DNA of 64,000 nucleotides from Treponemataceae bacterium. GTDB lineage: Bacteria > Spirochaetota > Spirochaetia > Treponematales > Rectinemataceae. The position numbers and the translations under genes were made by a program. Shown in pieces: positions 1 to 64,000 of the stretch (positions within the stretch are counted from its first letter, which is position 1; each line of letters starts with the position of its first letter). The stretch is from contig CAXXVZ010000005.1 in the NCBI GenBank assembly GCA_963678065.2, forward strand, positions 576,001-640,000. The letters are read 5' to 3'. The notes under the pieces are model-generated. The model was not told the origin of the DNA. It made no database searches and saw only the letters and a list, made by a program, of their open reading frames with translations.

Positions 1-111
1 AAAAACCGCAAAACGCGGGGCCGGGACAGGAATCAGCGGCGTCAGTTCCGGGGCCGGAGCCGGCAACGCCAGGTCTGGGACCGGGCCTGGCGCAGGAGGA
101 GGGTTTTCGCG

Positions 112-1677
112 ATGAGTGGTCAGAGCATCATCCTGGCCGTCGACCAGAGCACCTCGGGCACCAAGGCCCTCGCCTTCGACGCCGAGGGACGGCGGCTCGG
201 CAGGGTCACGATCGCCCACGAACAATTCTACCCCGCCCCGGGACTCGTCGAGCACGATCCCGAGGAGATCCTCGCGGCCACGCGCCGGGCCGTGGCCGAG
301 CTCGTCGCCGCGCTCAGGATCGATCCCGCCGACATCGCCGCCCTCGCGCTCACGAACCAGAGGGAGACGGTCGTCGCCTGGGACGCCCAGACCGGAAGAC
401 CCCTGCACAGGGCCCTCGTCTGGCAGGACGCGCGCGGACGCGGCATCTGCGAAGAGCTCGCCGCCAGAAAGGACTGTCACTCCGGGAAAAACGCGGGCCT
501 CGGGCAGCGCGTGAAGGACATAACCGGCCTCCCCCTCGACCCCATGTTCTCTGCTTCCAAGCTCGCCTGGCTCGTCGCCAACGACGCGGATGCGAAGGCC
601 TGCCTCGATTCAGGCAGGCTCATGGCCGGGACGATCGACAGCTGGCTTATCTGGAAACTGACGGGCAAAGAGGTCTTCGCCTGCGACCTCTCCAACGCGT
701 CGAGGACCATGCTCCTCGACATCCACAGGCTTTCCTGGAGCGCGGAAATTCTCGAACTGTTCGGACTCTCCGGTATCAGGCTCCCCGAGCCCCGGCTTTC
801 CGACGCAGGATTCGGCGAGGCCTATTTCCCCGAATTGGGCAGGAAGATACCGATAGCCGCGGTGATGGGGGACAGCCACGCGGCCCTCTTCGGCCACGGC
901 GCGAGGACTCCGGGCTCGGCCAAATCTGGCTACGGGACGGGCTCGTCGGTCATGTCCTACATCGGCCCCGACCCGGGCACGAGCCCCTCGGGCATCGTGC
1001 TCTCCCTCGGCTGGGGATTCCGGGGCTCCCCGGCCTATGTCTACGAGGGGAACATCCAGTCCACGGGCGACACGATGCGCTGGCTCCGCGACAACCTCGG
1101 CCTCTTCCAGAATCACGACGAGGCCGAGGCGATGGCCGAGTCGGTGTCCGACACCGCCGGCATCCTCCTCGTCCCCTCTTTTTCCGGATTGGGCGCTCCC
1201 CACTGGGCCGCGACGGCGGGAGCTCTCATCGTCGGCATGCCGCGAGGCTCGGACAAACGCCACCTGGTGCGCGCCGGCCTCGAATCCATCGCCTACCAGG
1301 TCGCGGAACTCGTCACCGAGATGGACCGCCTCACGGGCACTCCTTTAAGGAGCCTCATGGTCGACGGCGGCCCCACGCGCAACCGCTTTCTCATGCAGTT
1401 CCAGGCCGATATTCTCGGCATACCCGTCATCGTTCCGGAGACGGAGGAGATACCCGCCCTCGGCGCGGCGCTCATGGCGGCTGCCGCCCGCGGCCTCGGC
1501 GATCCCGATGCCCTTTCGCGGAACAGGGAGCAGCGCGAGTATCTGCCGCGCATGCAGGCTTCCCGGCGCGAGGCGCTGCTCTCGGCCTGGCGCGACGCTG
1601 TTTGTACAGCCATAGACCACCAGACGATCCGCGCCCGCGATCAGAAAACCATCCAGACAGGAGCGATTCATGAATAG
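112..1677 (+). CDS. FGGY-family carbohydrate kinase (glycerol kinase-like)
   Basis: N-terminal LAVDQSTSGTKA, TNQRET, WQD, GDSHAALFG, GTGSS, VDGG motifs; SD GGAGG upstream. Confidence 0.9.
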   Translation: MSGQSIILAVDQSTSGTKALAFDAEGRRLGRVTIAHEQFYPAPGLVEHDPEEILAATRRAVAELVAALRIDPADIAALALTNQRETVVAWDAQTGRPLHRALVWQDARGRGICEELAARKDCHSGKNAGLGQRVKDITGLPLDPMFSASKLAWLVANDADAKACLDSGRLMAGTIDSWLIWKLTGKEVFACDLSNASRTMLLDIHRLSWSAEILELFGLSGIRLPEPRLSDAGFGEAYFPELGRKIPIAAVMGDSHAALFGHGARTPGSAKSGYGTGSSVMSYIGPDPGTSPSGIVLSLGWGFRGSPAYVYEGNIQSTGDTMRWLRDNLGLFQNHDEAEAMAESVSDTAGILLVPSFSGLGAPHWAATAGALIVGMPRGSDKRHLVRAGLESIAYQVAELVTEMDRLTGTPLRSLMVDGGPTRNRFLMQFQADILGIPVIVPETEEIPALGAALMAAAARGLGDPDALSRNREQREYLPRMQASRREALLSAWRDAVCTAIDHQTIRARDQKTIQTGAIHE

Positions 1678-3139
1678 CGCACAATCATACGTGAAAGATG
1701 CCCCGCGCGGAATCCGCGGCATCATGGGCAAGAAGTCCGTGTTCGGCGTAATCGTCAGCTCGCGTTCATTCTTCAACGCGGAGCACGCGCGCGGAGCGCG
1801 GGAAGGCGTGCTCGGTCACCTCGCCTCCCTCGGAATCGAGGCCGTGACAGGAAGCCCGGAGCTGACGCCGGACGGGGCTGTCGCCACGCACAGCGACGCC
1901 CTGAAATACGCCGAACTCTTCCGCTCCCGCTCTGCCGACATCGACGGCATCGTCGTCGTCCTCGCCAACTTCGGGGACGAAATCGCCGTAACCGAGACGA
2001 TCAAACTCTCGGGTCTCGATGTTCCCGTCCTCGTGCAGGCCTCTGCCGACGATCTCGACAAGCTCGACGTCCACGGCCGTCGCGACGCGTACTGCGGGAA
2101 AATATCGGTCTGCAACAATTTCCGGCAATCCAAAATCGCCTGGACGGATACGGCGGGTCACGTCTGCCCGGCCGGCTCCGATGAATTCCGCGGCGACCTC
2201 GAAAACTTCGCCCGCCTGTGCCGCACCGTGAAGGGCTTGCGGACAGCCCGCGTCGGAGCCATCGGCGCGAGGCCCGGGGCCTTCCGCACCGTCCGCTACA
2301 GCGAAAAACTCCTCCAGGATTCCGGCGTCACCGTCGTTCCTGTCGACCTCTCCGAAATTTTCGCCGCCGCCGAATCCATCGGCGACGCGGAGCCCGGACT
2401 CGCGGCCGTCCTCTCGCGCATCGGCGCCTACGGCCGGATTCCGGAGGGCATCGCCAGGGCGAACATCATGAAACAGGCCCGATTCACCCTCGCCGTGGAG
2501 CGCTGGATGGACGAGAACGACTGCGATGCGAGCGCCATCCAGTGCTGGGAGTCGATGCAGAAGAACTACGGCTGCGCGAGCTGCCTGTCCATGAGCATGA
2601 TGGGCGAGGCTCTGCGCCCCAGCGCCTGCGAGGTCGACGTCACGGGCGCGGTATCCATGTACGCCCTCACGCTGGCTTCGGGCCGGCCTGCGGGCTTTCT
2701 CGACTGGAACAACAACTACGGCGACAGGGAGGATTTCGTCGTCGGCACCCACTGCAGCAATTTCCCGAAGGGCTTCATGGGCTCCGATATCGAGATATCC
2801 AATCTCGACATTCTCGGCGAGAGCCTCGGGCGCGAGCGCTGTTTCGGAGCCATCAAGGGGAAGGTCGCCCCCGGTCCCTTCACCTTCTTCCGCCTCTCCA
2901 CCGACGACGTCGCGGGGAAAATCAAGTGCTACACCGGCGAGGGCGAGTTCACGGCAGACCCCTTCCCCATGGACGGCGGAATAGCGGTCTGCCGCATTCC
3001 CGGCGTGCGCGATCTCATGCGGCACGTCACGCGCGAGGGCTTCGAACACCACGTCGCGATGGCGCGGGGCTCCTCGTCCGCGATCCTGGAAGAGTCCGTC
3101 GTCCGCTACCTGGGCTGGGATTTCCACAGGCACGGATGA
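1670..3139 (+). CDS. L-fucose/L-arabinose isomerase family protein
   Basis: NFGDE, RRDAYCGK, AIQCW, ACEVD, GFEHHVAM motifs; 8-nt overlap with kinase gene. Confidence 0.85.
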   Translation: MNSAQSYVKDAPRGIRGIMGKKSVFGVIVSSRSFFNAEHARGAREGVLGHLASLGIEAVTGSPELTPDGAVATHSDALKYAELFRSRSADIDGIVVVLANFGDEIAVTETIKLSGLDVPVLVQASADDLDKLDVHGRRDAYCGKISVCNNFRQSKIAWTDTAGHVCPAGSDEFRGDLENFARLCRTVKGLRTARVGAIGARPGAFRTVRYSEKLLQDSGVTVVPVDLSEIFAAAESIGDAEPGLAAVLSRIGAYGRIPEGIARANIMKQARFTLAVERWMDENDCDASAIQCWESMQKNYGCASCLSMSMMGEALRPSACEVDVTGAVSMYALTLASGRPAGFLDWNNNYGDREDFVVGTHCSNFPKGFMGSDIEISNLDILGESLGRERCFGAIKGKVAPGPFTFFRLSTDDVAGKIKCYTGEGEFTADPFPMDGGIAVCRIPGVRDLMRHVTREGFEHHVAMARGSSSAILEESVVRYLGWDFHRHG

Positions 3140-3267
3140 CCGCGGCGCCGTTGACCTTGTCGGGTAACGGCGCGGGACAGCCGCCGTTACCTGTCCCGCA
3201 GTAGCTGCGCCGTGTCGACAGGGCCCCGGCGCAGGCGTTACACTTGCAGGACGGAACGGAGGAATAC

Positions 3268-4245
3268 ATGGAATACAGAAGACTCGGCTCGGCCGGCATA
3301 AAGGTATCGGCGCTGTCCCTCGGATCCTGGGTGACCTACGGCTCCCAGGTCGACATCGACGCGGCGGCGGCCATGATCAAGGCCGCCTACGACGCGGGTG
3401 TCAATTTCTTCGACAACGCCGAAGTGTACATGAACGGCAAGGCCGAGGAGATCATGGGCGCGGCCTTCAAGCGCCTCGGACTCCGCCGCGGTTCCTGGCT
3501 CATCTCGACGAAGCTCTTCTGGGGCATCAACGAGGGTCCGAACGAAAAGAACACCCTCAACCGCAAATATCTCATGGAGTCGATGGACGGCTCCCTGCGC
3601 CGACTCGGCATGGACCACGTCGACTTCGTCTACTGCCACCGCCCCGATTCAGAGACGCCGATCGAGGAGACCGTCTGGGCCATGAACGACATCGTCGCCT
3701 CGGGGAAAGCCCTCTACTGGGGCACGAGCGAGTGGTCGGCCGAGCAGATCCGCGAGGCCTGGGAAATCGCCGACCGGCGCAACCTGCGCAAGCCCCAGAT
3801 GGAGCAGCCCCTCTACAACATGATCTCCCGCAAACGCGTCGAGGTCGAATACGCCCGTCTCTACGACGGTGTAGGGCTCGGCCTCACGACCTTCAGCCCC
3901 CTCGCCTCCGGGCTCCTCTCGGGCAAATACTCCAACGGCATCCCCGAAGGTTCGCGCTTCTCGCTTCCCGGCTACGGCTGGCTCAAGTCGCGCTACTACC
4001 AGGAAGAGCTCTTGAAATGCGTCGCGGCCCTCGAGCCCATCGCGCGCGATCTTAGCTGCTCCATGTCCCAGCTCGGCATAGCCTGGGTGGCGAAAAACCC
4101 GAGAGTCAGCTCGGTCATCACCGGCGCGAGCCGCATCGAGCAGCTCACCGAAAACATGAAGGCCCTCGAAGTCCTCCCCAAGCTCACGCAGGACGTTCTC
4201 GCCCTCATCGACGAAGTCCTCTCGCCCGTCCTCAAGGCGGAATGA
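3268..4245 (+). CDS. Aldo/keto reductase (Kv-beta/YghZ-like)
   Basis: [53 protein letters not shown] before ATG 3268. Confidence 0.92.
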
Positions 4246-4339
4246 GCGATGGCGGGGTTCCGGGCGCGCGCCAGCCTCTGGCGGGCCGCGCTCCGGATTT
4301 CCCGTTTCCATTACCCGCGACACCGCGGGCGGAGCGCGA

Positions 4340-5170
4340 ATGCTCGTCGATTTTCATACCCACCTTCACCTCTACCGGGACCGGACAGCCTGTCTTTGTG
4401 AAATCGCCGCGGGCCGGATTCTTTCCGTCGCCTCGTCCATGGACATCCCCTCCTACCGCGTCACCCTCGATCTCGCCGCGCGGCCGGAGGCGCGCGGCCT
4501 GGTCGTCCCCAGCTTCGGCATCCACCCGCACTGCGCCGCGCAGTGCCTGACCCCGGTCGGGGACGACCAGACCGTTCTTAACGCGCTCGACTCTCTCATC
4601 GCCTCGAGTCCCATCATCGGCGAGATCGGTCTCGACTTCTTCTGGGAGAAGGAAGTCGACCCTCGCGCCCAGGAAAAGGTCTTCGTCCACTTCCTCGAAA
4701 AGGCGGCCGAACAGGACAAATATTGCGTCATCCACACCAAGGGCGCCGAATCGCGCATCCTCGACATCCTCTCGGTCCGGGGCTTCCGGAAAATCGTCGT
4801 CCACTGGTACCACGGCCCGGAGACTATCTTCCGGAAGCTCGCGGATCTCGGTTGCCACTTCACCTTCGGCTGCGAAGTCCGGCACTCGCAGGAAGTCCGC
4901 GACCTTTTGAAGCTGGCCCCGGAGGACCGCGTTCTCGCGGAGACGGACAACCCCGGCAGCGAAATCTGGCTCGGCGGAGAGCGGGATGATCCGGGCCTCA
5001 TCGGGCGAGTCATAGCCGACATGGGATCTGTGCTCGGGAAAAGCCCATCCGAGATGGAATCCCTCGTGGAGCGCAACTCTCTCGCCATCCTGCGGGATGC
5101 GGGCATCGCCATTCCGGGCCGCGCCGGGAGCACTCCGGGCGGGGAAAAGGAAGCAAAGGACGAGTTATGA
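4340..5170 (+). CDS. TatD-family metallohydrolase
   Basis: DFHTH, GIHP, IGEIGLD, IHTK, HWY, LAETD motifs. Confidence 0.9.
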   Translation: MLVDFHTHLHLYRDRTACLCEIAAGRILSVASSMDIPSYRVTLDLAARPEARGLVVPSFGIHPHCAAQCLTPVGDDQTVLNALDSLIASSPIIGEIGLDFFWEKEVDPRAQEKVFVHFLEKAAEQDKYCVIHTKGAESRILDILSVRGFRKIVVHWYHGPETIFRKLADLGCHFTFGCEVRHSQEVRDLLKLAPEDRVLAETDNPGSEIWLGGERDDPGLIGRVIADMGSVLGKSPSEMESLVERNSLAILRDAGIAIPGRAGSTPGGEKEAKDEL

Positions 5171-6132
5171 CGGGAGAAAGGAAAAATGCGCTCGCGGGCG
5201 CGATCGAACTCTCCGCCGCGGCGGCGATCTGGGGCGGCGTCTTCGTCGTCAGCAAATATGTCATGGACTACGTCCCGCCCTTCGCGATCATCTGGATACG
5301 CTATCTGATCGCCTCAGCGGTCCTGTTCGCCATGATGAAGCTCAGGACGCGAAAAGCCGCGGCCGGCAAGGCGACAGGAGGCAAACCCGCCGCGATTTCA
5401 AAACCATCGGGGAGGGACTGGCTCCTCGTGGCCGCGATAGGGTTCGTGGGCTATTTCGTCTCGATCGCCTGTCAGTTCGCCGGGACAAGGCTCGCCGACG
5501 CGCACACGGGCGCCCTCATCACCTCGGCCTCGCCCGTCTTCACGGTGCTGTTCGCGCGCATCCTCCTCGGCGAGCCTGTCACCTTGCGCAAAATCGCCTC
5601 CCTCGTCCTCTCGGGATCGGGTGTCGTCGTCATCATCGGGACAGGAGGGGGAGGCGGAATCGACGACTACACGCTCGGCGTCATCGTACTCGTCGTCGCG
5701 GCGGCAACCTGGGCCCTCCTCTCGGTCTTCGTCAGGATGGCGAGCTTCCGCCTCGACTCCATGACCACGACGGCCTGGGCCATCCTCTTCGCCGCGGCCT
5801 TCACGACTCCCGCCATGCTCGTCGAGTCGGGGACGAATCCCATCGGCCCCATCAACCCGGCCGTGATCGCGGGCATCCTCTACATCGGCGTCGTCTCCAC
5901 GGCCCTCGCCTACTACCTCTGGAACAAGGGACTCGAGCGGATCGACGCGGGGCGCGCCAGCCTCTTCATCTTCGTGCAGCCCGTCGTCGGTTCGCTCCTC
6001 GGCTTCCTCGTCCTCGGCGAGAGACTTTCCGCGCGCTTTTTCGCGGGTGGCCTCCTCGTTCTCGCGGGCGTCGTCCTCTCGATACTGAATCCGGGAAAAA
6101 TCGCGAACGGGCGAAAACCTGACAGGCCGTAA
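5167..6132 (+). CDS. EamA/DMT family transporter
   Basis: IWG motif, about 10 hydrophobic segments, two EamA halves each ending LGE. Confidence 0.9.
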   Translation: MTGERKNALAGAIELSAAAAIWGGVFVVSKYVMDYVPPFAIIWIRYLIASAVLFAMMKLRTRKAAAGKATGGKPAAISKPSGRDWLLVAAIGFVGYFVSIACQFAGTRLADAHTGALITSASPVFTVLFARILLGEPVTLRKIASLVLSGSGVVVIIGTGGGGGIDDYTLGVIVLVVAAATWALLSVFVRMASFRLDSMTTTAWAILFAAAFTTPAMLVESGTNPIGPINPAVIAGILYIGVVSTALAYYLWNKGLERIDAGRASLFIFVQPVVGSLLGFLVLGERLSARFFAGGLLVLAGVVLSILNPGKIANGRKPDRP

Positions 6133-6139
6133 ACGCGAT

Positions 6140-8338
6140 TTATGATCCGGCGCCCGTTCCTGCGGCAATTCCCTGTGCGGCTCCATCATCCGGAAGACTC
6201 TGATATCGCATAACCTCGACTCCGATCGCGTGCATGACGCAGGCATGCGAAGCTCCCGTGCCCGCGGTCGAGGTGAACATATTGGCAGATCCGGCCAGAT
6301 CGACGCCATCGCCGTCGGGTTCGTACCAGATGCCTTCGGGCAGGCAGACGACGCCCGGCACGATGTCGGGACTGAGGCGGACCCCGATCCGGGATCTTCC
6401 GCGCGCATTGAAGACGAGCGCGCAGTCGCCATCGGCGATGCCGCGAACCGCGGCGTCTTTCGGGTTCATTTCGAGAGCGTGCGCGGCTTTCTCCGCGATC
6501 CGGGCGATGTTGCTTCCCTGCGAGTGTGTCCTGTGCGGCGATTTTGGCGTGATGAGAGACAGAGGATATGCCGGATCGCTAGGCGGGGCGCGCCAGGTCG
6601 GGATGGCAGGATATCCTGTTTTCATGCGGTAATTCTCACTCGCGATCTCGACCTTGCCCGAGGGCGTCCGCAGGGGAAAACGCTCCGGGTCCGCCGCGAA
6701 ATCCGCGAGCCCGACGCGGTCCTCTTCCCTTCCCCGATAGATGCCGCTGCGCATGAAGGCTTCGGGATCGTCGATCTCCGACTGGGCGATGCATTTTCGC
6801 ACCCACTCCGGCGCGCTCCGGCCTTCGGAAAACTCCGCGCCGAAGCCGAGCAACTCCGCGAGGCCGCAGAATATGTCGTAATCGCTGCGCGCGAGTCCCC
6901 GGGGAGCGACGACCTGCGGCTTGTACAGAAGGTAATTTCCGAGCCAGGGAATGCCGATGTCTTCCTTTTCCAGGGCCGTCGCCGCGGGGAGGATCACGTC
7001 GCTCCACCTCGCCGTCGGCGTCATGAAGAACTCCTGCGACACGACGAAATCGACCTTTTCGAACGCGGCTCTGTTTTTGCCGATGTCGGCGCCCTGGTTG
7101 AGAAAATTTCCGCCCGCGGAATAGATGGCGCGAATGTCCGATGGATATCCCCCCGCCCGCCCTTCCAGGACAGCGTCCGGCCAGCGCGAAGTCGGCACCG
7201 CACATATGGTGACTCCGGGCGGCTCCGGCACTCCGATCCTGCCGACCTTCGGAGTCGGAAGTCTGTTGTTGAGCGATCCTGTCGATCCGCCGCGGATGCC
7301 GAAGTTGCCCGTCGCGATCTGCAGCGCCACCGCGAGCCGGTATGTCTCCTCCCCCGCATGCACGCGCTGTATCGAATATCCCGGGAGGAGCATGGTGGGT
7401 TTCGTCGCTGCCCAGGCCCGCGCCAGCGCGCGGATTTCGTGCGCGGGCACTTTGCAGATGCCTTCAGCCCACTCAGGACTGCAGGCGCACGCATCCGGGA
7501 GGCCGAGAACATAGCTCTCGAGCTCATCGAAGCCCGCGCTGTGGCTCTCGATGAAATCGCTGTCCGCGAGCCTTTCGGCGAACAGCACGTTGAGGATGGC
7601 GAGCATGAGGGCGGCGTCGGTGCCCGGCCGGCAGGGTATCCACCACGTCGCGGCCCGCTTCACCGTTCCGGAACGCCGCGGGTCGATGACGACAATCCGC
7701 GCCCCGCGCTTTTTCGCCTCCATGAGACGCGCCGGTATCTCCGAGCCGAGCCGGGCCTCGAGGACGTTGGCGCCCCAGAGGATGATCATGTCCGAGTACC
7801 GCATGGTGGACGCGTCGAAACCGGATCGCTTCCAGTCATCGCCGAAAAGGTAGGGCAGAATGAAGCTGGCGGCCGCGTTGCTGTAGTTCCCCGACAAACC
7901 CGTGTACCCGCCGAGGAGCGAAAAAAAGCGCTCCGTGAGCGTCGCGGTATCGTGCACCGCGCCGATCGATCCCGCGCTGCCGAGATTGAGCACGGACTCC
8001 GGGCCGTACCCTCCGCGTATCTCCGCGAGCCTTTCCGCCACGACAGTGAGCGCTTCATCCCAGGACGCCGCGCGGAATTCCCCCGAGCCCCTCGGCCCCC
8101 TGCGCACAAGCGGCTCCAGGATGCGGTCCGGGGCGTAGGTCTCAAGGGCGAGATCCATTCCGCGCGAGCAGGCCCGCGCATAGCTGTCGCCCGCGGGGTT
8201 GTGGCCTATCCGGACAACGCGGCCCTCTTCCACAGTCGCCACGAGCGGGCAGGCCCCGCCCCCACAGTCCTTGCCGCAGAATACGGGATATGTCTGCGAG
8301 GAGACAGGAACCGTCGATGCCATCGTTTTTGTCGTCAC
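6140..8338 (-). CDS. Molybdopterin-dependent oxidoreductase catalytic subunit, DMSO reductase family (DmsA/BisC-like), no Tat signal
   Basis: CGKDCGGGAC..C Fe-S motif, SWDEAL, GNYS, WGAN, PGTDAAL, TPTARWSDVILPA, C-terminal HRTHS..MNPKDA; GTG start after GAGGAG. Confidence 0.9.
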   Translation of the reverse strand: MTTKTMASTVPVSSQTYPVFCGKDCGGGACPLVATVEEGRVVRIGHNPAGDSYARACSRGMDLALETYAPDRILEPLVRRGPRGSGEFRAASWDEALTVVAERLAEIRGGYGPESVLNLGSAGSIGAVHDTATLTERFFSLLGGYTGLSGNYSNAAASFILPYLFGDDWKRSGFDASTMRYSDMIILWGANVLEARLGSEIPARLMEAKKRGARIVVIDPRRSGTVKRAATWWIPCRPGTDAALMLAILNVLFAERLADSDFIESHSAGFDELESYVLGLPDACACSPEWAEGICKVPAHEIRALARAWAATKPTMLLPGYSIQRVHAGEETYRLAVALQIATGNFGIRGGSTGSLNNRLPTPKVGRIGVPEPPGVTICAVPTSRWPDAVLEGRAGGYPSDIRAIYSAGGNFLNQGADIGKNRAAFEKVDFVVSQEFFMTPTARWSDVILPAATALEKEDIGIPWLGNYLLYKPQVVAPRGLARSDYDIFCGLAELLGFGAEFSEGRSAPEWVRKCIAQSEIDDPEAFMRSGIYRGREEDRVGLADFAADPERFPLRTPSGKVEIASENYRMKTGYPAIPTWRAPPSDPAYPLSLITPKSPHRTHSQGSNIARIAEKAAHALEMNPKDAAVRGIADGDCALVFNARGRSRIGVRLSPDIVPGVVCLPEGIWYEPDGDGVDLAGSANMFTSTAGTGASHACVMHAIGVEVMRYQSLPDDGAAQGIAAGTGAGS

Positions 8339-8546
8339 TGGTCAACTCCTCGCGATGGAATGGAAATGGAACCCGCAACATATACCTCCGCCGGGCAGAG
8401 AAGACAAGCGGTGATGCCCTCCCGGCCGGCAAACAGGGCGCGGGAATGCCCATGGCCGGATATGCATCGCCAGAGAAAAGGCATTGCCAATGCCAATGCC
8501 AATGCCGAATACTATTCTTGATATTCATAAAATAAACGATTATCTA

Positions 8547-8575
8547 TTGGAATTTTTCAAATTATTGTGTATCAT
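8547..8575 (+). promoter_or_regulatory. sigma70-like promoter of the Lrp gene (TTGGAA-17-TATCAT), -10 box 6 nt from ATG (probably leaderless)
   Basis: Hexamers at 8547-8552 and 8570-8575; no SD before ATG 8582. Confidence 0.55.
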
Positions 8576-8581
8576 ATTCGT

Positions 8582-9070
8582 ATGATAGACAAGATAGATC
8601 GCGATCTCCTCACGCTTCTTCAAAAGGATGCCCGGCTGTCCAATGCCGATTTGGCCGAGGCTGTCGGCCTGAATGCATCATCTGTCTTCGAGCGGGTCAA
8701 GAAGCTCGAACGAAAGGGAATCATAACAGGCTATGTCGCCAAGGTGGATGCCAAGAAACTCGGCAAACCGCTTCTCGCATTCATGCGATTGACCTTAGGA
8801 GCGTCACAGCCGGAAGGGTTCAAAGCCACCATGGATAAAATTGCCGCTCTCTGCTCCGCCGAACCGGACATTCTCGAATGTCACGATGTCGCGGGCGAAG
8901 ACTGCCTCATTCTGAAACTCCACGCCGCCGGGCCTGGCGAGCTGCAGAATCTCCACGCTGCGATACGCGACTGTACCCAGAGCGCAAGGACCGTCACGAG
9001 CATCGTTCTTTCGACATTCAAAGAATCCTCTGCGGTGGAACCCGCTGCGGAGACCAAGGCCGAAGATTGA
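8582..9070 (+). CDS. Lrp/AsnC family transcriptional regulator
   Basis: IDKIDRDLLTLLQKDARLSNADLAEAVGL..ERVKKLE HTH; ECHDVAGED effector domain. Confidence 0.93.
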   Translation: MIDKIDRDLLTLLQKDARLSNADLAEAVGLNASSVFERVKKLERKGIITGYVAKVDAKKLGKPLLAFMRLTLGASQPEGFKATMDKIAALCSAEPDILECHDVAGEDCLILKLHAAGPGELQNLHAAIRDCTQSARTVTSIVLSTFKESSAVEPAAETKAED

Positions 9071-9088
9071 TTCGGCGAAGGAGGAAAT

Positions 9089-9370
9089 ATGAGCTCCGAC
9101 ACGATGAGCATCAGTTTAGGCGAACTCGCCCACGATAGCGCCCACTCTGACCGCAGTTTACGGCTGACCATGGTCCACGGGGAGGTCCTGCGGGTTCCGA
9201 AATCGGCGCGGAAGCTCCGGGTACTCTCAGGGCAGGCCTGGGTTTCCTTCGAGGGAAAGGACATTATCCTGGACCGCGGCGAAAGCCTCATGCTGCCTCG
9301 TAGCGCCCGCCACGAGGCGATCGTTTCCGTCACGGAACATGCAGACGCGCTTTTTTTCGAGCTCGAGTGA
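9089..9370 (+). CDS. Small cupin-like protein, DUF2917-like
   Basis: LRVLSGQAWVSFEGKDIILDRGESL resembles the DUF2917 pattern; strong SD AGGAGG. Confidence 0.7.
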   Translation: MSSDTMSISLGELAHDSAHSDRSLRLTMVHGEVLRVPKSARKLRVLSGQAWVSFEGKDIILDRGESLMLPRSARHEAIVSVTEHADALFFELE

Positions 9371-9468
9371 GATGATGCTGTATCCGGATGCGCGCCGTGC
9401 ATCGCGCGTGAGTCCCATACCTCCACGCCATCAAATATATTTCTATATGTAGTAACATCATATAGTAC

Positions 9469-9497
9469 TTGACGGCTTTTCCGTAGGGCGATAGTAT
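9469..9497 (+). promoter_or_regulatory. sigma70 promoter TTGACG-17-TAGTAT upstream of the riboswitch
   Basis: TTGACG 9469-9474, TAGTAT 9492-9497, AT-rich upstream element. Confidence 0.75.
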
Positions 9498-9510
9498 CCT
9501 CACCCATACC

Positions 9511-9691
9511 TCGAGAGGGCGCCTAGGGTTCCTCCCGCGGTCGCGATTCCCTGCGCGCAGGCACCGTGCGCAGGCGGAAGGCGATCGGCGGGGCACGGTC
9601 CAAGCGGCGTCGGCACCGGCCGCGATCAGGGCATGAGCCCCGACAGCCGGTGAAACACCCCCGGGACAAAAGCCAGGGGAAGGAGTCTCGA
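9511..9691 (+). ncRNA. ykkC-yxkD family riboswitch aptamer, subtype-2-like (not guanidine-I; ppGpp/PRPP-type architecture)
   Basis: Conserved blocks CUAGGGUUCC (9523-9532), GGUCCAAGCG (9597-9606), ACAC..GGGACAAAAGCC (9655-9674); P1 GGCGCC/GGCGUC, P2 CACCGGC/GCCGGUG, P0 UCGAGA/UCUCGA. Confidence 0.85.
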
Positions 9692-9830
9692 TCACCGAGC
9701 CCTTTCCATGTCCGAAGCGGGTGTCCGCCGGTCCTTTTCCAGGATCGGTCTTCCAACTATTCGACACAGCCGACAGCGCGGGAACAGTCACCCGCCCGGG
9801 ACGAAAGGGCCGACGCAAGGGGAGAACGTG

Positions 9831-10874
9831 ATGAATATCATCGCGGCCCGCTCGCTCTCCAAGACCTTCCGCACCCGTACCAAGGCAGAGGGGCTCGCCG
9901 CCGGCGCGCGCGCCTTCTTCAGGCCCCAGTACCGCGACGTGGCGGCAGTCGACTCCATCGATCTCGAAGTCTCGCGCGGCGAGGTCGTCGCATTCCTCGG
10001 TCCGAACGGGGCCGGAAAGTCGACGACCATCAAGATGCTCACCGGCATCCTCACCCCGAGTTCCGGCCACGCGACTGTCCTCGGCCTCGATCCGTCGAGG
10101 GAGAGAACGAAACTCGCCTCGCGCATCGGGGCTGTCTTCGGCCAGCGCAGTCAGCTCTGGCTCCACCTGCCCCCCTCCGACTCCTTCAAGCTTCTCGGGG
10201 CGATCTACGAAATCGAGCCGGAGCTTCTCGCGCGGCGCCGCGCCGAACTCGAGGAGCGCTTCGACATACGGGAACTCATGGACGTACCGGTGCGCAAGCT
10301 CTCTCTCGGACAGCGCATCCGCTGCGAAATCGCGGCGAGCCTCCTGCACGCGCCGGAAGCCCTCTTTCTCGACGAGCCGACGATCGGCCTCGACGTGATC
10401 GCGAAGCGGGAAATCCGCGCCCTCCTCGAGGAGCTCAACAAACGCGACGGCGTCACCATCTTCCTCACGAGCCACGACATCGGCGACATCGAGAAAATCT
10501 GCAAGCGCGCCGTCATCATCCACCACGGGAAGATCGTCGTCGACGAGTCGATGAAGACGCTCAAGCACAGGGCCCTCGCGCGCAAGCTCATCGGCGTGAA
10601 GTACGCCTTCCCCGTCGACCTGGACCTGCCCGGGCTCGCGCCCGTGAAACGCACGGCCGACGCGGCGCGGTATGAAGTCGATACGCGCGTGCACAGGCTC
10701 GAGGATGTATTGCGGGCCCTCGTCGCGCGCGGCGAACTCGAGGACCTCACGGTCGAGGACGAGCCCCTCGAGAACGTGATCGCGGAAATCTACGCGTCGA
10801 AGAGCGCGGGGGAGGCCGGGGCGACGATCGTCGGAAGGGCGCGGGCCGAAGTGGCGGCGGGAGGCGGAACATGA
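9831..10874 (+). CDS. ABC-2 type transporter ATP-binding protein (NatA/COG4586-like)
   Basis: GPNGAGKST, VFGQRSQLW, LSLGQR, LFLDEPTIGLD, TSHD; SD AAGGGGAG before GTG 9828/ATG 9831. Confidence 0.92.
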   Translation: MNIIAARSLSKTFRTRTKAEGLAAGARAFFRPQYRDVAAVDSIDLEVSRGEVVAFLGPNGAGKSTTIKMLTGILTPSSGHATVLGLDPSRERTKLASRIGAVFGQRSQLWLHLPPSDSFKLLGAIYEIEPELLARRRAELEERFDIRELMDVPVRKLSLGQRIRCEIAASLLHAPEALFLDEPTIGLDVIAKREIRALLEELNKRDGVTIFLTSHDIGDIEKICKRAVIIHHGKIVVDESMKTLKHRALARKLIGVKYAFPVDLDLPGLAPVKRTADAARYEVDTRVHRLEDVLRALVARGELEDLTVEDEPLENVIAEIYASKSAGEAGATIVGRARAEVAAGGGT

Positions 10875-11743
10875 CAGTCACCAGAGCGAAGGTGCGCAAA
10901 TACTCCGCGGCGGCGCGGATAGCGCTCCGCAACCGCCTCGCGTACAGGGGAAATTTCGCGGGCGCGCTCGTCACATACGGGCTCTTCGTGTTCGTGTTCT
11001 CGCGCATCTGGGCCACGGTCTACGCCGACAAGGCCTCGATCGCCGGCTACACGAGGGCTATGTGCGTCTGGTACTTCGTGATCGCGGAGCTCGTCGCCTA
11101 CGGCTTCGGCCGCTTCTACTGGACGCTCGACCGCGAACTCAAGAACGGGCAGATCGCCTACCTCGTCGCGAGGCCCTACAGCTTCACCATCTTCCAGTAC
11201 TGCCAGGCCATGGGGCCGGCCGCGATCGAGTCGGCCATCCTCTTCGCGGAGGGCAGCCTCATCGCGCTCGCGGGGACGGGACTGCCTCCCCCACTGGCGG
11301 GCATGGGTGCGGGCGCCGCAAACCTGACAGCCGGCGCATGGTCGGCCGCGGCCAGAATCTGGCCTGAAATTCTCCGCGGCGTCTGCGTCATCGTCGCTCT
11401 CCTTCTTTCAGGGAGCATCTCCTTCCTCCTCCACCTCAGCATCGCCATGACGGCGTTCTGGTTCGAGGAGAACGCGGCCTTCTTCTGGATCTTCCAGAAA
11501 TTCACCCTGATTGCGGGCACTCTTCTGCCGATCGAATTCCTGCCCGCGCGGGCGAGGGATATTCTCAGATTCACGCCCTTCCCCTCGATGGCCTACACGC
11601 CGGCCCGCATCATGGCGGCCTTCGATCCGAAAGAGGCGGCGGCTCTCATCGGCAGGCAATTCCTCTGGGTCGCCCTGGCGGCGGCTCTCGCATCAGTGGT
11701 CTATTCGCGGGGCACGCGGCGCCTCGCCGTGAACGGAGGCTGA
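10871..11743 (+). CDS. ABC-2 family permease (DUF990/COG4587-like)
   Basis: LAYR, G.IAYLVARPYS, AFWFEE, C-terminal VNGG; ATGA overlap with the ATPase gene. Confidence 0.85.
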   Translation: MTVTRAKVRKYSAAARIALRNRLAYRGNFAGALVTYGLFVFVFSRIWATVYADKASIAGYTRAMCVWYFVIAELVAYGFGRFYWTLDRELKNGQIAYLVARPYSFTIFQYCQAMGPAAIESAILFAEGSLIALAGTGLPPPLAGMGAGAANLTAGAWSAAARIWPEILRGVCVIVALLLSGSISFLLHLSIAMTAFWFEENAAFFWIFQKFTLIAGTLLPIEFLPARARDILRFTPFPSMAYTPARIMAAFDPKEAAALIGRQFLWVALAAALASVVYSRGTRRLAVNGG

Positions 11744-11745
11744 AC

Positions 11746-12582
11746 ATGAAGACAGATACATCGCAAGGCTCAGGCCGACGGCGGCGAACCGCGACCCTCC
11801 GCGCATACGCTCGTTTCATGCGCGCGGCATTCGTCGCCAACATCCAGTCGGTGATCGAGTACCGCGCGAGCTTCCTCCTCCAGGTCTTCGGCATGATGCT
11901 GAACAATGGCGCCTTCGCCCTCTTCTGGGCCGTTCTCATCGGACGCACAGGCGGAGTCGGAGGATACGGTTTCTCCGACATCATGTTCGTCTGGGGACTC
12001 GTGTCGACATCCTTCGGCATCGCGCACGTCGTCTTCGGGAATGTACGCAGCATCGGGCGCATCGTCATGGAGGGCGAGCTCGACCTCTACCTCCTCCAGC
12101 CGAAGAACGTGATGCTCAACCTCCTCGCGTCGCGCACCGTCGTGTCGGCCTGGGGTGACCTCATCTACGGCTTCATCGTCCTCGCGTGCCTGCCCGGTTT
12201 CGGCCTGGAGAAGCTCGCCCTGTTCGCGGCCCTGTCCCTCTCGGGCGCGGTGATTCTCACGGCCGTTTTCGCGGCCGCCGAGTCGCTCACGTTTTTCATG
12301 GGCAATTCCAGCGCGATATCGCAGGCGGCGACCGAATTCATGCTGAGCTTCTCGCTCTATCCCGAGTCGATCCACGGCACGGCTACGCGCTGGCTCCTCT
12401 ACAGTCTCCTGCCCTCGGCCTTCGTCGCCTTCGTGCCGCTCAGGGTTTTCACGGGGCTCGACTGGCCGGCCCTGCCGCTTCTGTTCGCCATCGCGGCCCT
12501 CTACATGGCGGCCAGCTACGGCCTCTTCCGGCTCGGGCTGCGGCGCTACGAATCGGGAAACCAGATCGGAATGCGGGTCTGA
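11746..12582 (+). CDS. ABC-2 family permease (DUF990/COG3694-like)
   Basis: EYRASF, GELDLYLLQP, YPESI, GLRRYESGN. Confidence 0.87.
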   Translation: MKTDTSQGSGRRRRTATLRAYARFMRAAFVANIQSVIEYRASFLLQVFGMMLNNGAFALFWAVLIGRTGGVGGYGFSDIMFVWGLVSTSFGIAHVVFGNVRSIGRIVMEGELDLYLLQPKNVMLNLLASRTVVSAWGDLIYGFIVLACLPGFGLEKLALFAALSLSGAVILTAVFAAAESLTFFMGNSSAISQAATEFMLSFSLYPESIHGTATRWLLYSLLPSAFVAFVPLRVFTGLDWPALPLLFAIAALYMAASYGLFRLGLRRYESGNQIGMRV

Positions 12583-12634
12583 CCGGATTCGGGCCTCCTG
12601 CCGTCGCTTACTTCCGGGAAAACATGAAATTATG

Positions 12635-12664
12635 TTGACGTGGCAAAACGGGGGGGCGTATGAT
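12635..12664 (+). promoter_or_regulatory. sigma70-like promoter TTGACG-18-TATGAT for the OMP-GH9 genes
   Basis: Hexamers at 12635-12640 and 12659-12664. Confidence 0.55.
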
Positions 12665-12727
12665 TCCATCGAGACCGGAGGGGTCATACGCCGAGAGGGC
12701 GGGGTTCCGGAGAAAAGGGAGGATTAC

Positions 12728-13666
12728 ATGAAAAAGGCGATATTTCTGGCGCTCATCGCTGTGGCGGTTTCCGGTGCCTTCGCCCAGACACCCGGACTCA
12801 CCTTCGGAACCTGGAGCTACGCGGAAGGGACCCTCAACACGTCACCCCTCTTCGAGATTTACAACGAAGTCTACATCGCCTACAAAGCCCGCGACATGGG
12901 GCTCAACTCCACAATCGTCGGCACCACCAGCTGGACATCCGGAGCGCTCACCGGGCCCACACTCGACTTCCAGGATTTCGCGATCTGGTACAAGCCCTTC
13001 CCGTTCCTGAAAGCCACCGCGGGCAAGCTCCTCGAAACCGGCGACGCGACCCTTTCGTCCTACATCGACGGCAACAAATTCTCCCGCCAGATGGCGAAGA
13101 TGGAGCCGGGAATAATGGCGACGGTCTATCCGACCCGCGAACTGACCTTTTCCGCCTTCACTCCCTTCACGGAATCGGGGATACTCGCCACCATCGCGAA
13201 GTCCTCCTTCAGCCTCAAGTACGCCATTCCCAAATTCGCGAACCTCGTCGCTTCCTACAGACTCCGCGAATATGAGTTCGCCGCCGGCATCGACTTCCGC
13301 ATGATCAGCGACCTGACGCTCAAAATCGGTTTCAAGCATTTCACGGCGCCGAGCGTCCAATCCGGCCTTCTGTTCACCGCGGGAAAACGTTTCGGCGATC
13401 TGAATCTGGGACTCGACTCCGACCTCGTCATCCTGCCCGGCATCGCGGTCGGCGTAAAGGGAATGGTCGAATACACCATCGGGAAATACATCCTCGGCAC
13501 CACGGTCGCCCTGGACACCAACGATTTCTGGTATGCCAACAACGGGACAGTCATCGCCGCCTACATACGGCAGGATTTTTCGGCCGGTTCAGTCAGGGCC
13601 ATGGTCTCCTACAACACCGCGACGAGGGACTGGAGACTCCCTCTCCGCTTCGTGATCTTCTTCTGA
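12728..13666 (+). CDS. Exported protein, putative outer-membrane beta-barrel
   Basis: Signal peptide MKKAIFLALIAVAVSGAFA; alternating aromatic/hydrophobic strands; C-terminal Phe (RFVIFF). Confidence 0.65.
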   Translation: MKKAIFLALIAVAVSGAFAQTPGLTFGTWSYAEGTLNTSPLFEIYNEVYIAYKARDMGLNSTIVGTTSWTSGALTGPTLDFQDFAIWYKPFPFLKATAGKLLETGDATLSSYIDGNKFSRQMAKMEPGIMATVYPTRELTFSAFTPFTESGILATIAKSSFSLKYAIPKFANLVASYRLREYEFAAGIDFRMISDLTLKIGFKHFTAPSVQSGLLFTAGKRFGDLNLGLDSDLVILPGIAVGVKGMVEYTIGKYILGTTVALDTNDFWYANNGTVIAAYIRQDFSAGSVRAMVSYNTATRDWRLPLRFVIFF

Positions 13667-13700
13667 GTCATCTTAGTCTTCCGAGTCATCAGGAACTGTC

Positions 13701-16265
13701 ATGAGGCCGGCAATCCTCGCACTCGCGGCAGCGCTGACCTTGGCCGCCGGCGTCTCCGCCGCGCCCCGCGCGGGTTTTACACACTCCGGAGCCGAGATCC
13801 GCGATATCAGGGTTCTGGGCGACGAGTGGATCTGCGTGGTCCGGGACCCGACCGACGCCATCCTCGCCGAGAGGATTCGGCGTTACGGCCCTCTTCCGAA
13901 ATACCAGGACCCCGGGCACTGGAAACGGCTCCGCGAAATCGGAGTCCAGATCGACGCGATCAGCGCCGAGGCCTCCGCCGCGACTCTCTCCCGGGACTCG
14001 AACTCCGCGTCGTGGCTCGTGAACGGCCTTCCGGTCCGGGCAGTCTCCCTCTGGGCGCAGTCCGTCGGCGCCTTCCCCGACCCCGAATACTCCGATCGTT
14101 CGCTTGAAAGACCGCGGCTCGCGGAATATCTCTACCTGAGGCTCCCTTCCGGACTTCCGGGCCCGACGGGGCCGCGGAGTATTTCGCTCACGCTGACCGC
14201 CCCCGACAAGAGCCTGCACAGCTTCGGGCTGGGCGGAGAGGGCAGCCTGTGCTGGAGTCTCAAGGTCGACCAGGAGGGCTATCTGCCGAAAGGGCCGAAA
14301 ACCGCGTTTTTCGGAATGTGGCTCGGAAAGGCGGGAGCCATGCCCTCAGCACAGCTTGCAGGGCGCTGTTTCCACATCATTCCGGCCGCGACCTCAGCCG
14401 GCACGATGGACCCGAAGCCGGGATCTGCGCCGACGGCGGTCTTCACCGGCACGATCAGGCCCCGCTCGCGGGACGCGGCCACGACGCACAAAGGCGCCCC
14501 CATCTCCGGCGAAGAGCTCTGCGAGCTGGATTTTACCGCCCTCGAAACTCCCGGAACGTACAAGGTCTACATCCCGGGGATCGGAAGTTCCTTCCCCTTT
14601 TCCATCGGCGCGGATGTATTCGGAAACGCGTTCTTCGCGACGGCGCGCGCCCTCTACCATCAGCGCTGCGGCGTCGCCCTGACCCCGGAGTACACGGCCT
14701 GGACGCGCGCAGCCTGCCATACGCAGACCTTCGCCGCCGCCTATCCGCCCGACAACGGCGAAATATACAACAACGCCGCGGGAATCGAGGAGGGGAACAG
14801 AACCTACGGCTTCCGCCTCGCCGACGGAAAGCCCGTGGCCGTCGATGCCTTCACCGTCATCCGCTCCACCGCGACCGGGCGGCCCGTGCCGGGAGTATCG
14901 GGGGGGCATCACGACGCGGCGGACTATGACAGGAGAGCGAGGCATTTCGCCCTGACCTGGTACCTCTGCGGCATCCAGGAACTCTACCCGGAGCACTTCG
15001 CCGACGGCCAGCTGCGGATACCCGAATCAGGGAACGGGATACCTGACATCCTCGACGAGGCCGCGGTCGATGTCGATCTCTGGATGAAGGCCCGCGGGCC
15101 TTCCGGCGAGGTCCCCGGCTGGATCGAAGAGACGCGTCACCCGACGCGGACCGAAACCGCGGCCGAGGACAGCTCTCCGATGTATCTCTCCCTGCCGGAC
15201 CGGGCCTCATCCTTCGCCTTCGCGGCAGCAGCCGCCCTTCTCTCGCGCCGGATCGCGCCCTACGCCCCCGCGAAAGCCAAGTCCTACATCGAGGCGGCGG
15301 TGAAAGCCTACACGTGGGCGGCGGACCCGGAAAACAGAATCAAGGGGCTGTCATTCCGGATCAAGGACGAGGAGGGCCGCTCCGGACTCGCGGGCAAGCT
15401 CGTCCTGTACGACGAGGCGCCGGAGTTGTCGGCGCGGGGAAGGCTGGACAGCCTCCTCGCAGCCCTCCAGCTCGCCGCCGCGACCGGCGACCGGCGGTAT
15501 ATCGCGGATTTTCGCTCACCTGGAGGCGCCGCACGAAAATCAGGCATCGACGCGCTCCTCGCGGCCCTGCCGGACGCCATCCCGCCATTCGCCCTCGTGA
15601 CCCCGCTCTTCGGCGGGATTCTCGAGAAGGCCGAGCGGGACAAACTGGCCGCCGCGGTCCTGCGGGAGGCCGATCTCCTGCGCTCAGGCTCGGAGAGCCT
15701 TCCCTACCGGACCCTGTGGCGTCCTGCAGAGCACGGGTACTTCAGTTTCATGGCATGGGGGAGCGTGCACGGGGCCCTGCGGGCCGGGATGGAAATACTC
15801 GCGTTCAGACTGACGGGTTCGGATCTCTATCGGCAGGCCATGCTGCGCGGGGCGGACTGGGAGCTCGGGGCGAACGAACTGGGCTCATCCATGATAACCG
15901 GTCTCGGCACGGTCTTCCCCGTCGTCCTCCAGCACATCGAGAGCGACAGGGACGGAATACCGGAACCGGTGCCCGGCATCGCGCCCTTCGCCCTGACATA
16001 CGGAATCACGCAATCGGCCCGGAAATGGCAGTTCGGACCGCTCGCGCTGGCCGGGGAACCGGAAGATGTCTATCCGATAATGCGGAGGAAATTCATCCAT
16101 CCCTTCCTCGAACCCTCGCAGAACGAGTTCACCGTGATGGAGAGCGTCGCTCCCCAGGCAGCGCTTTTCGGCGCCCTGATCCCGGCGGGATGGACGCCGC
16201 CGCGCGGTCTCGAGACGAGAAGCCCCCGCCCCGCGGCGAGCCTCGTCAGCTACCCCCAGCCCTGA
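13701..16265 (+). CDS. Secreted glycoside hydrolase family 9 with Ig-like (CelD_N) domain and an uncharacterised N-terminal extension
   Basis: Signal peptide; VDQEGYLPKGPK, LDFTAL.TPGTY, LYHQRCG, GGHHDAADYD, IPESGNGIPDILDEA, LGAN..G.SMITGLG, NEFTV. Confidence 0.88.
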   Translation: MRPAILALAAALTLAAGVSAAPRAGFTHSGAEIRDIRVLGDEWICVVRDPTDAILAERIRRYGPLPKYQDPGHWKRLREIGVQIDAISAEASAATLSRDSNSASWLVNGLPVRAVSLWAQSVGAFPDPEYSDRSLERPRLAEYLYLRLPSGLPGPTGPRSISLTLTAPDKSLHSFGLGGEGSLCWSLKVDQEGYLPKGPKTAFFGMWLGKAGAMPSAQLAGRCFHIIPAATSAGTMDPKPGSAPTAVFTGTIRPRSRDAATTHKGAPISGEELCELDFTALETPGTYKVYIPGIGSSFPFSIGADVFGNAFFATARALYHQRCGVALTPEYTAWTRAACHTQTFAAAYPPDNGEIYNNAAGIEEGNRTYGFRLADGKPVAVDAFTVIRSTATGRPVPGVSGGHHDAADYDRRARHFALTWYLCGIQELYPEHFADGQLRIPESGNGIPDILDEAAVDVDLWMKARGPSGEVPGWIEETRHPTRTETAAEDSSPMYLSLPDRASSFAFAAAAALLSRRIAPYAPAKAKSYIEAAVKAYTWAADPENRIKGLSFRIKDEEGRSGLAGKLVLYDEAPELSARGRLDSLLAALQLAAATGDRRYIADFRSPGGAARKSGIDALLAALPDAIPPFALVTPLFGGILEKAERDKLAAAVLREADLLRSGSESLPYRTLWRPAEHGYFSFMAWGSVHGALRAGMEILAFRLTGSDLYRQAMLRGADWELGANELGSSMITGLGTVFPVVLQHIESDRDGIPEPVPGIAPFALTYGITQSARKWQFGPLALAGEPEDVYPIMRRKFIHPFLEPSQNEFTVMESVAPQAALFGALIPAGWTPPRGLETRSPRPAASLVSYPQP

Positions 16266-17181
16266 CCAGCTCCTCGATCTCGCTCCTGAAGGGCATGGCC
16301 GGGGCGGTCCCTATCCGCGTCACGGAGATGGCGGCCGCCGCGCTCGCGAAGGAGGCCGCCGCGACGACGTCCCGCCCCTCGGCTATGGCCACCGCGAAGG
16401 CTCCGTTGTAGGAGTCGCCGGCGCCCGTCGTGTCAACGACCTCGACCCGATACGCCGGGACGAAGGTATACTGCCCTTTTCTGTCCAGGACGAGAGAACC
16501 CTTGTCCCCGAGGGTGACGATGACCGTGGCCGCCCCGCGCGAGCGCAGGATTTCCGCAGCCAGTCCCGCATCCTCGACTGTCTTCACGCCGAGGCCGGAG
16601 AGGGTCGAAGCTTCAGCCTCGTTCGGAGTCAGATAATCGATCAGAGGATAGCACTCCGGCGGTATTTCCTGCGCGGGGGCCGGGTTGCAGACAGTCATCA
16701 TGCCGAGCTCGCGCGCCTTGGCGAGCGCCGCGGACATAGCGTCCATGTTCGTCTCGAGCTGGACGACAAGAACTTTGGCCTTTCCCTGCGCCGCGATCGC
16801 GGCTTCGACCCGCGCCGGATCCAGATGGTCGCAGGCTCCGGGAATGACCAGGATGGAATTGTCGCCCGTATTCTCGTCGACGAGGATGAGGGCCGCGCCC
16901 GTCGGATGTTCATCCGTCCTCGAAACGCCGGAAGTCCCGATGCCTTCGGCGCGGAAATTGGCCATGGCCATTTCGCCGAAATCATCGTTGCCGAGCTGGG
17001 TGATCATGGACACCTCGCCTCCTGCCCGCGCGGCCGCGACGGCCTGGTTGGCGCCCTTCCCTCCCGGCCCCATTTTGAAGAATCCGCCTTTGACGGTCTC
17101 CCCCACGCCGGGAAGCCTCGGGCCGCGCCCCATGAGGTCGGCCACGAAACTCCCCATCACGATAATGCCTGGCTTGGACAT
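16246..17181 (-). CDS. rbsK: Ribokinase (PfkB family)
   Basis: GPGGKGANQAVAAAR, NPAPA, TPNE, DTTGAGDSYNGA; 3' end overlaps GH9 3' end by 20 nt. Confidence 0.88.
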   Translation of the reverse strand: MSKPGIIVMGSFVADLMGRGPRLPGVGETVKGGFFKMGPGGKGANQAVAAARAGGEVSMITQLGNDDFGEMAMANFRAEGIGTSGVSRTDEHPTGAALILVDENTGDNSILVIPGACDHLDPARVEAAIAAQGKAKVLVVQLETNMDAMSAALAKARELGMMTVCNPAPAQEIPPECYPLIDYLTPNEAEASTLSGLGVKTVEDAGLAAEILRSRGAATVIVTLGDKGSLVLDRKGQYTFVPAYRVEVVDTTGAGDSYNGAFAVAIAEGRDVVAAASFASAAAAISVTRIGTAPAMPFRSEIEELVRAGGS

Positions 17182-17816
17182 CAGTTTATCCCCGGCTCCC
17201 ACGCGATATACTCGGAAAGGCTCTCGAACAGAATCTTTCCGACGACGGCGCCGCCGTCGACGATGCCGAGACTCTTGTCCCCGTAATACGCGGCTCGGCC
17301 ATGCACGGACTTCATCATCTTGGTGTTCTCGCTGCCTTGGGCCGCCGCCTCCGCGGCGTAGCGGAAGGCCACCCGGCTGCCTTCGGCGGCATGCTCCGCG
17401 AGCGCCTTCACGGCGGGGCAGACCGAATCGAGGATGGTCTTCTCGCCCGGTTTGGCCTTGGTCTTTTCCATCACCATCGCGACCCCGGCTTCCATCGCAG
17501 CGACGAGATCGGAGAAGGTCGCATGGGCCTTCCCCTTCATCGCCTTGGCCATCGCGAGAAAGAAGATGGAGGTGATGGTCCCCAGGGTCGAGGGGGCGCT
17601 CTCATTGAAGATCGACGAGCATCTCATGAGCGCCTTCCCGAGGTCGGTCTCCTCCGTCGAGTCGAGCCAGCTGAAAATGGCGTTGTAGCCTTCGCTCATG
17701 GAAATGCCGAGATCCCCGTCGCCGTTGCGCTGGTCGAGTTCGACGAGATATTCCTTGTTGTCGGACATGGCCGCGCTTATGCAGTCGATCGCGCCTCTCA
17801 GGTTCGAAATATCCAT
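17181..17816 (-). CDS. dhaL: Dihydroxyacetone kinase subunit L (Dak2)
   Basis: LDQRNGDGDLG, GEKTILD, GRAAY, DGGA. Confidence 0.88.
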   Translation of the reverse strand: MDISNLRGAIDCISAAMSDNKEYLVELDQRNGDGDLGISMSEGYNAIFSWLDSTEETDLGKALMRCSSIFNESAPSTLGTITSIFFLAMAKAMKGKAHATFSDLVAAMEAGVAMVMEKTKAKPGEKTILDSVCPAVKALAEHAAEGSRVAFRYAAEAAAQGSENTKMMKSVHGRAAYYGDKSLGIVDGGAVVGKILFESLSEYIAWEPGIN

Positions 17817-17827
17817 CGCGTCCCCGC

Positions 17828-18835
17828 CTATTTGTTGGAGTTGGTGTAGAAGGGCGTCGAACCGGGAGCCATGAGAAGGGCTTTCCGCTCCGTATCCAGT
17901 TTCATGACCGTGATGGAGAGGCCGGCCATCTCCATCGAGGTCGCGAACTCCCCTATGTGGGGCATGAAAGCGGCGATTCCCGCCGTTTTCAGCTTCGAGA
18001 AGACGCGGCGATAGACGATGAGGAGCTCCTCGAGCGGAGTCGCCCCGAGCCCGTTCACCATGACGGAGACCTCATCGCCCGGGGCCAGCGGCATATCGGC
18101 GAGAATCCGCGCGAGGACAGTGTCGGCGATCTCGTCGGCGCTCATCATGGGCCGCACCTCGATTCCGGGCTCGCCGTGGATGCCCATGCCGATTTCGATT
18201 TCGTCGTCCGCGATCGAGAACGTGGGTTTCCCGACCTGAGGGACGATGCAGGGGGAGAGGGCCACGCCCATGGTGCGCGTATTGTCCAGGGCCTTCTGCG
18301 CGACGGCTGCGACTTCCTCGAGTGTCCTGCCCTCTTCCGCGGCCGCCCCCGCGATTTTGAAGGCGTAGACCATTCCCGCGACACCGCGGCGCTTGTCGGA
18401 ATTTCCGGCGATGGCGGAAGCCACGTCATCCTTGACGCGGACCGTCTTCGTCTTTATGTCCTCGAAATCCGCCATCTCGCAGGCCATGTCGAAATTGAGA
18501 TTGTCGCCGCCGTAATTTCCGTAGAGACAGAGGACGCCGGAGCCGTGGTCGCAGGCTTTTATCATATTGAACATTTTCTGGGAGGAAGGCGACGCGAATA
18601 CATTGCCGACAGCGCAGCCGTCGAGCATCCCTTCCCCGACGTAGCCGAGGAAGACGGGCAGGTGCCCCGATCCGCCGCCCGTCACGATGCCGACCTTGCC
18701 GGGCCGCACCGGGGTATTCCGGAGGACTATCCTTCTGTCGCCGTCGAGGGTTTTCAGCTTGTCGCCGTAGGCGCACATGATGCCATCGATCACTTCGTCC
18801 ACGAAGTTTTCGGGTCTGTTGATGACTTTTCTCAC
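17828..18835 (-). CDS. dhaK: Dihydroxyacetone kinase subunit K (Dak1)
   Basis: GGGSGHLP, GNVFASP, NYGGD, RRGVAG, GMGIHGEPG, TSMEMAG; GTG start after AGGGAGG. Confidence 0.92.
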   Translation of the reverse strand: MRKVINRPENFVDEVIDGIMCAYGDKLKTLDGDRRIVLRNTPVRPGKVGIVTGGGSGHLPVFLGYVGEGMLDGCAVGNVFASPSSQKMFNMIKACDHGSGVLCLYGNYGGDNLNFDMACEMADFEDIKTKTVRVKDDVASAIAGNSDKRRGVAGMVYAFKIAGAAAEEGRTLEEVAAVAQKALDNTRTMGVALSPCIVPQVGKPTFSIADDEIEIGMGIHGEPGIEVRPMMSADEIADTVLARILADMPLAPGDEVSVMVNGLGATPLEELLIVYRRVFSKLKTAGIAAFMPHIGEFATSMEMAGLSITVMKLDTERKALLMAPGSTPFYTNSNK

Positions 18836-18848
18836 AGTATTCCTCCCT

Positions 18849-18876
18849 GACTCTGTGTCGCCGACTCTGTGTCGCC
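18849..18876. repeat. Perfect 14-bp tandem duplication (GACTCTGTGTCGCC)x2
   Basis: Seen directly in the livF-dhaK spacer. Confidence 0.85.
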
Positions 18877-18913
18877 GCGGATAGTGCCCGCAAAGCGACA
18901 GGCCTGGCATCCG

Positions 18914-19624
18914 TCAAATGCCCAGATATGCCTTCCTGACTTCGGGATCGACGAGGAGGGCCTTCCCCGTGCCTTCCGTCGCTATGTGCCCGGTCACGAG
19001 AACGTAACCCCGGTCCGCCACCTGGAGCGCCATGGCCGCATTCTGCTCGATCAGCAGTATCGTCTTTCCCCGCTTCTTGATCTTGAGGATGAGCTCGAAA
19101 ATTTCCTCGACGACGATGGGCGCGAGGCCGAGCGAGGGTTCGTCGAGCATGATCAGCTCGGGATCCATCATGAGTCCGCGGGCTATGGCCAGCATCTGTT
19201 GCTCTCCGCCCGAAAGCGAACCGCCTCCCTGCTCCATGCGCTCGGAGAGGCGGGGGAAGAGTGTGTACACTTCCTCGAACAGCCTCTCCTTGTCTTCCTT
19301 CTTGAGAGAAGGATTCCCGACAGTCCCGGCCACGAGGTTTTCGCGCACGGTGAGCGCCGGGAATATGCGCCGCCCTTCGGGAACGTGGCAGATTCCCATC
19401 TTCACGATCCTGTGCGGCGGCATCCTGGTGATGTCGGCGCCCTTGAAGGTTATGCGACCTTCCATTTTGTCGACGAGATTGGAGATGGACATGAGGGTCG
19501 TCGTCTTCCCCGCGCCGTTGCCGCCGATCAGCGTGATGATCTCGCCTTGTCCGACATGGAGGCTCACACTGGCGAGGGCGGAAATGTGCCCGTAGTTCAC
19601 GCTGAGGTTTTCTATGACGAGCAT
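18914..19624 (-). CDS. livF: Branched-chain amino acid-type ABC transporter ATP-binding protein
   Basis: GGNGAGKTT, HVPEGRRIF, LSGGEQQMLAIAR, DEPSLGLAP, EQN. Confidence 0.92.
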   Translation of the reverse strand: MLVIENLSVNYGHISALASVSLHVGQGEIITLIGGNGAGKTTTLMSISNLVDKMEGRITFKGADITRMPPHRIVKMGICHVPEGRRIFPALTVRENLVAGTVGNPSLKKEDKERLFEEVYTLFPRLSERMEQGGGSLSGGEQQMLAIARGLMMDPELIMLDEPSLGLAPIVVEEIFELILKIKKRGKTILLIEQNAAMALQVADRGYVLVTGHIATEGTGKALLVDPEVRKAYLGI

Positions 19625-20409
19625 CACGCAATCCCCCCGACGATCAGTCCCTTTCCGAAATAAGCCTCGTTCACACCCTTGTCGCCCCGCACCGTTTCGG
19701 GACTGCCCTCGCATATCTTCTGGCCGAAATTGAGCACAAGGATACGGTTGCAGGTGTTCATGACGAATTTCATGTCGTGTTCGATGACCGCTATCGTATA
19801 ACCGTCCTTGTTGAGCTTGATGATGAAATCGCTCAGGGACTTGGTCTCTATCGGATTCATGCCTGCGACAGGCTCGTCGAGGAGGAGGATCTTCGGGTCG
19901 AGGGCGAGGGCCCGGGCGATCTCGACCTTGCGCTGTATACCGTAGGGAAGATTGCTGGCCAGGGTGTCCCTGAACTCGGTGAGCCCGACCCGCTCGAGGA
20001 CCTCGAGTCCTTTTTCCGTCGCGAGCGTTTCGTCGGCCCGGTATTGTCTGTCGCGCAGCATCGCCTGGAGCATACCCGTCTTCGTGCGGATGTGGAAGCC
20101 GATCTTCACGTTCTCGAGGACGGTCATGTACTTGAAAAGCTGTATGTTCTGGAAAGTCCGGGCCATGCCGAGTCGGGCGATCTTCTCGGAGGGCAGGCCG
20201 TTTATGGACTGTCCCCGGAAAAAGATTTCTCCGGAGGTCGGCTTGAAAATTCCGGAACATATGTTGAAGAAAGTCGTCTTTCCCGCGCCGTTCGGCCCGA
20301 TGACGCCGAATATGTCGCCCTCTTCGATGCGCATGTTGACTTTCTCGACCGCCTTGAGTCCGCCGAAATACTGACAGACATCGCGGGCTTCGAGCATGGG
20401 CGTTTTCAT
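19624..20409 (-). CDS. livG: Branched-chain amino acid-type ABC transporter ATP-binding protein
   Basis: FGGLKAV, GPNGAGKTT, RTFQN, LPYG.QRKVEIARALA, IEHDM. Confidence 0.92.
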   Translation of the reverse strand: MKTPMLEARDVCQYFGGLKAVEKVNMRIEEGDIFGVIGPNGAGKTTFFNICSGIFKPTSGEIFFRGQSINGLPSEKIARLGMARTFQNIQLFKYMTVLENVKIGFHIRTKTGMLQAMLRDRQYRADETLATEKGLEVLERVGLTEFRDTLASNLPYGIQRKVEIARALALDPKILLLDEPVAGMNPIETKSLSDFIIKLNKDGYTIAVIEHDMKFVMNTCNRILVLNFGQKICEGSPETVRGDKGVNEAYFGKGLIVGGIA

Positions 20410-21434
20410 TTTGCGCCTCCCGCGGTCTTGACGCCGGCCTTGCGCGGCAGACGCCCGCCTTTGCGCATGCGCCCTCCGGCGAGGATGGAATTGGAGGCGC
20501 CCACAAGACCCTGCGGCCTCAGCCACATCATGATGATGATGAGGAGGGCGTAGACGACGAGACGGTACTGCGAAATGGGTCTGAGGAATTCCGTGAGGAA
20601 GTTGACGATGACGGAACCGACGATCGGTCCCACCAGCGTTCCCTGGCCGCCGATGATGACCATCGAGAGGATGTTGAATCCCTCGTCGAGGGTGAACATG
20701 TCCGACGAGATGAACTTGAAATAGGGCGCGAAGGCTGCGCCCGCTATTCCGGCCCAGAACGCTCCGTACATGAAATTCATGGCCTTGTAGCGGCTCGTCT
20801 CGACGCCGAGAGATTTCGCGGCGAGTTCGTCCTCGCGGATGGAGACCCAGGCGCGTCCGACGCGCGACTTGATGATCCTGTTCGTCAGGAAAAAGAAGAT
20901 GAGGGCCAGGGCGTAGAATATGTAGTAGTAGTGTATCGACCTCGAGATCTTGAATCCGCCCAGGAAGGGCGAGGGGATATTCTTGATCCCGACGGGGCCG
21001 CCGGTGAAGGCTTCCCAGTTGAGGACGATGAGCCGGATGATTTCGGAGGATCCCAGGGTGACGATCGCGAGGTAGATACCCCGGAGCCGGAGCGTCGGCA
21101 GCGAGACAAACAAGCCGATCAGCGCCGCCGCGACGCCCGAAACCGGCAGCGCGATCCAGAAGGATATGCCGAGCTTCGTCGCCAGAATGGCCTCGCAGTA
21201 CGCCCCCACGCAATAGAACCCGGCGTGTCCGATGTTGAACTGACCGGAATATCCGTTGATGACGTTGAGCGATCCCGCGAGGATGGAATACATGAAAATG
21301 CGGCACATCACACCCATCGCGTAGGACTTCGGATAGATCTGCGGAAGGACGACGAGGAAGAGAAGCAGGGCGCCGAGAAGGGCATACCGGACAGTCTTCG
21401 GTATTTTCCGGAACAGTGTGACGGCGGCGTTCAT
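20406..21434 (-). CDS. livM: Branched-chain amino acid-type ABC transporter permease
   Basis: GYSGQFNIGHAGF, LRLRGIYLAIVTLG, IREDELAA, RPQGL. Confidence 0.9.
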   Translation of the reverse strand: MNAAVTLFRKIPKTVRYALLGALLLFLVVLPQIYPKSYAMGVMCRIFMYSILAGSLNVINGYSGQFNIGHAGFYCVGAYCEAILATKLGISFWIALPVSGVAAALIGLFVSLPTLRLRGIYLAIVTLGSSEIIRLIVLNWEAFTGGPVGIKNIPSPFLGGFKISRSIHYYYIFYALALIFFFLTNRIIKSRVGRAWVSIREDELAAKSLGVETSRYKAMNFMYGAFWAGIAGAAFAPYFKFISSDMFTLDEGFNILSMVIIGGQGTLVGPIVGSVIVNFLTEFLRPISQYRLVVYALLIIIMMWLRPQGLVGASNSILAGGRMRKGGRLPRKAGVKTAGGAK

Positions 21435-22306
21435 GGCCGTGCTCCTTTCTTGCGTGCGAATCCTTCGGGTTTGAAGAGGAGTACGAGGAGAAGGAAGATG
21501 AAGGCGAAGATGTCGCGGAAACTGGCCGACGCCACCGTGATACCGAGGTTCTCTATGATGCCAAGGCAGAGACCTCCGAGGGCGGCGCTCGGCACATCGG
21601 TGAGGCCGCCGAGGACGGAGGCGGAGAAGGCCTTCATGCCGGCGGATCCTCCCATCGTCGCTATGAGAGTCTGGTAGTATATCGCGAGAAGCATTCCCGC
21701 TATTCCCCCGAGGCCGCAGCCGATGCAGTTGCCCGCGAGGGTCGTAAGCTTCACGTTGATGCCCATGAGGGCGGCCGCTTTCTTGTCCTGACTGACGGCC
21801 CGCAGCATGACGCCCCACCGGGTCCGGTTGAAGAACAGGAACAGGAGAAGGGAGAGCGAGAGGACGGTCGCGATGACGATTATCTGGACGAGGGTGAGTC
21901 CCACTTTTCCCCATCCGAAAAACCTGTTCGGAACGATCTCGAGGAGGGGAAGGTTGTTGGGTCCGATGAGTATCTGCGTGAGGTTCTTGAGGAGCATGCT
22001 CACGCCGATGGTGCAGATGAGGGAAATGTGCCGCGGCGCGTCGAAAAACCTTTCGTAGCAGACCTTGTAGACGAAGACGCCTATGAGGGCCGAGGCGGCG
22101 AAGCTCGCGATGATTCCCAGGAAGAGATTGTTGCCGAAGAACTGGAAGGCGAAATACGAGGCGAAGGCCCCCAGCATCATCACTTCGCCGTGCGTGAAGG
22201 TGACAAGCCCGACGACGCCGACGACCACGGAATACCCGATGGCCATGAGGGCGTAGATCGAACCCTGGCAGATTCCGTTTATCAATTGCGAAAGGTAGTA
22301 ATCCAT
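21431..22306 (-). CDS. livH: Branched-chain amino acid-type ABC transporter permease
   Basis: QLINGI..GSIYALMAIG, FTHGE, RAVSQD..AA.LMGIN, KPEG. Confidence 0.9.
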   Translation of the reverse strand: MDYYLSQLINGICQGSIYALMAIGYSVVVGVVGLVTFTHGEVMMLGAFASYFAFQFFGNNLFLGIIASFAASALIGVFVYKVCYERFFDAPRHISLICTIGVSMLLKNLTQILIGPNNLPLLEIVPNRFFGWGKVGLTLVQIIVIATVLSLSLLLFLFFNRTRWGVMLRAVSQDKKAAALMGINVKLTTLAGNCIGCGLGGIAGMLLAIYYQTLIATMGGSAGMKAFSASVLGGLTDVPSAALGGLCLGIIENLGITVASASFRDIFAFIFLLLVLLFKPEGFARKKGARP

Positions 22307-22418
22307 TCCGAATCCTTGCGTATCCCGGATGCCGGACATCGCCCGAGCCGCCAGAGACATCCATTGTCCCTGTCGGCCCGGGCGGTGACCTTGTTTGAAA
22401 ATGCTGTCTTTTCAGCCT

Positions 22419-23561
22419 TTACTTGGCGAAATTGAAATCGGTCTTCTTCACGAACTGTCCATTCTCGACGGCGACGATGAGGTACTTGCGATAGATGTCT
22501 CCGTCCGGATTGAACTTGATCGGGCCGGTGAGGCCGGTGAAATCCTTGTTGTTCTGGAGATTCTCGCGGATCGAGTCGCGGGTGACCTTGGCGCCGGAAA
22601 GCTTGATGGCGGCCTCGAGGAGGTAGACGCAGTCGTAGGCTACGGCGGGGTGGACGGTGGGAGCGAATCCGGCGGCCTTCTGGAAGGTGTCGGACCAGGC
22701 TTTGTCGCGTGCGTTGGTCATGTCGAAGAAGAAGGGGGTCGTGAGGAGGAGGCCTTCCGCGTTCTTCTTGGTGAGGTTGAGGATCTGCGCGGAGGTGCCC
22801 GGTCCGAGGGTCGTGATCCTGACATTGGTCCAGCCCGCCTGGGCGATCTGGTTGATGATGGTCGGAACGGCGCCCTGGTCGAGGATGACGATGTGGTCGG
22901 GACTGGGCTTGCGGAGCTTGGCGATGGTGGAACTGAAATCCTTCTCGTCGGCGATGTAGTTGACGTCGGATACGACTTCGAGTCCGTCTTTCAGGGCCTG
23001 AGCCACGAGGTTATCGTGGGCCGACTTGCCCCAGTCGGAGTTGACCCAGATGACACCGATTTTCTTGGCGCCGGCGTACTTCTTGAGGAGGTAGGTCGCG
23101 AAGAAGGGCGCTTCGCCGTCCTGCCGTCCCATGGCGGAGAAGGCGAACTTGCTCATCGACGCGTAGTTGGGATTGGACGCTGTCGGGGAGAGCTGGACGA
23201 TTCCGGCCTCGTCGATGATGGGCGCGTTGGCCATGCAGCAGGAGCTCGTGAAATCGCCGATGATGGCCATGACGCTCTGGTCGTCGCCGAACTGGCGGGC
23301 GAGGTCGGCGCTCTCTTTCGGATCGCCCTTGGAATCCTTGACGATGAGCTCGATCTTCATCTCGCCCTTGGCGTTGATCTCATCGGCGGCCATTTTCGTC
23401 GCAATCTGGAAGCCCTTGCCGTACTCGGCGTTGGTGCCCGTGATGGGCGCGAGGACGCCGAATTTGTAGGTCTTCACCGGGCCGGCGCCGAAGGCCACCG
23501 CGGCCGAAGCCAGAAGCAAAACGCCCAGAACCAGAACGCGGAAGCTTGTACTCTTCTTCAT
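22419..23561 (-). CDS. LivK/LivJ-like ABC substrate-binding protein
   Basis: Signal peptide; APITG.NAEYG, DSKGDPKES, QLSPTAS, GLTGPIKF. Confidence 0.9.
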   Translation of the reverse strand: MKKSTSFRVLVLGVLLLASAAVAFGAGPVKTYKFGVLAPITGTNAEYGKGFQIATKMAADEINAKGEMKIELIVKDSKGDPKESADLARQFGDDQSVMAIIGDFTSSCCMANAPIIDEAGIVQLSPTASNPNYASMSKFAFSAMGRQDGEAPFFATYLLKKYAGAKKIGVIWVNSDWGKSAHDNLVAQALKDGLEVVSDVNYIADEKDFSSTIAKLRKPSPDHIVILDQGAVPTIINQIAQAGWTNVRITTLGPGTSAQILNLTKKNAEGLLLTTPFFFDMTNARDKAWSDTFQKAAGFAPTVHPAVAYDCVYLLEAAIKLSGAKVTRDSIRENLQNNKDFTGLTGPIKFNPDGDIYRKYLIVAVENGQFVKKTDFNFAK

Positions 23562-23630
23562 TCCTCTTCTCCTTGCGGAAATTTCCATCCACAAAACTTG
23601 TGGATACGCCTCAGAATTCATCGACTCCGG

Positions 23631-24125
23631 TCACTTGTGAAAATGGAGCTTGCAGGTCGCGCAGCCGTGGGAAATCGTATCGCCGAGATCGAACTTGAGA
23701 CCCATGGCCTCGGCGATGCCCCTGTCGCCGTCCATCGCTATGTCGCAGAACAGCTCGATCTTCTCGGCCGAAAGACCCAACTTCTGCCAGGCCGCGACGA
23801 GAGGACAGTAATGGAATTCGGCCTTCAGGTTTTTTCCGTCCACGCCGACGACGTCGATCTCGAAATTCTTCTTTCCATCCTCGAAGAGGAAGACATCGTT
23901 GAAGACCGTGACATCGTCGGGATTGCTGCAGCGCGCCTTGATGCCCACTCCGTGGATGTTTCCGCATTTGCGGACCGCCGCGCGGGTGAGTTTTTCCGCG
24001 TCGACGCCGGCCTTCTCCATCTCGTCGTAGGTGAGCGCCATCCAGGTCGCACGGTGTTCGATGCACATGCGCGCAAGATCGATCTTTTCTTCCTTGATGC
24101 TCGGAACATTGACTATCTCAGCCAT
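23631..24125 (-). CDS. L-2-amino-thiazoline-4-carboxylate hydrolase (ATC_hydrolase)-like protein
   Basis: HRATW, FHYCPLVAAWQKLG, CDIAMDGD, TI..G..TC pattern. Confidence 0.72.
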   Translation of the reverse strand: MAEIVNVPSIKEEKIDLARMCIEHRATWMALTYDEMEKAGVDAEKLTRAAVRKCGNIHGVGIKARCSNPDDVTVFNDVFLFEDGKKNFEIDVVGVDGKNLKAEFHYCPLVAAWQKLGLSAEKIELFCDIAMDGDRGIAEAMGLKFDLGDTISHGCATCKLHFHK

Positions 24126-24134
24126 GATCTCTCC

Positions 24135-24803
24135 CTATCTCTGTAAGAGTATGTTTTTAAGCACGAGGATATCCTCGCGCATGAGCGCCTGGGCCTTTTC
24201 CGAATCTCCGTCGCGCACAGCCTTGAGGATGGAAACATGGAGATGTTCTTCCTTGGGCTTGAGCCGCCCCTCGTGGATGAGCTGTATGCTCGCGCGGCGG
24301 ATGAGGTCGATGATGGGGGCTATGCAGCGCGCGAGGATGACATTGTTGGACATCTCCGCGAGGAAGAGGTGTATCGAATCCGCGCTCGAAATCCAGAGGT
24401 GGAGGTTTTCGTCGGAATCGTTCACGCAGCTGTATCGGACTATCAGGTCATCGAGCATTTCCAGACTCTCGGGCGAACGGTTGAGACAGGCCCGGCGAAC
24501 GCTCTCTGTCTCGAGGAGGAGGCGCACCTCGACGCAATCGAGGATCTCGCGCAGACTTATGGGCGCGACGCGGTAGCCCATGCGGGGCACGCTCTCCATG
24601 ATCCGCTCGGTGCACAGGGCGTGGAGGGCCTCGCGCACGGGGGCCCGGCTCATGCCGAAGGCCTCCGCGAGGCGCTGTTCGGCGAGGAATTCGTATTCCT
24701 TCACCTCGCCATGCAGGATCATGTCGAGGATGAGCCTGTAGGCTTCTTCCTTGCGGGTCCGACTCTGCGCCGCCCGCGCGCGGACGACGATGTCGGCGTT
24801 CAC
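24135..24803 (-). CDS. GntR family (FCD) transcriptional regulator
   Basis: LAEQRLAEAFGMSRAPVREAL HTH; EVRLLLE, H..IL.AV..GD; GTG overlaps upstream stop codon. Confidence 0.9.
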   Translation of the reverse strand: MNADIVVRARAAQSRTRKEEAYRLILDMILHGEVKEYEFLAEQRLAEAFGMSRAPVREALHALCTERIMESVPRMGYRVAPISLREILDCVEVRLLLETESVRRACLNRSPESLEMLDDLIVRYSCVNDSDENLHLWISSADSIHLFLAEMSNNVILARCIAPIIDLIRRASIQLIHEGRLKPKEEHLHVSILKAVRDGDSEKAQALMREDILVLKNILLQR

Positions 24804-25735
24804 GAGTTCGCCCCCGCGATCGAGGCTTCCTTGAGCGCCAGCATGTTCTCTTTCGGCGTTCCCTCGAGGAATGTGCAGCCGGGCGCGAGAATGAAGCCAC
24901 GCCCGCCCGTCTGTCTGATCGCGTCGAGGGCCTGGGCGCGCACGCTGTCCGCAGAGGCGGTCACGGCGGCGACATGGTCCACGCCGCCAATGAGGCACTT
25001 GGCGGTTTTCACCCGCGCAGCGTCGAGGGAGGGGCCGGCCTGGCGGTCTTCCCAGCTCACGCCCTCGCTATCGTAGGAAGAGATGATGTCGAAATAGGAA
25101 CCGTGCTCGCCGTGGGAATGCACCATGACGGGCAAGGGTCGCATCGCGGCGATTACCTCGCGGTCAAAAGGCGCGGCGATGGAAGCATATTCGTCGTGGC
25201 TGAGCCAGGAGGGCTCGCAGCCGAAGCATCCGAGGAAGAAACCATCGATCCCTGCCTCTTTCCGCGCAGCTCCGACAAAGGCGACGAGGTTTCGCGAGAT
25301 CGTCGCGAGGCCGCGGACCGTCCTCTCCCGGTCTCTCCGGCAGTCCAGGACCAGCCTGGACCAGGCCATGCGGACGGCGATGTGGAAGGGGGAAAACACG
25401 GTGGCGACGACGGGCGTGTCGACATCGACAGCCTCCCTGATGCGCTTGAGCGATTCGAGATAGCGGCCCAAAGCGGCCTTGTGCGGGTCCAGGTCGACGA
25501 GGAGATCCCAAACCGAGGAGTCTACGGCAAACTGGTAGTTGACCGGAGTGTCGTAGAGCTCATCGTACATGACTTTCACATAATCCGGATCGAATTCCTT
25601 GTGGAATGCGAGAGTGTAGGCGACGAATTCGTCGACTCCGCGGTCCAGAACCGTCGAATGCTGGTAGATGGAGACGGGCACGCGGTCCGGCTTCCCGCCC
25701 TTGAGGGTACATTCCAACCTTTCCCGTTTGGTCAT
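24800..25735 (-). CDS. Uroporphyrinogen decarboxylase (URO-D)/MtaA-like TIM-barrel protein, function unknown
   Basis: MTKRERL..TLKGGKPDRVPVS, TVFSPF, MVHSHG, LIGGVD, FILAPGC..TPKENM; alternative GTG start at 25744. Confidence 0.8.
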   Translation of the reverse strand: MTKRERLECTLKGGKPDRVPVSIYQHSTVLDRGVDEFVAYTLAFHKEFDPDYVKVMYDELYDTPVNYQFAVDSSVWDLLVDLDPHKAALGRYLESLKRIREAVDVDTPVVATVFSPFHIAVRMAWSRLVLDCRRDRERTVRGLATISRNLVAFVGAARKEAGIDGFFLGCFGCEPSWLSHDEYASIAAPFDREVIAAMRPLPVMVHSHGEHGSYFDIISSYDSEGVSWEDRQAGPSLDAARVKTAKCLIGGVDHVAAVTASADSVRAQALDAIRQTGGRGFILAPGCTFLEGTPKENMLALKEASIAGANS

Positions 25736-25751
25736 GCGGCTCACTTCCTGA

Positions 25752-25768
25752 TCATATCAGTGATATGA
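25752..25768. promoter_or_regulatory. Candidate GntR operator, palindrome TCATATCA-G-TGATATGA, with an extra half-site at 25773-25780
   Basis: Perfect inverted repeat immediately upstream of an operon containing a GntR gene; overlaps the start region of a minus-strand TTGACA(25801-25796)-18-TATCAT(25777-25772) promoter. Confidence 0.65.
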
Positions 25769-25827
25769 CCAATGATATGAACAGCTTTTGAAATCTGTCA
25801 ACTGGGATTTTTCGGAAAGCCGGAGCG

Positions 25828-26230
25828 ATGATCACAGGCTTGAATCGGGGGAATCCGCTTCGACGAGGAGCTGGAGATCCAGGGATCGGCCGATCCGGCC
25901 TGCCTCGAGAGATTGCTCCTGGACTTGCCTGACCTGGCGGGAACGGGCGGTTCGGGGAATGTCGCAAAAAACAAGCTCATCTGGCGCTCGGACGGAGCCG
26001 CCGACATGCGGACGGGCAGGAAAACCAGGCTCGAAATCTTCGTCGATCCGACGGCGGCGGGATCTATGGCGGCCTCGTGGGCGGACTGGGACTGGGCGCA
26101 GGCATGGGGGTGGGCGTCGGACTCGGAGCGATGCATTCGCCCGCTTTTGCGCTCATCTTTGCCGCCGCTTCGCTCGCGGGATCCTTCGGCCTGGCGCGGG
26201 TTGCAAACCGCCTGTCGCAGTCTGCAGCCC
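25828..26230 (+). pseudogene. Probable frameshifted remnant of a membrane-protein gene
   Basis: SD GGAG plus ATG 25828; protein-like segments in three different frames (MITGLNRG / IRFDEELEIQG..LEIFVDP / GGIYGGLVGGLGLGAGMGVGVG..AFALIFAAASLAGSFGLAR) joined at a G5 run (25847-25851) and near 26050. Confidence 0.45.
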
Positions 26231-26292
26231 GTCACCCCGCAGTCGGCTGCACCCCGCCCCCGCAGTCTGCAGCCGCGGCAGGGCGCGGATGC

Positions 26293-27336
26293 CTACCTCT
26301 TGTTGAGGTACTTTCTGATATCGATGGCGACGGCCGCCACGATGATGGCTCCCTTCACGATCTGCTGCCAGTAGGGCGACATGCCGATGAAGGTGAGGCC
26401 GTAGTTGATCACCGAGAAGATGAGAACACCCACGATCATGCCGGGCACCGTTCCGACGCCGCCCGAGGTGGAGACACCGCCGACGACGGCCGCCGCGATG
26501 GCGTCGAGCTCGTAGGAGTTGCCGTAACTGTTCGTCGCGCCGCCCGTACGGGCAGCCTCGAGACAGCCGGCGAGGCCGTAGAGTGCCCCGGCGAGCGCGT
26601 ACACGATGAGAAGGTTTCTCGCGACCGAGACGCCTGAGACGCGGGCCGCCTCGGAGTTGCCGCCGATCGCGTAGATGTTCTTGCCGAAGCGGGTCTTGTT
26701 GTGGAGTACCCAGATTATGAACGCCATGCCGAGGGCTATGAGAACGATGTAGGGCAGAGAGTAGGTTGAGTCCGCCCCGATGTAGCCCGATCCGAGATTG
26801 ATGAAGCGCTTGTCCAAGCCCCCGATGGGCTGGGCGCCGTAGGGCGGCCTGTCGAAGTAGATCGAGTTGAGGCCGTAGATGGCGACCATGCTTCCGAGGG
26901 TCGCGATGAAGGGCGGGACCTTGAGGTAGGCGACGATGACGCCGTTCAGGAAGCCGAGCAGGGCGCAGATGGCGACGGCGGCGAGTATGGGGACGATGAC
27001 CGGCAGGAGCGGCAGGTCGGGGTACATGCGCCTCGCGTAGTCGGCCTGCTGCATCATGGATGCGGACACGACGGCCGCGAGGCCGACCATCCGGCCCGCG
27101 GAGAGATCGGTTCCGCCCGTGATGAGGATTCCGCCGACGCCGAGGGCGATGATGATCCTCGTCGCCGACATCGAGAGAATGTTCCTGAAATTGTCGATCG
27201 AGAGGAAAGAGGGCTCCAGGGCGATGATGACGCCGATTATGACAAGAAAGACCATGTAGATGGCATATTGCAGGGCGAGATCGCCCATCTTGATCGCATT
27301 GCGCGTTGCTGTTCCGGTTTTCTTCGGTTCGGACAT
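26293..27336 (-). CDS. mglC: Galactose/methyl-galactoside ABC transporter permease
   Basis: GTDLSAGRMVGLAAVVSASMMQ..DY.RRMYP, GKNIYAIGGN.EAA.VSGV, YELDAIAA, DIRKY. Confidence 0.9.
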   Translation of the reverse strand: MSEPKKTGTATRNAIKMGDLALQYAIYMVFLVIIGVIIALEPSFLSIDNFRNILSMSATRIIIALGVGGILITGGTDLSAGRMVGLAAVVSASMMQQADYARRMYPDLPLLPVIVPILAAVAICALLGFLNGVIVAYLKVPPFIATLGSMVAIYGLNSIYFDRPPYGAQPIGGLDKRFINLGSGYIGADSTYSLPYIVLIALGMAFIIWVLHNKTRFGKNIYAIGGNSEAARVSGVSVARNLLIVYALAGALYGLAGCLEAARTGGATNSYGNSYELDAIAAAVVGGVSTSGGVGTVPGMIVGVLIFSVINYGLTFIGMSPYWQQIVKGAIIVAAVAIDIRKYLNKR

Positions 27337-27347
27337 GATCCTTCCTC

Positions 27348-28859
27348 TCACATGAACTGGGTGGCAAGGGTCATGATCGACTCCTGGGTCGCATCCCTGC
27401 CTTCGAGAATTCCTGTCATCCTGCCCTCGCACATGACCATGATCCTGTCGGACATGCCGAGAAGTTCGGGCATTTCCGAGGAGATCATGATGATACTTTT
27501 CCCCTTTTTGGCGAGATCGGCGATGATGGTGTAGATTTCGTACTTCGCTCCGACATCGATGCCGCGGGTCGGCTCGTCCAGGATGAGGATATCGGGCTCG
27601 GTCAGGAGCCATCGGGCGAAAAGCACTTTCTGCTGATTTCCACCCGAGAGATCCTTGATCCTGGTCCTCTCTGTCGGCGTCTTCACCCGAAGCGTATCGA
27701 TGCTCCGCTTCACATCGGCCTTTCCCCTCGCCTCGTCGAGAAACACATAGCGGATGTAGGACCCGAGATTGGCTATCAGCATGTTGTCCAGGACGGAGAG
27801 CATGGGAATGATGCCGGTGGCGCGCCGCTCTTCCGTCAGAAGGGCCATCTTCAGCCTCTTGGCTTTGATCGGGCTCAGGACCTTTTCCGCCTTGCCGCCG
27901 AGGATGAGGGAGCCGGATTCCACGGGACGAAGTCCGAATATCGACTCGACGAGTTCGGTGCGTTTGGCGCCGACGAGCCCGCCTATCCCGAGAATCTCGC
28001 CTTTGCGCAGCTCGAAGTTCACGTCGCGAAAGGAGCGCCGCTCCGCAGAGCTGAAGTCGCGCACGGAGAGGATCACCTCGCCCGGCACGTTGTCGCGCGG
28101 CGGGAAGCGGTTGGAGAGGTCGCGGCCGACCATAAGCTTGATGATGGCGTCCGTCGTGAGATCGGCGGCGTCGCGGGTGGCGATGCACTTCCCGTCGCGC
28201 ATGATCGTCACTTCGTCGGAGATTTCGAGAATCTCCTCCATCTTGTGGGAGATGTAGATGATGGCGACGCCCTTGGCGCGCAGGTCGCGTATGATGCGGA
28301 AAAGATGGTTGACTTCGTTCTCCGTGAGGGAGGAAGTCGGCTCGTCCATGATGATGACTTTTGCGCTGTACGACACGGCCTTGGCTATCTCGATGGACTG
28401 GATCTTGGAGACGGAGAGTTCGCGGACCCACTGCTTCGGGTCTATGTCGATCTTGAGTTCCGTGAAAACCCGCTGCGATTCCCTGTACATCTTCTTGTGG
28501 TCGACGAGGGCGAAGGGACCGAATTTCCGCACCGGGTAGCGGCCGAGCCAGAGGTTTTCCATGACGCTCCGGTAGGGAATCGGCAGCAGTTCCTGGTGGA
28601 TCATGGATATGCCCGAGTCCAGGGCCTGCCTCGAATTGGCGAAGGCCACCTGTTTCCCTTCGAGGAGGATCTCTCCGGCATCGGGGGTATAGATACCGAA
28701 AAGGCACTTCATGAGTGTCGATTTTCCGGCGCCGTTTTCGCCCATGAGGGCGTGCACCGTCCCCGGCTTCACCCTGAGGGTGACATCGTCGAGGGCGTTG
28801 ACGCCGGGGAATTTCTTCGTGATGCCCTTCATTTCGAGGACATAGCTTTGTTCTGTCAT
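27348..28859 (-). CDS. mglA: Galactose/methyl-galactoside ABC transporter ATP-binding protein
   Basis: GENGAGKSTLMKCLFGIY, tandem ABC domains, LTEERRATGI, LSGGNQQKV. Confidence 0.92.
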   Translation of the reverse strand: MTEQSYVLEMKGITKKFPGVNALDDVTLRVKPGTVHALMGENGAGKSTLMKCLFGIYTPDAGEILLEGKQVAFANSRQALDSGISMIHQELLPIPYRSVMENLWLGRYPVRKFGPFALVDHKKMYRESQRVFTELKIDIDPKQWVRELSVSKIQSIEIAKAVSYSAKVIIMDEPTSSLTENEVNHLFRIIRDLRAKGVAIIYISHKMEEILEISDEVTIMRDGKCIATRDAADLTTDAIIKLMVGRDLSNRFPPRDNVPGEVILSVRDFSSAERRSFRDVNFELRKGEILGIGGLVGAKRTELVESIFGLRPVESGSLILGGKAEKVLSPIKAKRLKMALLTEERRATGIIPMLSVLDNMLIANLGSYIRYVFLDEARGKADVKRSIDTLRVKTPTERTRIKDLSGGNQQKVLFARWLLTEPDILILDEPTRGIDVGAKYEIYTIIADLAKKGKSIIMISSEMPELLGMSDRIMVMCEGRMTGILEGRDATQESIMTLATQFM

Positions 28860-28913
28860 CGTACCGACCCTGTAGTTCCGGATTTCATGATGTCGCCCGT
28901 AAAGATATGCCGA

Positions 28914-28976
28914 AGCGGGAAGCGCCCTTGGCGATCCGTAGAAATGTATTTCCACGGACCGCCAAGGTCTCCCGCT
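28914..28976 (-). terminator. Long GC-rich stem-loop between mglB and mglA (attenuating terminator or mRNA stabiliser)
   Basis: Nested pairs AGCGGGA/TCCCGCT, CCTTGGCG/CGCCAAGG, TCCGT/ACGGA, GAAAT/ATTTC. Confidence 0.6.
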
Positions 28977-28999
28977 CCGATCATGAGACCGCGCGCTGT

Positions 29000-29986
29000 T
29001 TACTTGAAGTTCTTGTAGTTGGACCTGGTGACCATCTGGTAGGGGACCCAGACGTACTTTCCGTCGGAGATCTTCCAGCTGGTGGAGGTGACGGGTTTGC
29101 CCGTAGCGAGGGCGTAGGCGAGGTCGAAGGTGGCCTTGCCCTGGTTCTTGGCGTCGTTGAGGACGGTGCCGAGGAGGGTGCCCTGCTCGAGCGCGGCGAG
29201 GGCGGGGGCTGTGGCGTCGACGCCGACGACGGGGAGATACTTGGAGCCGGTGAAGTAGCCTTCCTGGCGGAGGGCTTCGATGGCGCCGAGGGCCATATCG
29301 TCATTGTTGCAGAGCACGACTTCGATCTTGTCGCCGAACTTGGCGTAGAAAGCCTTCATCTTCTCGACAGCTTTGGGGCGGTCCCAGTAGGCGGTGTCTT
29401 CGGCGAGTTTCTCGACCTTGATTCCGGCGGCGGCGATGGCCTTCATGGAGAACTCGGTGCGGAGCTCGGCGTCCTGATGTCCCGGCTCGCCCTTCAGCAT
29501 GATGTACTGGATGACGCCGTCCTTGTTCTTGTCGGCGGCGGGATTGGACTTCCAGTAGTCGACGACGATCTGGCCCTGCATGGTTCCGGACTGCTCGGCC
29601 TTGGCGCCGACGTAGTAGACCTGGTCCCACTTGGCCATGTCTTCGGGCAGGGGCTCGCGGTTGAAGAAGACGACCGGGGTCTTTTTGGCCTTGGCCTTGT
29701 CGATGATGGCGGCCGCAGCGGTGCGGTCGACAGGGTTGATGGCGATGGCGGCCATTTTCTTGGTGAGGAACTGGTCGACCTGGTCATTCTGGGTGGGCTG
29801 GGCGTTCTGGCTGTCCACCATCTCTACCGTCGCCTTGCCTTTGCCGTTCTCGAGAATGGAGTTGCGGACATAGGACATGAAGGTATCGTCGAATTTGTAG
29901 ATCGCCACACCGATCCTGGGTGTCTGGGCGAAGGCCATCGTGCCGCAGCACAGTGCCACAAGAGCCAGGGCAAGGAATCTTTTCAT
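29000..29986 (-). CDS. mglB: Galactose/glucose ABC substrate-binding protein
   Basis: IGVAIYKFDDTFMS, DSQN.Q..QNDQ, FFNREP, KGEPGHQDAELRT, NND.MA.GA, GTVLNDAKNQ. Confidence 0.93.
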   Translation of the reverse strand: MKRFLALALVALCCGTMAFAQTPRIGVAIYKFDDTFMSYVRNSILENGKGKATVEMVDSQNAQPTQNDQVDQFLTKKMAAIAINPVDRTAAAAIIDKAKAKKTPVVFFNREPLPEDMAKWDQVYYVGAKAEQSGTMQGQIVVDYWKSNPAADKNKDGVIQYIMLKGEPGHQDAELRTEFSMKAIAAAGIKVEKLAEDTAYWDRPKAVEKMKAFYAKFGDKIEVVLCNNDDMALGAIEALRQEGYFTGSKYLPVVGVDATAPALAALEQGTLLGTVLNDAKNQGKATFDLAYALATGKPVTSTSWKISDGKYVWVPYQMVTRSNYKNFK

Positions 29987-30044
29987 CAAATCCTCCTGAT
30001 TTTTCCGGCTCGATCGCCGGTTCCGGCTTGATGCCGGTATGCTC

Positions 30045-30099
30045 ATGGTAAGCCCTGTCCTGAAAACGCGATACAGGAAGGTTTTTGCGAGTTACAGGA
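30045..30099 (-). promoter_or_regulatory. Candidate activator-dependent mglB promoter: TACAGGA direct repeats 21 bp apart, -10 TACCAT
   Basis: TACAGGA at 30072-30078 and 30093-30099; minus-strand TACCAT at 30050-30045 with a poor -35. Confidence 0.5.
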
Positions 30100-30190
30100 T
30101 ATTCGCGCAGATGTGGCGTGGCCGCCGGGGAGAGTCTAGCACAAAAACCACCTGAAGGTAAAAAATTTACTATCCCGTAGAGAGCAGGAC

Positions 30191-30230
30191 TCAGTCACTT
30201 CTTCCTGTGCTCGGTCACTTCTTCCTGCGC
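30191..30230. repeat. 20-bp tandem duplication with 2 mismatches at the SBP stop codon
   Basis: TCAGTCACTTCTTCCTGTGC / TCGGTCACTTCTTCCTGCGC. Confidence 0.8.
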
Positions 30231-31351
30231 CCGATCACATTCCGGTACACATCCTCCTCGAGCTGGAAGCCATCCTTGATGACCGTCTCCTTGAGGTTTT
30301 CCGCGCGCACGGACACCGGCTCGAGGATGTACCAGGGAACCCTGTATGTGCCGTCGGAGATGGCCTTGTGCACCGAGACGCGCTCCGAGCGGGCCTGGTA
30401 CATGGCGAGTTCGGCGGCCTTGGCCGCGATTTCACCGATGGGCTTGTAGACGGTCATGTACTGGCTGCCTTCCGCGATCCTCTGGCAGGCCGCGAGGTCG
30501 GCGTCGGCCCCGGCGACGGCCACTCTGCCCGCGAGGCGGTGGACCGACAGGGCCTTGATCGCGGCCTCGGCGAAAAAGTCGTTGGCCGCGATGATGGCGT
30601 CGAGCTGGAGACCCTCGCGGGCGAGACCGTCCGCGAAGGCGTAGGCCTCCTCGCTCCGCAGGCCCTCGGGGTGGAAATCTCCAGCCAGCTTGACCTTGCC
30701 CGCGGAGATGGCGGGTTCCAGGACCTGCATCCATCCTTCCCGTATCATGGCCGAGGTGGGATCGCTCGCGATGCCGTTTATCAGCGCCACGGTTCCGGTT
30801 CCTATCCGGTCGAGGATATCTTGGGCCTGAAGACGGCCGACCTTGCGGTAATCGAAGGAGAGGTAGAGATCGGAGTTGGCGTCACGGACGAGGCGCTCGT
30901 AGCTGAGGACCGGAATGCCTTTCCGCCTCGCCGCGGCGACGGCCTTGCTGAGGTAGACCGTGTCGCTCGCGATGACGACGAGGGAGTCGACCGGCATTTC
31001 CGCCATGGCGGTGATCTGCCGTTCCTGGAGACTTCTGTCTTCGTCCGCGATCTGGATCAGGACTTCGCCCCCGAGTTCCTTCACGGTGGCCGTGAAGATG
31101 TCGCGGTCCTTGGTCCAGCGGTCGGCGACGATGGAGTCGAGGGAGTAGCCGATGAGGGGCCGCGCGCGACTGGGTTTTGGTTTGGGGCTCTCCCGGGTGC
31201 AGGACAGAAGACCGGACAGGGCACAGCCAAGAATGACGAAAAAGACGAAAGGAGCGAGAGAGGAACGGGCACAGGCAGAGGATGGCGGCAGAATCTTTCG
31301 CGCGCGCGTCGCGGCCGCGCGGTTCACCGCGGGGATCGGGAGGAATTTCAT
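30215..31351 (-). CDS. XylF-like sugar-binding protein, possible lipoprotein
   Basis: DRWTKDRDIF, SYERL, SFD..KVG.LQA, AAND, GADADLAACQRI.EG.QYMTVYKPI; LLSC lipobox-like. Confidence 0.85.
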   Translation of the reverse strand: MKFLPIPAVNRAAATRARKILPPSSACARSSLAPFVFFVILGCALSGLLSCTRESPKPKPSRARPLIGYSLDSIVADRWTKDRDIFTATVKELGGEVLIQIADEDRSLQERQITAMAEMPVDSLVVIASDTVYLSKAVAAARRKGIPVLSYERLVRDANSDLYLSFDYRKVGRLQAQDILDRIGTGTVALINGIASDPTSAMIREGWMQVLEPAISAGKVKLAGDFHPEGLRSEEAYAFADGLAREGLQLDAIIAANDFFAEAAIKALSVHRLAGRVAVAGADADLAACQRIAEGSQYMTVYKPIGEIAAKAAELAMYQARSERVSVHKAISDGTYRVPWYILEPVSVRAENLKETVIKDGFQLEEDVYRNVIGRRKK

Positions 31352-32655
31352 TTCGTCTGTCCCCCCTGCCCCGCCGCGTACTCGCTCGGCGTCAGGCCGC
31401 AGACTTTCTTGAACAGCCTGGAAAAATAGTTCGGGTCGGAGTAGCCCGAGCCGGCGGCGATCTCCTTGATGCTGAGAATCCCCTCCGCAAGCTTGCGCCG
31501 CGCGCGCTCCATCCTGATGCCTGTGAGGTATTCGATAAAGGTGGTCCCCACTTCTTCGGAGAAGATCCGGGAGAGGTAGGCGGGGTTTGCGCCCACAGCC
31601 TCAGCCGTCTCCTCGAGGGAGATGGCCCTCGCGTAGTTTTCCCCCACGAATCTGAGGGCGTTTTCCACCACGCGCGGGCGGGTCGGGCGCGGACGGGATG
31701 GAATCCGCTCGGGGAATGCGGACAAGACTGCCGCAGAGTCCGGAGCTCCCGGCCCTGCGCCGCGCCCGCCACCGGTCTCGACGAGCTTCCCTGTGGGGGC
31801 CGATTCGGCGGCCGCGCGGGCCCCCAGCCAGACCCTCCGGGCCTCGATGCCGGTCCGGGCGAGTCCCACTCCGGCGGCGAGACCCTCTCCTCCGGGATCG
31901 GAGAGTATCGACGAGGCGGCAAATAAGGCGGCGGCGGCTCCCTCGGGGCCGGAGACGACGAACAAGACGGGAAAGGCGTTGTCCTCAGGCTGGCCGAAAA
32001 CGCACTCGCTGCGGAAGGAGAGGGCGGACTTGAGTTTTTCGAGGCGCGCGAGCGAGGATTTCCGGAGAGGCGCCGCCTGCAGGCGGGAATCGGGGAAGCG
32101 CTCCTCGTAGGCCACGACGACGAACTGCCTGTTCGCGAGCCCGAGGAGTTCGGCGAGCGAAGAGAGGGCGGCGGGATCGGCATCCTCGGCGATAGCCCTC
32201 GCGACGAAGGATTCCTCGAGGAAGGGCCTCGCGAGTTCGAACTTCTCGCGGAAGGCCATGGTTTCGTCGCGCTGTCCGCGCCTGCGGCGGAGGTTTTCCA
32301 TGGCGGCCCTGATCGTCGACACGAGGAGGTCCTGAGGAGCCGGCTTGACGAGATAGTCGAAGACGCCCAGCTCGAAGGCCTCGCGCGCGACATCGAAGCG
32401 CTCGTAGGCCGTGAGCATGATGGTCGCCACGTCGGTATCCGCCTTGCGGATCTCGCGCAGGGCATCCAGCCCCGTGAGGCCGGGCATTTTCACGTCGAGG
32501 AGGAGGATGTCGGGCTTCGTCGCCGCGACGCCCTCGATGGCTTCCCGCCCCGAGGAGGCCGTCCCCGCTATCGTCAACTCCGGCAGGCGCTTGCGGATGA
32601 CGACCGAGAGCCCCTCTATGACCGGCTTTTCGTCGTCGACGATGAATATTTTCAT
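31348..32655 (-). CDS. Two-component response regulator with AraC HTH (YesN-like)
   Basis: IFIVDDE, LLDVKMPG, DYLVKP receiver; C-terminal YLSRIFS..G..F.EYL..RME.A, NYFSRLFKK. Confidence 0.92.
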   Translation of the reverse strand: MKIFIVDDEKPVIEGLSVVIRKRLPELTIAGTASSGREAIEGVAATKPDILLLDVKMPGLTGLDALREIRKADTDVATIMLTAYERFDVAREAFELGVFDYLVKPAPQDLLVSTIRAAMENLRRRRGQRDETMAFREKFELARPFLEESFVARAIAEDADPAALSSLAELLGLANRQFVVVAYEERFPDSRLQAAPLRKSSLARLEKLKSALSFRSECVFGQPEDNAFPVLFVVSGPEGAAAALFAASSILSDPGGEGLAAGVGLARTGIEARRVWLGARAAAESAPTGKLVETGGGRGAGPGAPDSAAVLSAFPERIPSRPRPTRPRVVENALRFVGENYARAISLEETAEAVGANPAYLSRIFSEEVGTTFIEYLTGIRMERARRKLAEGILSIKEIAAGSGYSDPNYFSRLFKKVCGLTPSEYAAGQGGQTK

Positions 32656-34169
32656 GCCTTCGCTCCCTCCCCGAAGGGTATGGTCATGCGGACGAGGGTC
32701 CCGCCCCGGCTTCCCGCTGCGAGTTCGAGCACATCGCGGCGCCCGGTGAAGAGCCTGAGTCTCTGGATCACATTGACGATACCGACACCTGATTCCGGAG
32801 CACGCCCGCTCTCGGGCCGCACGGCATCGGGCTCGCCCGACTCGGCCGACTCCGCCGCGCTCAGCACAAGGCCTCGCTCCTCGTCGCTCATCCCCACGCC
32901 GTTGTCCTCGATCTCGAGAACGACGGCATCCCCGAGCTTCCGCGCGCAGACCGAGACGAGGGCCCCTCCGGCCATGTCCCGGAAACCGTGTCTGAAGGAA
33001 TTCTCCACGAGGGGCTGGATGATCATCTTGGGCATGGGGAGGAGCCGAGTCCCCTCGTCGATCCGGATATCGCGCTCGAAGAGCTCGGGGAAGCGGATGG
33101 CCATGACGTTCAGGTAGGAATCGAGGCAGGAGAGCTCCTCGCCGAGGGTGACGGGCGCGTCGAAGTTGCGGAAGGAGTAGCGCATGAGGGCCGAGAGGTT
33201 CTCGAGGAAGACGCGGGTCCGGTCGGCGTCCTCGACGACGGAAAGCTGGATGCCCGCGTTGAGGGCGTTGAAGAGGAAATGCGGATTGATGCGCGCCTGC
33301 AGGGACCGCAGCTCGGCGTTCCGGAGGAGGCCGGACATCTCGAGGTTCTTGACGCGCTCCTCCATCAACCTGGACTCGACGCCCGCCTTGTTCCTGATTT
33401 CTTCGATGTACTCGCTGATGCTCACCTTCATCACGTTGAAGGCCTCGGTCATGGTGCCGGCCTCGTCGGAGGACTCTATCGGAATCGGGGCGGAGTCGAA
33501 CTGACCGGAGGCGATTTTCCTCGCTTCGGCCGAGAGGTGGATGATGGGGTCCGTGATCTTGAGCGAGAAGTAGGCGATGAGGGAGGCGTCCAGCACGAGG
33601 GCGGCGAAGATCATCACGACGGTGAGGGTCCTGATCCGGTCGAGATTCACCGCGAGGCTCGAAAAGGTGACGAGGTTGGAGCCAAGGCCGATGAGGCTGG
33701 CCTCGGAAATGCGCTCGCGGAGGAAGCCGACCAGGCGCTCGCTCCTGCGGAAACTGGCCGTGTACTCGCCGATGTTGCGCCCGCGCTTGTAGTCGACGGC
33801 CTTGTCGGAAACGAGAATGAGTTTGCGCAGAAGGACGGAGATGTTGCGCGCGACGAGGGCGTCGGGCCTGTCCGCGATGCCGGTGTCGAGGGAGGCGGCG
33901 TGCCCCGCCAGCTTGCGAGAGTAGGACATGTAGCTCCTGAGGCTGTCCGAGTCCTTCGTGGCGAGGTAGGCGGCGAGGTGATTCTGCGAGCTCTCGATGT
34001 CCGTCGCCACTTCCTTGAAGAAATAGTCGTTCCGGAAGAGGGCGTTTACGCTCCCGATGGCGGAACCGGCCGCGTAGGCCGTGAGGAAGGCTGACAGTCC
34101 GATCAGGGAGAGGGGAAAGAAGAGGGCGATGATCATCTTGGACCGTATCGATCTCGGGCCCGCTCTCAC
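32652..34169 (-). CDS. Sensor histidine kinase (YesM/LytS-type) with HAMP domain
   Basis: Two TM helices, HAMP, LQARINPHFLFNALN, IQPLVENSFRHG, DNGVGM, GVGIVNV. Confidence 0.92.
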   Translation of the reverse strand: MRAGPRSIRSKMIIALFFPLSLIGLSAFLTAYAAGSAIGSVNALFRNDYFFKEVATDIESSQNHLAAYLATKDSDSLRSYMSYSRKLAGHAASLDTGIADRPDALVARNISVLLRKLILVSDKAVDYKRGRNIGEYTASFRRSERLVGFLRERISEASLIGLGSNLVTFSSLAVNLDRIRTLTVVMIFAALVLDASLIAYFSLKITDPIIHLSAEARKIASGQFDSAPIPIESSDEAGTMTEAFNVMKVSISEYIEEIRNKAGVESRLMEERVKNLEMSGLLRNAELRSLQARINPHFLFNALNAGIQLSVVEDADRTRVFLENLSALMRYSFRNFDAPVTLGEELSCLDSYLNVMAIRFPELFERDIRIDEGTRLLPMPKMIIQPLVENSFRHGFRDMAGGALVSVCARKLGDAVVLEIEDNGVGMSDEERGLVLSAAESAESGEPDAVRPESGRAPESGVGIVNVIQRLRLFTGRRDVLELAAGSRGGTLVRMTIPFGEGAKA

Positions 34170-35176
34170 CGCTTCCTCCCCGCGGAAGTCTCATCCCGTA
34201 TGTCCGCGCCCGTGTCGACGAAGGCGCTCGCGACGCCGCCCTTCCTGAGCCTGACGAGGGAGAGCAGGGCCTCCCGGCCGGCCTTGCCGGGATCGCGCGC
34301 CACCGTGGCCGCGACGACGCCGTTCTTGATGTGCTCGACGATGGTCGGATCGTCGTCGAAACCGACGAGGCTGAGGCGCCCCACCCGGTTGAACTCGATG
34401 ACGGCGCGGGCGGCCTCGGCCGTGTCGCGGGCGCTCGTGAACACCATCACGCCGATGTCGGGCCGCATGTCGAGAACTTCCCGGAGAACCTCCTCGCCGG
34501 AGAGCGCGTCGGGCCCCGTCGATCCCACGAAACCGAGACTGGCCGTGCCGGTTCTGGCCAGAGCGGACTGGAAGCCCATGAGGAAGGAGTTGCGGTTCGC
34601 GTCCCTGCCCGCGTAGCGCTGGGAGAAGACCACGGCGACTTTGGAACCCTGCCTGCCCGCGAGGGCCGCGCTCCGCGACGCGGCCGTCCCCGCGAGAGTG
34701 CCGAGCTGGAACTCGTTGCTGCCTACGAAGACCTTGCGCTTCGATCCGGGCAGGTCCGCCTCGAGGGTGACGACGGGCACGCCGACCGCGACTATGGCGT
34801 CGACAGCCCGCGAGAGGGCCGGGTCGTCCGGGACTGAGACGATGACGCCGTCCAGGTCGAGTTCCGCGGCCATTCCGAGGCGGGTGGCGATGTCGGAGAC
34901 CGCGGCCGAGCCGGGGTAGTCGAAGAACTGGATGGCGGCGTTTCCTTCCGATGCGGCCGCGAGGATGGCTTTGCGCGCCTCCGTGAAGTAGGGTTCGCGG
35001 CTGTCGGAGGGGAGGACGGCGCCGAAATGGAAGACGCGGGCCTCGCGCCCCGTGCTCCGGCCTGATTCAGAGGGGATGGAGCCCTGCACCGCGCGCAGAA
35101 GGTAGAGGTCCGCCGCCACTACGCCCCCGAAAAGCAGGGAAAACAAGCTTATCATGACTACAAGGAATCTGCGCAC
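34166..35176 (-). CDS. Membrane-anchored periplasmic sugar-binding protein, probable sensor partner of the kinase
   Basis: N-terminal TM, type-I PBP motifs VPVVTLEAD, FVGSN, VGFDD; GTG 35176 is 6 nt after TTGACT-17-TATCCT. Confidence 0.8.
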   Translation of the reverse strand: MRRFLVVMISLFSLLFGGVVAADLYLLRAVQGSIPSESGRSTGREARVFHFGAVLPSDSREPYFTEARKAILAAASEGNAAIQFFDYPGSAAVSDIATRLGMAAELDLDGVIVSVPDDPALSRAVDAIVAVGVPVVTLEADLPGSKRKVFVGSNEFQLGTLAGTAASRSAALAGRQGSKVAVVFSQRYAGRDANRNSFLMGFQSALARTGTASLGFVGSTGPDALSGEEVLREVLDMRPDIGVMVFTSARDTAEAARAVIEFNRVGRLSLVGFDDDPTIVEHIKNGVVAATVARDPGKAGREALLSLVRLRKGGVASAFVDTGADIRDETSAGRKR

Positions 35177-35352
35177 GCCCTCAGGATACACTCACGGCCG
35201 GGACAAGTCAAAAGACCGCCTTTCGGTCAGATTTCTGCATGAGGCAACACGAAGACCGCCTGAGCGCAGACCTTCCTGAAACGCCCGTATGCCTCTTCCC
35301 ACATATCTTGTCGATGTTGTTTGGCGCAGATTTTTGCGGGACGGGATCCGGA

Positions 35353-35667
35353 TCAGTCCAGCCGGAAAACCTCGACGAGATCGCGCCTTACGGGTGAGCC
35401 GTCGGGATTCGTCTCCATGAGGTCTTCCATGTGCGCCCACCACTTTTTCATGAGCCCGCTGCCGATGAGCGCAGCGGGATGTCCTGAATCGACGCGCTTC
35501 TGCACGGCGAAGAGGTCGAGGCTTTCCTCGTCGAAGAATATCGAGTAATCGTAAATTCCCGCCGCGCCGAAAGCGGCCTTCAGTTCGGGCCAGATGCGGT
35601 CGTGGCGGGCTTTGTATTCTCCGGCGCAGCCAGGCTTCAGTCTCATGACGAAAGCAATTCGTTCCAT
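35353..35667 (-). CDS. rhaM: L-rhamnose mutarotase family protein
   Basis: AFVMRLKPG..EYK.RHD.IWPEL, DYSIF, KWW.HM.DLMETNPD.SP, EVF. Confidence 0.88.
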   Translation of the reverse strand: MERIAFVMRLKPGCAGEYKARHDRIWPELKAAFGAAGIYDYSIFFDEESLDLFAVQKRVDSGHPAALIGSGLMKKWWAHMEDLMETNPDGSPVRRDLVEVFRLD

Positions 35668-35753
35668 CCTGTACCCCTTTCAGCAGCTTTTTCGCAGATT
35701 TTGCGCCCGAGGCGATTCCCGCCCCCGCTCCGGCCCGGTATCCGAAAGCTTTC

Positions 35754-36587
35754 TCAGCCCTTCACCGCCCCGGACGCGATACCCTTGATGAAGTATCTCT
35801 GGAAAAACAGGAACAGGATCACGAAGGGCAGTATCTGCAGGACCATCGCCGCGCTCAGGGGATTCCAGTCCGTGGAGAATTGGTTCATGAATGCCAAGAG
35901 CCCCACGGCGAGAGTCTTTTTCGCGGGCGACAGTATCAGCACGAGAGGGAGGAAGAAATCGCGCCAGATGTACAGGGAAACGAGTATCGAACAGGTCGCG
36001 ACGGGGACGGTGGCGATGGGGAAAATGATTTTGAAATACGAGCGGAAATATCCACAGCCGTCGATGAGGGCCGATTCCTCCAGCTCGCGCGGAATCGTCT
36101 TGAAGAATCCCGCGAATATGATGAGGCTGATCGGGATGTTGATCGCCGAATACACGAGTACCAGGCTGAAAAGCGTATTGAGGATGTGGAGGGCTTTGAG
36201 CGTTCCGAAAAGGGGAATGATTATCAGCTGGGATGGCACGAACATGCCCGTAATGAACAGATAATACGAGAGCCTGACTTCCCTGAAACTGAAGCGGGTG
36301 ATCGCGTAGGCCGCCATCGAGCAACTCAGGATGTTGACCGCGACCACGGACACGAGAATCGCGACAGTGTTCAGTCCGTATTTCAGGAAATTCGATTTCG
36401 CGAATCCGTCGGTATAGTTCGAGAATCTGGGATTGAGCGACACATGAAGAGGGTTCTTCATGAGATCGGCTTCTGAATTGAGCGACACGATCAGGATGTT
36501 CAATAGCGGGAACAGTATGACGATGGAAACGACGATCAGGAACGCGTACGAAAATATCTTCCAGAGTCTGCCGGCGGTATTCATCAT
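35754..36587 (-). CDS. Carbohydrate ABC transporter permease (CUT1, MalG-like)
   Basis: FFKTIPRELEESALIDG EAA motif, FQRYFIKG. Confidence 0.9.
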   Translation of the reverse strand: MMNTAGRLWKIFSYAFLIVVSIVILFPLLNILIVSLNSEADLMKNPLHVSLNPRFSNYTDGFAKSNFLKYGLNTVAILVSVVAVNILSCSMAAYAITRFSFREVRLSYYLFITGMFVPSQLIIIPLFGTLKALHILNTLFSLVLVYSAINIPISLIIFAGFFKTIPRELEESALIDGCGYFRSYFKIIFPIATVPVATCSILVSLYIWRDFFLPLVLILSPAKKTLAVGLLAFMNQFSTDWNPLSAAMVLQILPFVILFLFFQRYFIKGIASGAVKG

Positions 36588-37480
36588 CAGAACTCCACTT
36601 CTCGCGATCTCATGTACTTCAGCTGGATGACGCCTATGACCATGACCACCGCGAACAGAACGGAAGAGAGGGCTGTTCCGTATCCCAGCTGGTTCGCGTT
36701 GAATGCCACATTGTAGATCATGGTCGCGACCGTCTCGGTCGCGTTTCCGGGACCTCCGTTCGTCATGACGTAGACATGCTCGAAGATCGTGATCGAATTG
36801 ACCAGGGTCAGGAAGACGTTGATGGTGAGAGCCGGCGCTATCAGCGGGAAGGTTATCTTCCAGAATCTGGCGCTCCCGCTGGCCCCGTCGATCTGCGCCG
36901 CCTCGTGCAGTTCGATCGGGATGGACTGCATCCCGCCTATAAAGATGATCATCTTGTACCCGGTGAACTGCCAGATGATCGTCCCGATCACGGTCCCCAG
37001 GGCCAGCTTCGGATCGCTCAGGAAGTTGATCTTGTCCATGAAACCGACGGACCTGAAGAGGTAGTGCAGCGACCCGACTGTCGGATTCAGGATGTACATC
37101 CACATGTAGCCGATGACGACGGAACTCAGAATCGAGGGGATGAAAAAGAGGGACTGGAAAAATTTCTTTCCTTTGATCGACCCGTCCAGGAGAACGGCGA
37201 GGAAGAGCGCGAGGGAATTCTGCACGACGACATTGACCAGCGTGATCAGGACCGTGTTCCACACGGAAATGCTGAACACGTTGTCGCGCGCCATGCGCGA
37301 GTAATTCTTGAGTCCGATGAAATTGATCCTGTTCGCGAAGCCGTTCCAGTCTGTGAACGAGTAGGTGAATCCGCTCACCGCCGAAACGAGAATGACGATA
37401 GTGAACAGCGCGAGCGCGGGAAGCAGGAACAGGTAGGCTGTCATCCTCTTGCGGTTTTCCAGTTTGCGGAAGGCCATCAT
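36587..37480 (-). CDS. Carbohydrate ABC transporter permease (CUT1, MalF-like)
   Basis: YSFTDWNG, FIGLKNY, SIPIELHEAAQIDGAS, MTNGGPG. Confidence 0.9.
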   Translation of the reverse strand: MMAFRKLENRKRMTAYLFLLPALALFTIVILVSAVSGFTYSFTDWNGFANRINFIGLKNYSRMARDNVFSISVWNTVLITLVNVVVQNSLALFLAVLLDGSIKGKKFFQSLFFIPSILSSVVIGYMWMYILNPTVGSLHYLFRSVGFMDKINFLSDPKLALGTVIGTIIWQFTGYKMIIFIGGMQSIPIELHEAAQIDGASGSARFWKITFPLIAPALTINVFLTLVNSITIFEHVYVMTNGGPGNATETVATMIYNVAFNANQLGYGTALSSVLFAVVMVIGVIQLKYMRSREVEF

Positions 37481-37503
37481 GTACTCCTGGACTCGTGGGC
37501 TCG

Positions 37504-37529
37504 GGGCCGCGGCCATGCCGCCGCGGCCC
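37504..37529 (-). terminator. GC-rich hairpin after the SBP gene
   Basis: GGGCCGCGGC / GCCGCGGCCC inverted repeat. Confidence 0.45.
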
Positions 37530-37543
37530 ATTTTAATCGGGGA

Positions 37544-38764
37544 TCAGCGGGAAAGGGAATCGTCGGTCTTTTTCTGGAGCTCTTCGACGACCTGCTTCGC
37601 CGATTTGCTGCCCATGAACAGATCCTGGATCGTCTTCCCGAATTCAGTGGCGAGGTATGCGGGTTCCCGGATGAACTGGAATTTCTGGGGATTGTCGTAG
37701 AGCGGTTTGAACTTGGCCGCATCCGGGTGGAAGGAGAAATCCACCGCCTTCGAGGCGGAGAAGGTCCTGTTGCTCACCGACCAGATTCTCTGCCCTTCAG
37801 GAGAAGCCAGCCACTCGAGGAATTTGACCGAGGCCTTGACGTCCTTGCTCTTGGCATTGATGCACAGAAGCGAATTCGACGCAAAATACTCGGTCTTCTG
37901 GGGCTGGCCCGCGTCGTTGACGAATGTGTAGGTGAGGTCCCAGTCGAACTGCGGCTTCATCGTGCCGAAGACGTTGTTCAGCGCGAAGGTGCCGCCGCCG
38001 ATCATCGCCGCGCCGCCCGTGCAGAACACCTTCCAGGCCTGGTCGAAGTTCATGCTGAGGGAATCGGGATGCTGGTATCCCGCCTTGAAGTAGCTTTCCT
38101 TCTTCTGGTACTGCTTCAGCATGATCGGGTCGGTCCACTTGGCCTCCCTCTTGTTGAGCTTGTCGAGCCAGTCGGCATCGTTGTAGAGGACCGTGCTCAG
38201 CTGGTTGAAGCCGCCCGCGTACTTGCCCTGCCAGAGATCGGCCATTCCCTGCACGAGGGCCACGACGCCGTTCTTCTTGAAGGTCTCCGAGGCCTTGAGG
38301 AATTCGTCGTAATTCGTCGGAACCTTGACATTGTACTTCTTGAAAAGTTCCTTGTTGTAGAAGGTGCAGATGACGGTGCTCTCGAGCGGGAAGGCGTAGA
38401 GCCTGTTGTTCCTGCTGTTCAATTTGACCGCGCTTTCGTCGATCGTCTTCACGAAGGGCTCGGAAGTCAGGTCGACGAGGGCGCCCGCGCTGATCTGCTG
38501 GTCGTAGGTCTCGAGATAGTACGGAACGTACAGGTCGGGCAACTCGTTGGCCAGAACACGGGTGTTGAGAACCTTCGCGTAATTGTTGCCGCCCACCTGC
38601 TCGTACACGATGTTCACGTTCGGGTTGACCTTCTTGTACGCCGCGATCACCTCTTTGGGCTCGGGGTACCAGAAAAGCCACGTCAGCTCCGTTTTTGCGC
38701 CCTGGCCGAATACCGGCGACAATGCAAGGAATACCAGTGCGATACCGATTACAAACCGCCTCAT
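37544..38764 (-). CDS. Carbohydrate ABC substrate-binding protein (SBP family 1)
   Basis: Signal peptide; NPNVNI, LPDL, FYNKELFKKY.VKVPTNYDEF, KFLEWLASPEGQ. Confidence 0.9.
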   Translation of the reverse strand: MRRFVIGIALVFLALSPVFGQGAKTELTWLFWYPEPKEVIAAYKKVNPNVNIVYEQVGGNNYAKVLNTRVLANELPDLYVPYYLETYDQQISAGALVDLTSEPFVKTIDESAVKLNSRNNRLYAFPLESTVICTFYNKELFKKYNVKVPTNYDEFLKASETFKKNGVVALVQGMADLWQGKYAGGFNQLSTVLYNDADWLDKLNKREAKWTDPIMLKQYQKKESYFKAGYQHPDSLSMNFDQAWKVFCTGGAAMIGGGTFALNNVFGTMKPQFDWDLTYTFVNDAGQPQKTEYFASNSLLCINAKSKDVKASVKFLEWLASPEGQRIWSVSNRTFSASKAVDFSFHPDAAKFKPLYDNPQKFQFIREPAYLATEFGKTIQDLFMGSKSAKQVVEELQKKTDDSLSR

Positions 38765-38821
38765 AGAAACCTCCTCATAGAATCCGACCGCGCGTGCCGG
38801 TCATTAAACCTTTGAAAAGGG

Positions 38822-40273
38822 TCATTCGCCCACGACCACAGCTTCAATATCGAGTATCCTCGCGATCTTCACGATTTCGTCGGCGTGGTGGCCGATGCCG
38901 AGGGCGAAATGATGGGTCGGGCCCTCCGCCATCCAGCGCCTGAGAAAGGTTTTGAGGTCGGGTTTGAAGAAGCCGTGCGTGTTCGTGTTTCCGGTCGGGG
39001 GGATATCCCCCTGCAGGGATTCGCCCTCGGCGACCACGAATTTCAGCCTGCCCGACGCGTTCACGGTGATGCCCAGCATGGTCATCGGGCCTTCCTTTAT
39101 CTTGAACTCGACGCCGGCGCCTGATCCGGGTTTGCCGTGGTACTTGCTCAGCGAGCGGAGCACGGGCTTCCGGTCGGCGATGTTGATGTGGTGCGGGCCG
39201 TCGTGCCCGACCAGTATCGATCCCTGCCTGAAATCCATAGGGTGGAATTCCGCGAAGCTTCCTCCTATTTCCAGGCGGTCCATGATGAGCATGGCCATGC
39301 AGGTCTTGAGATCGAACTCGCCGCACATCGGGAAGCCCGCTCCCGTGAGCAGCGAGTTGCCCACGATGAAATTGGTGACGAGTTTCCGCATATCGGAGCC
39401 CTCTTCCGCCTCGTAGTAGTAGGCGAGGCCGGTGAGGTTCTTCTCTTCTATTGCACGCTCGAGGGCGACGGCGGCGCGGGCCGCAGTGTCGAGATCCTCT
39501 TCCTTGAGGCAGAACGTGATGTTGTCCGAGACGGGATCGGGGGTATCGAAGAAGCTCCTGATGCGCGCGACCATCGAGGCGACGGCCGAAGGGTCCGGAT
39601 CGCGGTAGTGCACCATGATTTCGTCGGGCTCCACCGGCACGATGTGGCATCCGAAGGTCCTCGTGATGAGGGCGGGATCGACGTGCATGTCGTACATGCT
39701 CTCGAGAACGTGGCCCATGAGGCCGATGCGGGCTGTCTTCAGGTCGTGGAGGACGTGGGCGATCCGGCACCAGGATGCGATCTCGGAATCCGCTTCGTCG
39801 TCGCCTTCCAGGATTCCGAGAACCATTTCCGGCGCGCGCTTCCCCATGCGGATGGCGACGGCGCAGAACTCGGGGATGGAGCAGACATCGTCGTTGGAAA
39901 GCTGGATGAAGGTGGTTCCGTGCGCGTAGTCCATGGCCGCGAGCGGCTGGAGAGCGACGAGAACGACCGGAATGCGGAGCGACTGTATGAGGGGCGCAAA
40001 GGTTGCGGAGGTGGCGTAGGTCACCATGTCGACAAAGAGAAGGTCGAGGTTGTGCTTCGGGATCTCGGCGAGAACACGGTAGGCCGCGGCCGAATCATCC
40101 ACCATGCCGAAGTCGACGACGGTGACGGCGTGGCTCTCCACTTTCTTCCTGAATATTTCCATCTTGCCGAGCATGACGTCGAGAAGACCGTCAAACTGTT
40201 TCCAGTACGTCGTATGCCCTACGCCAAGAACTCCGACAGTAGCCTGCAAGGGCTTTCTCCGTTCTATCCGCAT
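38822..40273 (-). CDS. L-arabinose/L-fucose isomerase family protein
   Basis: TYW.QF.GL, TYATS, MYDMHVD, CGEFDLK, SFAEFH, GHDGPHH, GPTHHFALG. Confidence 0.85.
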   Translation of the reverse strand: MRIERRKPLQATVGVLGVGHTTYWKQFDGLLDVMLGKMEIFRKKVESHAVTVVDFGMVDDSAAAYRVLAEIPKHNLDLLFVDMVTYATSATFAPLIQSLRIPVVLVALQPLAAMDYAHGTTFIQLSNDDVCSIPEFCAVAIRMGKRAPEMVLGILEGDDEADSEIASWCRIAHVLHDLKTARIGLMGHVLESMYDMHVDPALITRTFGCHIVPVEPDEIMVHYRDPDPSAVASMVARIRSFFDTPDPVSDNITFCLKEEDLDTAARAAVALERAIEEKNLTGLAYYYEAEEGSDMRKLVTNFIVGNSLLTGAGFPMCGEFDLKTCMAMLIMDRLEIGGSFAEFHPMDFRQGSILVGHDGPHHINIADRKPVLRSLSKYHGKPGSGAGVEFKIKEGPMTMLGITVNASGRLKFVVAEGESLQGDIPPTGNTNTHGFFKPDLKTFLRRWMAEGPTHHFALGIGHHADEIVKIARILDIEAVVVGE

Positions 40274-40321
40274 CCCCGAACTCCTTCGCATGCATCCGGC
40301 CTGTCGCCGGAAGGACAACCC

Positions 40322-40350
40322 AAACTACCATCACTTGCCATATCTGTCAA
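40322..40350 (-). promoter_or_regulatory. sigma70 promoter TTGACA-17-(TG)TAGTTT for the isomerase-ABC-rhaM operon
   Basis: Plus strand tgtcaa 40345-40350 and aaacta 40322-40327, in an AT-rich divergent spacer. Confidence 0.6.
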
Positions 40351-40479
40351 TTAAAAACTTTCGATTTTTTCATTTATTGGCGTTTAATGGCATTTAAATA
40401 TTAATAATTTGATTTTATATATGTATTTATTATAAATAATGTTGGTACAATGCATATGTATCAATCGAAGTATTTCTTA

Positions 40480-40508
40480 TTTACAAGCATGATGGGCATG
40501 GATATACT
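40480..40508 (+). promoter_or_regulatory. sigma70 promoter TTTACA-17-TATACT, 7 nt before ATG 40516 (probably leaderless)
   Basis: Hexamers at 40480-40485 and 40503-40508; no SD. Confidence 0.6.
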
Positions 40509-40515
40509 GCATTTC

Positions 40516-42450
40516 ATGGACCTGTCGGAACGGCAGACAAAAATCCTCAAACTTCTGGCCGGCTCCGGCGTCTGGGTCGACAACCACTCCCTCGCGCTCG
40601 CCATCGAGAACACCGGGAGGGAAACACTCCGCAAGGAAATCTCCGCTCTCGAAGAGCTCGGCCTTCTCATACGGGCACACGGCAAGACCAGGATCAGGCG
40701 CGAAAACCTCACGAGAGAGATCCTGAAAGTCATCGGCCTCCTCTCCAAAACGGACCGCCAGGAGGAGATACTCGGGATCCTCGAAAAAACCCATTCGGTC
40801 AGGATCGCGAGCCTCGCGGAAATCTTCCACGTGGCCGAAGCGACAATCCGGAACGATGTCGCTGAACTGCTGCCTTCCGATCGGATCAAATGGCAGTACG
40901 GCAAAGTGCACTACCTGCCGAAGATCCGGACCCCCGGAATGGACATCCTTTCTCCGGATTTCATCTATCCCGATCACGTGCAACACGTCGCCGACCGCGC
41001 TTCCCAGTTCATAACCTTCGGCGACAGCATCTTCCTCGACTCCAGCAGCTACTCGCTCTGCGTCCTCGGCCACATCGACGCCGCGATGGAACTCGTGATC
41101 TTCACGGACAGTTTCCGGATTCCCATGCTGGCGGCACAGAGGAACATGAAGGCGGATATCCGCATCCTCGGCGGAAGCGTCGACCTTGCCGCGCTCACGA
41201 CGGCCGGGCCCTGCCCGGCTCTGGAAACGGCCGACAAGGCTTTCGCAGAAATCGGGAGCACGAAGGAAGGAGAGCTCCGCCATCGGGACGGGCATGCATG
41301 CCGCATCCTTGAAACCCTTCTGCCGGGTTCGTGCAGCTTTTTCTTCTACCTTCCGCCCGAAGCAACCTTTAGCGCAACGCAGGGCGACCTGACCGAAGTC
41401 ACAACCGAAGTCACGACCGAAGCCGCAACCCAAACCGCGGCACCGAGAATCGGCATCCAGGCAGAGCGCATCGGCGAAATCATCCTGTCCGAACCATCCT
41501 CCGCGCTCGCGACCTGCGCGCGCGAAGGAATCCCGACCTCCATCGCCCGCGACAGCCATGTCGTCATGAATCCACTGGGCGAAGTGCGGAGGATCGGCGT
41601 CGCAACGCTGGACGCCTCGCACGAGTTTTCCCAGCGCTTCATCAACAACCTCCAGCTGCACATCCGCGCCCTGCCCGACTACCGCTTCTTCATCGCGGAC
41701 AACCGGATGGACTCAGACACGACCCTGGCCAATCTCGATCTTTTCGTCAGGGAAAAGGCCGACATCATCATCGAGTACCAGCACGAGCACAAGCTGGGCA
41801 GAATCATTTCCGAGAAGATGTGCCGCGCGGGCATTCCCATTCTCGCCATCGACATCGCCATCCCCGGGGCGTATTACTTCGGAGCCAACAATTACGAGGC
41901 CGGGAGGATCGCGGGGACAGAGCTCGCGAGAATCGCCCTGGCGCGCTGGCAGGGAACACAAGGGACTCAGGGAATTCCGGTCAACCTCGTCATCATCACC
42001 GACAAGGGAGCGGGCGAATCGGCGGAAAACCGCGTCGCAGGAACGATCGACGCGTTCCGCGAGCTCGTCCAGATACCGGATCGCAGGATCACGATCCTCA
42101 ACTCCGAAAACGACGTGCTGAGCGCCGAAAAGGTCGTCCTGGACCAGCTTTTCGTGCCCGAAGGATCGGCTTGCGCGATTTCCTGCGTCAACGCAAACCT
42201 CGCGATGGGCACGATCCGGGCCGTCCAGCAGAAAAACCTCAGGAACACAGTGATCGCGGCGCAGAACGACACGCTCGAACTCATGAAAGAGCTCAAGGAT
42301 CCGTCTTCGCGGCTCGCGGGCGTCGTGGCCTACCATCCGGAAAGCTACAGCGACCGCATCCTCAAGCTCGCAAGTATGCTCCTCGCCGGCAAGCCGGTGG
42401 CGCCCGCCACCTACGTGGACCACACCTGGATTCCCTCGACGGCTTCGTGA
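40516..42450 (+). CDS. Regulator fusion: two DeoR-type HTHs, DeoR C-terminal domain and periplasmic-binding-protein-like sugar-sensing domain
   Basis: ERQTKIL..ETLRKEISALE..G, RQEEIL..SLAEIFHVAEATIRND, IFLDSSS, then ADNRMD, PILAIDI, YFGANNYEAG, VAYHPESY. Confidence 0.8.
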   Translation: MDLSERQTKILKLLAGSGVWVDNHSLALAIENTGRETLRKEISALEELGLLIRAHGKTRIRRENLTREILKVIGLLSKTDRQEEILGILEKTHSVRIASLAEIFHVAEATIRNDVAELLPSDRIKWQYGKVHYLPKIRTPGMDILSPDFIYPDHVQHVADRASQFITFGDSIFLDSSSYSLCVLGHIDAAMELVIFTDSFRIPMLAAQRNMKADIRILGGSVDLAALTTAGPCPALETADKAFAEIGSTKEGELRHRDGHACRILETLLPGSCSFFFYLPPEATFSATQGDLTEVTTEVTTEAATQTAAPRIGIQAERIGEIILSEPSSALATCAREGIPTSIARDSHVVMNPLGEVRRIGVATLDASHEFSQRFINNLQLHIRALPDYRFFIADNRMDSDTTLANLDLFVREKADIIIEYQHEHKLGRIISEKMCRAGIPILAIDIAIPGAYYFGANNYEAGRIAGTELARIALARWQGTQGTQGIPVNLVIITDKGAGESAENRVAGTIDAFRELVQIPDRRITILNSENDVLSAEKVVLDQLFVPEGSACAISCVNANLAMGTIRAVQQKNLRNTVIAAQNDTLELMKELKDPSSRLAGVVAYHPESYSDRILKLASMLLAGKPVAPATYVDHTWIPSTAS

Positions 42451-42469
42451 CAGCCGCTTCGTGACAGCC
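42442..42469. repeat. Perfect 14-bp tandem duplication (GCTTCGTGACAGCC)x2 spanning a stop codon
   Basis: Seen directly. Confidence 0.85.
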
Positions 42470-42542
42470 GCATCCTGACGACCACACCGTGACGACGTCG
42501 CCGTGCGGCCAAAGACGCGGCGCGGCTTACCGGACACCGGGT

Positions 42543-43475
42543 TTACGGGGATGCGGGCAGGTCCATCTGCCTACGCAGCCAGGCCAGGGATTCGACAAGT
42601 TGCGTCTCCAGATGGCTGTCCGAGTAGTCGCGGCCGAGCTTGGGGCCGCCGATTTCGAGGTAACCGACCAGATTCCGGACGGGCCACTCGGACTCATGTT
42701 CGCGGATGAGGGAAAAAAGGCGACGCGCGTCGACGATGCCCCGCGCCCGGTCCGCCTCGGTGAAGCCGAAGGTCGACGAGAACAGCGCGTCGGTGTTCTT
42801 GATATGGAACTCGCAGGTCCAGGGGATTCCGGCGACGAAGAGTTCTTCGTTGGAATAGACCAGCCTGCCGCCGGAATCGGCGTAGCCGTGGGAGATGTCG
42901 CTGCAGAGGTAGACGGGGACCGTATCGCCCGGATGGGCGGCGTGAAACTCGCCGAGCTCCGTCATGAGTGCGGCGATTTCATCGGGAGTCGTCGGGGGTT
43001 CGGCGAGGCAGCTCATGGGCTCGATCGTGAGGGCGCAAAGTCCCAGATCTCTCGCCTTGCGGGCCAGCTCTTTCATATGGCGGATGTAGCGACGAAGCCC
43101 CTCGGCCTTCGACTCCATCCTGTCGCGGTAGAGGGCGCCGGGGTTGGAGCCGACATAGTCAGCGCCGACGAGGGCTGCCACTTCGATAAGACGCTCGTAG
43201 TTCCTGCGCGCGGCCTTCTCCATCCATTCATTGCCCGTGAAAAACCCGCCGAGTTCTCGGTGGGCGGTGAAGACGCTCGATATGCGGATTCCATGATCCG
43301 CCGCAGTTTTTCGCAATTCCCGAAAATACTGGTCGTCGAGATGGTAGAGCTCGAAAAAACTCCCGAGCTGGAGCCTCGTTATGCCCGAGCGGCTCATAAG
43401 CCCGAAAAGCCATTCGAAGGAGTAGCGGTATTCGATGGGGTCACTCTTGAGGCCAAGTTCGATGCTCATGTCCAT
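42543..43475 (-). CDS. Sugar phosphate isomerase/epimerase (xylose isomerase-like TIM barrel)
   Basis: SSVFTAH, GADYVGSNPG, TIEPMS, DISHG, FHIKNTD, YLEI metal-ligand pattern. Confidence 0.78.
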   Translation of the reverse strand: MDMSIELGLKSDPIEYRYSFEWLFGLMSRSGITRLQLGSFFELYHLDDQYFRELRKTAADHGIRISSVFTAHRELGGFFTGNEWMEKAARRNYERLIEVAALVGADYVGSNPGALYRDRMESKAEGLRRYIRHMKELARKARDLGLCALTIEPMSCLAEPPTTPDEIAALMTELGEFHAAHPGDTVPVYLCSDISHGYADSGGRLVYSNEELFVAGIPWTCEFHIKNTDALFSSTFGFTEADRARGIVDARRLFSLIREHESEWPVRNLVGYLEIGGPKLGRDYSDSHLETQLVESLAWLRRQMDLPASP

Positions 43476-43513
43476 TCAGTCTCCTTCCCGGCTCACCGAT
43501 CTGCGCACTCTGT

Positions 43514-44518
43514 TCACAGCGCGAAAACGACTTTGTTGAACCATTCAGCCCTGCCGGCCATCCGGGCGAAGACCTCCGGACCCTCGGCGAGGGTGGGAGT
43601 GTGGCTGACGAGGGACTTGACGTCGATTTCCGAGTCGAGATATCCGAGCACGCGGCTCCACTCGTCCTTGCCTTTGGGCGTCACCTTGGAATTCCATGTG
43701 CCGCGTATCGTGATCTCATTGCGCAGGATGCGGGAAAAATCCTTCTCGGGCACCGAGAAAGTGCCCTGGATGTTGCCCATGAAAACGATCTGACCGAAAC
43801 GCCCTGCGCACTGGATGGCCTGGAGGAAGGTGGCGGGCAGCCCGCAGGCTTCCACGACGCAATCCGCGCCACCGGCGAGGAGGGAGGCCGAAGTGACCGT
43901 CTCGAAGCCGAGTTTTCGCGCGAGGGCGAGCTTACGCTCGTCGACATCGGCCACGTGGATACGGCCGCAGCCTTTGACCCGCAGCCACTGGGCGACCATG
44001 AGTCCGATGGGGCCGCCGCCGATCACGAGAGCGCTCATGCCGGCCTGAATCCGGAGTTTTTCGACGCCGTGCAGGGCGACTGCGCAGGGCTCGGTCATGG
44101 CGGCCGAAAGGAGGTCGACGCGGTCGGGTACCCGGAAGAGGTTGGCCTCGGGGACAAAGACGTACTCGGCGAAGCCGCCATCCCGCCTCGATCCATAATA
44201 ATCGTAGTGTTCGCATTGAGCGTAGTCGCCAGTCTGGCAGGGTCCGCAGATTCCGCATGGGAGGAGGGGGTAGACGACGACGCGGTCGCCCGGCGCGTAC
44301 TCTGAGTCCGCGGGAGCCTCTGCCACTATCCCCGAGAATTCATGCCCCATCACGAGGGGATAATGGTAGGCTTTGCCATGGAAGGCGCGCGGAATGTCGG
44401 AGCCGCAGATTCCCGAGAATTTCACCCGGACGAGGACATCGCGTTCGGAAAGGCGGAGGGGTGATCCCAGTTCCCTGTAGGCGAGCTGGGCGGGGGATTC
44501 GAGCACGAGGGCTTTCAT
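43514..44518 (-). CDS. Galactitol-1-phosphate 5-dehydrogenase-like Zn-dependent dehydrogenase
   Basis: GICGSDIPR, GHEFSG, PLLPC..C..C....C, GSRRDGGFAEY, GGGPIG, GTWNS. Confidence 0.88.
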   Translation of the reverse strand: MKALVLESPAQLAYRELGSPLRLSERDVLVRVKFSGICGSDIPRAFHGKAYHYPLVMGHEFSGIVAEAPADSEYAPGDRVVVYPLLPCGICGPCQTGDYAQCEHYDYYGSRRDGGFAEYVFVPEANLFRVPDRVDLLSAAMTEPCAVALHGVEKLRIQAGMSALVIGGGPIGLMVAQWLRVKGCGRIHVADVDERKLALARKLGFETVTSASLLAGGADCVVEACGLPATFLQAIQCAGRFGQIVFMGNIQGTFSVPEKDFSRILRNEITIRGTWNSKVTPKGKDEWSRVLGYLDSEIDVKSLVSHTPTLAEGPEVFARMAGRAEWFNKVVFAL

Positions 44519-44561
44519 GCACCCATAATGCACCATTATTCAGGATTAATCAATCTATTTA

Positions 44562-44579
44562 TGATTGTTTTTGATTGAT
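44562..44579. promoter_or_regulatory. Candidate DeoR-family operator TGATTGTTTTTGATTGAT (copy 1), overlapping the TTGATA-16-TATAAT promoter of the epimerase
   Basis: Identical 18-mer at 61526-61543; lies in an AT-rich divergent promoter. Confidence 0.65.
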
Positions 44580-44608
44580 ATTTTTTGGTTTTGATATATA
44601 ATGACTGC

Positions 44609-45397
44609 ATGAGAAACCCTGTCCGACCGATTCTCCTGTCTCCATCCGTCATGTGCGCCGACTTCCTCAATCTTGACAGAGAGATCGAACTTTTCGAGCG
44701 CCTCAAAGTCCCGTTCCTGCACATCGACATCATGGACGGGCACTACGTCCCGAACTTCACGCTGGGGCCGGATTTTTGCGCGCGGCTCGCCGCGCGGACA
44801 AGCATTCCCCTCGATATCCACCTCATGATAGAGGATGTCGATACCTACATCCCGGTCTTCGCGGGTTTCAACTCGCCCTGGATCTGCTTTCACCCCGAAG
44901 TCTCCTACCACCCTCTGCGCACGATCAATCTCATCCGCTCCCGCGGAGCCCGGCCGGGAATCGCCATCGATCCGGCCGCACCGGTGGAGCAGTTCAAGTA
45001 TCTCCTGCCGGAAGTCGACCTCGTCTGTGTCATGACGGTCAATCCGGGATACTCAGGACAGAAACTCATCCCTGCCACCCTCGAAAAAATCGCCGAACTG
45101 CGGGACTACCTCACCCGCGCCAGGCTCGATACCCTCATCGAGGTGGACGGCAATGTCAGCTGGGAACACATCCCCGCGATGGTGAAGGCGGGAGCGGACG
45201 TCCTTGTGGCGGGAACGTCGTCGGTCTTTTCCCGCGAGGCGTCTCGGGAGGAGAACATGCGCAGGATGGGGAAGCTCCTCGGCGAGCTCGCCGCGGGCTC
45301 AGGGGCAGGTTCGGGCTCAGGGGCAGATTCGGGCGCAGGAGCGGGCGGGCAGCCCTGCTCGGAGCCCGCCGGCGCGCACAAGGAAAAAAACAAATGA
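44609..45397 (+). CDS. Ribulose-phosphate 3-epimerase family, D-allulose-6-phosphate 3-epimerase (AlsE)-like
   Basis: SPSVMCADF, HIDIMDGHYVPNFTLG, DIHLM, MTVNPG, EVDGNV, VAGTS; Gly/Ser repeat tail. Confidence 0.88.
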   Translation: MRNPVRPILLSPSVMCADFLNLDREIELFERLKVPFLHIDIMDGHYVPNFTLGPDFCARLAARTSIPLDIHLMIEDVDTYIPVFAGFNSPWICFHPEVSYHPLRTINLIRSRGARPGIAIDPAAPVEQFKYLLPEVDLVCVMTVNPGYSGQKLIPATLEKIAELRDYLTRARLDTLIEVDGNVSWEHIPAMVKAGADVLVAGTSSVFSREASREENMRRMGKLLGELAAGSGAGSGSGADSGAGAGGQPCSEPAGAHKEKNK

Positions 45398-46572
45398 AAA
45401 ACCTCGTCTACTATCTCGATGCGCCAGGCGGCACATTCCGCCCCGTCGAGGAAGAAATCGGCGACCCGGGACCGGGCGAAATCCGGCTCAAGACTCGGAG
45501 GACATCGGTCTGCCAGTCCGATGTGGTGATCTGGCGCCAGGGACTGCCCCGGATCAGGAAGTGGCCAGCGGTCATCCTGCACGAGGCGAGCTGCATGGTC
45601 GACGCGGTCGGCGCGGGCGTCACGAAGTTCGCTCAAGGCGACCTCGTCGGCCTCGGCTGCGACATCCCTTGCGGGGACAGGTCCTGTGCCTACTGCGGCG
45701 ACGAGGGCACGGGCGACTGGACGAGCTGCCCCAACACGCAGGCTACCGGGCACGAGTTCCCCGGCTTCGCGCGGAAGTTCGCCATCCTTCCCGACTGGTT
45801 CGTCGAACTGGGTCCCATCGTCCGCTTCGATCCTTCGGTGAGTCCTGACCACGCCTGTCAGCTCGAGCCCCTCGCCTGCAACCTGGAAGGCATGACGCGG
45901 GTGTCGGGCTGCATCGAGAGCCGGATCGTCGTCCTCATCGGCTCGGGCTCGCAGAGCAGTTACGCCCTGCAGTGCGCCCTCGCCATGGGCGCCCGCAAGG
46001 TCATCGTGGTCAATCGCGGCGCGAGGCGGCTTGAAAGGGTCATTCGCAGCTTTGGCTGCGACCGCAGCTTCGGCTGCGACCGCAATTTTGACAGCTCCCA
46101 CGGTTCTGGTGTGGGCGCAAGCTCAGGCGAAGGGCGTGTCAGGGGCCTTCTGTGGACGGACGATGTGGCGGAACGGATTCGCGCCGAATGCGCGCCCTTC
46201 AACGAGCCGCATTTCATCATGGTGAACGCCTCTGCGGAAAGCGCATACCGGCTCGCGGTCGGGCTCATGGGCTACGGGACAGTGCTCGATGCCCACGCAG
46301 GAGTGAAAGGCGCGGATGGCAAACCGAGGATAATGCACGAGGTCGATCTCAACAACGACATCCACTACCGCCTGCAGTGCTATCAGGCGACCCACGGATC
46401 GTCGATGCGCGGAATCAGACTCGCCCACAGCCTCATCAACGGAAAAAAGCTGCCCCGCCTCGATCTCATGACCGACAAAACAGAGCGCTTTTCGCACCGC
46501 GAGATCGGGGCGGCCATCGCGCGCGCGGCGGAAGGCGACAGCCTCAAGGTGATCATCGATTGGGATGACTGA
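45394..46572 (+). CDS. Divergent Zn-binding alcohol dehydrogenase (MDR superfamily)
   Basis: SVCQSD, ILHEA, Cys cluster PCGDRSCAYC....WTSC, LEPLAC, LIGSGSQ, LKVII; ATGA overlap. Confidence 0.78.
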   Translation: MKNLVYYLDAPGGTFRPVEEEIGDPGPGEIRLKTRRTSVCQSDVVIWRQGLPRIRKWPAVILHEASCMVDAVGAGVTKFAQGDLVGLGCDIPCGDRSCAYCGDEGTGDWTSCPNTQATGHEFPGFARKFAILPDWFVELGPIVRFDPSVSPDHACQLEPLACNLEGMTRVSGCIESRIVVLIGSGSQSSYALQCALAMGARKVIVVNRGARRLERVIRSFGCDRSFGCDRNFDSSHGSGVGASSGEGRVRGLLWTDDVAERIRAECAPFNEPHFIMVNASAESAYRLAVGLMGYGTVLDAHAGVKGADGKPRIMHEVDLNNDIHYRLQCYQATHGSSMRGIRLAHSLINGKKLPRLDLMTDKTERFSHREIGAAIARAAEGDSLKVIIDWDD

Positions 46573-46612
46573 AGACTGTCGCAAAGGGGCCACGACATGC
46601 TACCTTTCTCTC

Positions 46613-47392
46613 ATGCTTGAGCGAGAACGGAAACAGACGATTGTCAGATTGCTCGATCTGCACAATTTCGCGACAATCCACGACATCGTCGAGGCGACTG
46701 GGGCTTCCGAGGCCACGATCCGCCGCGATTTCATCGAGATGGAGAAGGTCGAGCTTCTCAGACGAGTCCGGGGAGGCGTGGAAATCGTTCGCGCAGCCGG
46801 GCAGGATGAAGAGTCCGTCGGGGCCGCGGAACCTTCTCTGGACAGCCGGGTCGGCGTCAATCAGGAAAAGAAGCGCCGGATAGCCCGCGAAGCCTGTCAG
46901 AGCATTCAGCCCGGCGACACGATCATGATCGACGGAGGCTCGACGACCTTCCACATGGCCGAATATCTCGCCACGATGGCGATCACCGTCGTCACGAACT
47001 CCTTCGCCATCGCCGAGCACCTCGTCCGGCATTCCGCGTGCACAGTCATACTCCCGGAAGGCGTCGTCAACCCGAAATCCCAGCTCATCCTCAACAACCT
47101 CAGCGCCGATCCCTTCGCCAACTACAACGCCTCGGTCGCATTCATGGGCATCGAGGGCATATCTGAAAACACCCTCACCAACTCGGAGCCCCTCCTCATC
47201 CAGATGGAGCGCGCCATGATCGCCCACTCGCGAAAGCTCGTAATCCTCGCCGACGAGACCAAATTCGGCAAGATCGGCCACCTGACCCTCTGTCCGAGCA
47301 GCCGGGCAACCAGGATCATCACCACGAAGGACGCCGATCCGGAGATAGTCGCGGCGCTGCGCGAAAAAGGGATAGAGATTGTGATCGCGTGA
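46613..47392 (+). CDS. DeoR/GlpR family transcriptional regulator
   Basis: ER...IV.LL, SEATIRRD, RRVRGG, IDGGSTT, VTNS, LADETKFG; extended -10 TGcTACCTT 6 nt before ATG. Confidence 0.92.
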   Translation: MLERERKQTIVRLLDLHNFATIHDIVEATGASEATIRRDFIEMEKVELLRRVRGGVEIVRAAGQDEESVGAAEPSLDSRVGVNQEKKRRIAREACQSIQPGDTIMIDGGSTTFHMAEYLATMAITVVTNSFAIAEHLVRHSACTVILPEGVVNPKSQLILNNLSADPFANYNASVAFMGIEGISENTLTNSEPLLIQMERAMIAHSRKLVILADETKFGKIGHLTLCPSSRATRIITTKDADPEIVAALREKGIEIVIA

Positions 47393-47438
47393 GGCCGTTA
47401 CCGTCAGGATTCCATAGTCAAAACTGTGCGGCTGCGGC

Positions 47439-48464
47439 TCATCGCCGATGCCGGGCGGGGCCGGTCGAAGCACGGACGATCAATGACGGCTGGTGCAGAA
47501 GATATCCATAATGGTTCCCGGTCATGGCTTCGCCGAGAAGCTCGAAAGCGGTGCGGCCGATGGTGAAATAATCGGCCCCGATCGTCGTGAGCGGGGGCGT
47601 CACCACGGAGGATAGGTAGATGTTGTCGATTCCGATGACGGAGACATCTCCGGGAACGGCAATGTCTGCCGCGCCGAAGGCTTCGAGGGCTCCGAAGGCC
47701 ATGAGGTCGTTGGTGCAGATGACGGCGGTAAAATCCATGCCGGACTCGAGAAGCCTTCGGGCCATCGCTTTGCCGTCGGCGATGCCGGTGGACAGGGATT
47801 CCGCAGGGGCGAGGACCGAGCACTCATCGAGTCCCAGATTCCGGGCGGCGCTCCTGAATCCTTCTATGCGCCTGTCGTAGATCTCCTTTTCGGCAAGCCC
47901 GCTGAGATACACGATCTTCCTGTGACCGAGCGCCGCCAGGTGCCCGAGGGCCTGCGCCATTCCGGAGGGATAGTCGATCTCGAAACAGGCCGCCTTGTCG
48001 GTCTGTATTCCGTGATTTCCGAACAGGACGATTTTCGTGCCGGACTCGAGGAGCGCGAGGAGTTTCTCGATGTGGAAGCGGTAGGGCAAAACTTCGATCA
48101 GGATTCCGTCGATGCAATGCGTGAGGACGCTTTCGAAATACTTGTCGGCGTGATCCCGTCCGTTGCAGATGTTGACGAGATATCCCTTCATGATCGCGGC
48201 GCTCTCGAATCCCGCGATCATGGGCGAGTAGACGGGATTGGAAATGTCGTTGAGTATCATGGAAAGCTGCATGCTCTGGCGGGTCGAGAGGCTCCGCGCG
48301 ATCTGGCTGGGATGATATCCGAGTTCCAGCGCGGCCGCCCGCACCTGATCGCGTGTCTGTCCGCTGATTTTGGGGCTATCGCTGAAGGCGTAGGAGACTG
48401 TCGCGACCGAAACTCCGGCTTTTTTCGCGACATCGGTCCGCGTCGGGCGCTTCATCGGCTGCAT
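47439..48464 (-). CDS. LacI family transcriptional regulator
   Basis: PTRTDVAKKAGVSVATVS, LGYHP..IARSL, TAVICTND.MA.GA, VPGDVSVIGID, PPLTTI, LIVRAST. Confidence 0.93.
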   Translation of the reverse strand: MQPMKRPTRTDVAKKAGVSVATVSYAFSDSPKISGQTRDQVRAAALELGYHPSQIARSLSTRQSMQLSMILNDISNPVYSPMIAGFESAAIMKGYLVNICNGRDHADKYFESVLTHCIDGILIEVLPYRFHIEKLLALLESGTKIVLFGNHGIQTDKAACFEIDYPSGMAQALGHLAALGHRKIVYLSGLAEKEIYDRRIEGFRSAARNLGLDECSVLAPAESLSTGIADGKAMARRLLESGMDFTAVICTNDLMAFGALEAFGAADIAVPGDVSVIGIDNIYLSSVVTPPLTTIGADYFTIGRTAFELLGEAMTGNHYGYLLHQPSLIVRASTGPARHRR

Positions 48465-48506
48465 TCTCCTCAATTTGGCGTCGAAAACGCCCACGGCCCT
48501 TCAACG

Positions 48507-50513
48507 TCACAGTAACCATGCATAGGGATCGAAACCAGGTTTCAGCTCGAGGAGCGTAGAATCTTTTATGTGAAAAAGCAATGAACCCGCGCGGTCGAAG
48601 CTGAGTTTTCGTCTGAACGAAGTCCCTCCGAGATTGATCTTGCACTCCATCTCCATGGCGACGGCTTCTTCCGCATAAGCCCAGCGCAGGGGATAACCGA
48701 CTCCGCGGGACGCGGGATGCGCGATGAAGAGGATGAACTCGTCCCCGTCCCTGCGCACCCAGAAGGGCGGAAGGCCCACCTTCGGCTTTCCGGGTTCGTC
48801 CGGAGAGGAGAGGATCGGAGCAAGGCCGCGCAGCCCGCCGAGAGAATTGCAGCATCCCGGGGAGGCGCCGAGCCGCGCGACAAGCTCCGCGAACTGCGGG
48901 TCCCGCTTCGTCCCCGGCTCGCGGGCTTCCCTTTTCAGGACGACGTGGACTCCCGCTTCGGCCAGCCTGAGGATATCGCGCAGGGTGTCTGAGTCGATGT
49001 ACTCCGAATCGACGTGGAGGGCTTCGAACTCGGCCCCGCCCACGCAAAATCCCGTTCCGCGGGGTTCTGCCCGCGCCAGGAAGGTCGAGTTGATCCAGAC
49101 CGCTCCGTAGGCGAGCGCTTCCACGGGCCGCGTCAGGTGCTGCATTTCCCAATAATGCTGCGCGCTCGGCTTTCTCCGTTCCGGCGGCAGCTCACCCGCC
49201 ATGAGGGAATCGGCGAAGGGATAGAGGCAGGCCACGCGGGCGTAGGTCCTTCCGCGTTTCAATTCGGCCGAGAGCGTCCCGAGGTAGCGGTTGAAATCCG
49301 CGAGCCCCGGTTCGAAGCGGGAATCCGGACCGACATGGACACCGGCATAGAAGTGATTGACCTCTCCTTGTATCTGGAAGGGCATGCCGTGCCAGACGAA
49401 GTGGTTTATTCCGCCTGCGAGCATGGCGTCGGCGGTGATTTTGAGATCGTCGAGGCGCTCTTCTCCCTCCCGGGGAGCGGGACCGGGGTAGGGATTCCAC
49501 CCGTAGAGGCAGGTGAAGGCCTCCGAACTGACGACCCTTTTCCCCGAAAGAAGGGCCGAGGAAGCGGCTATGGACCCGAATTCGGGATCGAAGAGGACGG
49601 CCTCGCTTTCCGGAACGTCGACCAAGGCGTAGGCATCCAGAAGATCGGCGGGCGCGCCGTGGCACTGGACGCGGGAAGCGGCTCCGAGTTTGTGGCACTC
49701 CTCGGTGAAGGGTCCGTAGAACTCGCGAAGGACATACTCGGACAGGAGCGCGCGGTAGTCGTAGCGGAGGTCGACATTGAGGTCGAGCCTGTCCATGAAA
49801 GGGAGGATATCGTAGCCGTAGCGGCGCCGGAAGGATTCTCCGAAGCCATCGGTCCAGAGCCCTTCCGTGTCGACTTCCCAGGAGTCGCAGAAAATGCACC
49901 CTGCGCCTGCGCCGGGGCCGCTCCCCTCCCCCGCGCATTCGGCCGCTGCAGGCCCGGCCGCCGCGGAGGCAGGTTCGAGGTCAGCGCGAACGGGTTCGTG
50001 CGCGGCAAAGGCGGGTTCGTGCGCCGGGACAAGGGCGGGGGCGAGGGCCCGCCCCATGATCCGGGCATAGGCGGCGAGGCTCTCGCGGGAGAGGTGATCG
50101 ATGATCCGGCCCGGCTTTCTCCCTTGGGCGAGTTCCCATGAGCGGCCCAGGCGCTGGGTCGAATAACCTTTCCAGGTCTTGGAAGAGTCCTTCTCCGCCA
50201 CGAAGGAACCGCCGAAGGGCCAGAGCGTGCCGAAGGTGAAGTCGCAGCCGATTCCGGCCATGTCGCAGGCGCGGCGGGCCCGGACGCAGAGTTCCGTCCA
50301 TTCCGGCGACAGAAAGGCGGGACCGGCCGGTTTTCCGGGGAAAGGGTAGACCCAGGCTATCTCGACGCCACCGAATCCTTCGGAGGCCGCCCAGCGGATC
50401 TGGCGATCTATGTCTTCCGGGTCGATCCGCATCGAGAACCACCACCAGCGGACATAAGGCCTCGGATCATGCTCCAGCTTGCTTGTAATTCCGAGAGGGT
50501 TTGGGGTCTCCAT
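48507..50513 (-). CDS. Glycoside hydrolase, GH106 (alpha-L-rhamnosidase)-like
   Basis: RPYVRWWW, GFGGVEIA, FLSPEW, GTLWPFGG, FCDSWE, QCHG, DVPESE, SSEAFT, GINHFVWHG. Confidence 0.78.
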   Translation of the reverse strand: METPNPLGITSKLEHDPRPYVRWWWFSMRIDPEDIDRQIRWAASEGFGGVEIAWVYPFPGKPAGPAFLSPEWTELCVRARRACDMAGIGCDFTFGTLWPFGGSFVAEKDSSKTWKGYSTQRLGRSWELAQGRKPGRIIDHLSRESLAAYARIMGRALAPALVPAHEPAFAAHEPVRADLEPASAAAGPAAAECAGEGSGPGAGAGCIFCDSWEVDTEGLWTDGFGESFRRRYGYDILPFMDRLDLNVDLRYDYRALLSEYVLREFYGPFTEECHKLGAASRVQCHGAPADLLDAYALVDVPESEAVLFDPEFGSIAASSALLSGKRVVSSEAFTCLYGWNPYPGPAPREGEERLDDLKITADAMLAGGINHFVWHGMPFQIQGEVNHFYAGVHVGPDSRFEPGLADFNRYLGTLSAELKRGRTYARVACLYPFADSLMAGELPPERRKPSAQHYWEMQHLTRPVEALAYGAVWINSTFLARAEPRGTGFCVGGAEFEALHVDSEYIDSDTLRDILRLAEAGVHVVLKREAREPGTKRDPQFAELVARLGASPGCCNSLGGLRGLAPILSSPDEPGKPKVGLPPFWVRRDGDEFILFIAHPASRGVGYPLRWAYAEEAVAMEMECKINLGGTSFRRKLSFDRAGSLLFHIKDSTLLELKPGFDPYAWLL

Positions 50514-50514
50514 C

Positions 50515-51414
50515 TTATTTGCCTTTCAATGTCGGGTCGAACGCGTCGCGAAGGCCATCGCCGAAAATGGAAGTCGCGAGGACGGTGAGAGCGAGGAAGA
50601 GCGTCGGAAATACCGGAAGATGCCAATAGTAGAAAATGTAGTACAGCCCGTCGGAGATCATCTGCCCCCAGGAGGGTATGGGCGGATTGATGCCGACACC
50701 GAGGAAGGAGAGCGAGGCTTCCAGCATCATCGCCTGCGGTATCGCGAGGACAAAGCCGACGATGATGGGAGAGATGCTGTTGGGAACGAGGTGATGGACA
50801 ATGATGTGGCGCGACCCCGCGCCCATTGCCCGGGCGGCCTGGACGAACTCCCTGTTCCGCACGCCGAGAACCTGGCCCCGGACAAGCCGCGCGACGCCGA
50901 CCCATCCGAAGGCGGACGAGATGACGATGATGTTGACGATCCCTCCTCCGAGGAGGCTCGCCGCGAGGATGGCGACGAGCAGCGGAGGAATCACGGAGAA
51001 CAGTTCGACGAGCCGGAGGATGAACCAGTCGGCGACGCCTCCGTAATACCCCGCGATGGCGCCGAGGGGCACGCCGACAAGGATGCTGATGAGGGCCGAG
51101 ACGAGGCCGATTCCGAGCGAGACGCGGGCTCCGTAGATGATCCTGGAGAAAAGGTCGCGGCCCACATTGTCGACGCCGAACCAGTGGGCGGCCGAAGGCA
51201 GGGCGAGACTTTCCGTGAGGTACTCCTGCGCGTCGTAGCGGGCCGGAGTGATGAGGGGCGCGCCGATGGCCGCCAGAATGAGAACGAGGAGGAGAATTCC
51301 GGACAGGACCGAGGCTTTGTTGTCGAGGAATCTTCTCCAGGAATAATACAGGGGATTGCGGACCTTTGCGGCCCGCGGGCGGGATGAAACCGCCGCGCCT
51401 GCGTTCGTGTCCAT
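50515..51414 (-). CDS. oppC: Opp/Dpp-family ABC permease C
   Basis: HWFGVD..GRDLFSRIIYGARVSL, EFVQAARAMGA, EASLSFLG, GDGLRDAFDP. Confidence 0.9.
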   Translation of the reverse strand: MDTNAGAAVSSRPRAAKVRNPLYYSWRRFLDNKASVLSGILLLVLILAAIGAPLITPARYDAQEYLTESLALPSAAHWFGVDNVGRDLFSRIIYGARVSLGIGLVSALISILVGVPLGAIAGYYGGVADWFILRLVELFSVIPPLLVAILAASLLGGGIVNIIVISSAFGWVGVARLVRGQVLGVRNREFVQAARAMGAGSRHIIVHHLVPNSISPIIVGFVLAIPQAMMLEASLSFLGVGINPPIPSWGQMISDGLYYIFYYWHLPVFPTLFLALTVLATSIFGDGLRDAFDPTLKGK

Positions 51415-51415
51415 C

Positions 51416-52345
51416 TTATTCGATCCCCTTTATGCGCGAGCGCGGATTGAGGTAGTGGTAGGCGAGGTCCGTGATGATGTAGGCGACGCCGACCATGATG
51501 GTCAACAGAAGGATGAGGGCCATCTCGAGGGGATAGTCGCGTTTCTGGATGCTCGTGACGAAATAGCTTCCGAGCCCCGGCACGCGGAACATCTGTTCGA
51601 CGAAAATGGAACCCGTCGTTATGCCGATGAAGATAGGAAAAAAAATCGTGATCATCGGAATCGCGGCGTTCCTGAGGACATGCTTGAACAGGATGATCCT
51701 GAAGGGAAGCCCCTTCGCGAGAAGTACCGTCACGAATGGCTTGTTGAGCGCGTCGAGAACGGCGGAGCGGGTGTAGCGCGCGAAGATCGCGACGGGCCCG
51801 AGCGCGTAGGAAGCCACCGGCAGTATCCATTTTATCGGACTTCCCCAGCCGCTCGTGGGAAGCCATTTGAGCCACACGCCGAAGATGAGCATGAGCCCGA
51901 GACTGATGACATAGACGGGAATCGTGATGCCGATCGTCGAAATTCCCGAGGCTATGTAATCGATGGGCCTGTTGCGCCTGAGCGCAGCCGCCATGCCGAG
52001 GAGGATTCCAAGGGGCGTGCCGATCAGCATGCCCAAGCCTCCGAGCACGAAACTCGGCGGCCAGGCCCGGCCGAGCAGCTGCACCACGGTCTCGCCGGGA
52101 CTCTGGAAGGGAACGCCGAAATCGAAGCGCAGAACACTCTTCATGTAGCGGACATATTGCAGCGGGACGGGGCCGTCGAGCCCGTACTGTTTCATCAGCT
52201 TCGCCTTCGTCTCCTGCGAAAGCGGCATTTTGTCCTCGTCGAAGGGGCCGCCGGGGATGCTGCGCATGAGGGCGAAAATGACAATCGACACGACAATGAA
52301 TGTCACGATGAGGGAAGCCACCCTTTTAAGGATATAGTTCAGCAT
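51416..52345 (-). CDS. oppB: Opp/Dpp-family ABC permease B
   Basis: IPGGPF, YGLD.P, ARYTRS, AKGL...I..KHVLRNA, RDYP. Confidence 0.9.
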   Translation of the reverse strand: MLNYILKRVASLIVTFIVVSIVIFALMRSIPGGPFDEDKMPLSQETKAKLMKQYGLDGPVPLQYVRYMKSVLRFDFGVPFQSPGETVVQLLGRAWPPSFVLGGLGMLIGTPLGILLGMAAALRRNRPIDYIASGISTIGITIPVYVISLGLMLIFGVWLKWLPTSGWGSPIKWILPVASYALGPVAIFARYTRSAVLDALNKPFVTVLLAKGLPFRIILFKHVLRNAAIPMITIFFPIFIGITTGSIFVEQMFRVPGLGSYFVTSIQKRDYPLEMALILLLTIMVGVAYIITDLAYHYLNPRSRIKGIE

Positions 52346-53328
52346 CTCGACTCCTCCCCTGACCCGGGATACAGGCAGGCCGCGAAGTGTCCTCTCTCCA
52401 CTTCCACGCGCGCAGGTATAGCCTCGTCGCAGCCGCGGCCCCTGTGCGCGCAGCGCGGAAAGAAGGGGCATGCCTCGGCCTGCGCGTCCTTGAGGGATGC
52501 CTCCCCCCTGATGCGGCCGCGGGGCCGGCAGCGCGAAGGATCGGGAATGGGCACCGCGTCGAGCAGCGCGCGGGTGTAGGGGTGAGCCGGCCTTTTGAAG
52601 ACCGCCGCCGCGGGGCCGGATTCCATGACCCGTCCCAGGTACATCACCAGGATCGAGTCGCAGACATGCCTGACGACGCTGAGGTCGTGCGAAATGAAGA
52701 TCATGGAGAGCCCGCGCTGTTCCCGTATGTCGCGCAGGAGATTGATGATCTGCGCCTTGACCGAAACATCGAGGGCGCTCGTCGGCTCATCTGCGATGAG
52801 GATCTCGGGATCGAGGGCGAGGGACCGCGCGATCGCGACGCGCTGCCGCTGCCCGCCTGAAAGTTCATGCGGATAGCGCCGGACATAATCGCCCGAAAGC
52901 CCCACTGAATCCAGCAGTTTGGCCGACTCGGTCCGCTGTACATCCCTTCCGTGGATGCCGTGGATTTTCCAGGGCTCCGCGACGGCCTCCCCGAGCGTCA
53001 TCATCGGATCGAGGGAAGCGTAGGGATCCTGGAAGATCATCTGGATCTTCTTTCGGACCAGGGACAGATCCTTTCCGGAAAGGCCGGCCAGATCATTGCC
53101 CCGGTACGCGATCGTTCCGGATGTCGGTTCGAGAAGCCGCACGAGCATCGCGCCCGTCGTGGATTTCCCGCAGCCCGATTCGCCGACGATGCCGAGGGTT
53201 TCATTTTCTCCGAGATCGAAGGAAACGTCCCGCACCGCGTCGACTGTGCGCACCGCGGGTTTCCAGAACGGTCCCGAACGCGACACGAACCGCCGCGAGA
53301 GATTGCGCGCAAAGAGTATGGTCTTCAT
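52339..53328 (-). CDS. oppF: Opp/Dpp-family ABC ATP-binding protein F
   Basis: GESGCGKST, QMIFQDPYASL, YPHELSGGQRQR, HPYT.ALL, C.F.PRC. Confidence 0.92.
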   Translation of the reverse strand: MKTILFARNLSRRFVSRSGPFWKPAVRTVDAVRDVSFDLGENETLGIVGESGCGKSTTGAMLVRLLEPTSGTIAYRGNDLAGLSGKDLSLVRKKIQMIFQDPYASLDPMMTLGEAVAEPWKIHGIHGRDVQRTESAKLLDSVGLSGDYVRRYPHELSGGQRQRVAIARSLALDPEILIADEPTSALDVSVKAQIINLLRDIREQRGLSMIFISHDLSVVRHVCDSILVMYLGRVMESGPAAAVFKRPAHPYTRALLDAVPIPDPSRCRPRGRIRGEASLKDAQAEACPFFPRCAHRGRGCDEAIPARVEVERGHFAACLYPGSGEESRC

Positions 53329-54293
53329 GCGAGCCTCCAGCAGCGCGCACTCCGGTCGGAGCCGATGGGCCGTTCTGCCGGCAATTCCGCCGCACAGCGG
53401 GAGTCCGCGAGCGGACAGCGGGGGTGGAATGGACATCCCGATGGCGGGTCCGAGGCGCTCGGAGAACCTCCCGGTATGCTGTAGAGGCGTTGGGAGGGAT
53501 CGGCGTCCGCGCGGGGAATGCTCGCGAGAAGGGCCTTCGTATAGGGATGGACCGGGTCGGCGAAAAGCTCGCGCACGCCGGAGTTTTCCATGACGAGGCC
53601 GCCGTACATGACGACGACGCGGTCGGTCGTCTCGGCTATTACGCCCATATCGTGCGTTATCATGACGAGGGCCGTTCCGCTGTCCTTCTGGAGGTCCTTG
53701 ATGAGGCCGAGGACCTGGGACTGGATGGTGACGTCGAGCGCCGTCGTCGGTTCGTCCGCTATGAGTATGCGCGGATTGCAGGAGATGGCCATGGCTATCA
53801 TCACGCGCTGGCGCATGCCTCCGGAAAGCTGGTGGGGATAGCACGCGAGGACGGAATGGGGATCCGGGATTTCGACCCGCGAAAGGAGTTCGGCGGACCT
53901 GAGCATGGCCGCCTTCTTCTGCATCCCGAGCTTGGCGACGAGAGTCTCGGCCAACTGGTTGCCGACCGTGAAGACGGGATCGAGACTCGTCATCGGTTCC
54001 TGGAAGATCATCGCCATGCCCGTGCCGCGCTGAGACTGGAGTTCCCTGCGCGAAAGCCGTGCAAGATCCCTGCCCGCGAATTCGAGTTTCCGGGCTTCGA
54101 TGCGTGCGAAAGGCGTTGGGAGCAAGCCCATGAGAGCCTGGGAAGTCACGCTTTTGCCGGAGCCGGATTCGCCGACAATGCCGAGGCTCATGCCCTCGTC
54201 GAGATGGAATCCAACTCCCCGCACCGCGTACGCGTCGCCATCCTTGCCGCGGAACGTCACCCGCAGATCGTCAACTTCGAGAAGTCGGGCCAT
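53325..54293 (-). CDS. oppD: Opp/Dpp-family ABC ATP-binding protein D
   Basis: GESGSGKSVT, MIFQEPMTSL, LSGGMRQRVMIAMA, ADEPTTALDVTIQ, GCPFHPRC. Confidence 0.92.
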   Translation of the reverse strand: MARLLEVDDLRVTFRGKDGDAYAVRGVGFHLDEGMSLGIVGESGSGKSVTSQALMGLLPTPFARIEARKLEFAGRDLARLSRRELQSQRGTGMAMIFQEPMTSLDPVFTVGNQLAETLVAKLGMQKKAAMLRSAELLSRVEIPDPHSVLACYPHQLSGGMRQRVMIAMAISCNPRILIADEPTTALDVTIQSQVLGLIKDLQKDSGTALVMITHDMGVIAETTDRVVVMYGGLVMENSGVRELFADPVHPYTKALLASIPRADADPSQRLYSIPGGSPSASDPPSGCPFHPRCPLADSRCAAELPAERPIGSDRSARCWRLA

Positions 54294-54320
54294 GGAACCT
54301 CCACATCATTTCCCGGAAAG

Positions 54321-54351
54321 GCGGGCTGCCCGCGCGTGGCGGACAGCCCGC
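54321..54351 (-). terminator. GC-rich hairpin after oppA
   Basis: GCGGGCTG / CAGCCCGC arms. Confidence 0.5.
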
Positions 54352-54366
54352 GAAAGAGAGCGGTTT

Positions 54367-55965
54367 TTACTTGATTTCGATGCTGCAGTAGGTGTAGGGC
54401 GTCATGACGGGGGTGAATCCGTACTTGTTCGGTTCGGCACCCTCTCCCTTCAGGCGCGGACTGAAGAGGTTGTTTTCCTTGGCATGGACGAGGTAGGTCG
54501 CCGCGGCTTCGTCGACGATGATCTGCTCGGCCTGGCGGTACAGGGGAGCGCGCTTGGACCATTCATTCGTCGCGTCGGCTTTCTTTACAAGTTCGTCGTA
54601 CTTCGCGTTGACCCAGCTGTGCCTTCCTCCGGAGAGGAACATGTCGTAGAAATTGGAGGCGTCGATATAGTCGTAAAGGTAGGGGGCGATGAAGAGCTTG
54701 CCTTCGCGCTTCGTGAGCGCGTCCATCCAGGACTTGAGCTCGAGGCCCTTCACGGCGACATCGATTCCGAGAACGGACTTGAGCTGGGCCTGGATAAACT
54801 CCGCCATCGGCTTGACGATGGGCGCGTGGTATCCGCCCTCGATCCTCCAGAGAAGCTCGACCTTGGGGAAGCCCTTGCCGCCCGGATACCCCGCCTTGGC
54901 GAGGTAGTCGCGCGCTTTCGCTGCGTCGAATCCTGTCTGTGCCTTGATCTCTGGATTGAAGCCTGAGAAGCCGGGGGTTGTGAGCGTATACGCCGGGGCC
55001 GCCACATCCTTCAGGATCGTCGAGGTGAGCTTCTCGCGGTCGAAGGCATACATGAAAGCCTTGCGGACATTGACATCGTTGAAAGGCGCGGTCGTGAAGT
55101 CGAAGGTGAGGTAGTAGATCTGGAATAGAGCGTTGGATTTGACATCGTTCGGGAATTTCTTCCGCGCATAGGCCATCTGGCCGACATTGAGAGGGGTGAT
55201 GTCGATGTCGCCGGCGAGGTAGGCAGGGAAGCCGACTTCGGGGTTGGCGAGCTGGGGATAGAACATGATCTTGTCGATCTTGCCCGGCCAGGGAGCCTTG
55301 TAGTTCGGATTTTTCACGAGCTCGATGCTCTCGTTGAGGGTCCACTTGGAGAGCTTGTACGGCCCTGAGGAAAGCATCGTTTCGGCCTTGGTCGCGTATT
55401 CGTCGCCGTACTTTTCGACCGCGCTCTTGGGAACCGCCCACCAATAGGCGCAGATATCGGGGAAATAGGGCTTCGGGGAATCGGTCGTCACCTGGATGGT
55501 CCGGGCGTCCAGGGCCTTCACCCCGAGACTCTCCAGGCCGAGTTCGCCTTTTTCTACCTTGGTCCAGTTTTTCACGCCGCCGGCCCAGCTCCAGAACCAG
55601 GAAAAGTCATATCCGCTTTTTACGGCACGCTGGAGTCCGAAGACGAAATCGTCGGCCGTGAGCGGCTTGCCGTCCGACCAGAGGAGGCCGGGCCTGAGCT
55701 TTATCGTCCACACGAGGCCATCGTCCGACACCGACCAGCTTTCCGCCGCGATGGGATGCAGCTCGAAGTTCTTGTCGTAGGCGGAGATGGGGATCTGGAT
55801 GAGATCCGGCTGTCCCGCCCTGTTGTAAATCGTCTTCATCATGTCCATGTAGGTACCGCCGAACCCGACCGCCGCGTTGAGCACGGATTCCTTCGGTCCC
55901 GCGGCGAACGCGAGCGTCGCAACCAAAAGCAGCGCAAGGACCATGAAAAGCTTTCTCATTGTCAT
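54367..55965 (-). CDS. oppA: Opp/Dpp-family (SBP family 5) substrate-binding protein, probably for oligosaccharides
   Basis: Signal peptide; AESWSVSDDG..WT.KLR..L.WSDG.PLTADDF, SSGPYKL, NPNY, PFND..VRKA; co-transcribed with GH106. Confidence 0.9.
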   Translation of the reverse strand: MTMRKLFMVLALLLVATLAFAAGPKESVLNAAVGFGGTYMDMMKTIYNRAGQPDLIQIPISAYDKNFELHPIAAESWSVSDDGLVWTIKLRPGLLWSDGKPLTADDFVFGLQRAVKSGYDFSWFWSWAGGVKNWTKVEKGELGLESLGVKALDARTIQVTTDSPKPYFPDICAYWWAVPKSAVEKYGDEYATKAETMLSSGPYKLSKWTLNESIELVKNPNYKAPWPGKIDKIMFYPQLANPEVGFPAYLAGDIDITPLNVGQMAYARKKFPNDVKSNALFQIYYLTFDFTTAPFNDVNVRKAFMYAFDREKLTSTILKDVAAPAYTLTTPGFSGFNPEIKAQTGFDAAKARDYLAKAGYPGGKGFPKVELLWRIEGGYHAPIVKPMAEFIQAQLKSVLGIDVAVKGLELKSWMDALTKREGKLFIAPYLYDYIDASNFYDMFLSGGRHSWVNAKYDELVKKADATNEWSKRAPLYRQAEQIIVDEAAATYLVHAKENNLFSPRLKGEGAEPNKYGFTPVMTPYTYCSIEIK

Positions 55966-55997
55966 CCTCCTTTCCGTACATGGGCATCATACGATGC

Positions 55998-56025
55998 CGG
56001 CGAGGTTACCCGGGTAACCTCGCCG
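55998..56025. promoter_or_regulatory. Perfect 28-bp palindrome CGGCGAGGTTACCCGGGTAACCTCGCCG, candidate LacI operator
   Basis: Loop-less palindrome just downstream of minus-strand promoter TTGACA(56061-56056)-18-TACAAT(56037-56032); the operon ends in a LacI gene. Confidence 0.65.
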
Positions 56026-56219
56026 TTTTTCATTGTAAATGCGCTTTATGGAATCTGTCAAATTCTTTTTCGAGAGTCTTGGGCGAAAGCCGTCGCCGAG
56101 CACCGCACTTCAGGCGTCAAGACTGAAGGTAAAGCTCGCCTACCCTCCGGTGCGACGACACGACGGCGCGGACAAAATCCTCGCCCGGAACCCTCCCCGC
56201 GACGGGCCGCTCAAAAATG

Positions 56220-56537
56220 TCATTCCAGGTAAAACACTTCCTTGAGGGGGATACTCAGGGGCGAGGAGTCGGGATTGGTCTCCATAATGTCGGCCATATA
56301 GGACCACCAGCGCTGCACGATTTCCGTTGCGCCGAGGTCCTGGGATCCGCCCTCGCCGGATATTTTCTGACAGGCGAAGAGGGTGTCCGTCTCCTCATCC
56401 AGGAAGATCGAGTAATCCGACACGCCGCTTTCGCGGATGAGGGCAGCGAGCTCGGGCCAGATTTCATCGTGGCGCTTCTTGTATTCGGCCATGCAGCCGG
56501 GCTTGAGCATCATTTTGAAGGCGAATCGTTTCAGCAT
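56220..56537 (-). CDS. rhaM: L-rhamnose mutarotase
   Basis: AFKMMLKPG..EYKKRHDEIWPEL, DYSIFLD, RWW.YMADIMETNPD.SP, EVFYL. Confidence 0.92.
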   Translation of the reverse strand: MLKRFAFKMMLKPGCMAEYKKRHDEIWPELAALIRESGVSDYSIFLDEETDTLFACQKISGEGGSQDLGATEIVQRWWSYMADIMETNPDSSPLSIPLKEVFYLE

Positions 56538-56582
56538 CCATATTCTCCTTTTGTCGGGGCCTGTTCACATGCGGATGAACCC

Positions 56583-57575
56583 TCAGCAGGCCTTCCTGCG
56601 CGACAGCTTTTTCCTCTGTTCCAGCACGGCGAACACGATGAGCGCCACGATCAGCATGACACCCAGCGTGAAGTTGAAGATATTGCCACTGAAGTTGAGG
56701 AGGGTAAAGCCCTTTCGCAGGACGCCGATGATGAGAACGCCGATCAGGGTGCCCGCGACGCTTCCCACTCCGCCCGTGATCGAGGTTCCGCCGAGAACGA
56801 CGGCCGTTATCACCTGCAGGTTGAGGTCGTTGCCCATGCTGGTCTTGGCCGCCGAAAGCCGGCCGAGATAGATGAGAGAGGCGAAGGCGGCCATCAGTCC
56901 TGACAGAGTGTAGATCGACAACAGGACATTCTTCGTCCTGATTCCGGAGAACATGAGTGCATTTTCATTGTAGCCGATCCCCTTCAGGTTCCTGCCCAGC
57001 CTGCCCCGCGTATACAGAAGGTTGAAGAGAAAAAACAGGGCCAGGAGGTAGGTAAACTGGATGGGAACGATGCCGCCGAGCAGCGTCGTCGAGATTTTCT
57101 TGAACCCGTCCGGAAAGCCGGAGTAGGAATTCGTGCCGGCGATTATCATGGAGAGCCCGCGGAAGAGATTCATCGTGGCGAGGGTGGTGACGAGGGGCGG
57201 TATCCTGGTCCGCGAAATGATGAGCCCGTTGACCAGGCCGCAGAGGGTTCCGCAGGCGAGGGCGGCGAGGATGGCCAGAATGACGCTTCCGGATTGCGCG
57301 AAAACGGCGCCGAAGACGATGGCGGAGAGCTGGAGGTTGTAGCCCACAGAGAGATCGATGCCGCCCGTCGTGATGATGAAGGTCATCGCGAGGGCCATGA
57401 TTCCGATCTCGCCGATGATGGATGTCACGTCGAAGAGCACATCGGGATAGAAAAACACCGGTTCGATGAGGCCGAAGGCGATAATCAGGGCGACAAGGAG
57501 GACGGCGAGGGCGGACTGGTAAGTCATCCTGAATCGTCCACCGCTTCGGTTCCTGTTGTTGTTCGTCATGTTCAT
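56583..57575 (-). CDS. Monosaccharide ABC permease (RhaQ/LsrD-like)
   Basis: GEIGIMAL.MTFII.TGGIDLSVG, IPPLVTTLATM.LFRGL, ITAVVLGGTSI.GG. Confidence 0.88.
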   Translation of the reverse strand: MNMTNNNRNRSGGRFRMTYQSALAVLLVALIIAFGLIEPVFFYPDVLFDVTSIIGEIGIMALAMTFIITTGGIDLSVGYNLQLSAIVFGAVFAQSGSVILAILAALACGTLCGLVNGLIISRTRIPPLVTTLATMNLFRGLSMIIAGTNSYSGFPDGFKKISTTLLGGIVPIQFTYLLALFFLFNLLYTRGRLGRNLKGIGYNENALMFSGIRTKNVLLSIYTLSGLMAAFASLIYLGRLSAAKTSMGNDLNLQVITAVVLGGTSITGGVGSVAGTLIGVLIIGVLRKGFTLLNFSGNIFNFTLGVMLIVALIVFAVLEQRKKLSRRKAC

Positions 57576-58585
57576 TTTCCTTGTCCCGCCCGCAGGCCGG
57601 TATGTGTACGCTTCCGTGCGCCGGAAGAGAGGCGGGCAATGCGCTTTCTGAGAGAGGCGAAGTCCGTGACCGTGATGAAGACGGCGATCAGAATGATTAT
57701 CCCCTGGAGAGCGAACTGGAAGTAATCCTGGAAGCCCAGGTAGATCATCGCGATGCTGAGGAGGTAGACGAGGACGGCCCCGAAAACAGAGCCCAGCAGG
57801 GTTCCGCTTCCGCCCATGATGCTCACCCCCCCGACGACAGCCGCGGCTATGAACACCATCTCCCGGCCCTGAAAAGCCGAAGGCATTATTTCGTTGGAAG
57901 TCGTCGCCTTGAGGATGCCGGCGATGCCAAGGAGGAGCCCCTCCACCACATAGACTGCGAGGACCGTCCTGTCGGGATCGATGCCCGCGTAGATGGCGGC
58001 CTGGCGGTTCCCGCCGACGGCATAGAGTCGCTTGCCGAATCGCGTGTTTTTCATCAGGTACATGAACACGGCGGCCACGACGAGGGCTATCACGAAGATG
58101 TAGGGCACAATGTCGAAGAAACGTCCGCGCCCGAGCCAGGTGAAGTTGTCCTTGAGGTTTTCTACCCAACCCGCGTTGGGCAGGAAGGTGGCGTAGAATC
58201 CGAGGTGGACCATGTTCATGGCGAGGGTCACGACGATGGAAGGGACCTTGAAGGTCACGCTCAGCCATCCGTTGAGACCTGCCAGGAACATCCCCATCAG
58301 AAGGCCTGCGGGGATGAAAATGAGCGGGGAGAGTCCCGACTTGGCCAGGGAACCCGCCACAAAAGCGACGAAGCCGAGTATCGTGCCCGCCGAAATGTCG
58401 ATGTTGCCCGTGATGATGACCAGCGAGAGGGCGATTGCTCCCACTATCATGGGGCTGACATCCAGCATCATGCTGTAGAGTCCGCTCTTGCTGTTGAAGT
58501 TGGTGGCCAGGGACAGGAACAGCATGAAGGCGACGACAATGGCGCCGAGCATGGATTCCCGTGATATGACGCGCTTTTTCTTCAT
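57572..58585 (-). CDS. Monosaccharide ABC permease (RhaP/LsrC-like)
   Basis: ITGNIDISAG, VPSIVVTL, GKRLYAVGGN..AA, IAAAVVGGVSIMGGSG. Confidence 0.88.
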   Translation of the reverse strand: MKKKRVISRESMLGAIVVAFMLFLSLATNFNSKSGLYSMMLDVSPMIVGAIALSLVIITGNIDISAGTILGFVAFVAGSLAKSGLSPLIFIPAGLLMGMFLAGLNGWLSVTFKVPSIVVTLAMNMVHLGFYATFLPNAGWVENLKDNFTWLGRGRFFDIVPYIFVIALVVAAVFMYLMKNTRFGKRLYAVGGNRQAAIYAGIDPDRTVLAVYVVEGLLLGIAGILKATTSNEIMPSAFQGREMVFIAAAVVGGVSIMGGSGTLLGSVFGAVLVYLLSIAMIYLGFQDYFQFALQGIIILIAVFITVTDFASLRKRIARLSSGARKRTHTGLRAGQGK

Positions 58586-58601
58586 TATCCTTCTCCCGCC
58601 T

Positions 58602-60131
58602 CTACAGCGCCATCTGGAGAATTTTCTCCTGGCTCAGCTCGCTCCGCATGAGTTCGCCCTGTTTCTTCCCCGCCTTCATGACGAGGACTCTGTCGCTCAT
58701 CCCGAGAATTTCCGGAAGGTCGCTCGAGATCATGATGATGGATTTGCCTTCCTGCGCAAGTTTGCCGATGAGTCTGTGGATTTCGCTTTTGGCGCCGACA
58801 TCGACGCCACGCGTCGGCTCGTCGAGGATCAGAATCCTCGGCTCGGTGGCGAGGGCCTTGGCGACAGAAACCTTCTGCTGGTTGCCACCGGAGAGATTGT
58901 TGACGATGAAGTCCGCGTCCGGCGTCTTGATCGCGAGATCAGCGATATATGTTCCGCTGATCTGCGCTTCCTTCGCGTGGTCGATGAGCCCGAGGACTCC
59001 CGAAATCCGTCCGAGGAGGGGCATGGTGATGTTTTCCTTTATCGACATCGGAACGACAAGGCCATATTTCTGTCTGTCCTCCGAGATGTAAACGATTCCG
59101 TGATCCATCGCCGTCTGGTAGTTGCGCAGTGGAACAGGTTCCCCGTCGATGAGGATTTCCCCCGAATCAGGCGGCGCCAGGCCCGTGATGGCGAGGGCGA
59201 GTTCGGTGCGCCCTGCCCCGGCGAGACCGGCAATGCCGAGGATTTCACCTTTGCGCAGGGTCAGATCGACCCCGGCAAGTACGCCTTCCTGACTGATGCC
59301 GCGCGCCTCGAAAACCACCTGGCCCACCGAGACTTCTTCCTTCGGGTAGAGGTTGTGCAAGGTGCGTCCGACCATCCAGGACACGAGCTGGTCCTTGGTG
59401 ACCGCCCCGACATCTTCGGTGGCGACATATTCGCCGTCCCGGATGACAGTCACCCGGTCCGCGATCTGGAATATCTCGTCGAGGCGGTGACTGATGTAGA
59501 GCATCGAGACGCCCTCGGCCTTCAGCCTGGCGATCGTCGAGAAGAGGGTTCCGACTTCCTTGCTGGTGAGGGCGGCCGTCGGCTCATCGAGAATGAGAAT
59601 GCGGGAATCGAAAGAAAGGGCCTTTGCGATTTCCACCATCTGCTTGGTCGCGACGCCGAGCTCGGAAACCTTCGTGTCGAGATCCACGTCCATGCCGAGC
59701 CGGCTGAAAATTTCCTCGGCCTTGGGGCGCATGGCCTTGTAATCGAGGACGGGCGCAAAGCGGACGAGCCCTGCAAAGGACCGCATGAGTTCATGCCCCA
59801 TGAAGATATTCGCGAGGATGCTGAGGTCGGGAAAGAGGCTCGTCTCCTGGAAAATGATGGCGATGCCTTTCGCGTAGGCATGGTTGGGACTCCGGACCTT
59901 GAGCGGCTCACCGTTCAGCTTCATGCTCCCGGAATCCGGCTGGTAGACCCCCGTGATCAGCTTCATGAGGGTGGATTTACCCGCCCCGTTCTCTCCGCAG
60001 ACAGCGTGGACTTCTCCCTCTCTGAGATCGATGGTCATATCCGAAAGGGCCCTTACGCCGGGGAATGACTTGCAGATGCCTTCGATGTGAAGGATCACCT
60101 TTTCTTTTCGTGCTGTGCTCGCTGTTTCCAT
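58602..60131 (-). CDS. Monosaccharide ABC ATP-binding protein (RhaT/RbsA-like)
   Basis: GENGAGKSTLMK, DEPTAAL, EDRQ..GL, LSGGNQQKV, DEPTRGVDVGAK. Confidence 0.92.
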   Translation of the reverse strand: METASTARKEKVILHIEGICKSFPGVRALSDMTIDLREGEVHAVCGENGAGKSTLMKLITGVYQPDSGSMKLNGEPLKVRSPNHAYAKGIAIIFQETSLFPDLSILANIFMGHELMRSFAGLVRFAPVLDYKAMRPKAEEIFSRLGMDVDLDTKVSELGVATKQMVEIAKALSFDSRILILDEPTAALTSKEVGTLFSTIARLKAEGVSMLYISHRLDEIFQIADRVTVIRDGEYVATEDVGAVTKDQLVSWMVGRTLHNLYPKEEVSVGQVVFEARGISQEGVLAGVDLTLRKGEILGIAGLAGAGRTELALAITGLAPPDSGEILIDGEPVPLRNYQTAMDHGIVYISEDRQKYGLVVPMSIKENITMPLLGRISGVLGLIDHAKEAQISGTYIADLAIKTPDADFIVNNLSGGNQQKVSVAKALATEPRILILDEPTRGVDVGAKSEIHRLIGKLAQEGKSIIMISSDLPEILGMSDRVLVMKAGKKQGELMRSELSQEKILQMAL

Positions 60132-60238
60132 GATGTGCGCTTCCAGGATTTCCGCGGACGTTGGGATAAGACTATCCGGCCGGGGGATGCCGGCCGGATA
60201 CTGTACTTGACTGCTTCGGCGATTCAAGGCCATGCAGG

Positions 60239-60298
60239 ACCGGCTTCCGCGTGCCCTGGATCCGATATGCGAGATCCCGGGTCCTGGCGGCAGCCGGT
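60239..60298 (-). terminator. Long imperfect hairpin after the SBP gene
   Basis: Nested ACCGGCT/AGCCGGT, CCGC/GCGG, GGATC/GATCC pairs. Confidence 0.4.
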
Positions 60299-60306
60299 GG
60301 GAGGGT

Positions 60307-61428
60307 TTATTTCCGGAACCCCGACATTCCTGAGTCGGCATTGGGATAGCCGCGGAAGGCATCGATGTTCTTGAGATTCCAGACGAGGGGTTCGCCGAGG
60401 ATGATGACGTTGTTGGCGAGGATCATGTGGCCGGAGGCGGGATACTTGACCGGGGTCTTTCCGTCCATGAAGCTCGGGGCCATGGTGGTGCCGGAGAGCG
60501 GGGACTTGAAGGCGGATCCGGCCGGAGCCTTGCCCTGGAGGACAGCGGAGGTCACGTAGAGGGTGAGGTAGCCGAGGTCGAAGGGCTGCCAGAGAACGAC
60601 GCCGGACATCTTTCCTGCCTGCATATCCTTGCGCGAGGATTCGGGAACGCTGACGCCGACGATCTTGATCGCGTCCTTGATGCCGAGCTGGTCGCGGGCG
60701 GAGGAGACGGCGGGGACCGTGTTGGAGGAGAGGGCTACGATTCCCTTGATCGCCTTGTTGGCGGACAGCAGGGACTTGATCTTCTCGTCGGCCGTGCCCT
60801 GATCGTTTCCTGCGTAGACGATCTGATTGGCTTCGGCCATCAGGTTGATGTGCTTGTACTCCGTGGTCTTCTTAGCGTTGTACTCGTTGATGATGGCCTT
60901 GAGCCAGGCATTCTGGTTGGGAGAATCGTTCGTGGTGGACACGAGGGCGATGGTCGCCTTGCTGGACGCCGTGTAGGAGGCGAGATCTCCCGCGAGGCCC
61001 TTGAGGAGCTGGATGGCGATCTGGTCGCTCTCGACCTGGTTCACGAAGTAATCGCGGGCGGCGACATTGACGTCGGCGTCCCAGGTGATGACCTTGATGC
61101 CCTTGGCCCGCGCGGCCTTGAGGGTGTCGGCGTAGCTCTCGGGATCGAGGGCAGAGACGAGGATGGCATCGTAGCGCTTGTCGATGAAGCTCTGGATGTA
61201 GTTCTTCTGGTTCGCGGCCGAGGTCTGGGACATCGGATCGCCGATCCAGTCTACCTTGATGTTGCCGAGTTCCTTTTCGGCCTGGCGGAAGCCGCGCTCG
61301 CAGGCGATGAAGTAGTCTTCCGCGATGAACTTGGGAATGACGCCCACCTTGTAGGTCTTCTGGGCGAACACGGGGACGGCGGTCGCGAGAACCATGAGCG
61401 CCATCACTGACCAGAACAGTCTCTTCAT
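60307..61428 (-). CDS. Monosaccharide ABC substrate-binding protein (RhaS/LsrB-like)
   Basis: Signal peptide; IPK....YF, DAILVSA.DP, VITWDAD, FVNQ, SPNQNAW, LWQP.DLGY, ILGEP. Confidence 0.88.
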   Translation of the reverse strand: MKRLFWSVMALMVLATAVPVFAQKTYKVGVIPKFIAEDYFIACERGFRQAEKELGNIKVDWIGDPMSQTSAANQKNYIQSFIDKRYDAILVSALDPESYADTLKAARAKGIKVITWDADVNVAARDYFVNQVESDQIAIQLLKGLAGDLASYTASSKATIALVSTTNDSPNQNAWLKAIINEYNAKKTTEYKHINLMAEANQIVYAGNDQGTADEKIKSLLSANKAIKGIVALSSNTVPAVSSARDQLGIKDAIKIVGVSVPESSRKDMQAGKMSGVVLWQPFDLGYLTLYVTSAVLQGKAPAGSAFKSPLSGTTMAPSFMDGKTPVKYPASGHMILANNVIILGEPLVWNLKNIDAFRGYPNADSGMSGFRK

Positions 61429-61525
61429 ACAAACCTCCTATACCTTTTACAGGATCTACATCCTGCGGTCGACAAAAATACATTCACATCATTATCGATA
61501 CTTGTCAAGTTTATCAATGTTCATT

Positions 61526-61543
61526 TGATTGTTTTTGATTGAT
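61526..61543. promoter_or_regulatory. Candidate DeoR-family operator TGATTGTTTTTGATTGAT (copy 2)
   Basis: Identical to 44562-44579; in the AT-rich region upstream of the SBP gene. Confidence 0.65.
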
Positions 61544-61577
61544 TTTGAATAGTATCGATCCATTTCATCTCATCCTG

Positions 61578-62684
61578 CTAGGCAAGGGCGAGCGCCCTGA
61601 CGGCATCGCAGAGGCCCGTGACTGTCTCCGGGCTCACGTCGGCCTGAATGATGTGGGCCGGCGCCATGAGGTAGCCGCCGCGGGAGCCCATGATCCGGGC
61701 CCTCATACTGACCTCGGCGCGGATGGCCTCGAGATTCCCTCCGGGCAGAAGTTCCTGCTGGTCTATTCCTCCGAAAAACGCGATGCGGCCGCCGTATTTT
61801 TCCTGCAGTTCCCGCGGATCGGAGCCGGGAACGTTGGGCTGAACCGGGTTGTAGATGTCGACACCGAGCTCGATGAAATCCTCGATGAGGGGAGCGACCG
61901 CGCCATCGGAGTGGAAGGCGACGAGGAGGCCGGGGTTGGCCGCCTTCAATCGGGCGATGAGCCGCGCGTACCTGGGCTTGAAGCGATCGCGCCACATATC
62001 GGGGGAAATGAGCATCGAGGTCTGCGTGCCGAGATCCTCGCCGAGCCAGATCGCGTCGACCCCCAGAGAAACCAGCTGGAGCGCTATCGCCGTCGTCCAC
62101 TCCTCGACACGGTCGTTCAACTTCTCGATCCAGGGCTCTTCCATGGCGAAATCCATGAGGTACTTTTCCATTCCGACGAGATGCCAGGCGAGTTCGAAGA
62201 GCGAGAGTTCGACATCGCCGATGACGAAATGGCTGCCGCCGAAGCGGGCGATATCGCGGAAGGCTGCGTCGAAGCGGCCGGGGGCGAAGGGATCGGGAAA
62301 TCCATGGCGGGCGAGGCTCTCCTCCGAATCGACATCGGCGAGCGGACATTTCACGACTTCCATATAGAGCGGCGTTGGCTTCATCCACATCCCGAACTCG
62401 TTGAGCGAGGCCCCTTCCCCGACGGGAAGGGCGCGAAAACCGCGAGCCACCGTGGCCCCCACGACGACGCAGTCGGAGCCGAGCGCGGTGCGTATCTCAT
62501 TGGCGGAAATTCGGTAGGTCAGGTCCTCGTAATAGGAGAGGGCGTATTCGGGCCTGATCCCGAGGCGGCGGCCGAACTCCTCGGTCAGACTCCGGCAGAG
62601 GTCGAACTGGAGGGGGACCCTGTCCGGCAGTCCTTCCATTTTGCCAAAAGCTTTCAGTACCCGTTCCCGGCTCGTCATCATCAT
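61578..62684 (-). CDS. URO-D/MtaA-like TIM-barrel protein, function unknown
   Basis: MTSRERV..AF....PDRVP, SLFE.AW.L.GME, GEDLGTQ..MLISP..WR, FHSDG, NPVQP, GGIDQQ, APAH.IQ; start is one of three tandem ATGs. Confidence 0.82.
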   Translation of the reverse strand: MMMTSRERVLKAFGKMEGLPDRVPLQFDLCRSLTEEFGRRLGIRPEYALSYYEDLTYRISANEIRTALGSDCVVVGATVARGFRALPVGEGASLNEFGMWMKPTPLYMEVVKCPLADVDSEESLARHGFPDPFAPGRFDAAFRDIARFGGSHFVIGDVELSLFELAWHLVGMEKYLMDFAMEEPWIEKLNDRVEEWTTAIALQLVSLGVDAIWLGEDLGTQTSMLISPDMWRDRFKPRYARLIARLKAANPGLLVAFHSDGAVAPLIEDFIELGVDIYNPVQPNVPGSDPRELQEKYGGRIAFFGGIDQQELLPGGNLEAIRAEVSMRARIMGSRGGYLMAPAHIIQADVSPETVTGLCDAVRALALA

Positions 62685-62811
62685 CGATTCTCCCAGCGTA
62701 TAACTTTCCCGGCCACCCGTATGGGTCGCTCTGGCCTGAGTCTTGCATTCTGGAAATTGGCGCGAACCCGGGCCGGGGAACCGGATTTTCCATCCCCGCC
62801 CGCGCACTCCG

Positions 62812-64000
62812 CTATCCCGACGACACCATCACATCGACGTCGACATATTCATAGGGCGGCACAGGCTGCCCGTTCATGAGAGCGCATGCCATGGGGACGA
62901 TATGCGCTCCGTACCGTTCAGAGTGGTAGTCGACGGCTCCGTCGACGGCTTTGCACCGCAGCTGCGCGATGCCGAGTTCGTCGCAGCCGTGCGATACGGA
63001 TATGAAGCGCCCGGCATCCCAGATTCCGTTGCCACAGAGCGCGTCCAGAGCGCCCTGCATCGATTCCGCGTTGACGGATGTGAGAACGTAGCGGCCGGAG
63101 GGATCAAGTTTTCCGAGAAGGGAGAGGATGGCCGAGTTGGCGGTTCCGTATTCATTTCCGCCTTCCAGCCGGATGATCTTTCCTTCGGCCTCTTCGCCGA
63201 AGACCGCCTCCAGCGAAGCCGCGAAGCCTTCGGTCCTGAGAAGGATGGACTCGCCGCCCGTCGAAAGCTGGAGGAGAATCGCTTTGTCCACGCAATCCCA
63301 GCCTCCGAATTTGGACTGGACAAGGCCGGCGGCGAAGTCTCCCGCGAGGGTTCCCGCCCGCCAGTTGTTCGTGCCGACATAGGGAGCGGAGGGAATCTGC
63401 CCTTCCAGGGCAAGAACCTGCATGCCAGCCTCCCTGCAGAGGTCCCCGATTATGTGGTTGGACCTCGAATCGGTGTTGAATTCCACGAGGACATCGGCCT
63501 TCCATGCGAGGACACGATGGGCGTTCGCGGCAGCCACCTCCGGATCGTAGGCATTGTCGAGCACAAGGATATTCTCTGGCGCAAATCCGGCGAGAGCTGC
63601 CTGGGAGAGAAATCCGCGCTCCACCGAGTTGCAGAACGGTTCGGAGCGGTTTCCGCTGGCGAAAGCGATGCGCCTGCCCTTCCCGGGCATAAATGCGTAG
63701 GGGATTGCATCGCGGGCGCAGGAATAGTATTCGCCGAAACGGGGATAGCCTGCATTTTCCGTCCTGCCGCGTTCGGTCTTCACGATTCTGATACCTTCCC
63801 GGTGCAGGACTTCGGCCATCACGGCGGAAGCATTCACGTCGGTGACGACGATATCGACAGCGGAGAGGGCGGCGAAAGGAGCGAGGGAATGCGATCCCCA
63901 GCGGGAAGACTGCATGAGGACGATCGTCTCCCCGGCCCTTCCCGCGACGATGCGCTTGACGGCGGATTCCTCGGGGGATGAATCGGTGAAACCCGTTTCG
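62812..64000 (-). CDS. DeoR-type regulator fused to a PBP-like sensing domain (5' end beyond window)
   Basis: Frame open to the window edge: ETGFTDSSPEESAVKR..DIVVTD (DeoR C-terminus), then LDNAYD, YVGTNNW.AG, AVDYHSERYG, GQPVPP; paralogous to 40516-42450. Confidence 0.75.
   Translation of the reverse strand, partial: ETGFTDSSPEESAVKRIVAGRAGETIVLMQSSRWGSHSLAPFAALSAVDIVVTDVNASAVMAEVLHREGIRIVKTERGRTENAGYPRFGEYYSCARDAIPYAFMPGKGRRIAFASGNRSEPFCNSVERGFLSQAALAGFAPENILVLDNAYDPEVAAANAHRVLAWKADVLVEFNTDSRSNHIIGDLCREAGMQVLALEGQIPSAPYVGTNNWRAGTLAGDFAAGLVQSKFGGWDCVDKAILLQLSTGGESILLRTEGFAASLEAVFGEEAEGKIIRLEGGNEYGTANSAILSLLGKLDPSGRYVLTSVNAESMQGALDALCGNGIWDAGRFISVSHGCDELGIAQLRCKAVDGAVDYHSERYGAHIVPMACALMNGQPVPPYEYVDVDVMVSSG

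Follow-up and report, generated by a model that had tools for sequence, protein, structure and literature searches.

The window, a stretch of 64,000 nucleotides, holds a three-gene ABC transporter operon and its leader (Table 1). Reading the sequence, we located all ykkC blocks on the plus strand at 9511-9691, downstream of a sigma-70-like promoter; the hallmark blocks, P0, P1, P2 and promoter given in a preliminary description were all confirmed by their coordinates. Transcription would start near 9503-9505. Three promoter-like sites lie within 4.7 kb, where shuffled sequence averages 0.6. In two metatranscriptomes from a single study, contigs matched 9462-9701 and 9646-9796 without mismatch; their cover is scattered, touching 18 and 8 of 30 bins, the first of them starts upstream of the promoter and contigs give neither ends nor strand, so that they say nothing on the start site or termination.

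The natA-type ABC context described earlier is borne out by an ATPase and two downstream permeases of PF06182, a family formerly named DUF990. This operon type, natA plus two permeases, is seen with 12 of the 105 published 2a RNAs, and relatives of the published natA hosts occur among the ATPase homologues. The named close homologues come from Spirochaetes/Spirochaetales, in line with the spirochaete host first proposed. No NCBIfam model exceeded its own cut-off among the best 25 listed. The ethyl viologen exporter (EVE/DUF990) family, TCDB 3.A.1.141 (PMC5417439), has the same arrangement of one ATPase and two permeases, a likeness of architecture only. The source genome encodes four RelA_SpoT-domain proteins, one of them in an 825-aa frame.

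Table 1 Features of the leader and operon (window coordinates)
Feature	Position	Strand	Basis
Sigma-70-like promoter TTGACG-17-TAGTAT	9469..9497 (TTGACG 9469-9474, TAGTAT 9492-9497)	+	sequence; TTGAC upstream of 29/29 homologues
ykkC subtype-2 aptamer (P0, P1, P2, P3), natA/GAG-tail branch	9511..9691	+	Rfam comparison, conservation, covariation
P0	9511-9516/9686-9691	+	sequence
A5 and G6 equivalents	9516..9517	+	invariant 28/28; roles from PMC6031431
P1a	9518-9523/9606-9611	+	sequence
Conserved block CUAGGGUUCC	9523-9532	+	sequence
Conserved block GGUCCAAGCG	9597-9606	+	sequence
G48 and C49 equivalents	9604..9605	+	28/28; C49 excludes guanidine-I (marker from PMC6031431)
P2	9614-9620/9646-9652	+	sequence
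ACAC; C9656 = C75 equivalent (predicted to pair ligand guanine), C9658 = C77	9655..9658	+	28/28
P3, seven positions per strand, no bulged G96; A9675 a private mismatch	9659..9679	+	register test, 28 aligned copies
P3 loop AAAAG	9668-9672	+	sequence
P3-to-P0 linker AAGGAG: A opposite C77, GAG tail	9680..9685	+	A 26/28, GAG 28/28; 13-nt spacing 44/44
Anti-aptamer strand, predicted to pair with 9676-9690 (OFF) or 9803-9812 (ON); no U-tract behind	9696..9707	+	folding; equivalent in 22/27 homologues
Alternative partner of anti-aptamer strand, just upstream of ribosome binding site	9803..9812	+	duplex -16.3 vs -15.4 kcal/mol
Shine-Dalgarno-like GGGGAGA	9819..9825	+	sequence
ABC transporter ATPase, 'natA' of riboswitch papers	9831..10874	+	PF00005 (ABC_tran); homologues
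ABC-2 permease	10871..11743	+	PF06182 (ABC2_membrane_6)
ABC-2 permease	11746..12582	+	PF06182 (ABC2_membrane_6)

Conservation of the aptamer

A comparison of the whole window with Rfam, the check first suggested for this RNA, returned no gathering-level match. RF00442 (Guanidine-I) did align full length to 9512-9682, at 20 bits (E 0.31; cut-off 63), a score kept low by long insertions in P1 and P2. It is conservation across the order, not this score, that excludes a chance match: of 301 genomes from the order, 44 carry the 3' signature, and reversed-pattern controls gave none. We recovered 29 distinct full-length copies, a set that leaves out seven further matches whose 5' half went undetected by our script; every one of the 29 is preceded by TTGAC at a distance of 37-47 nt and followed by the same ATPase gene. 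Across the 28 copies that were aligned, pairing of the structure is 91.9% (P0, 96%) and 17 of 29 pairs have changed on both sides, the kind of covariation evidence first proposed to be gathered from homologous Spirochaetota leaders; no shuffle of 500 reached the observed pairing, and slid controls gave 31-43%. With the blocks in order and helices P1, P2 and P3 in place, the locus belongs to the ykkC superfamily, and the conserved ykkC-fold RNA at 9511-9691 is real.

Outside the order, a relaxed pattern matched one of 201 genomes against two control matches, and the type was not found in the genomes searched. A viral scan gave one match, without the 5' half. A pattern one N too long, which misses the window RNA itself, matched a single metagenome locus (L101) and none of 401 genomes, the latter figure having no bearing on the distribution of the type.

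The binding pocket

The equivalents of A5, G6, G48, C49, A74, C75, A76 and C77 are invariant in 28/28 copies. In solved ppGpp aptamers A5 and G6 contact the 5' phosphates (PMC6031431), and the eight are the residues whose loss characterises non-binders (PMC9881157). C49 and P0 uphold the earlier subtype-2 assignment; another of its markers, ACACC, fails, as three of the 28 copies read ACACG and the published marker is C49 (PMC6031431).

P3 is unbulged, 87.2% paired, and five of its seven pairs covary; an alternative register pairing C77 with G9679 reached 68.5% and was rejected. The G96-equivalent position is A in 18 copies, C in 7, G in 2 and U in 1, with both Gs opposite C. Absence of G96 separates ppGpp from PRPP aptamers (PMC6031431). 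The 3' side of P3 had been described as one base shorter than in the PRPP aptamer, and we find 13 nt from the loop G to P0 in 44/44 copies, against 14 in T. mathranii. What is absent is the flipped-out G96. The specificity position, which the preliminary description could not place, can therefore be located, and it points towards (p)ppGpp and not away from it: the ligand-pairing C is free and the pocket is of the (p)ppGpp type. The odd A in GCC-A-GGGG (A9675), flagged in the preliminary description, was discarded as the specificity base, being private to the source genome (1/28). The family-wide pocket variant is instead the A opposite C77 together with the GAG tail. That base is A in 26 of 28 copies, whereas tested aptamers have G there, directly after P3.

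Comparison with known ykkC classes

Several features of subtype 2a are present: P0 with A5/G6, G48/C49, ACAC with a free C75, no conserved bulged G96 and, among its gene contexts (branched-chain amino acid, glutamate synthase or natA ABC operon), natA. The branch-wide context, which includes GNATs and MTA/SAH nucleosidase, differs from the typical 2a amino-acid context. Absent is the 2a arrangement of a G after P3 facing C77 and then a 4-5 nt (A)NARG linker, a consensus from which the window-type linker departs.

The closest tested RNAs are natA-associated 2a aptamers, C101 (Clostridiales bacterium oral taxon 876 F0540) and C94 (Clostridium sp. BL8). Both bind (p)ppGpp and prefer pppGpp; C101 antiterminates with ppGpp and is pppGpp-specific by DRaCALA (PMC9881157, PMC6003355, PMC10687018). 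They share with the window RNA the operon type, a GAGA/UCUC P0, an unbulged P3, all contact bases, 13 nt from the loop G to P0, the GAG tail and a competing strand overlapping P0. They too break NARG but keep the G facing C77, followed by ACGAG, where the window type has A and then (A/C)GGAG. Their P1 spans 43 nt against 94, and the window type differs further in its spirochaete host and in its mostly terminator-less copies. C102 is an environmental sequence that appears, with no gene, taxon or test, among the 105 ppGpp RNAs of Table S1 in PMC9881157; its 5' block, P3 and linker type and P0 ends are the same as in the window RNA. The earlier proposal of a new phylum thus stands for the taxon but not for the RNA type, already published as C102.

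The PRPP aptamer (2b; T. mathranii, PMC6031431) shares P0, A5/G6, G48/C49, ACAC and the GGG-ACAAAAG-CC loop, but its bulged G96 pairs with C75 and it precedes purine genes; the window RNA has neither a conserved bulged G96 nor such genes. Guanidine-I has the same overall fold and docking blocks, with A49 and no P0. Subtypes 2c (NUDIX/HAD genes) and 2d (EamA/TauE genes) were set aside because the downstream genes do not fit (contexts from PMC7266159).

Expression platform

The strand at 9696-9707, proposed earlier to compete with P0, holds up as a competitor: of 27 leaders that were folded, 22 have an equivalent strand pairing over at least 8 nt, and a U-tract is present in six of the 27. It does not form an intrinsic terminator in the window leader, where a search found none, since the competing hairpin has no U-tract behind it. 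Among the 21 leaders without a U-tract, predicted opening of the ribosome site went up in ten, down in two and was unchanged in nine. Most homologues have no terminator and probably work through ribosome access. When the window transcript is taken to end at 9833-9846, predicted opening rises from 0.43 to 0.87-0.90; the effect is fragile, at 0.40 vs 0.55 for end 9851 and reversed at 9860. The hairpin has two bulges and the 138-nt spacer is the longest of the 27 leaders. The window's own platform is, by these predictions, weak.

Proposed ligand and mechanism

The leader is probably a receptor for ppGpp, pppGpp or both, and binding likely switches on the three-gene ABC-2 transporter, most plausibly by freeing the ribosome binding site. 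C9656, which no G96 occupies, would pair with the (p)ppGpp guanine. Ligand binding would keep P0 shut, and 9696-9707 could then not invade 9676-9690 and would take 9803-9812 as its partner. In the unbound RNA the invading hairpin would form, opening P0 and lower P3, and partial masking of the ribosome binding site is predicted. In some homologues the same hairpin may serve as an intrinsic terminator. The linker variant likely tunes the preference between ppGpp and pppGpp and not the nucleobase that is read. In published ppGpp-aptamer work we found no binding test of the exact window type (C102 is listed once, without primer or binding entry); a published natA aptamer, C105, bound neither ppGpp nor pppGpp.

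We consider it unlikely that the ligand of the GAG-tail branch is some other metabolite or guanine-nucleotide signal (pGpp, pppGpp alone, GMP/XMP or another nucleotide), with the linker remodelling the phosphate pocket or donating a G to C75. There is a GMP/XMP-binding ykkC subclass, and such a reading could draw on the A opposite C77, the invariant GAG tail, the distinct gene set, the pppGpp specificity of C101 in DRaCALA and the reduced cousins described below, with C77-G pairs (21/21) and a 3-nt linker, a length tied to poor binding. Yet the ppGpp-pocket contact bases are all kept, there is no bulged G96, and C101 and C94 bind (p)ppGpp, C101 regulating with ppGpp. The RNA is most unlikely to belong to the PRPP (2b) or guanidine-I classes: Guanidine-I is its sole Rfam match and plain counting puts a G at position 96, but that G faces C, the position is A, C or U in 26/28 copies, C49 and P0 exclude guanidine-I, and purine or sugE-type genes are absent downstream.

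The family may also be a working (p)ppGpp switch whose platform has decayed or been wired differently in the source genome (constitutive, OFF-type or Rho-dependent), which we think improbable. The private G-A mismatch at 9675, the bulged hairpin without U-tract, the longest spacer and the dependence of predicted opening on the chosen 3' end would fit such decay. Against it, the core bases are all intact, the 9803-9812 duplex is retained, and 29 differences separate the stretch from a spanning contig of another sample, none of them in 9600-9700 among the rows listed.

A reduced clostridial cousin

We also observed a clostridial cousin of about 80 nt, without the P1/P3 docking blocks and without an Rfam match, that precedes the same transporter operon, GNATs and MTA nucleosidase. 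C77 is paired with G in 21/21 of these RNAs, leaving a 3-nt linker; aptamers with 3-nt linkers bound poorly (PMC9881157). GGAM motifs were rejected as its identity, as lineages and genes do not fit, and a literature search gave no matching report. It is doubtful, though conceivable, that the GAG-tail RNAs form a riboswitch class of their own with a distinct ligand preference (pppGpp-only, pGpp or another nucleotide), spanning full-length spirochaete and clostridial forms and the reduced ones and controlling a common regulon of exporter, GNAT acetyltransferase and MTA nucleosidase. If so, no natural aptamer of this kind would be smaller than the reduced form, which has shed docking blocks thought central to the fold.

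Significance

These findings would extend a Firmicutes-centred alarmone riboswitch to one spirochaete order, and they give C102, an orphan database entry, a host order and an operon. The family offers natural variants at the P3-to-P0 linker, the pocket region suspected of deciding between ppGpp and pppGpp, and appears to join one aptamer to two kinds of platform, terminator and ribosome access. The reduced cousin poses the question of whether a ykkC nucleotide pocket can function without the long-range P1/P3 dock. If it does, it would provide a compact scaffold for (p)ppGpp sensors; if it binds another ligand, it would reveal a new signal.

Results

Every conserved ykkC block and helix of the preliminary description was found on sequence inspection where it had been placed, and P0, P1, P2 and P3 are already present in the unconstrained fold of 9503-9845 (z -2.9). 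Rfam covariance models gave no gathering-level match in the window but did return a full-length match to Guanidine-I (9512-9682, 20 bits, E 0.31), which is weak because insertions of 49 and 23 nt are skipped. The proposed exporter context held: the three open reading frames encode an ABC ATPase and two permeases of PF06182, which we take to be DUF990. The promoter-like site ahead of the leader is one of 3 in 4.7 kb (0.6 expected); since an RNA-library contig begins at 9462, transcription may read through into the leader.

Coordinates of the aptamer, of neighbouring features and of related RNAs (window coordinates unless a homologous locus, L, or the window's genome, G000, is named)
Feature	Position	Observation
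P0	9511-9516/9686-9691	
P3	9659-9679	
P3-to-P0 linker	9680-9685	
A5, G6 / G48, C49	A9516, G9517 / G9604, C9605	invariant, 28/28
A74, C75, A76, C77	A9655, C9656, A9657, C9658	invariant, 28/28
Lrp/AsnC regulator and small DUF2917/cupin gene	8567-9370	just upstream, same strand
AT-rich conserved stretch	9430-9468	directly upstream of -35 box; also present in several other spirochaete leaders; candidate UP element or regulator site
Early ATPase coding sequence	9849-9860	complementary to own ribosome binding site; dominates long-transcript folds
Second promoter-like site	12635-12664	3' of operon
Glycoside hydrolase family 9 gene with CelD_N domain	13701-16265	further past operon
Two RelA_SpoT-domain genes	G000:C3:1526002-1530486	within about 4 kb
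Full-length GAG-tail aptamer	L101:1433-1538	14-nt spacing, terminator; then GNAT gene, then ATPase
Reduced RNA	L004:2711-2803, L005:2743-2825, L015:2784-2876, L014:2114-2188, L133-L162, L167-L177	

Close orthologues of the ATPase are present in relatives (73% identity to one named Spirochaetes genome), and the permease homologues named with a taxon are all from Spirochaetes except one 'bacterium'. A pattern for the 3' signature of the aptamer matched 44 of 301 genomes of the window's order, where the reversed-pattern control matched 0, and 7 of the 69 genomes of its family; by family, it was found in 31/42 genomes of f6, 4/4 of f5 and 0/93 of f3. All 44 matches had a spacing of 13 nt (11-15 permitted). 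Outside the order, 201 genomes gave no more matches than chance would. Among 36 distinct matches examined at homologous loci, a script located the 5' half in 29. In each of these, TTGAC stands 37-47 nt upstream and the ATPase gene lies downstream. It follows immediately in 28 (one truncated); in L101 a GNAT gene comes between, so that the GNAT and transporter contexts share a single operon there. Covariation among homologous leaders bore out the fold: in an alignment of 28 copies (the 29 less two near-duplicates, with L011 added), 91.9% of cells pair and 17 of 29 pairs changed on both sides, with 0 of 500 shuffles as high and slid controls at 31-43%; relatedness of the copies inflates these counts, and the contrast with the controls is still large.

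Other leaders differ. A close orthologue of the ATPase at L085 (genome G004; 70% identity) lacks the leader RNA and directly follows another open reading frame. Related ATPases at L002 and L009 have other, non-ykkC-like hairpins with terminator-like ends ~60-250 nt upstream, for which Rfam gave no meaningful match. At L088, in genome G032 of the window's family, the leader is full-length and keeps the ligand-contact bases and tail, and both docking blocks have drifted.

We numbered the pocket after the T. mathranii aptamer as given in Table S2 of PMC9881157. P3 has seven positions per strand and no bulge; 87% are paired and 5/7 pairs covary in the 28 copies. An alternative register, with C77 paired with G9679, was worse (68.5% paired) and was rejected. 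The G96-equivalent position is A in 18 copies, C in 7, G in 2 and U in 1, both G cases lying opposite a C. From these base counts and the unbulged P3, it is the flipped-out G96 of the PRPP aptamer that is absent here. The shortened 3' side of P3 reported earlier does lack this one base, but the specificity position, then thought unplaceable, can be placed; A9675, noted in that 3' side, is present in only 1 of 28 copies, and the family-wide change is in the linker. Here an A lies opposite C77 in 26/28 copies and the tail is GAG in 28/28, whereas tested aptamers, going by the table sequences in the accessible part of PMC9881157, have a G opposite C77 followed by a 4-5-nt linker. C9658 is therefore either unpaired or paired with G9682 over a 2-nt bulge, and, judged from the reduced RNAs described below, the bulged pairing would be preferred. 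Trends in the same partial source, read onto the window RNA, would lean towards both ligands (long P1), ppGpp (no P1-ACA) and pppGpp (tail).

Platform analysis covered the 27 of 29 leaders in which a start was located. In 22 of them, at least 8 nt of the strand directly 3' of P0 pair with linker and P0 sequence, and six of the 27 have a U-tract; as modelled, these six would be terminators, turned ON through antitermination. With the aptamer blocked, the predicted ribosome site of the 21 leaders without a U-tract opens by at least 0.1 in 10, closes in 2 and is unchanged in 9, and in the predicted folds of L103 and L091 the cascade is clear, the strand, once free, going on to sequester the anti-Shine-Dalgarno. 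The competing strand proposed for the window was upheld: 9696-9707 has two alternative partners, 9676-9690 (-15.4 kcal/mol) and 9803-9812 (-16.3 kcal/mol). Once freed, it would take the latter partner and leave the ribosome site open; otherwise it would invade the former. For transcript ends 9710-9790 the balance lies with the invading hairpin, by 3.5-9.4 kcal/mol; at 9815 it lies with the P0 form, by 2.9 kcal/mol. Predicted ribosome-site opening is 0.43 OFF versus 0.87-0.90 ON for ends 9833-9846; the gap narrows at 9851 and is reversed at 9860. In these models an ON direction is well supported for the family as a whole and modestly for the window copy. The genome encodes four RelA_SpoT-domain proteins.

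Two loci, L004 and L005, carry an ~80-nt RNA upstream of the same ATPase as in spirochaetes. P0, A5/G6, P1a, GAGC, P2 and ACAC are all retained, as are the GAG tail and a shortened P3; the docking blocks GGGUUCC and AAAAG are both missing, and a terminator always follows the RNA. Its hosts are Clostridia and one Bacilli genome. Searched for by pattern in 81 relatives of the L004 genome, it turned up in 30, with a single control match. Of 26 loci, 16 lie ahead of the ATPase, 4 of GNAT and 1 of an MTA/SAH nucleosidase gene, 3 have no assigned gene and 2 are chance-like. In an alignment of 21 copies, 96% of cells are paired and every copy has the C77-G pair, with pair-type measures not above shuffles; Rfam at E up to 1 returned nothing relevant for 12 loci. 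A model of the reduced RNA has matches in 9 of 121 genomes from the class. It also recovers six of the full-length GAG-tail aptamers (E 8e-5 to 0.014, rough values), with no match to the window copy or Paenibacillus aptamers. The L088 leader is a possible intermediate towards this form, from its sequence. In a quick, preliminary ATPase tree of 64 rows, the spirochaete genes group in a single branch (SH-aLRT 99) nested in a 41-row branch (99). Every GAG-tail leader, full or reduced, belongs to that larger branch, and the Paenibacillus genes, whose leaders are canonical, stand apart from it; we do not claim that it identifies the donor lineage.

Discussion

We regard this RNA as a genuine ykkC riboswitch candidate that probably behaves like subtype 2a, as a (p)ppGpp ON switch. 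It departs from 2a in one feature, the G opposite C77 with a NARG linker, and for that reason we file the RNA as a variant of 2a. That it reads another nucleotide is unlikely, with the linker altered and the contact bases invariant; a ykkC subclass that binds GMP/XMP has reportedly been described. Decay of the window copy's platform is quite improbable. Subtype 2 is told apart from guanidine-I by C49, and PRPP from ppGpp aptamers by G96 (PMC6031431, in part); in ppGpp aptamers the ligand guanine replaces G96 on C75 (accessible parts of PMC6031431 and PMC6003355). A PRPP or guanidine switch is highly improbable here.

According to the available text of PMC6003355, natA and two uncharacterised ABC genes form the operon of 12 of 105 ppGpp RNAs; 'natA' is a loose label for this transporter. 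Its architecture, and only that, is compatible with the EVE/DUF990 exporters in the accessible part of PMC5417439. Among the published candidates, as far as the available portions of PMC9881157 go, two natA aptamers, C101 and C94, show a preference for pppGpp (C101 Kd 119 nM) and have P0, the GAG tail and 13-nt spacing in common with the window RNA; C99 and C100 bind ppGpp and pppGpp, C105 binds neither, and C102, an environmental entry listed with neither gene nor taxon nor test, has the same ends as the window-type RNA. C101 antiterminates with ppGpp through a stabilised terminal helix (PMC10687018, in part). Spirochaet, Treponema, Sphaerochaeta and Leptospira do not occur in a text search of the accessible supplement of PMC9881157, and a literature search for spirochaet and ppGpp riboswitch found no paper. 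For the reduced RNA, Rfam and literature searches that reached mainly freely readable papers gave no description.

The riboswitch class, the operon and one sequence of the same type were already published; new here are the assignment to a spirochaete host, a candidate variant pocket, the predicted translational wiring and the reduced cousin.
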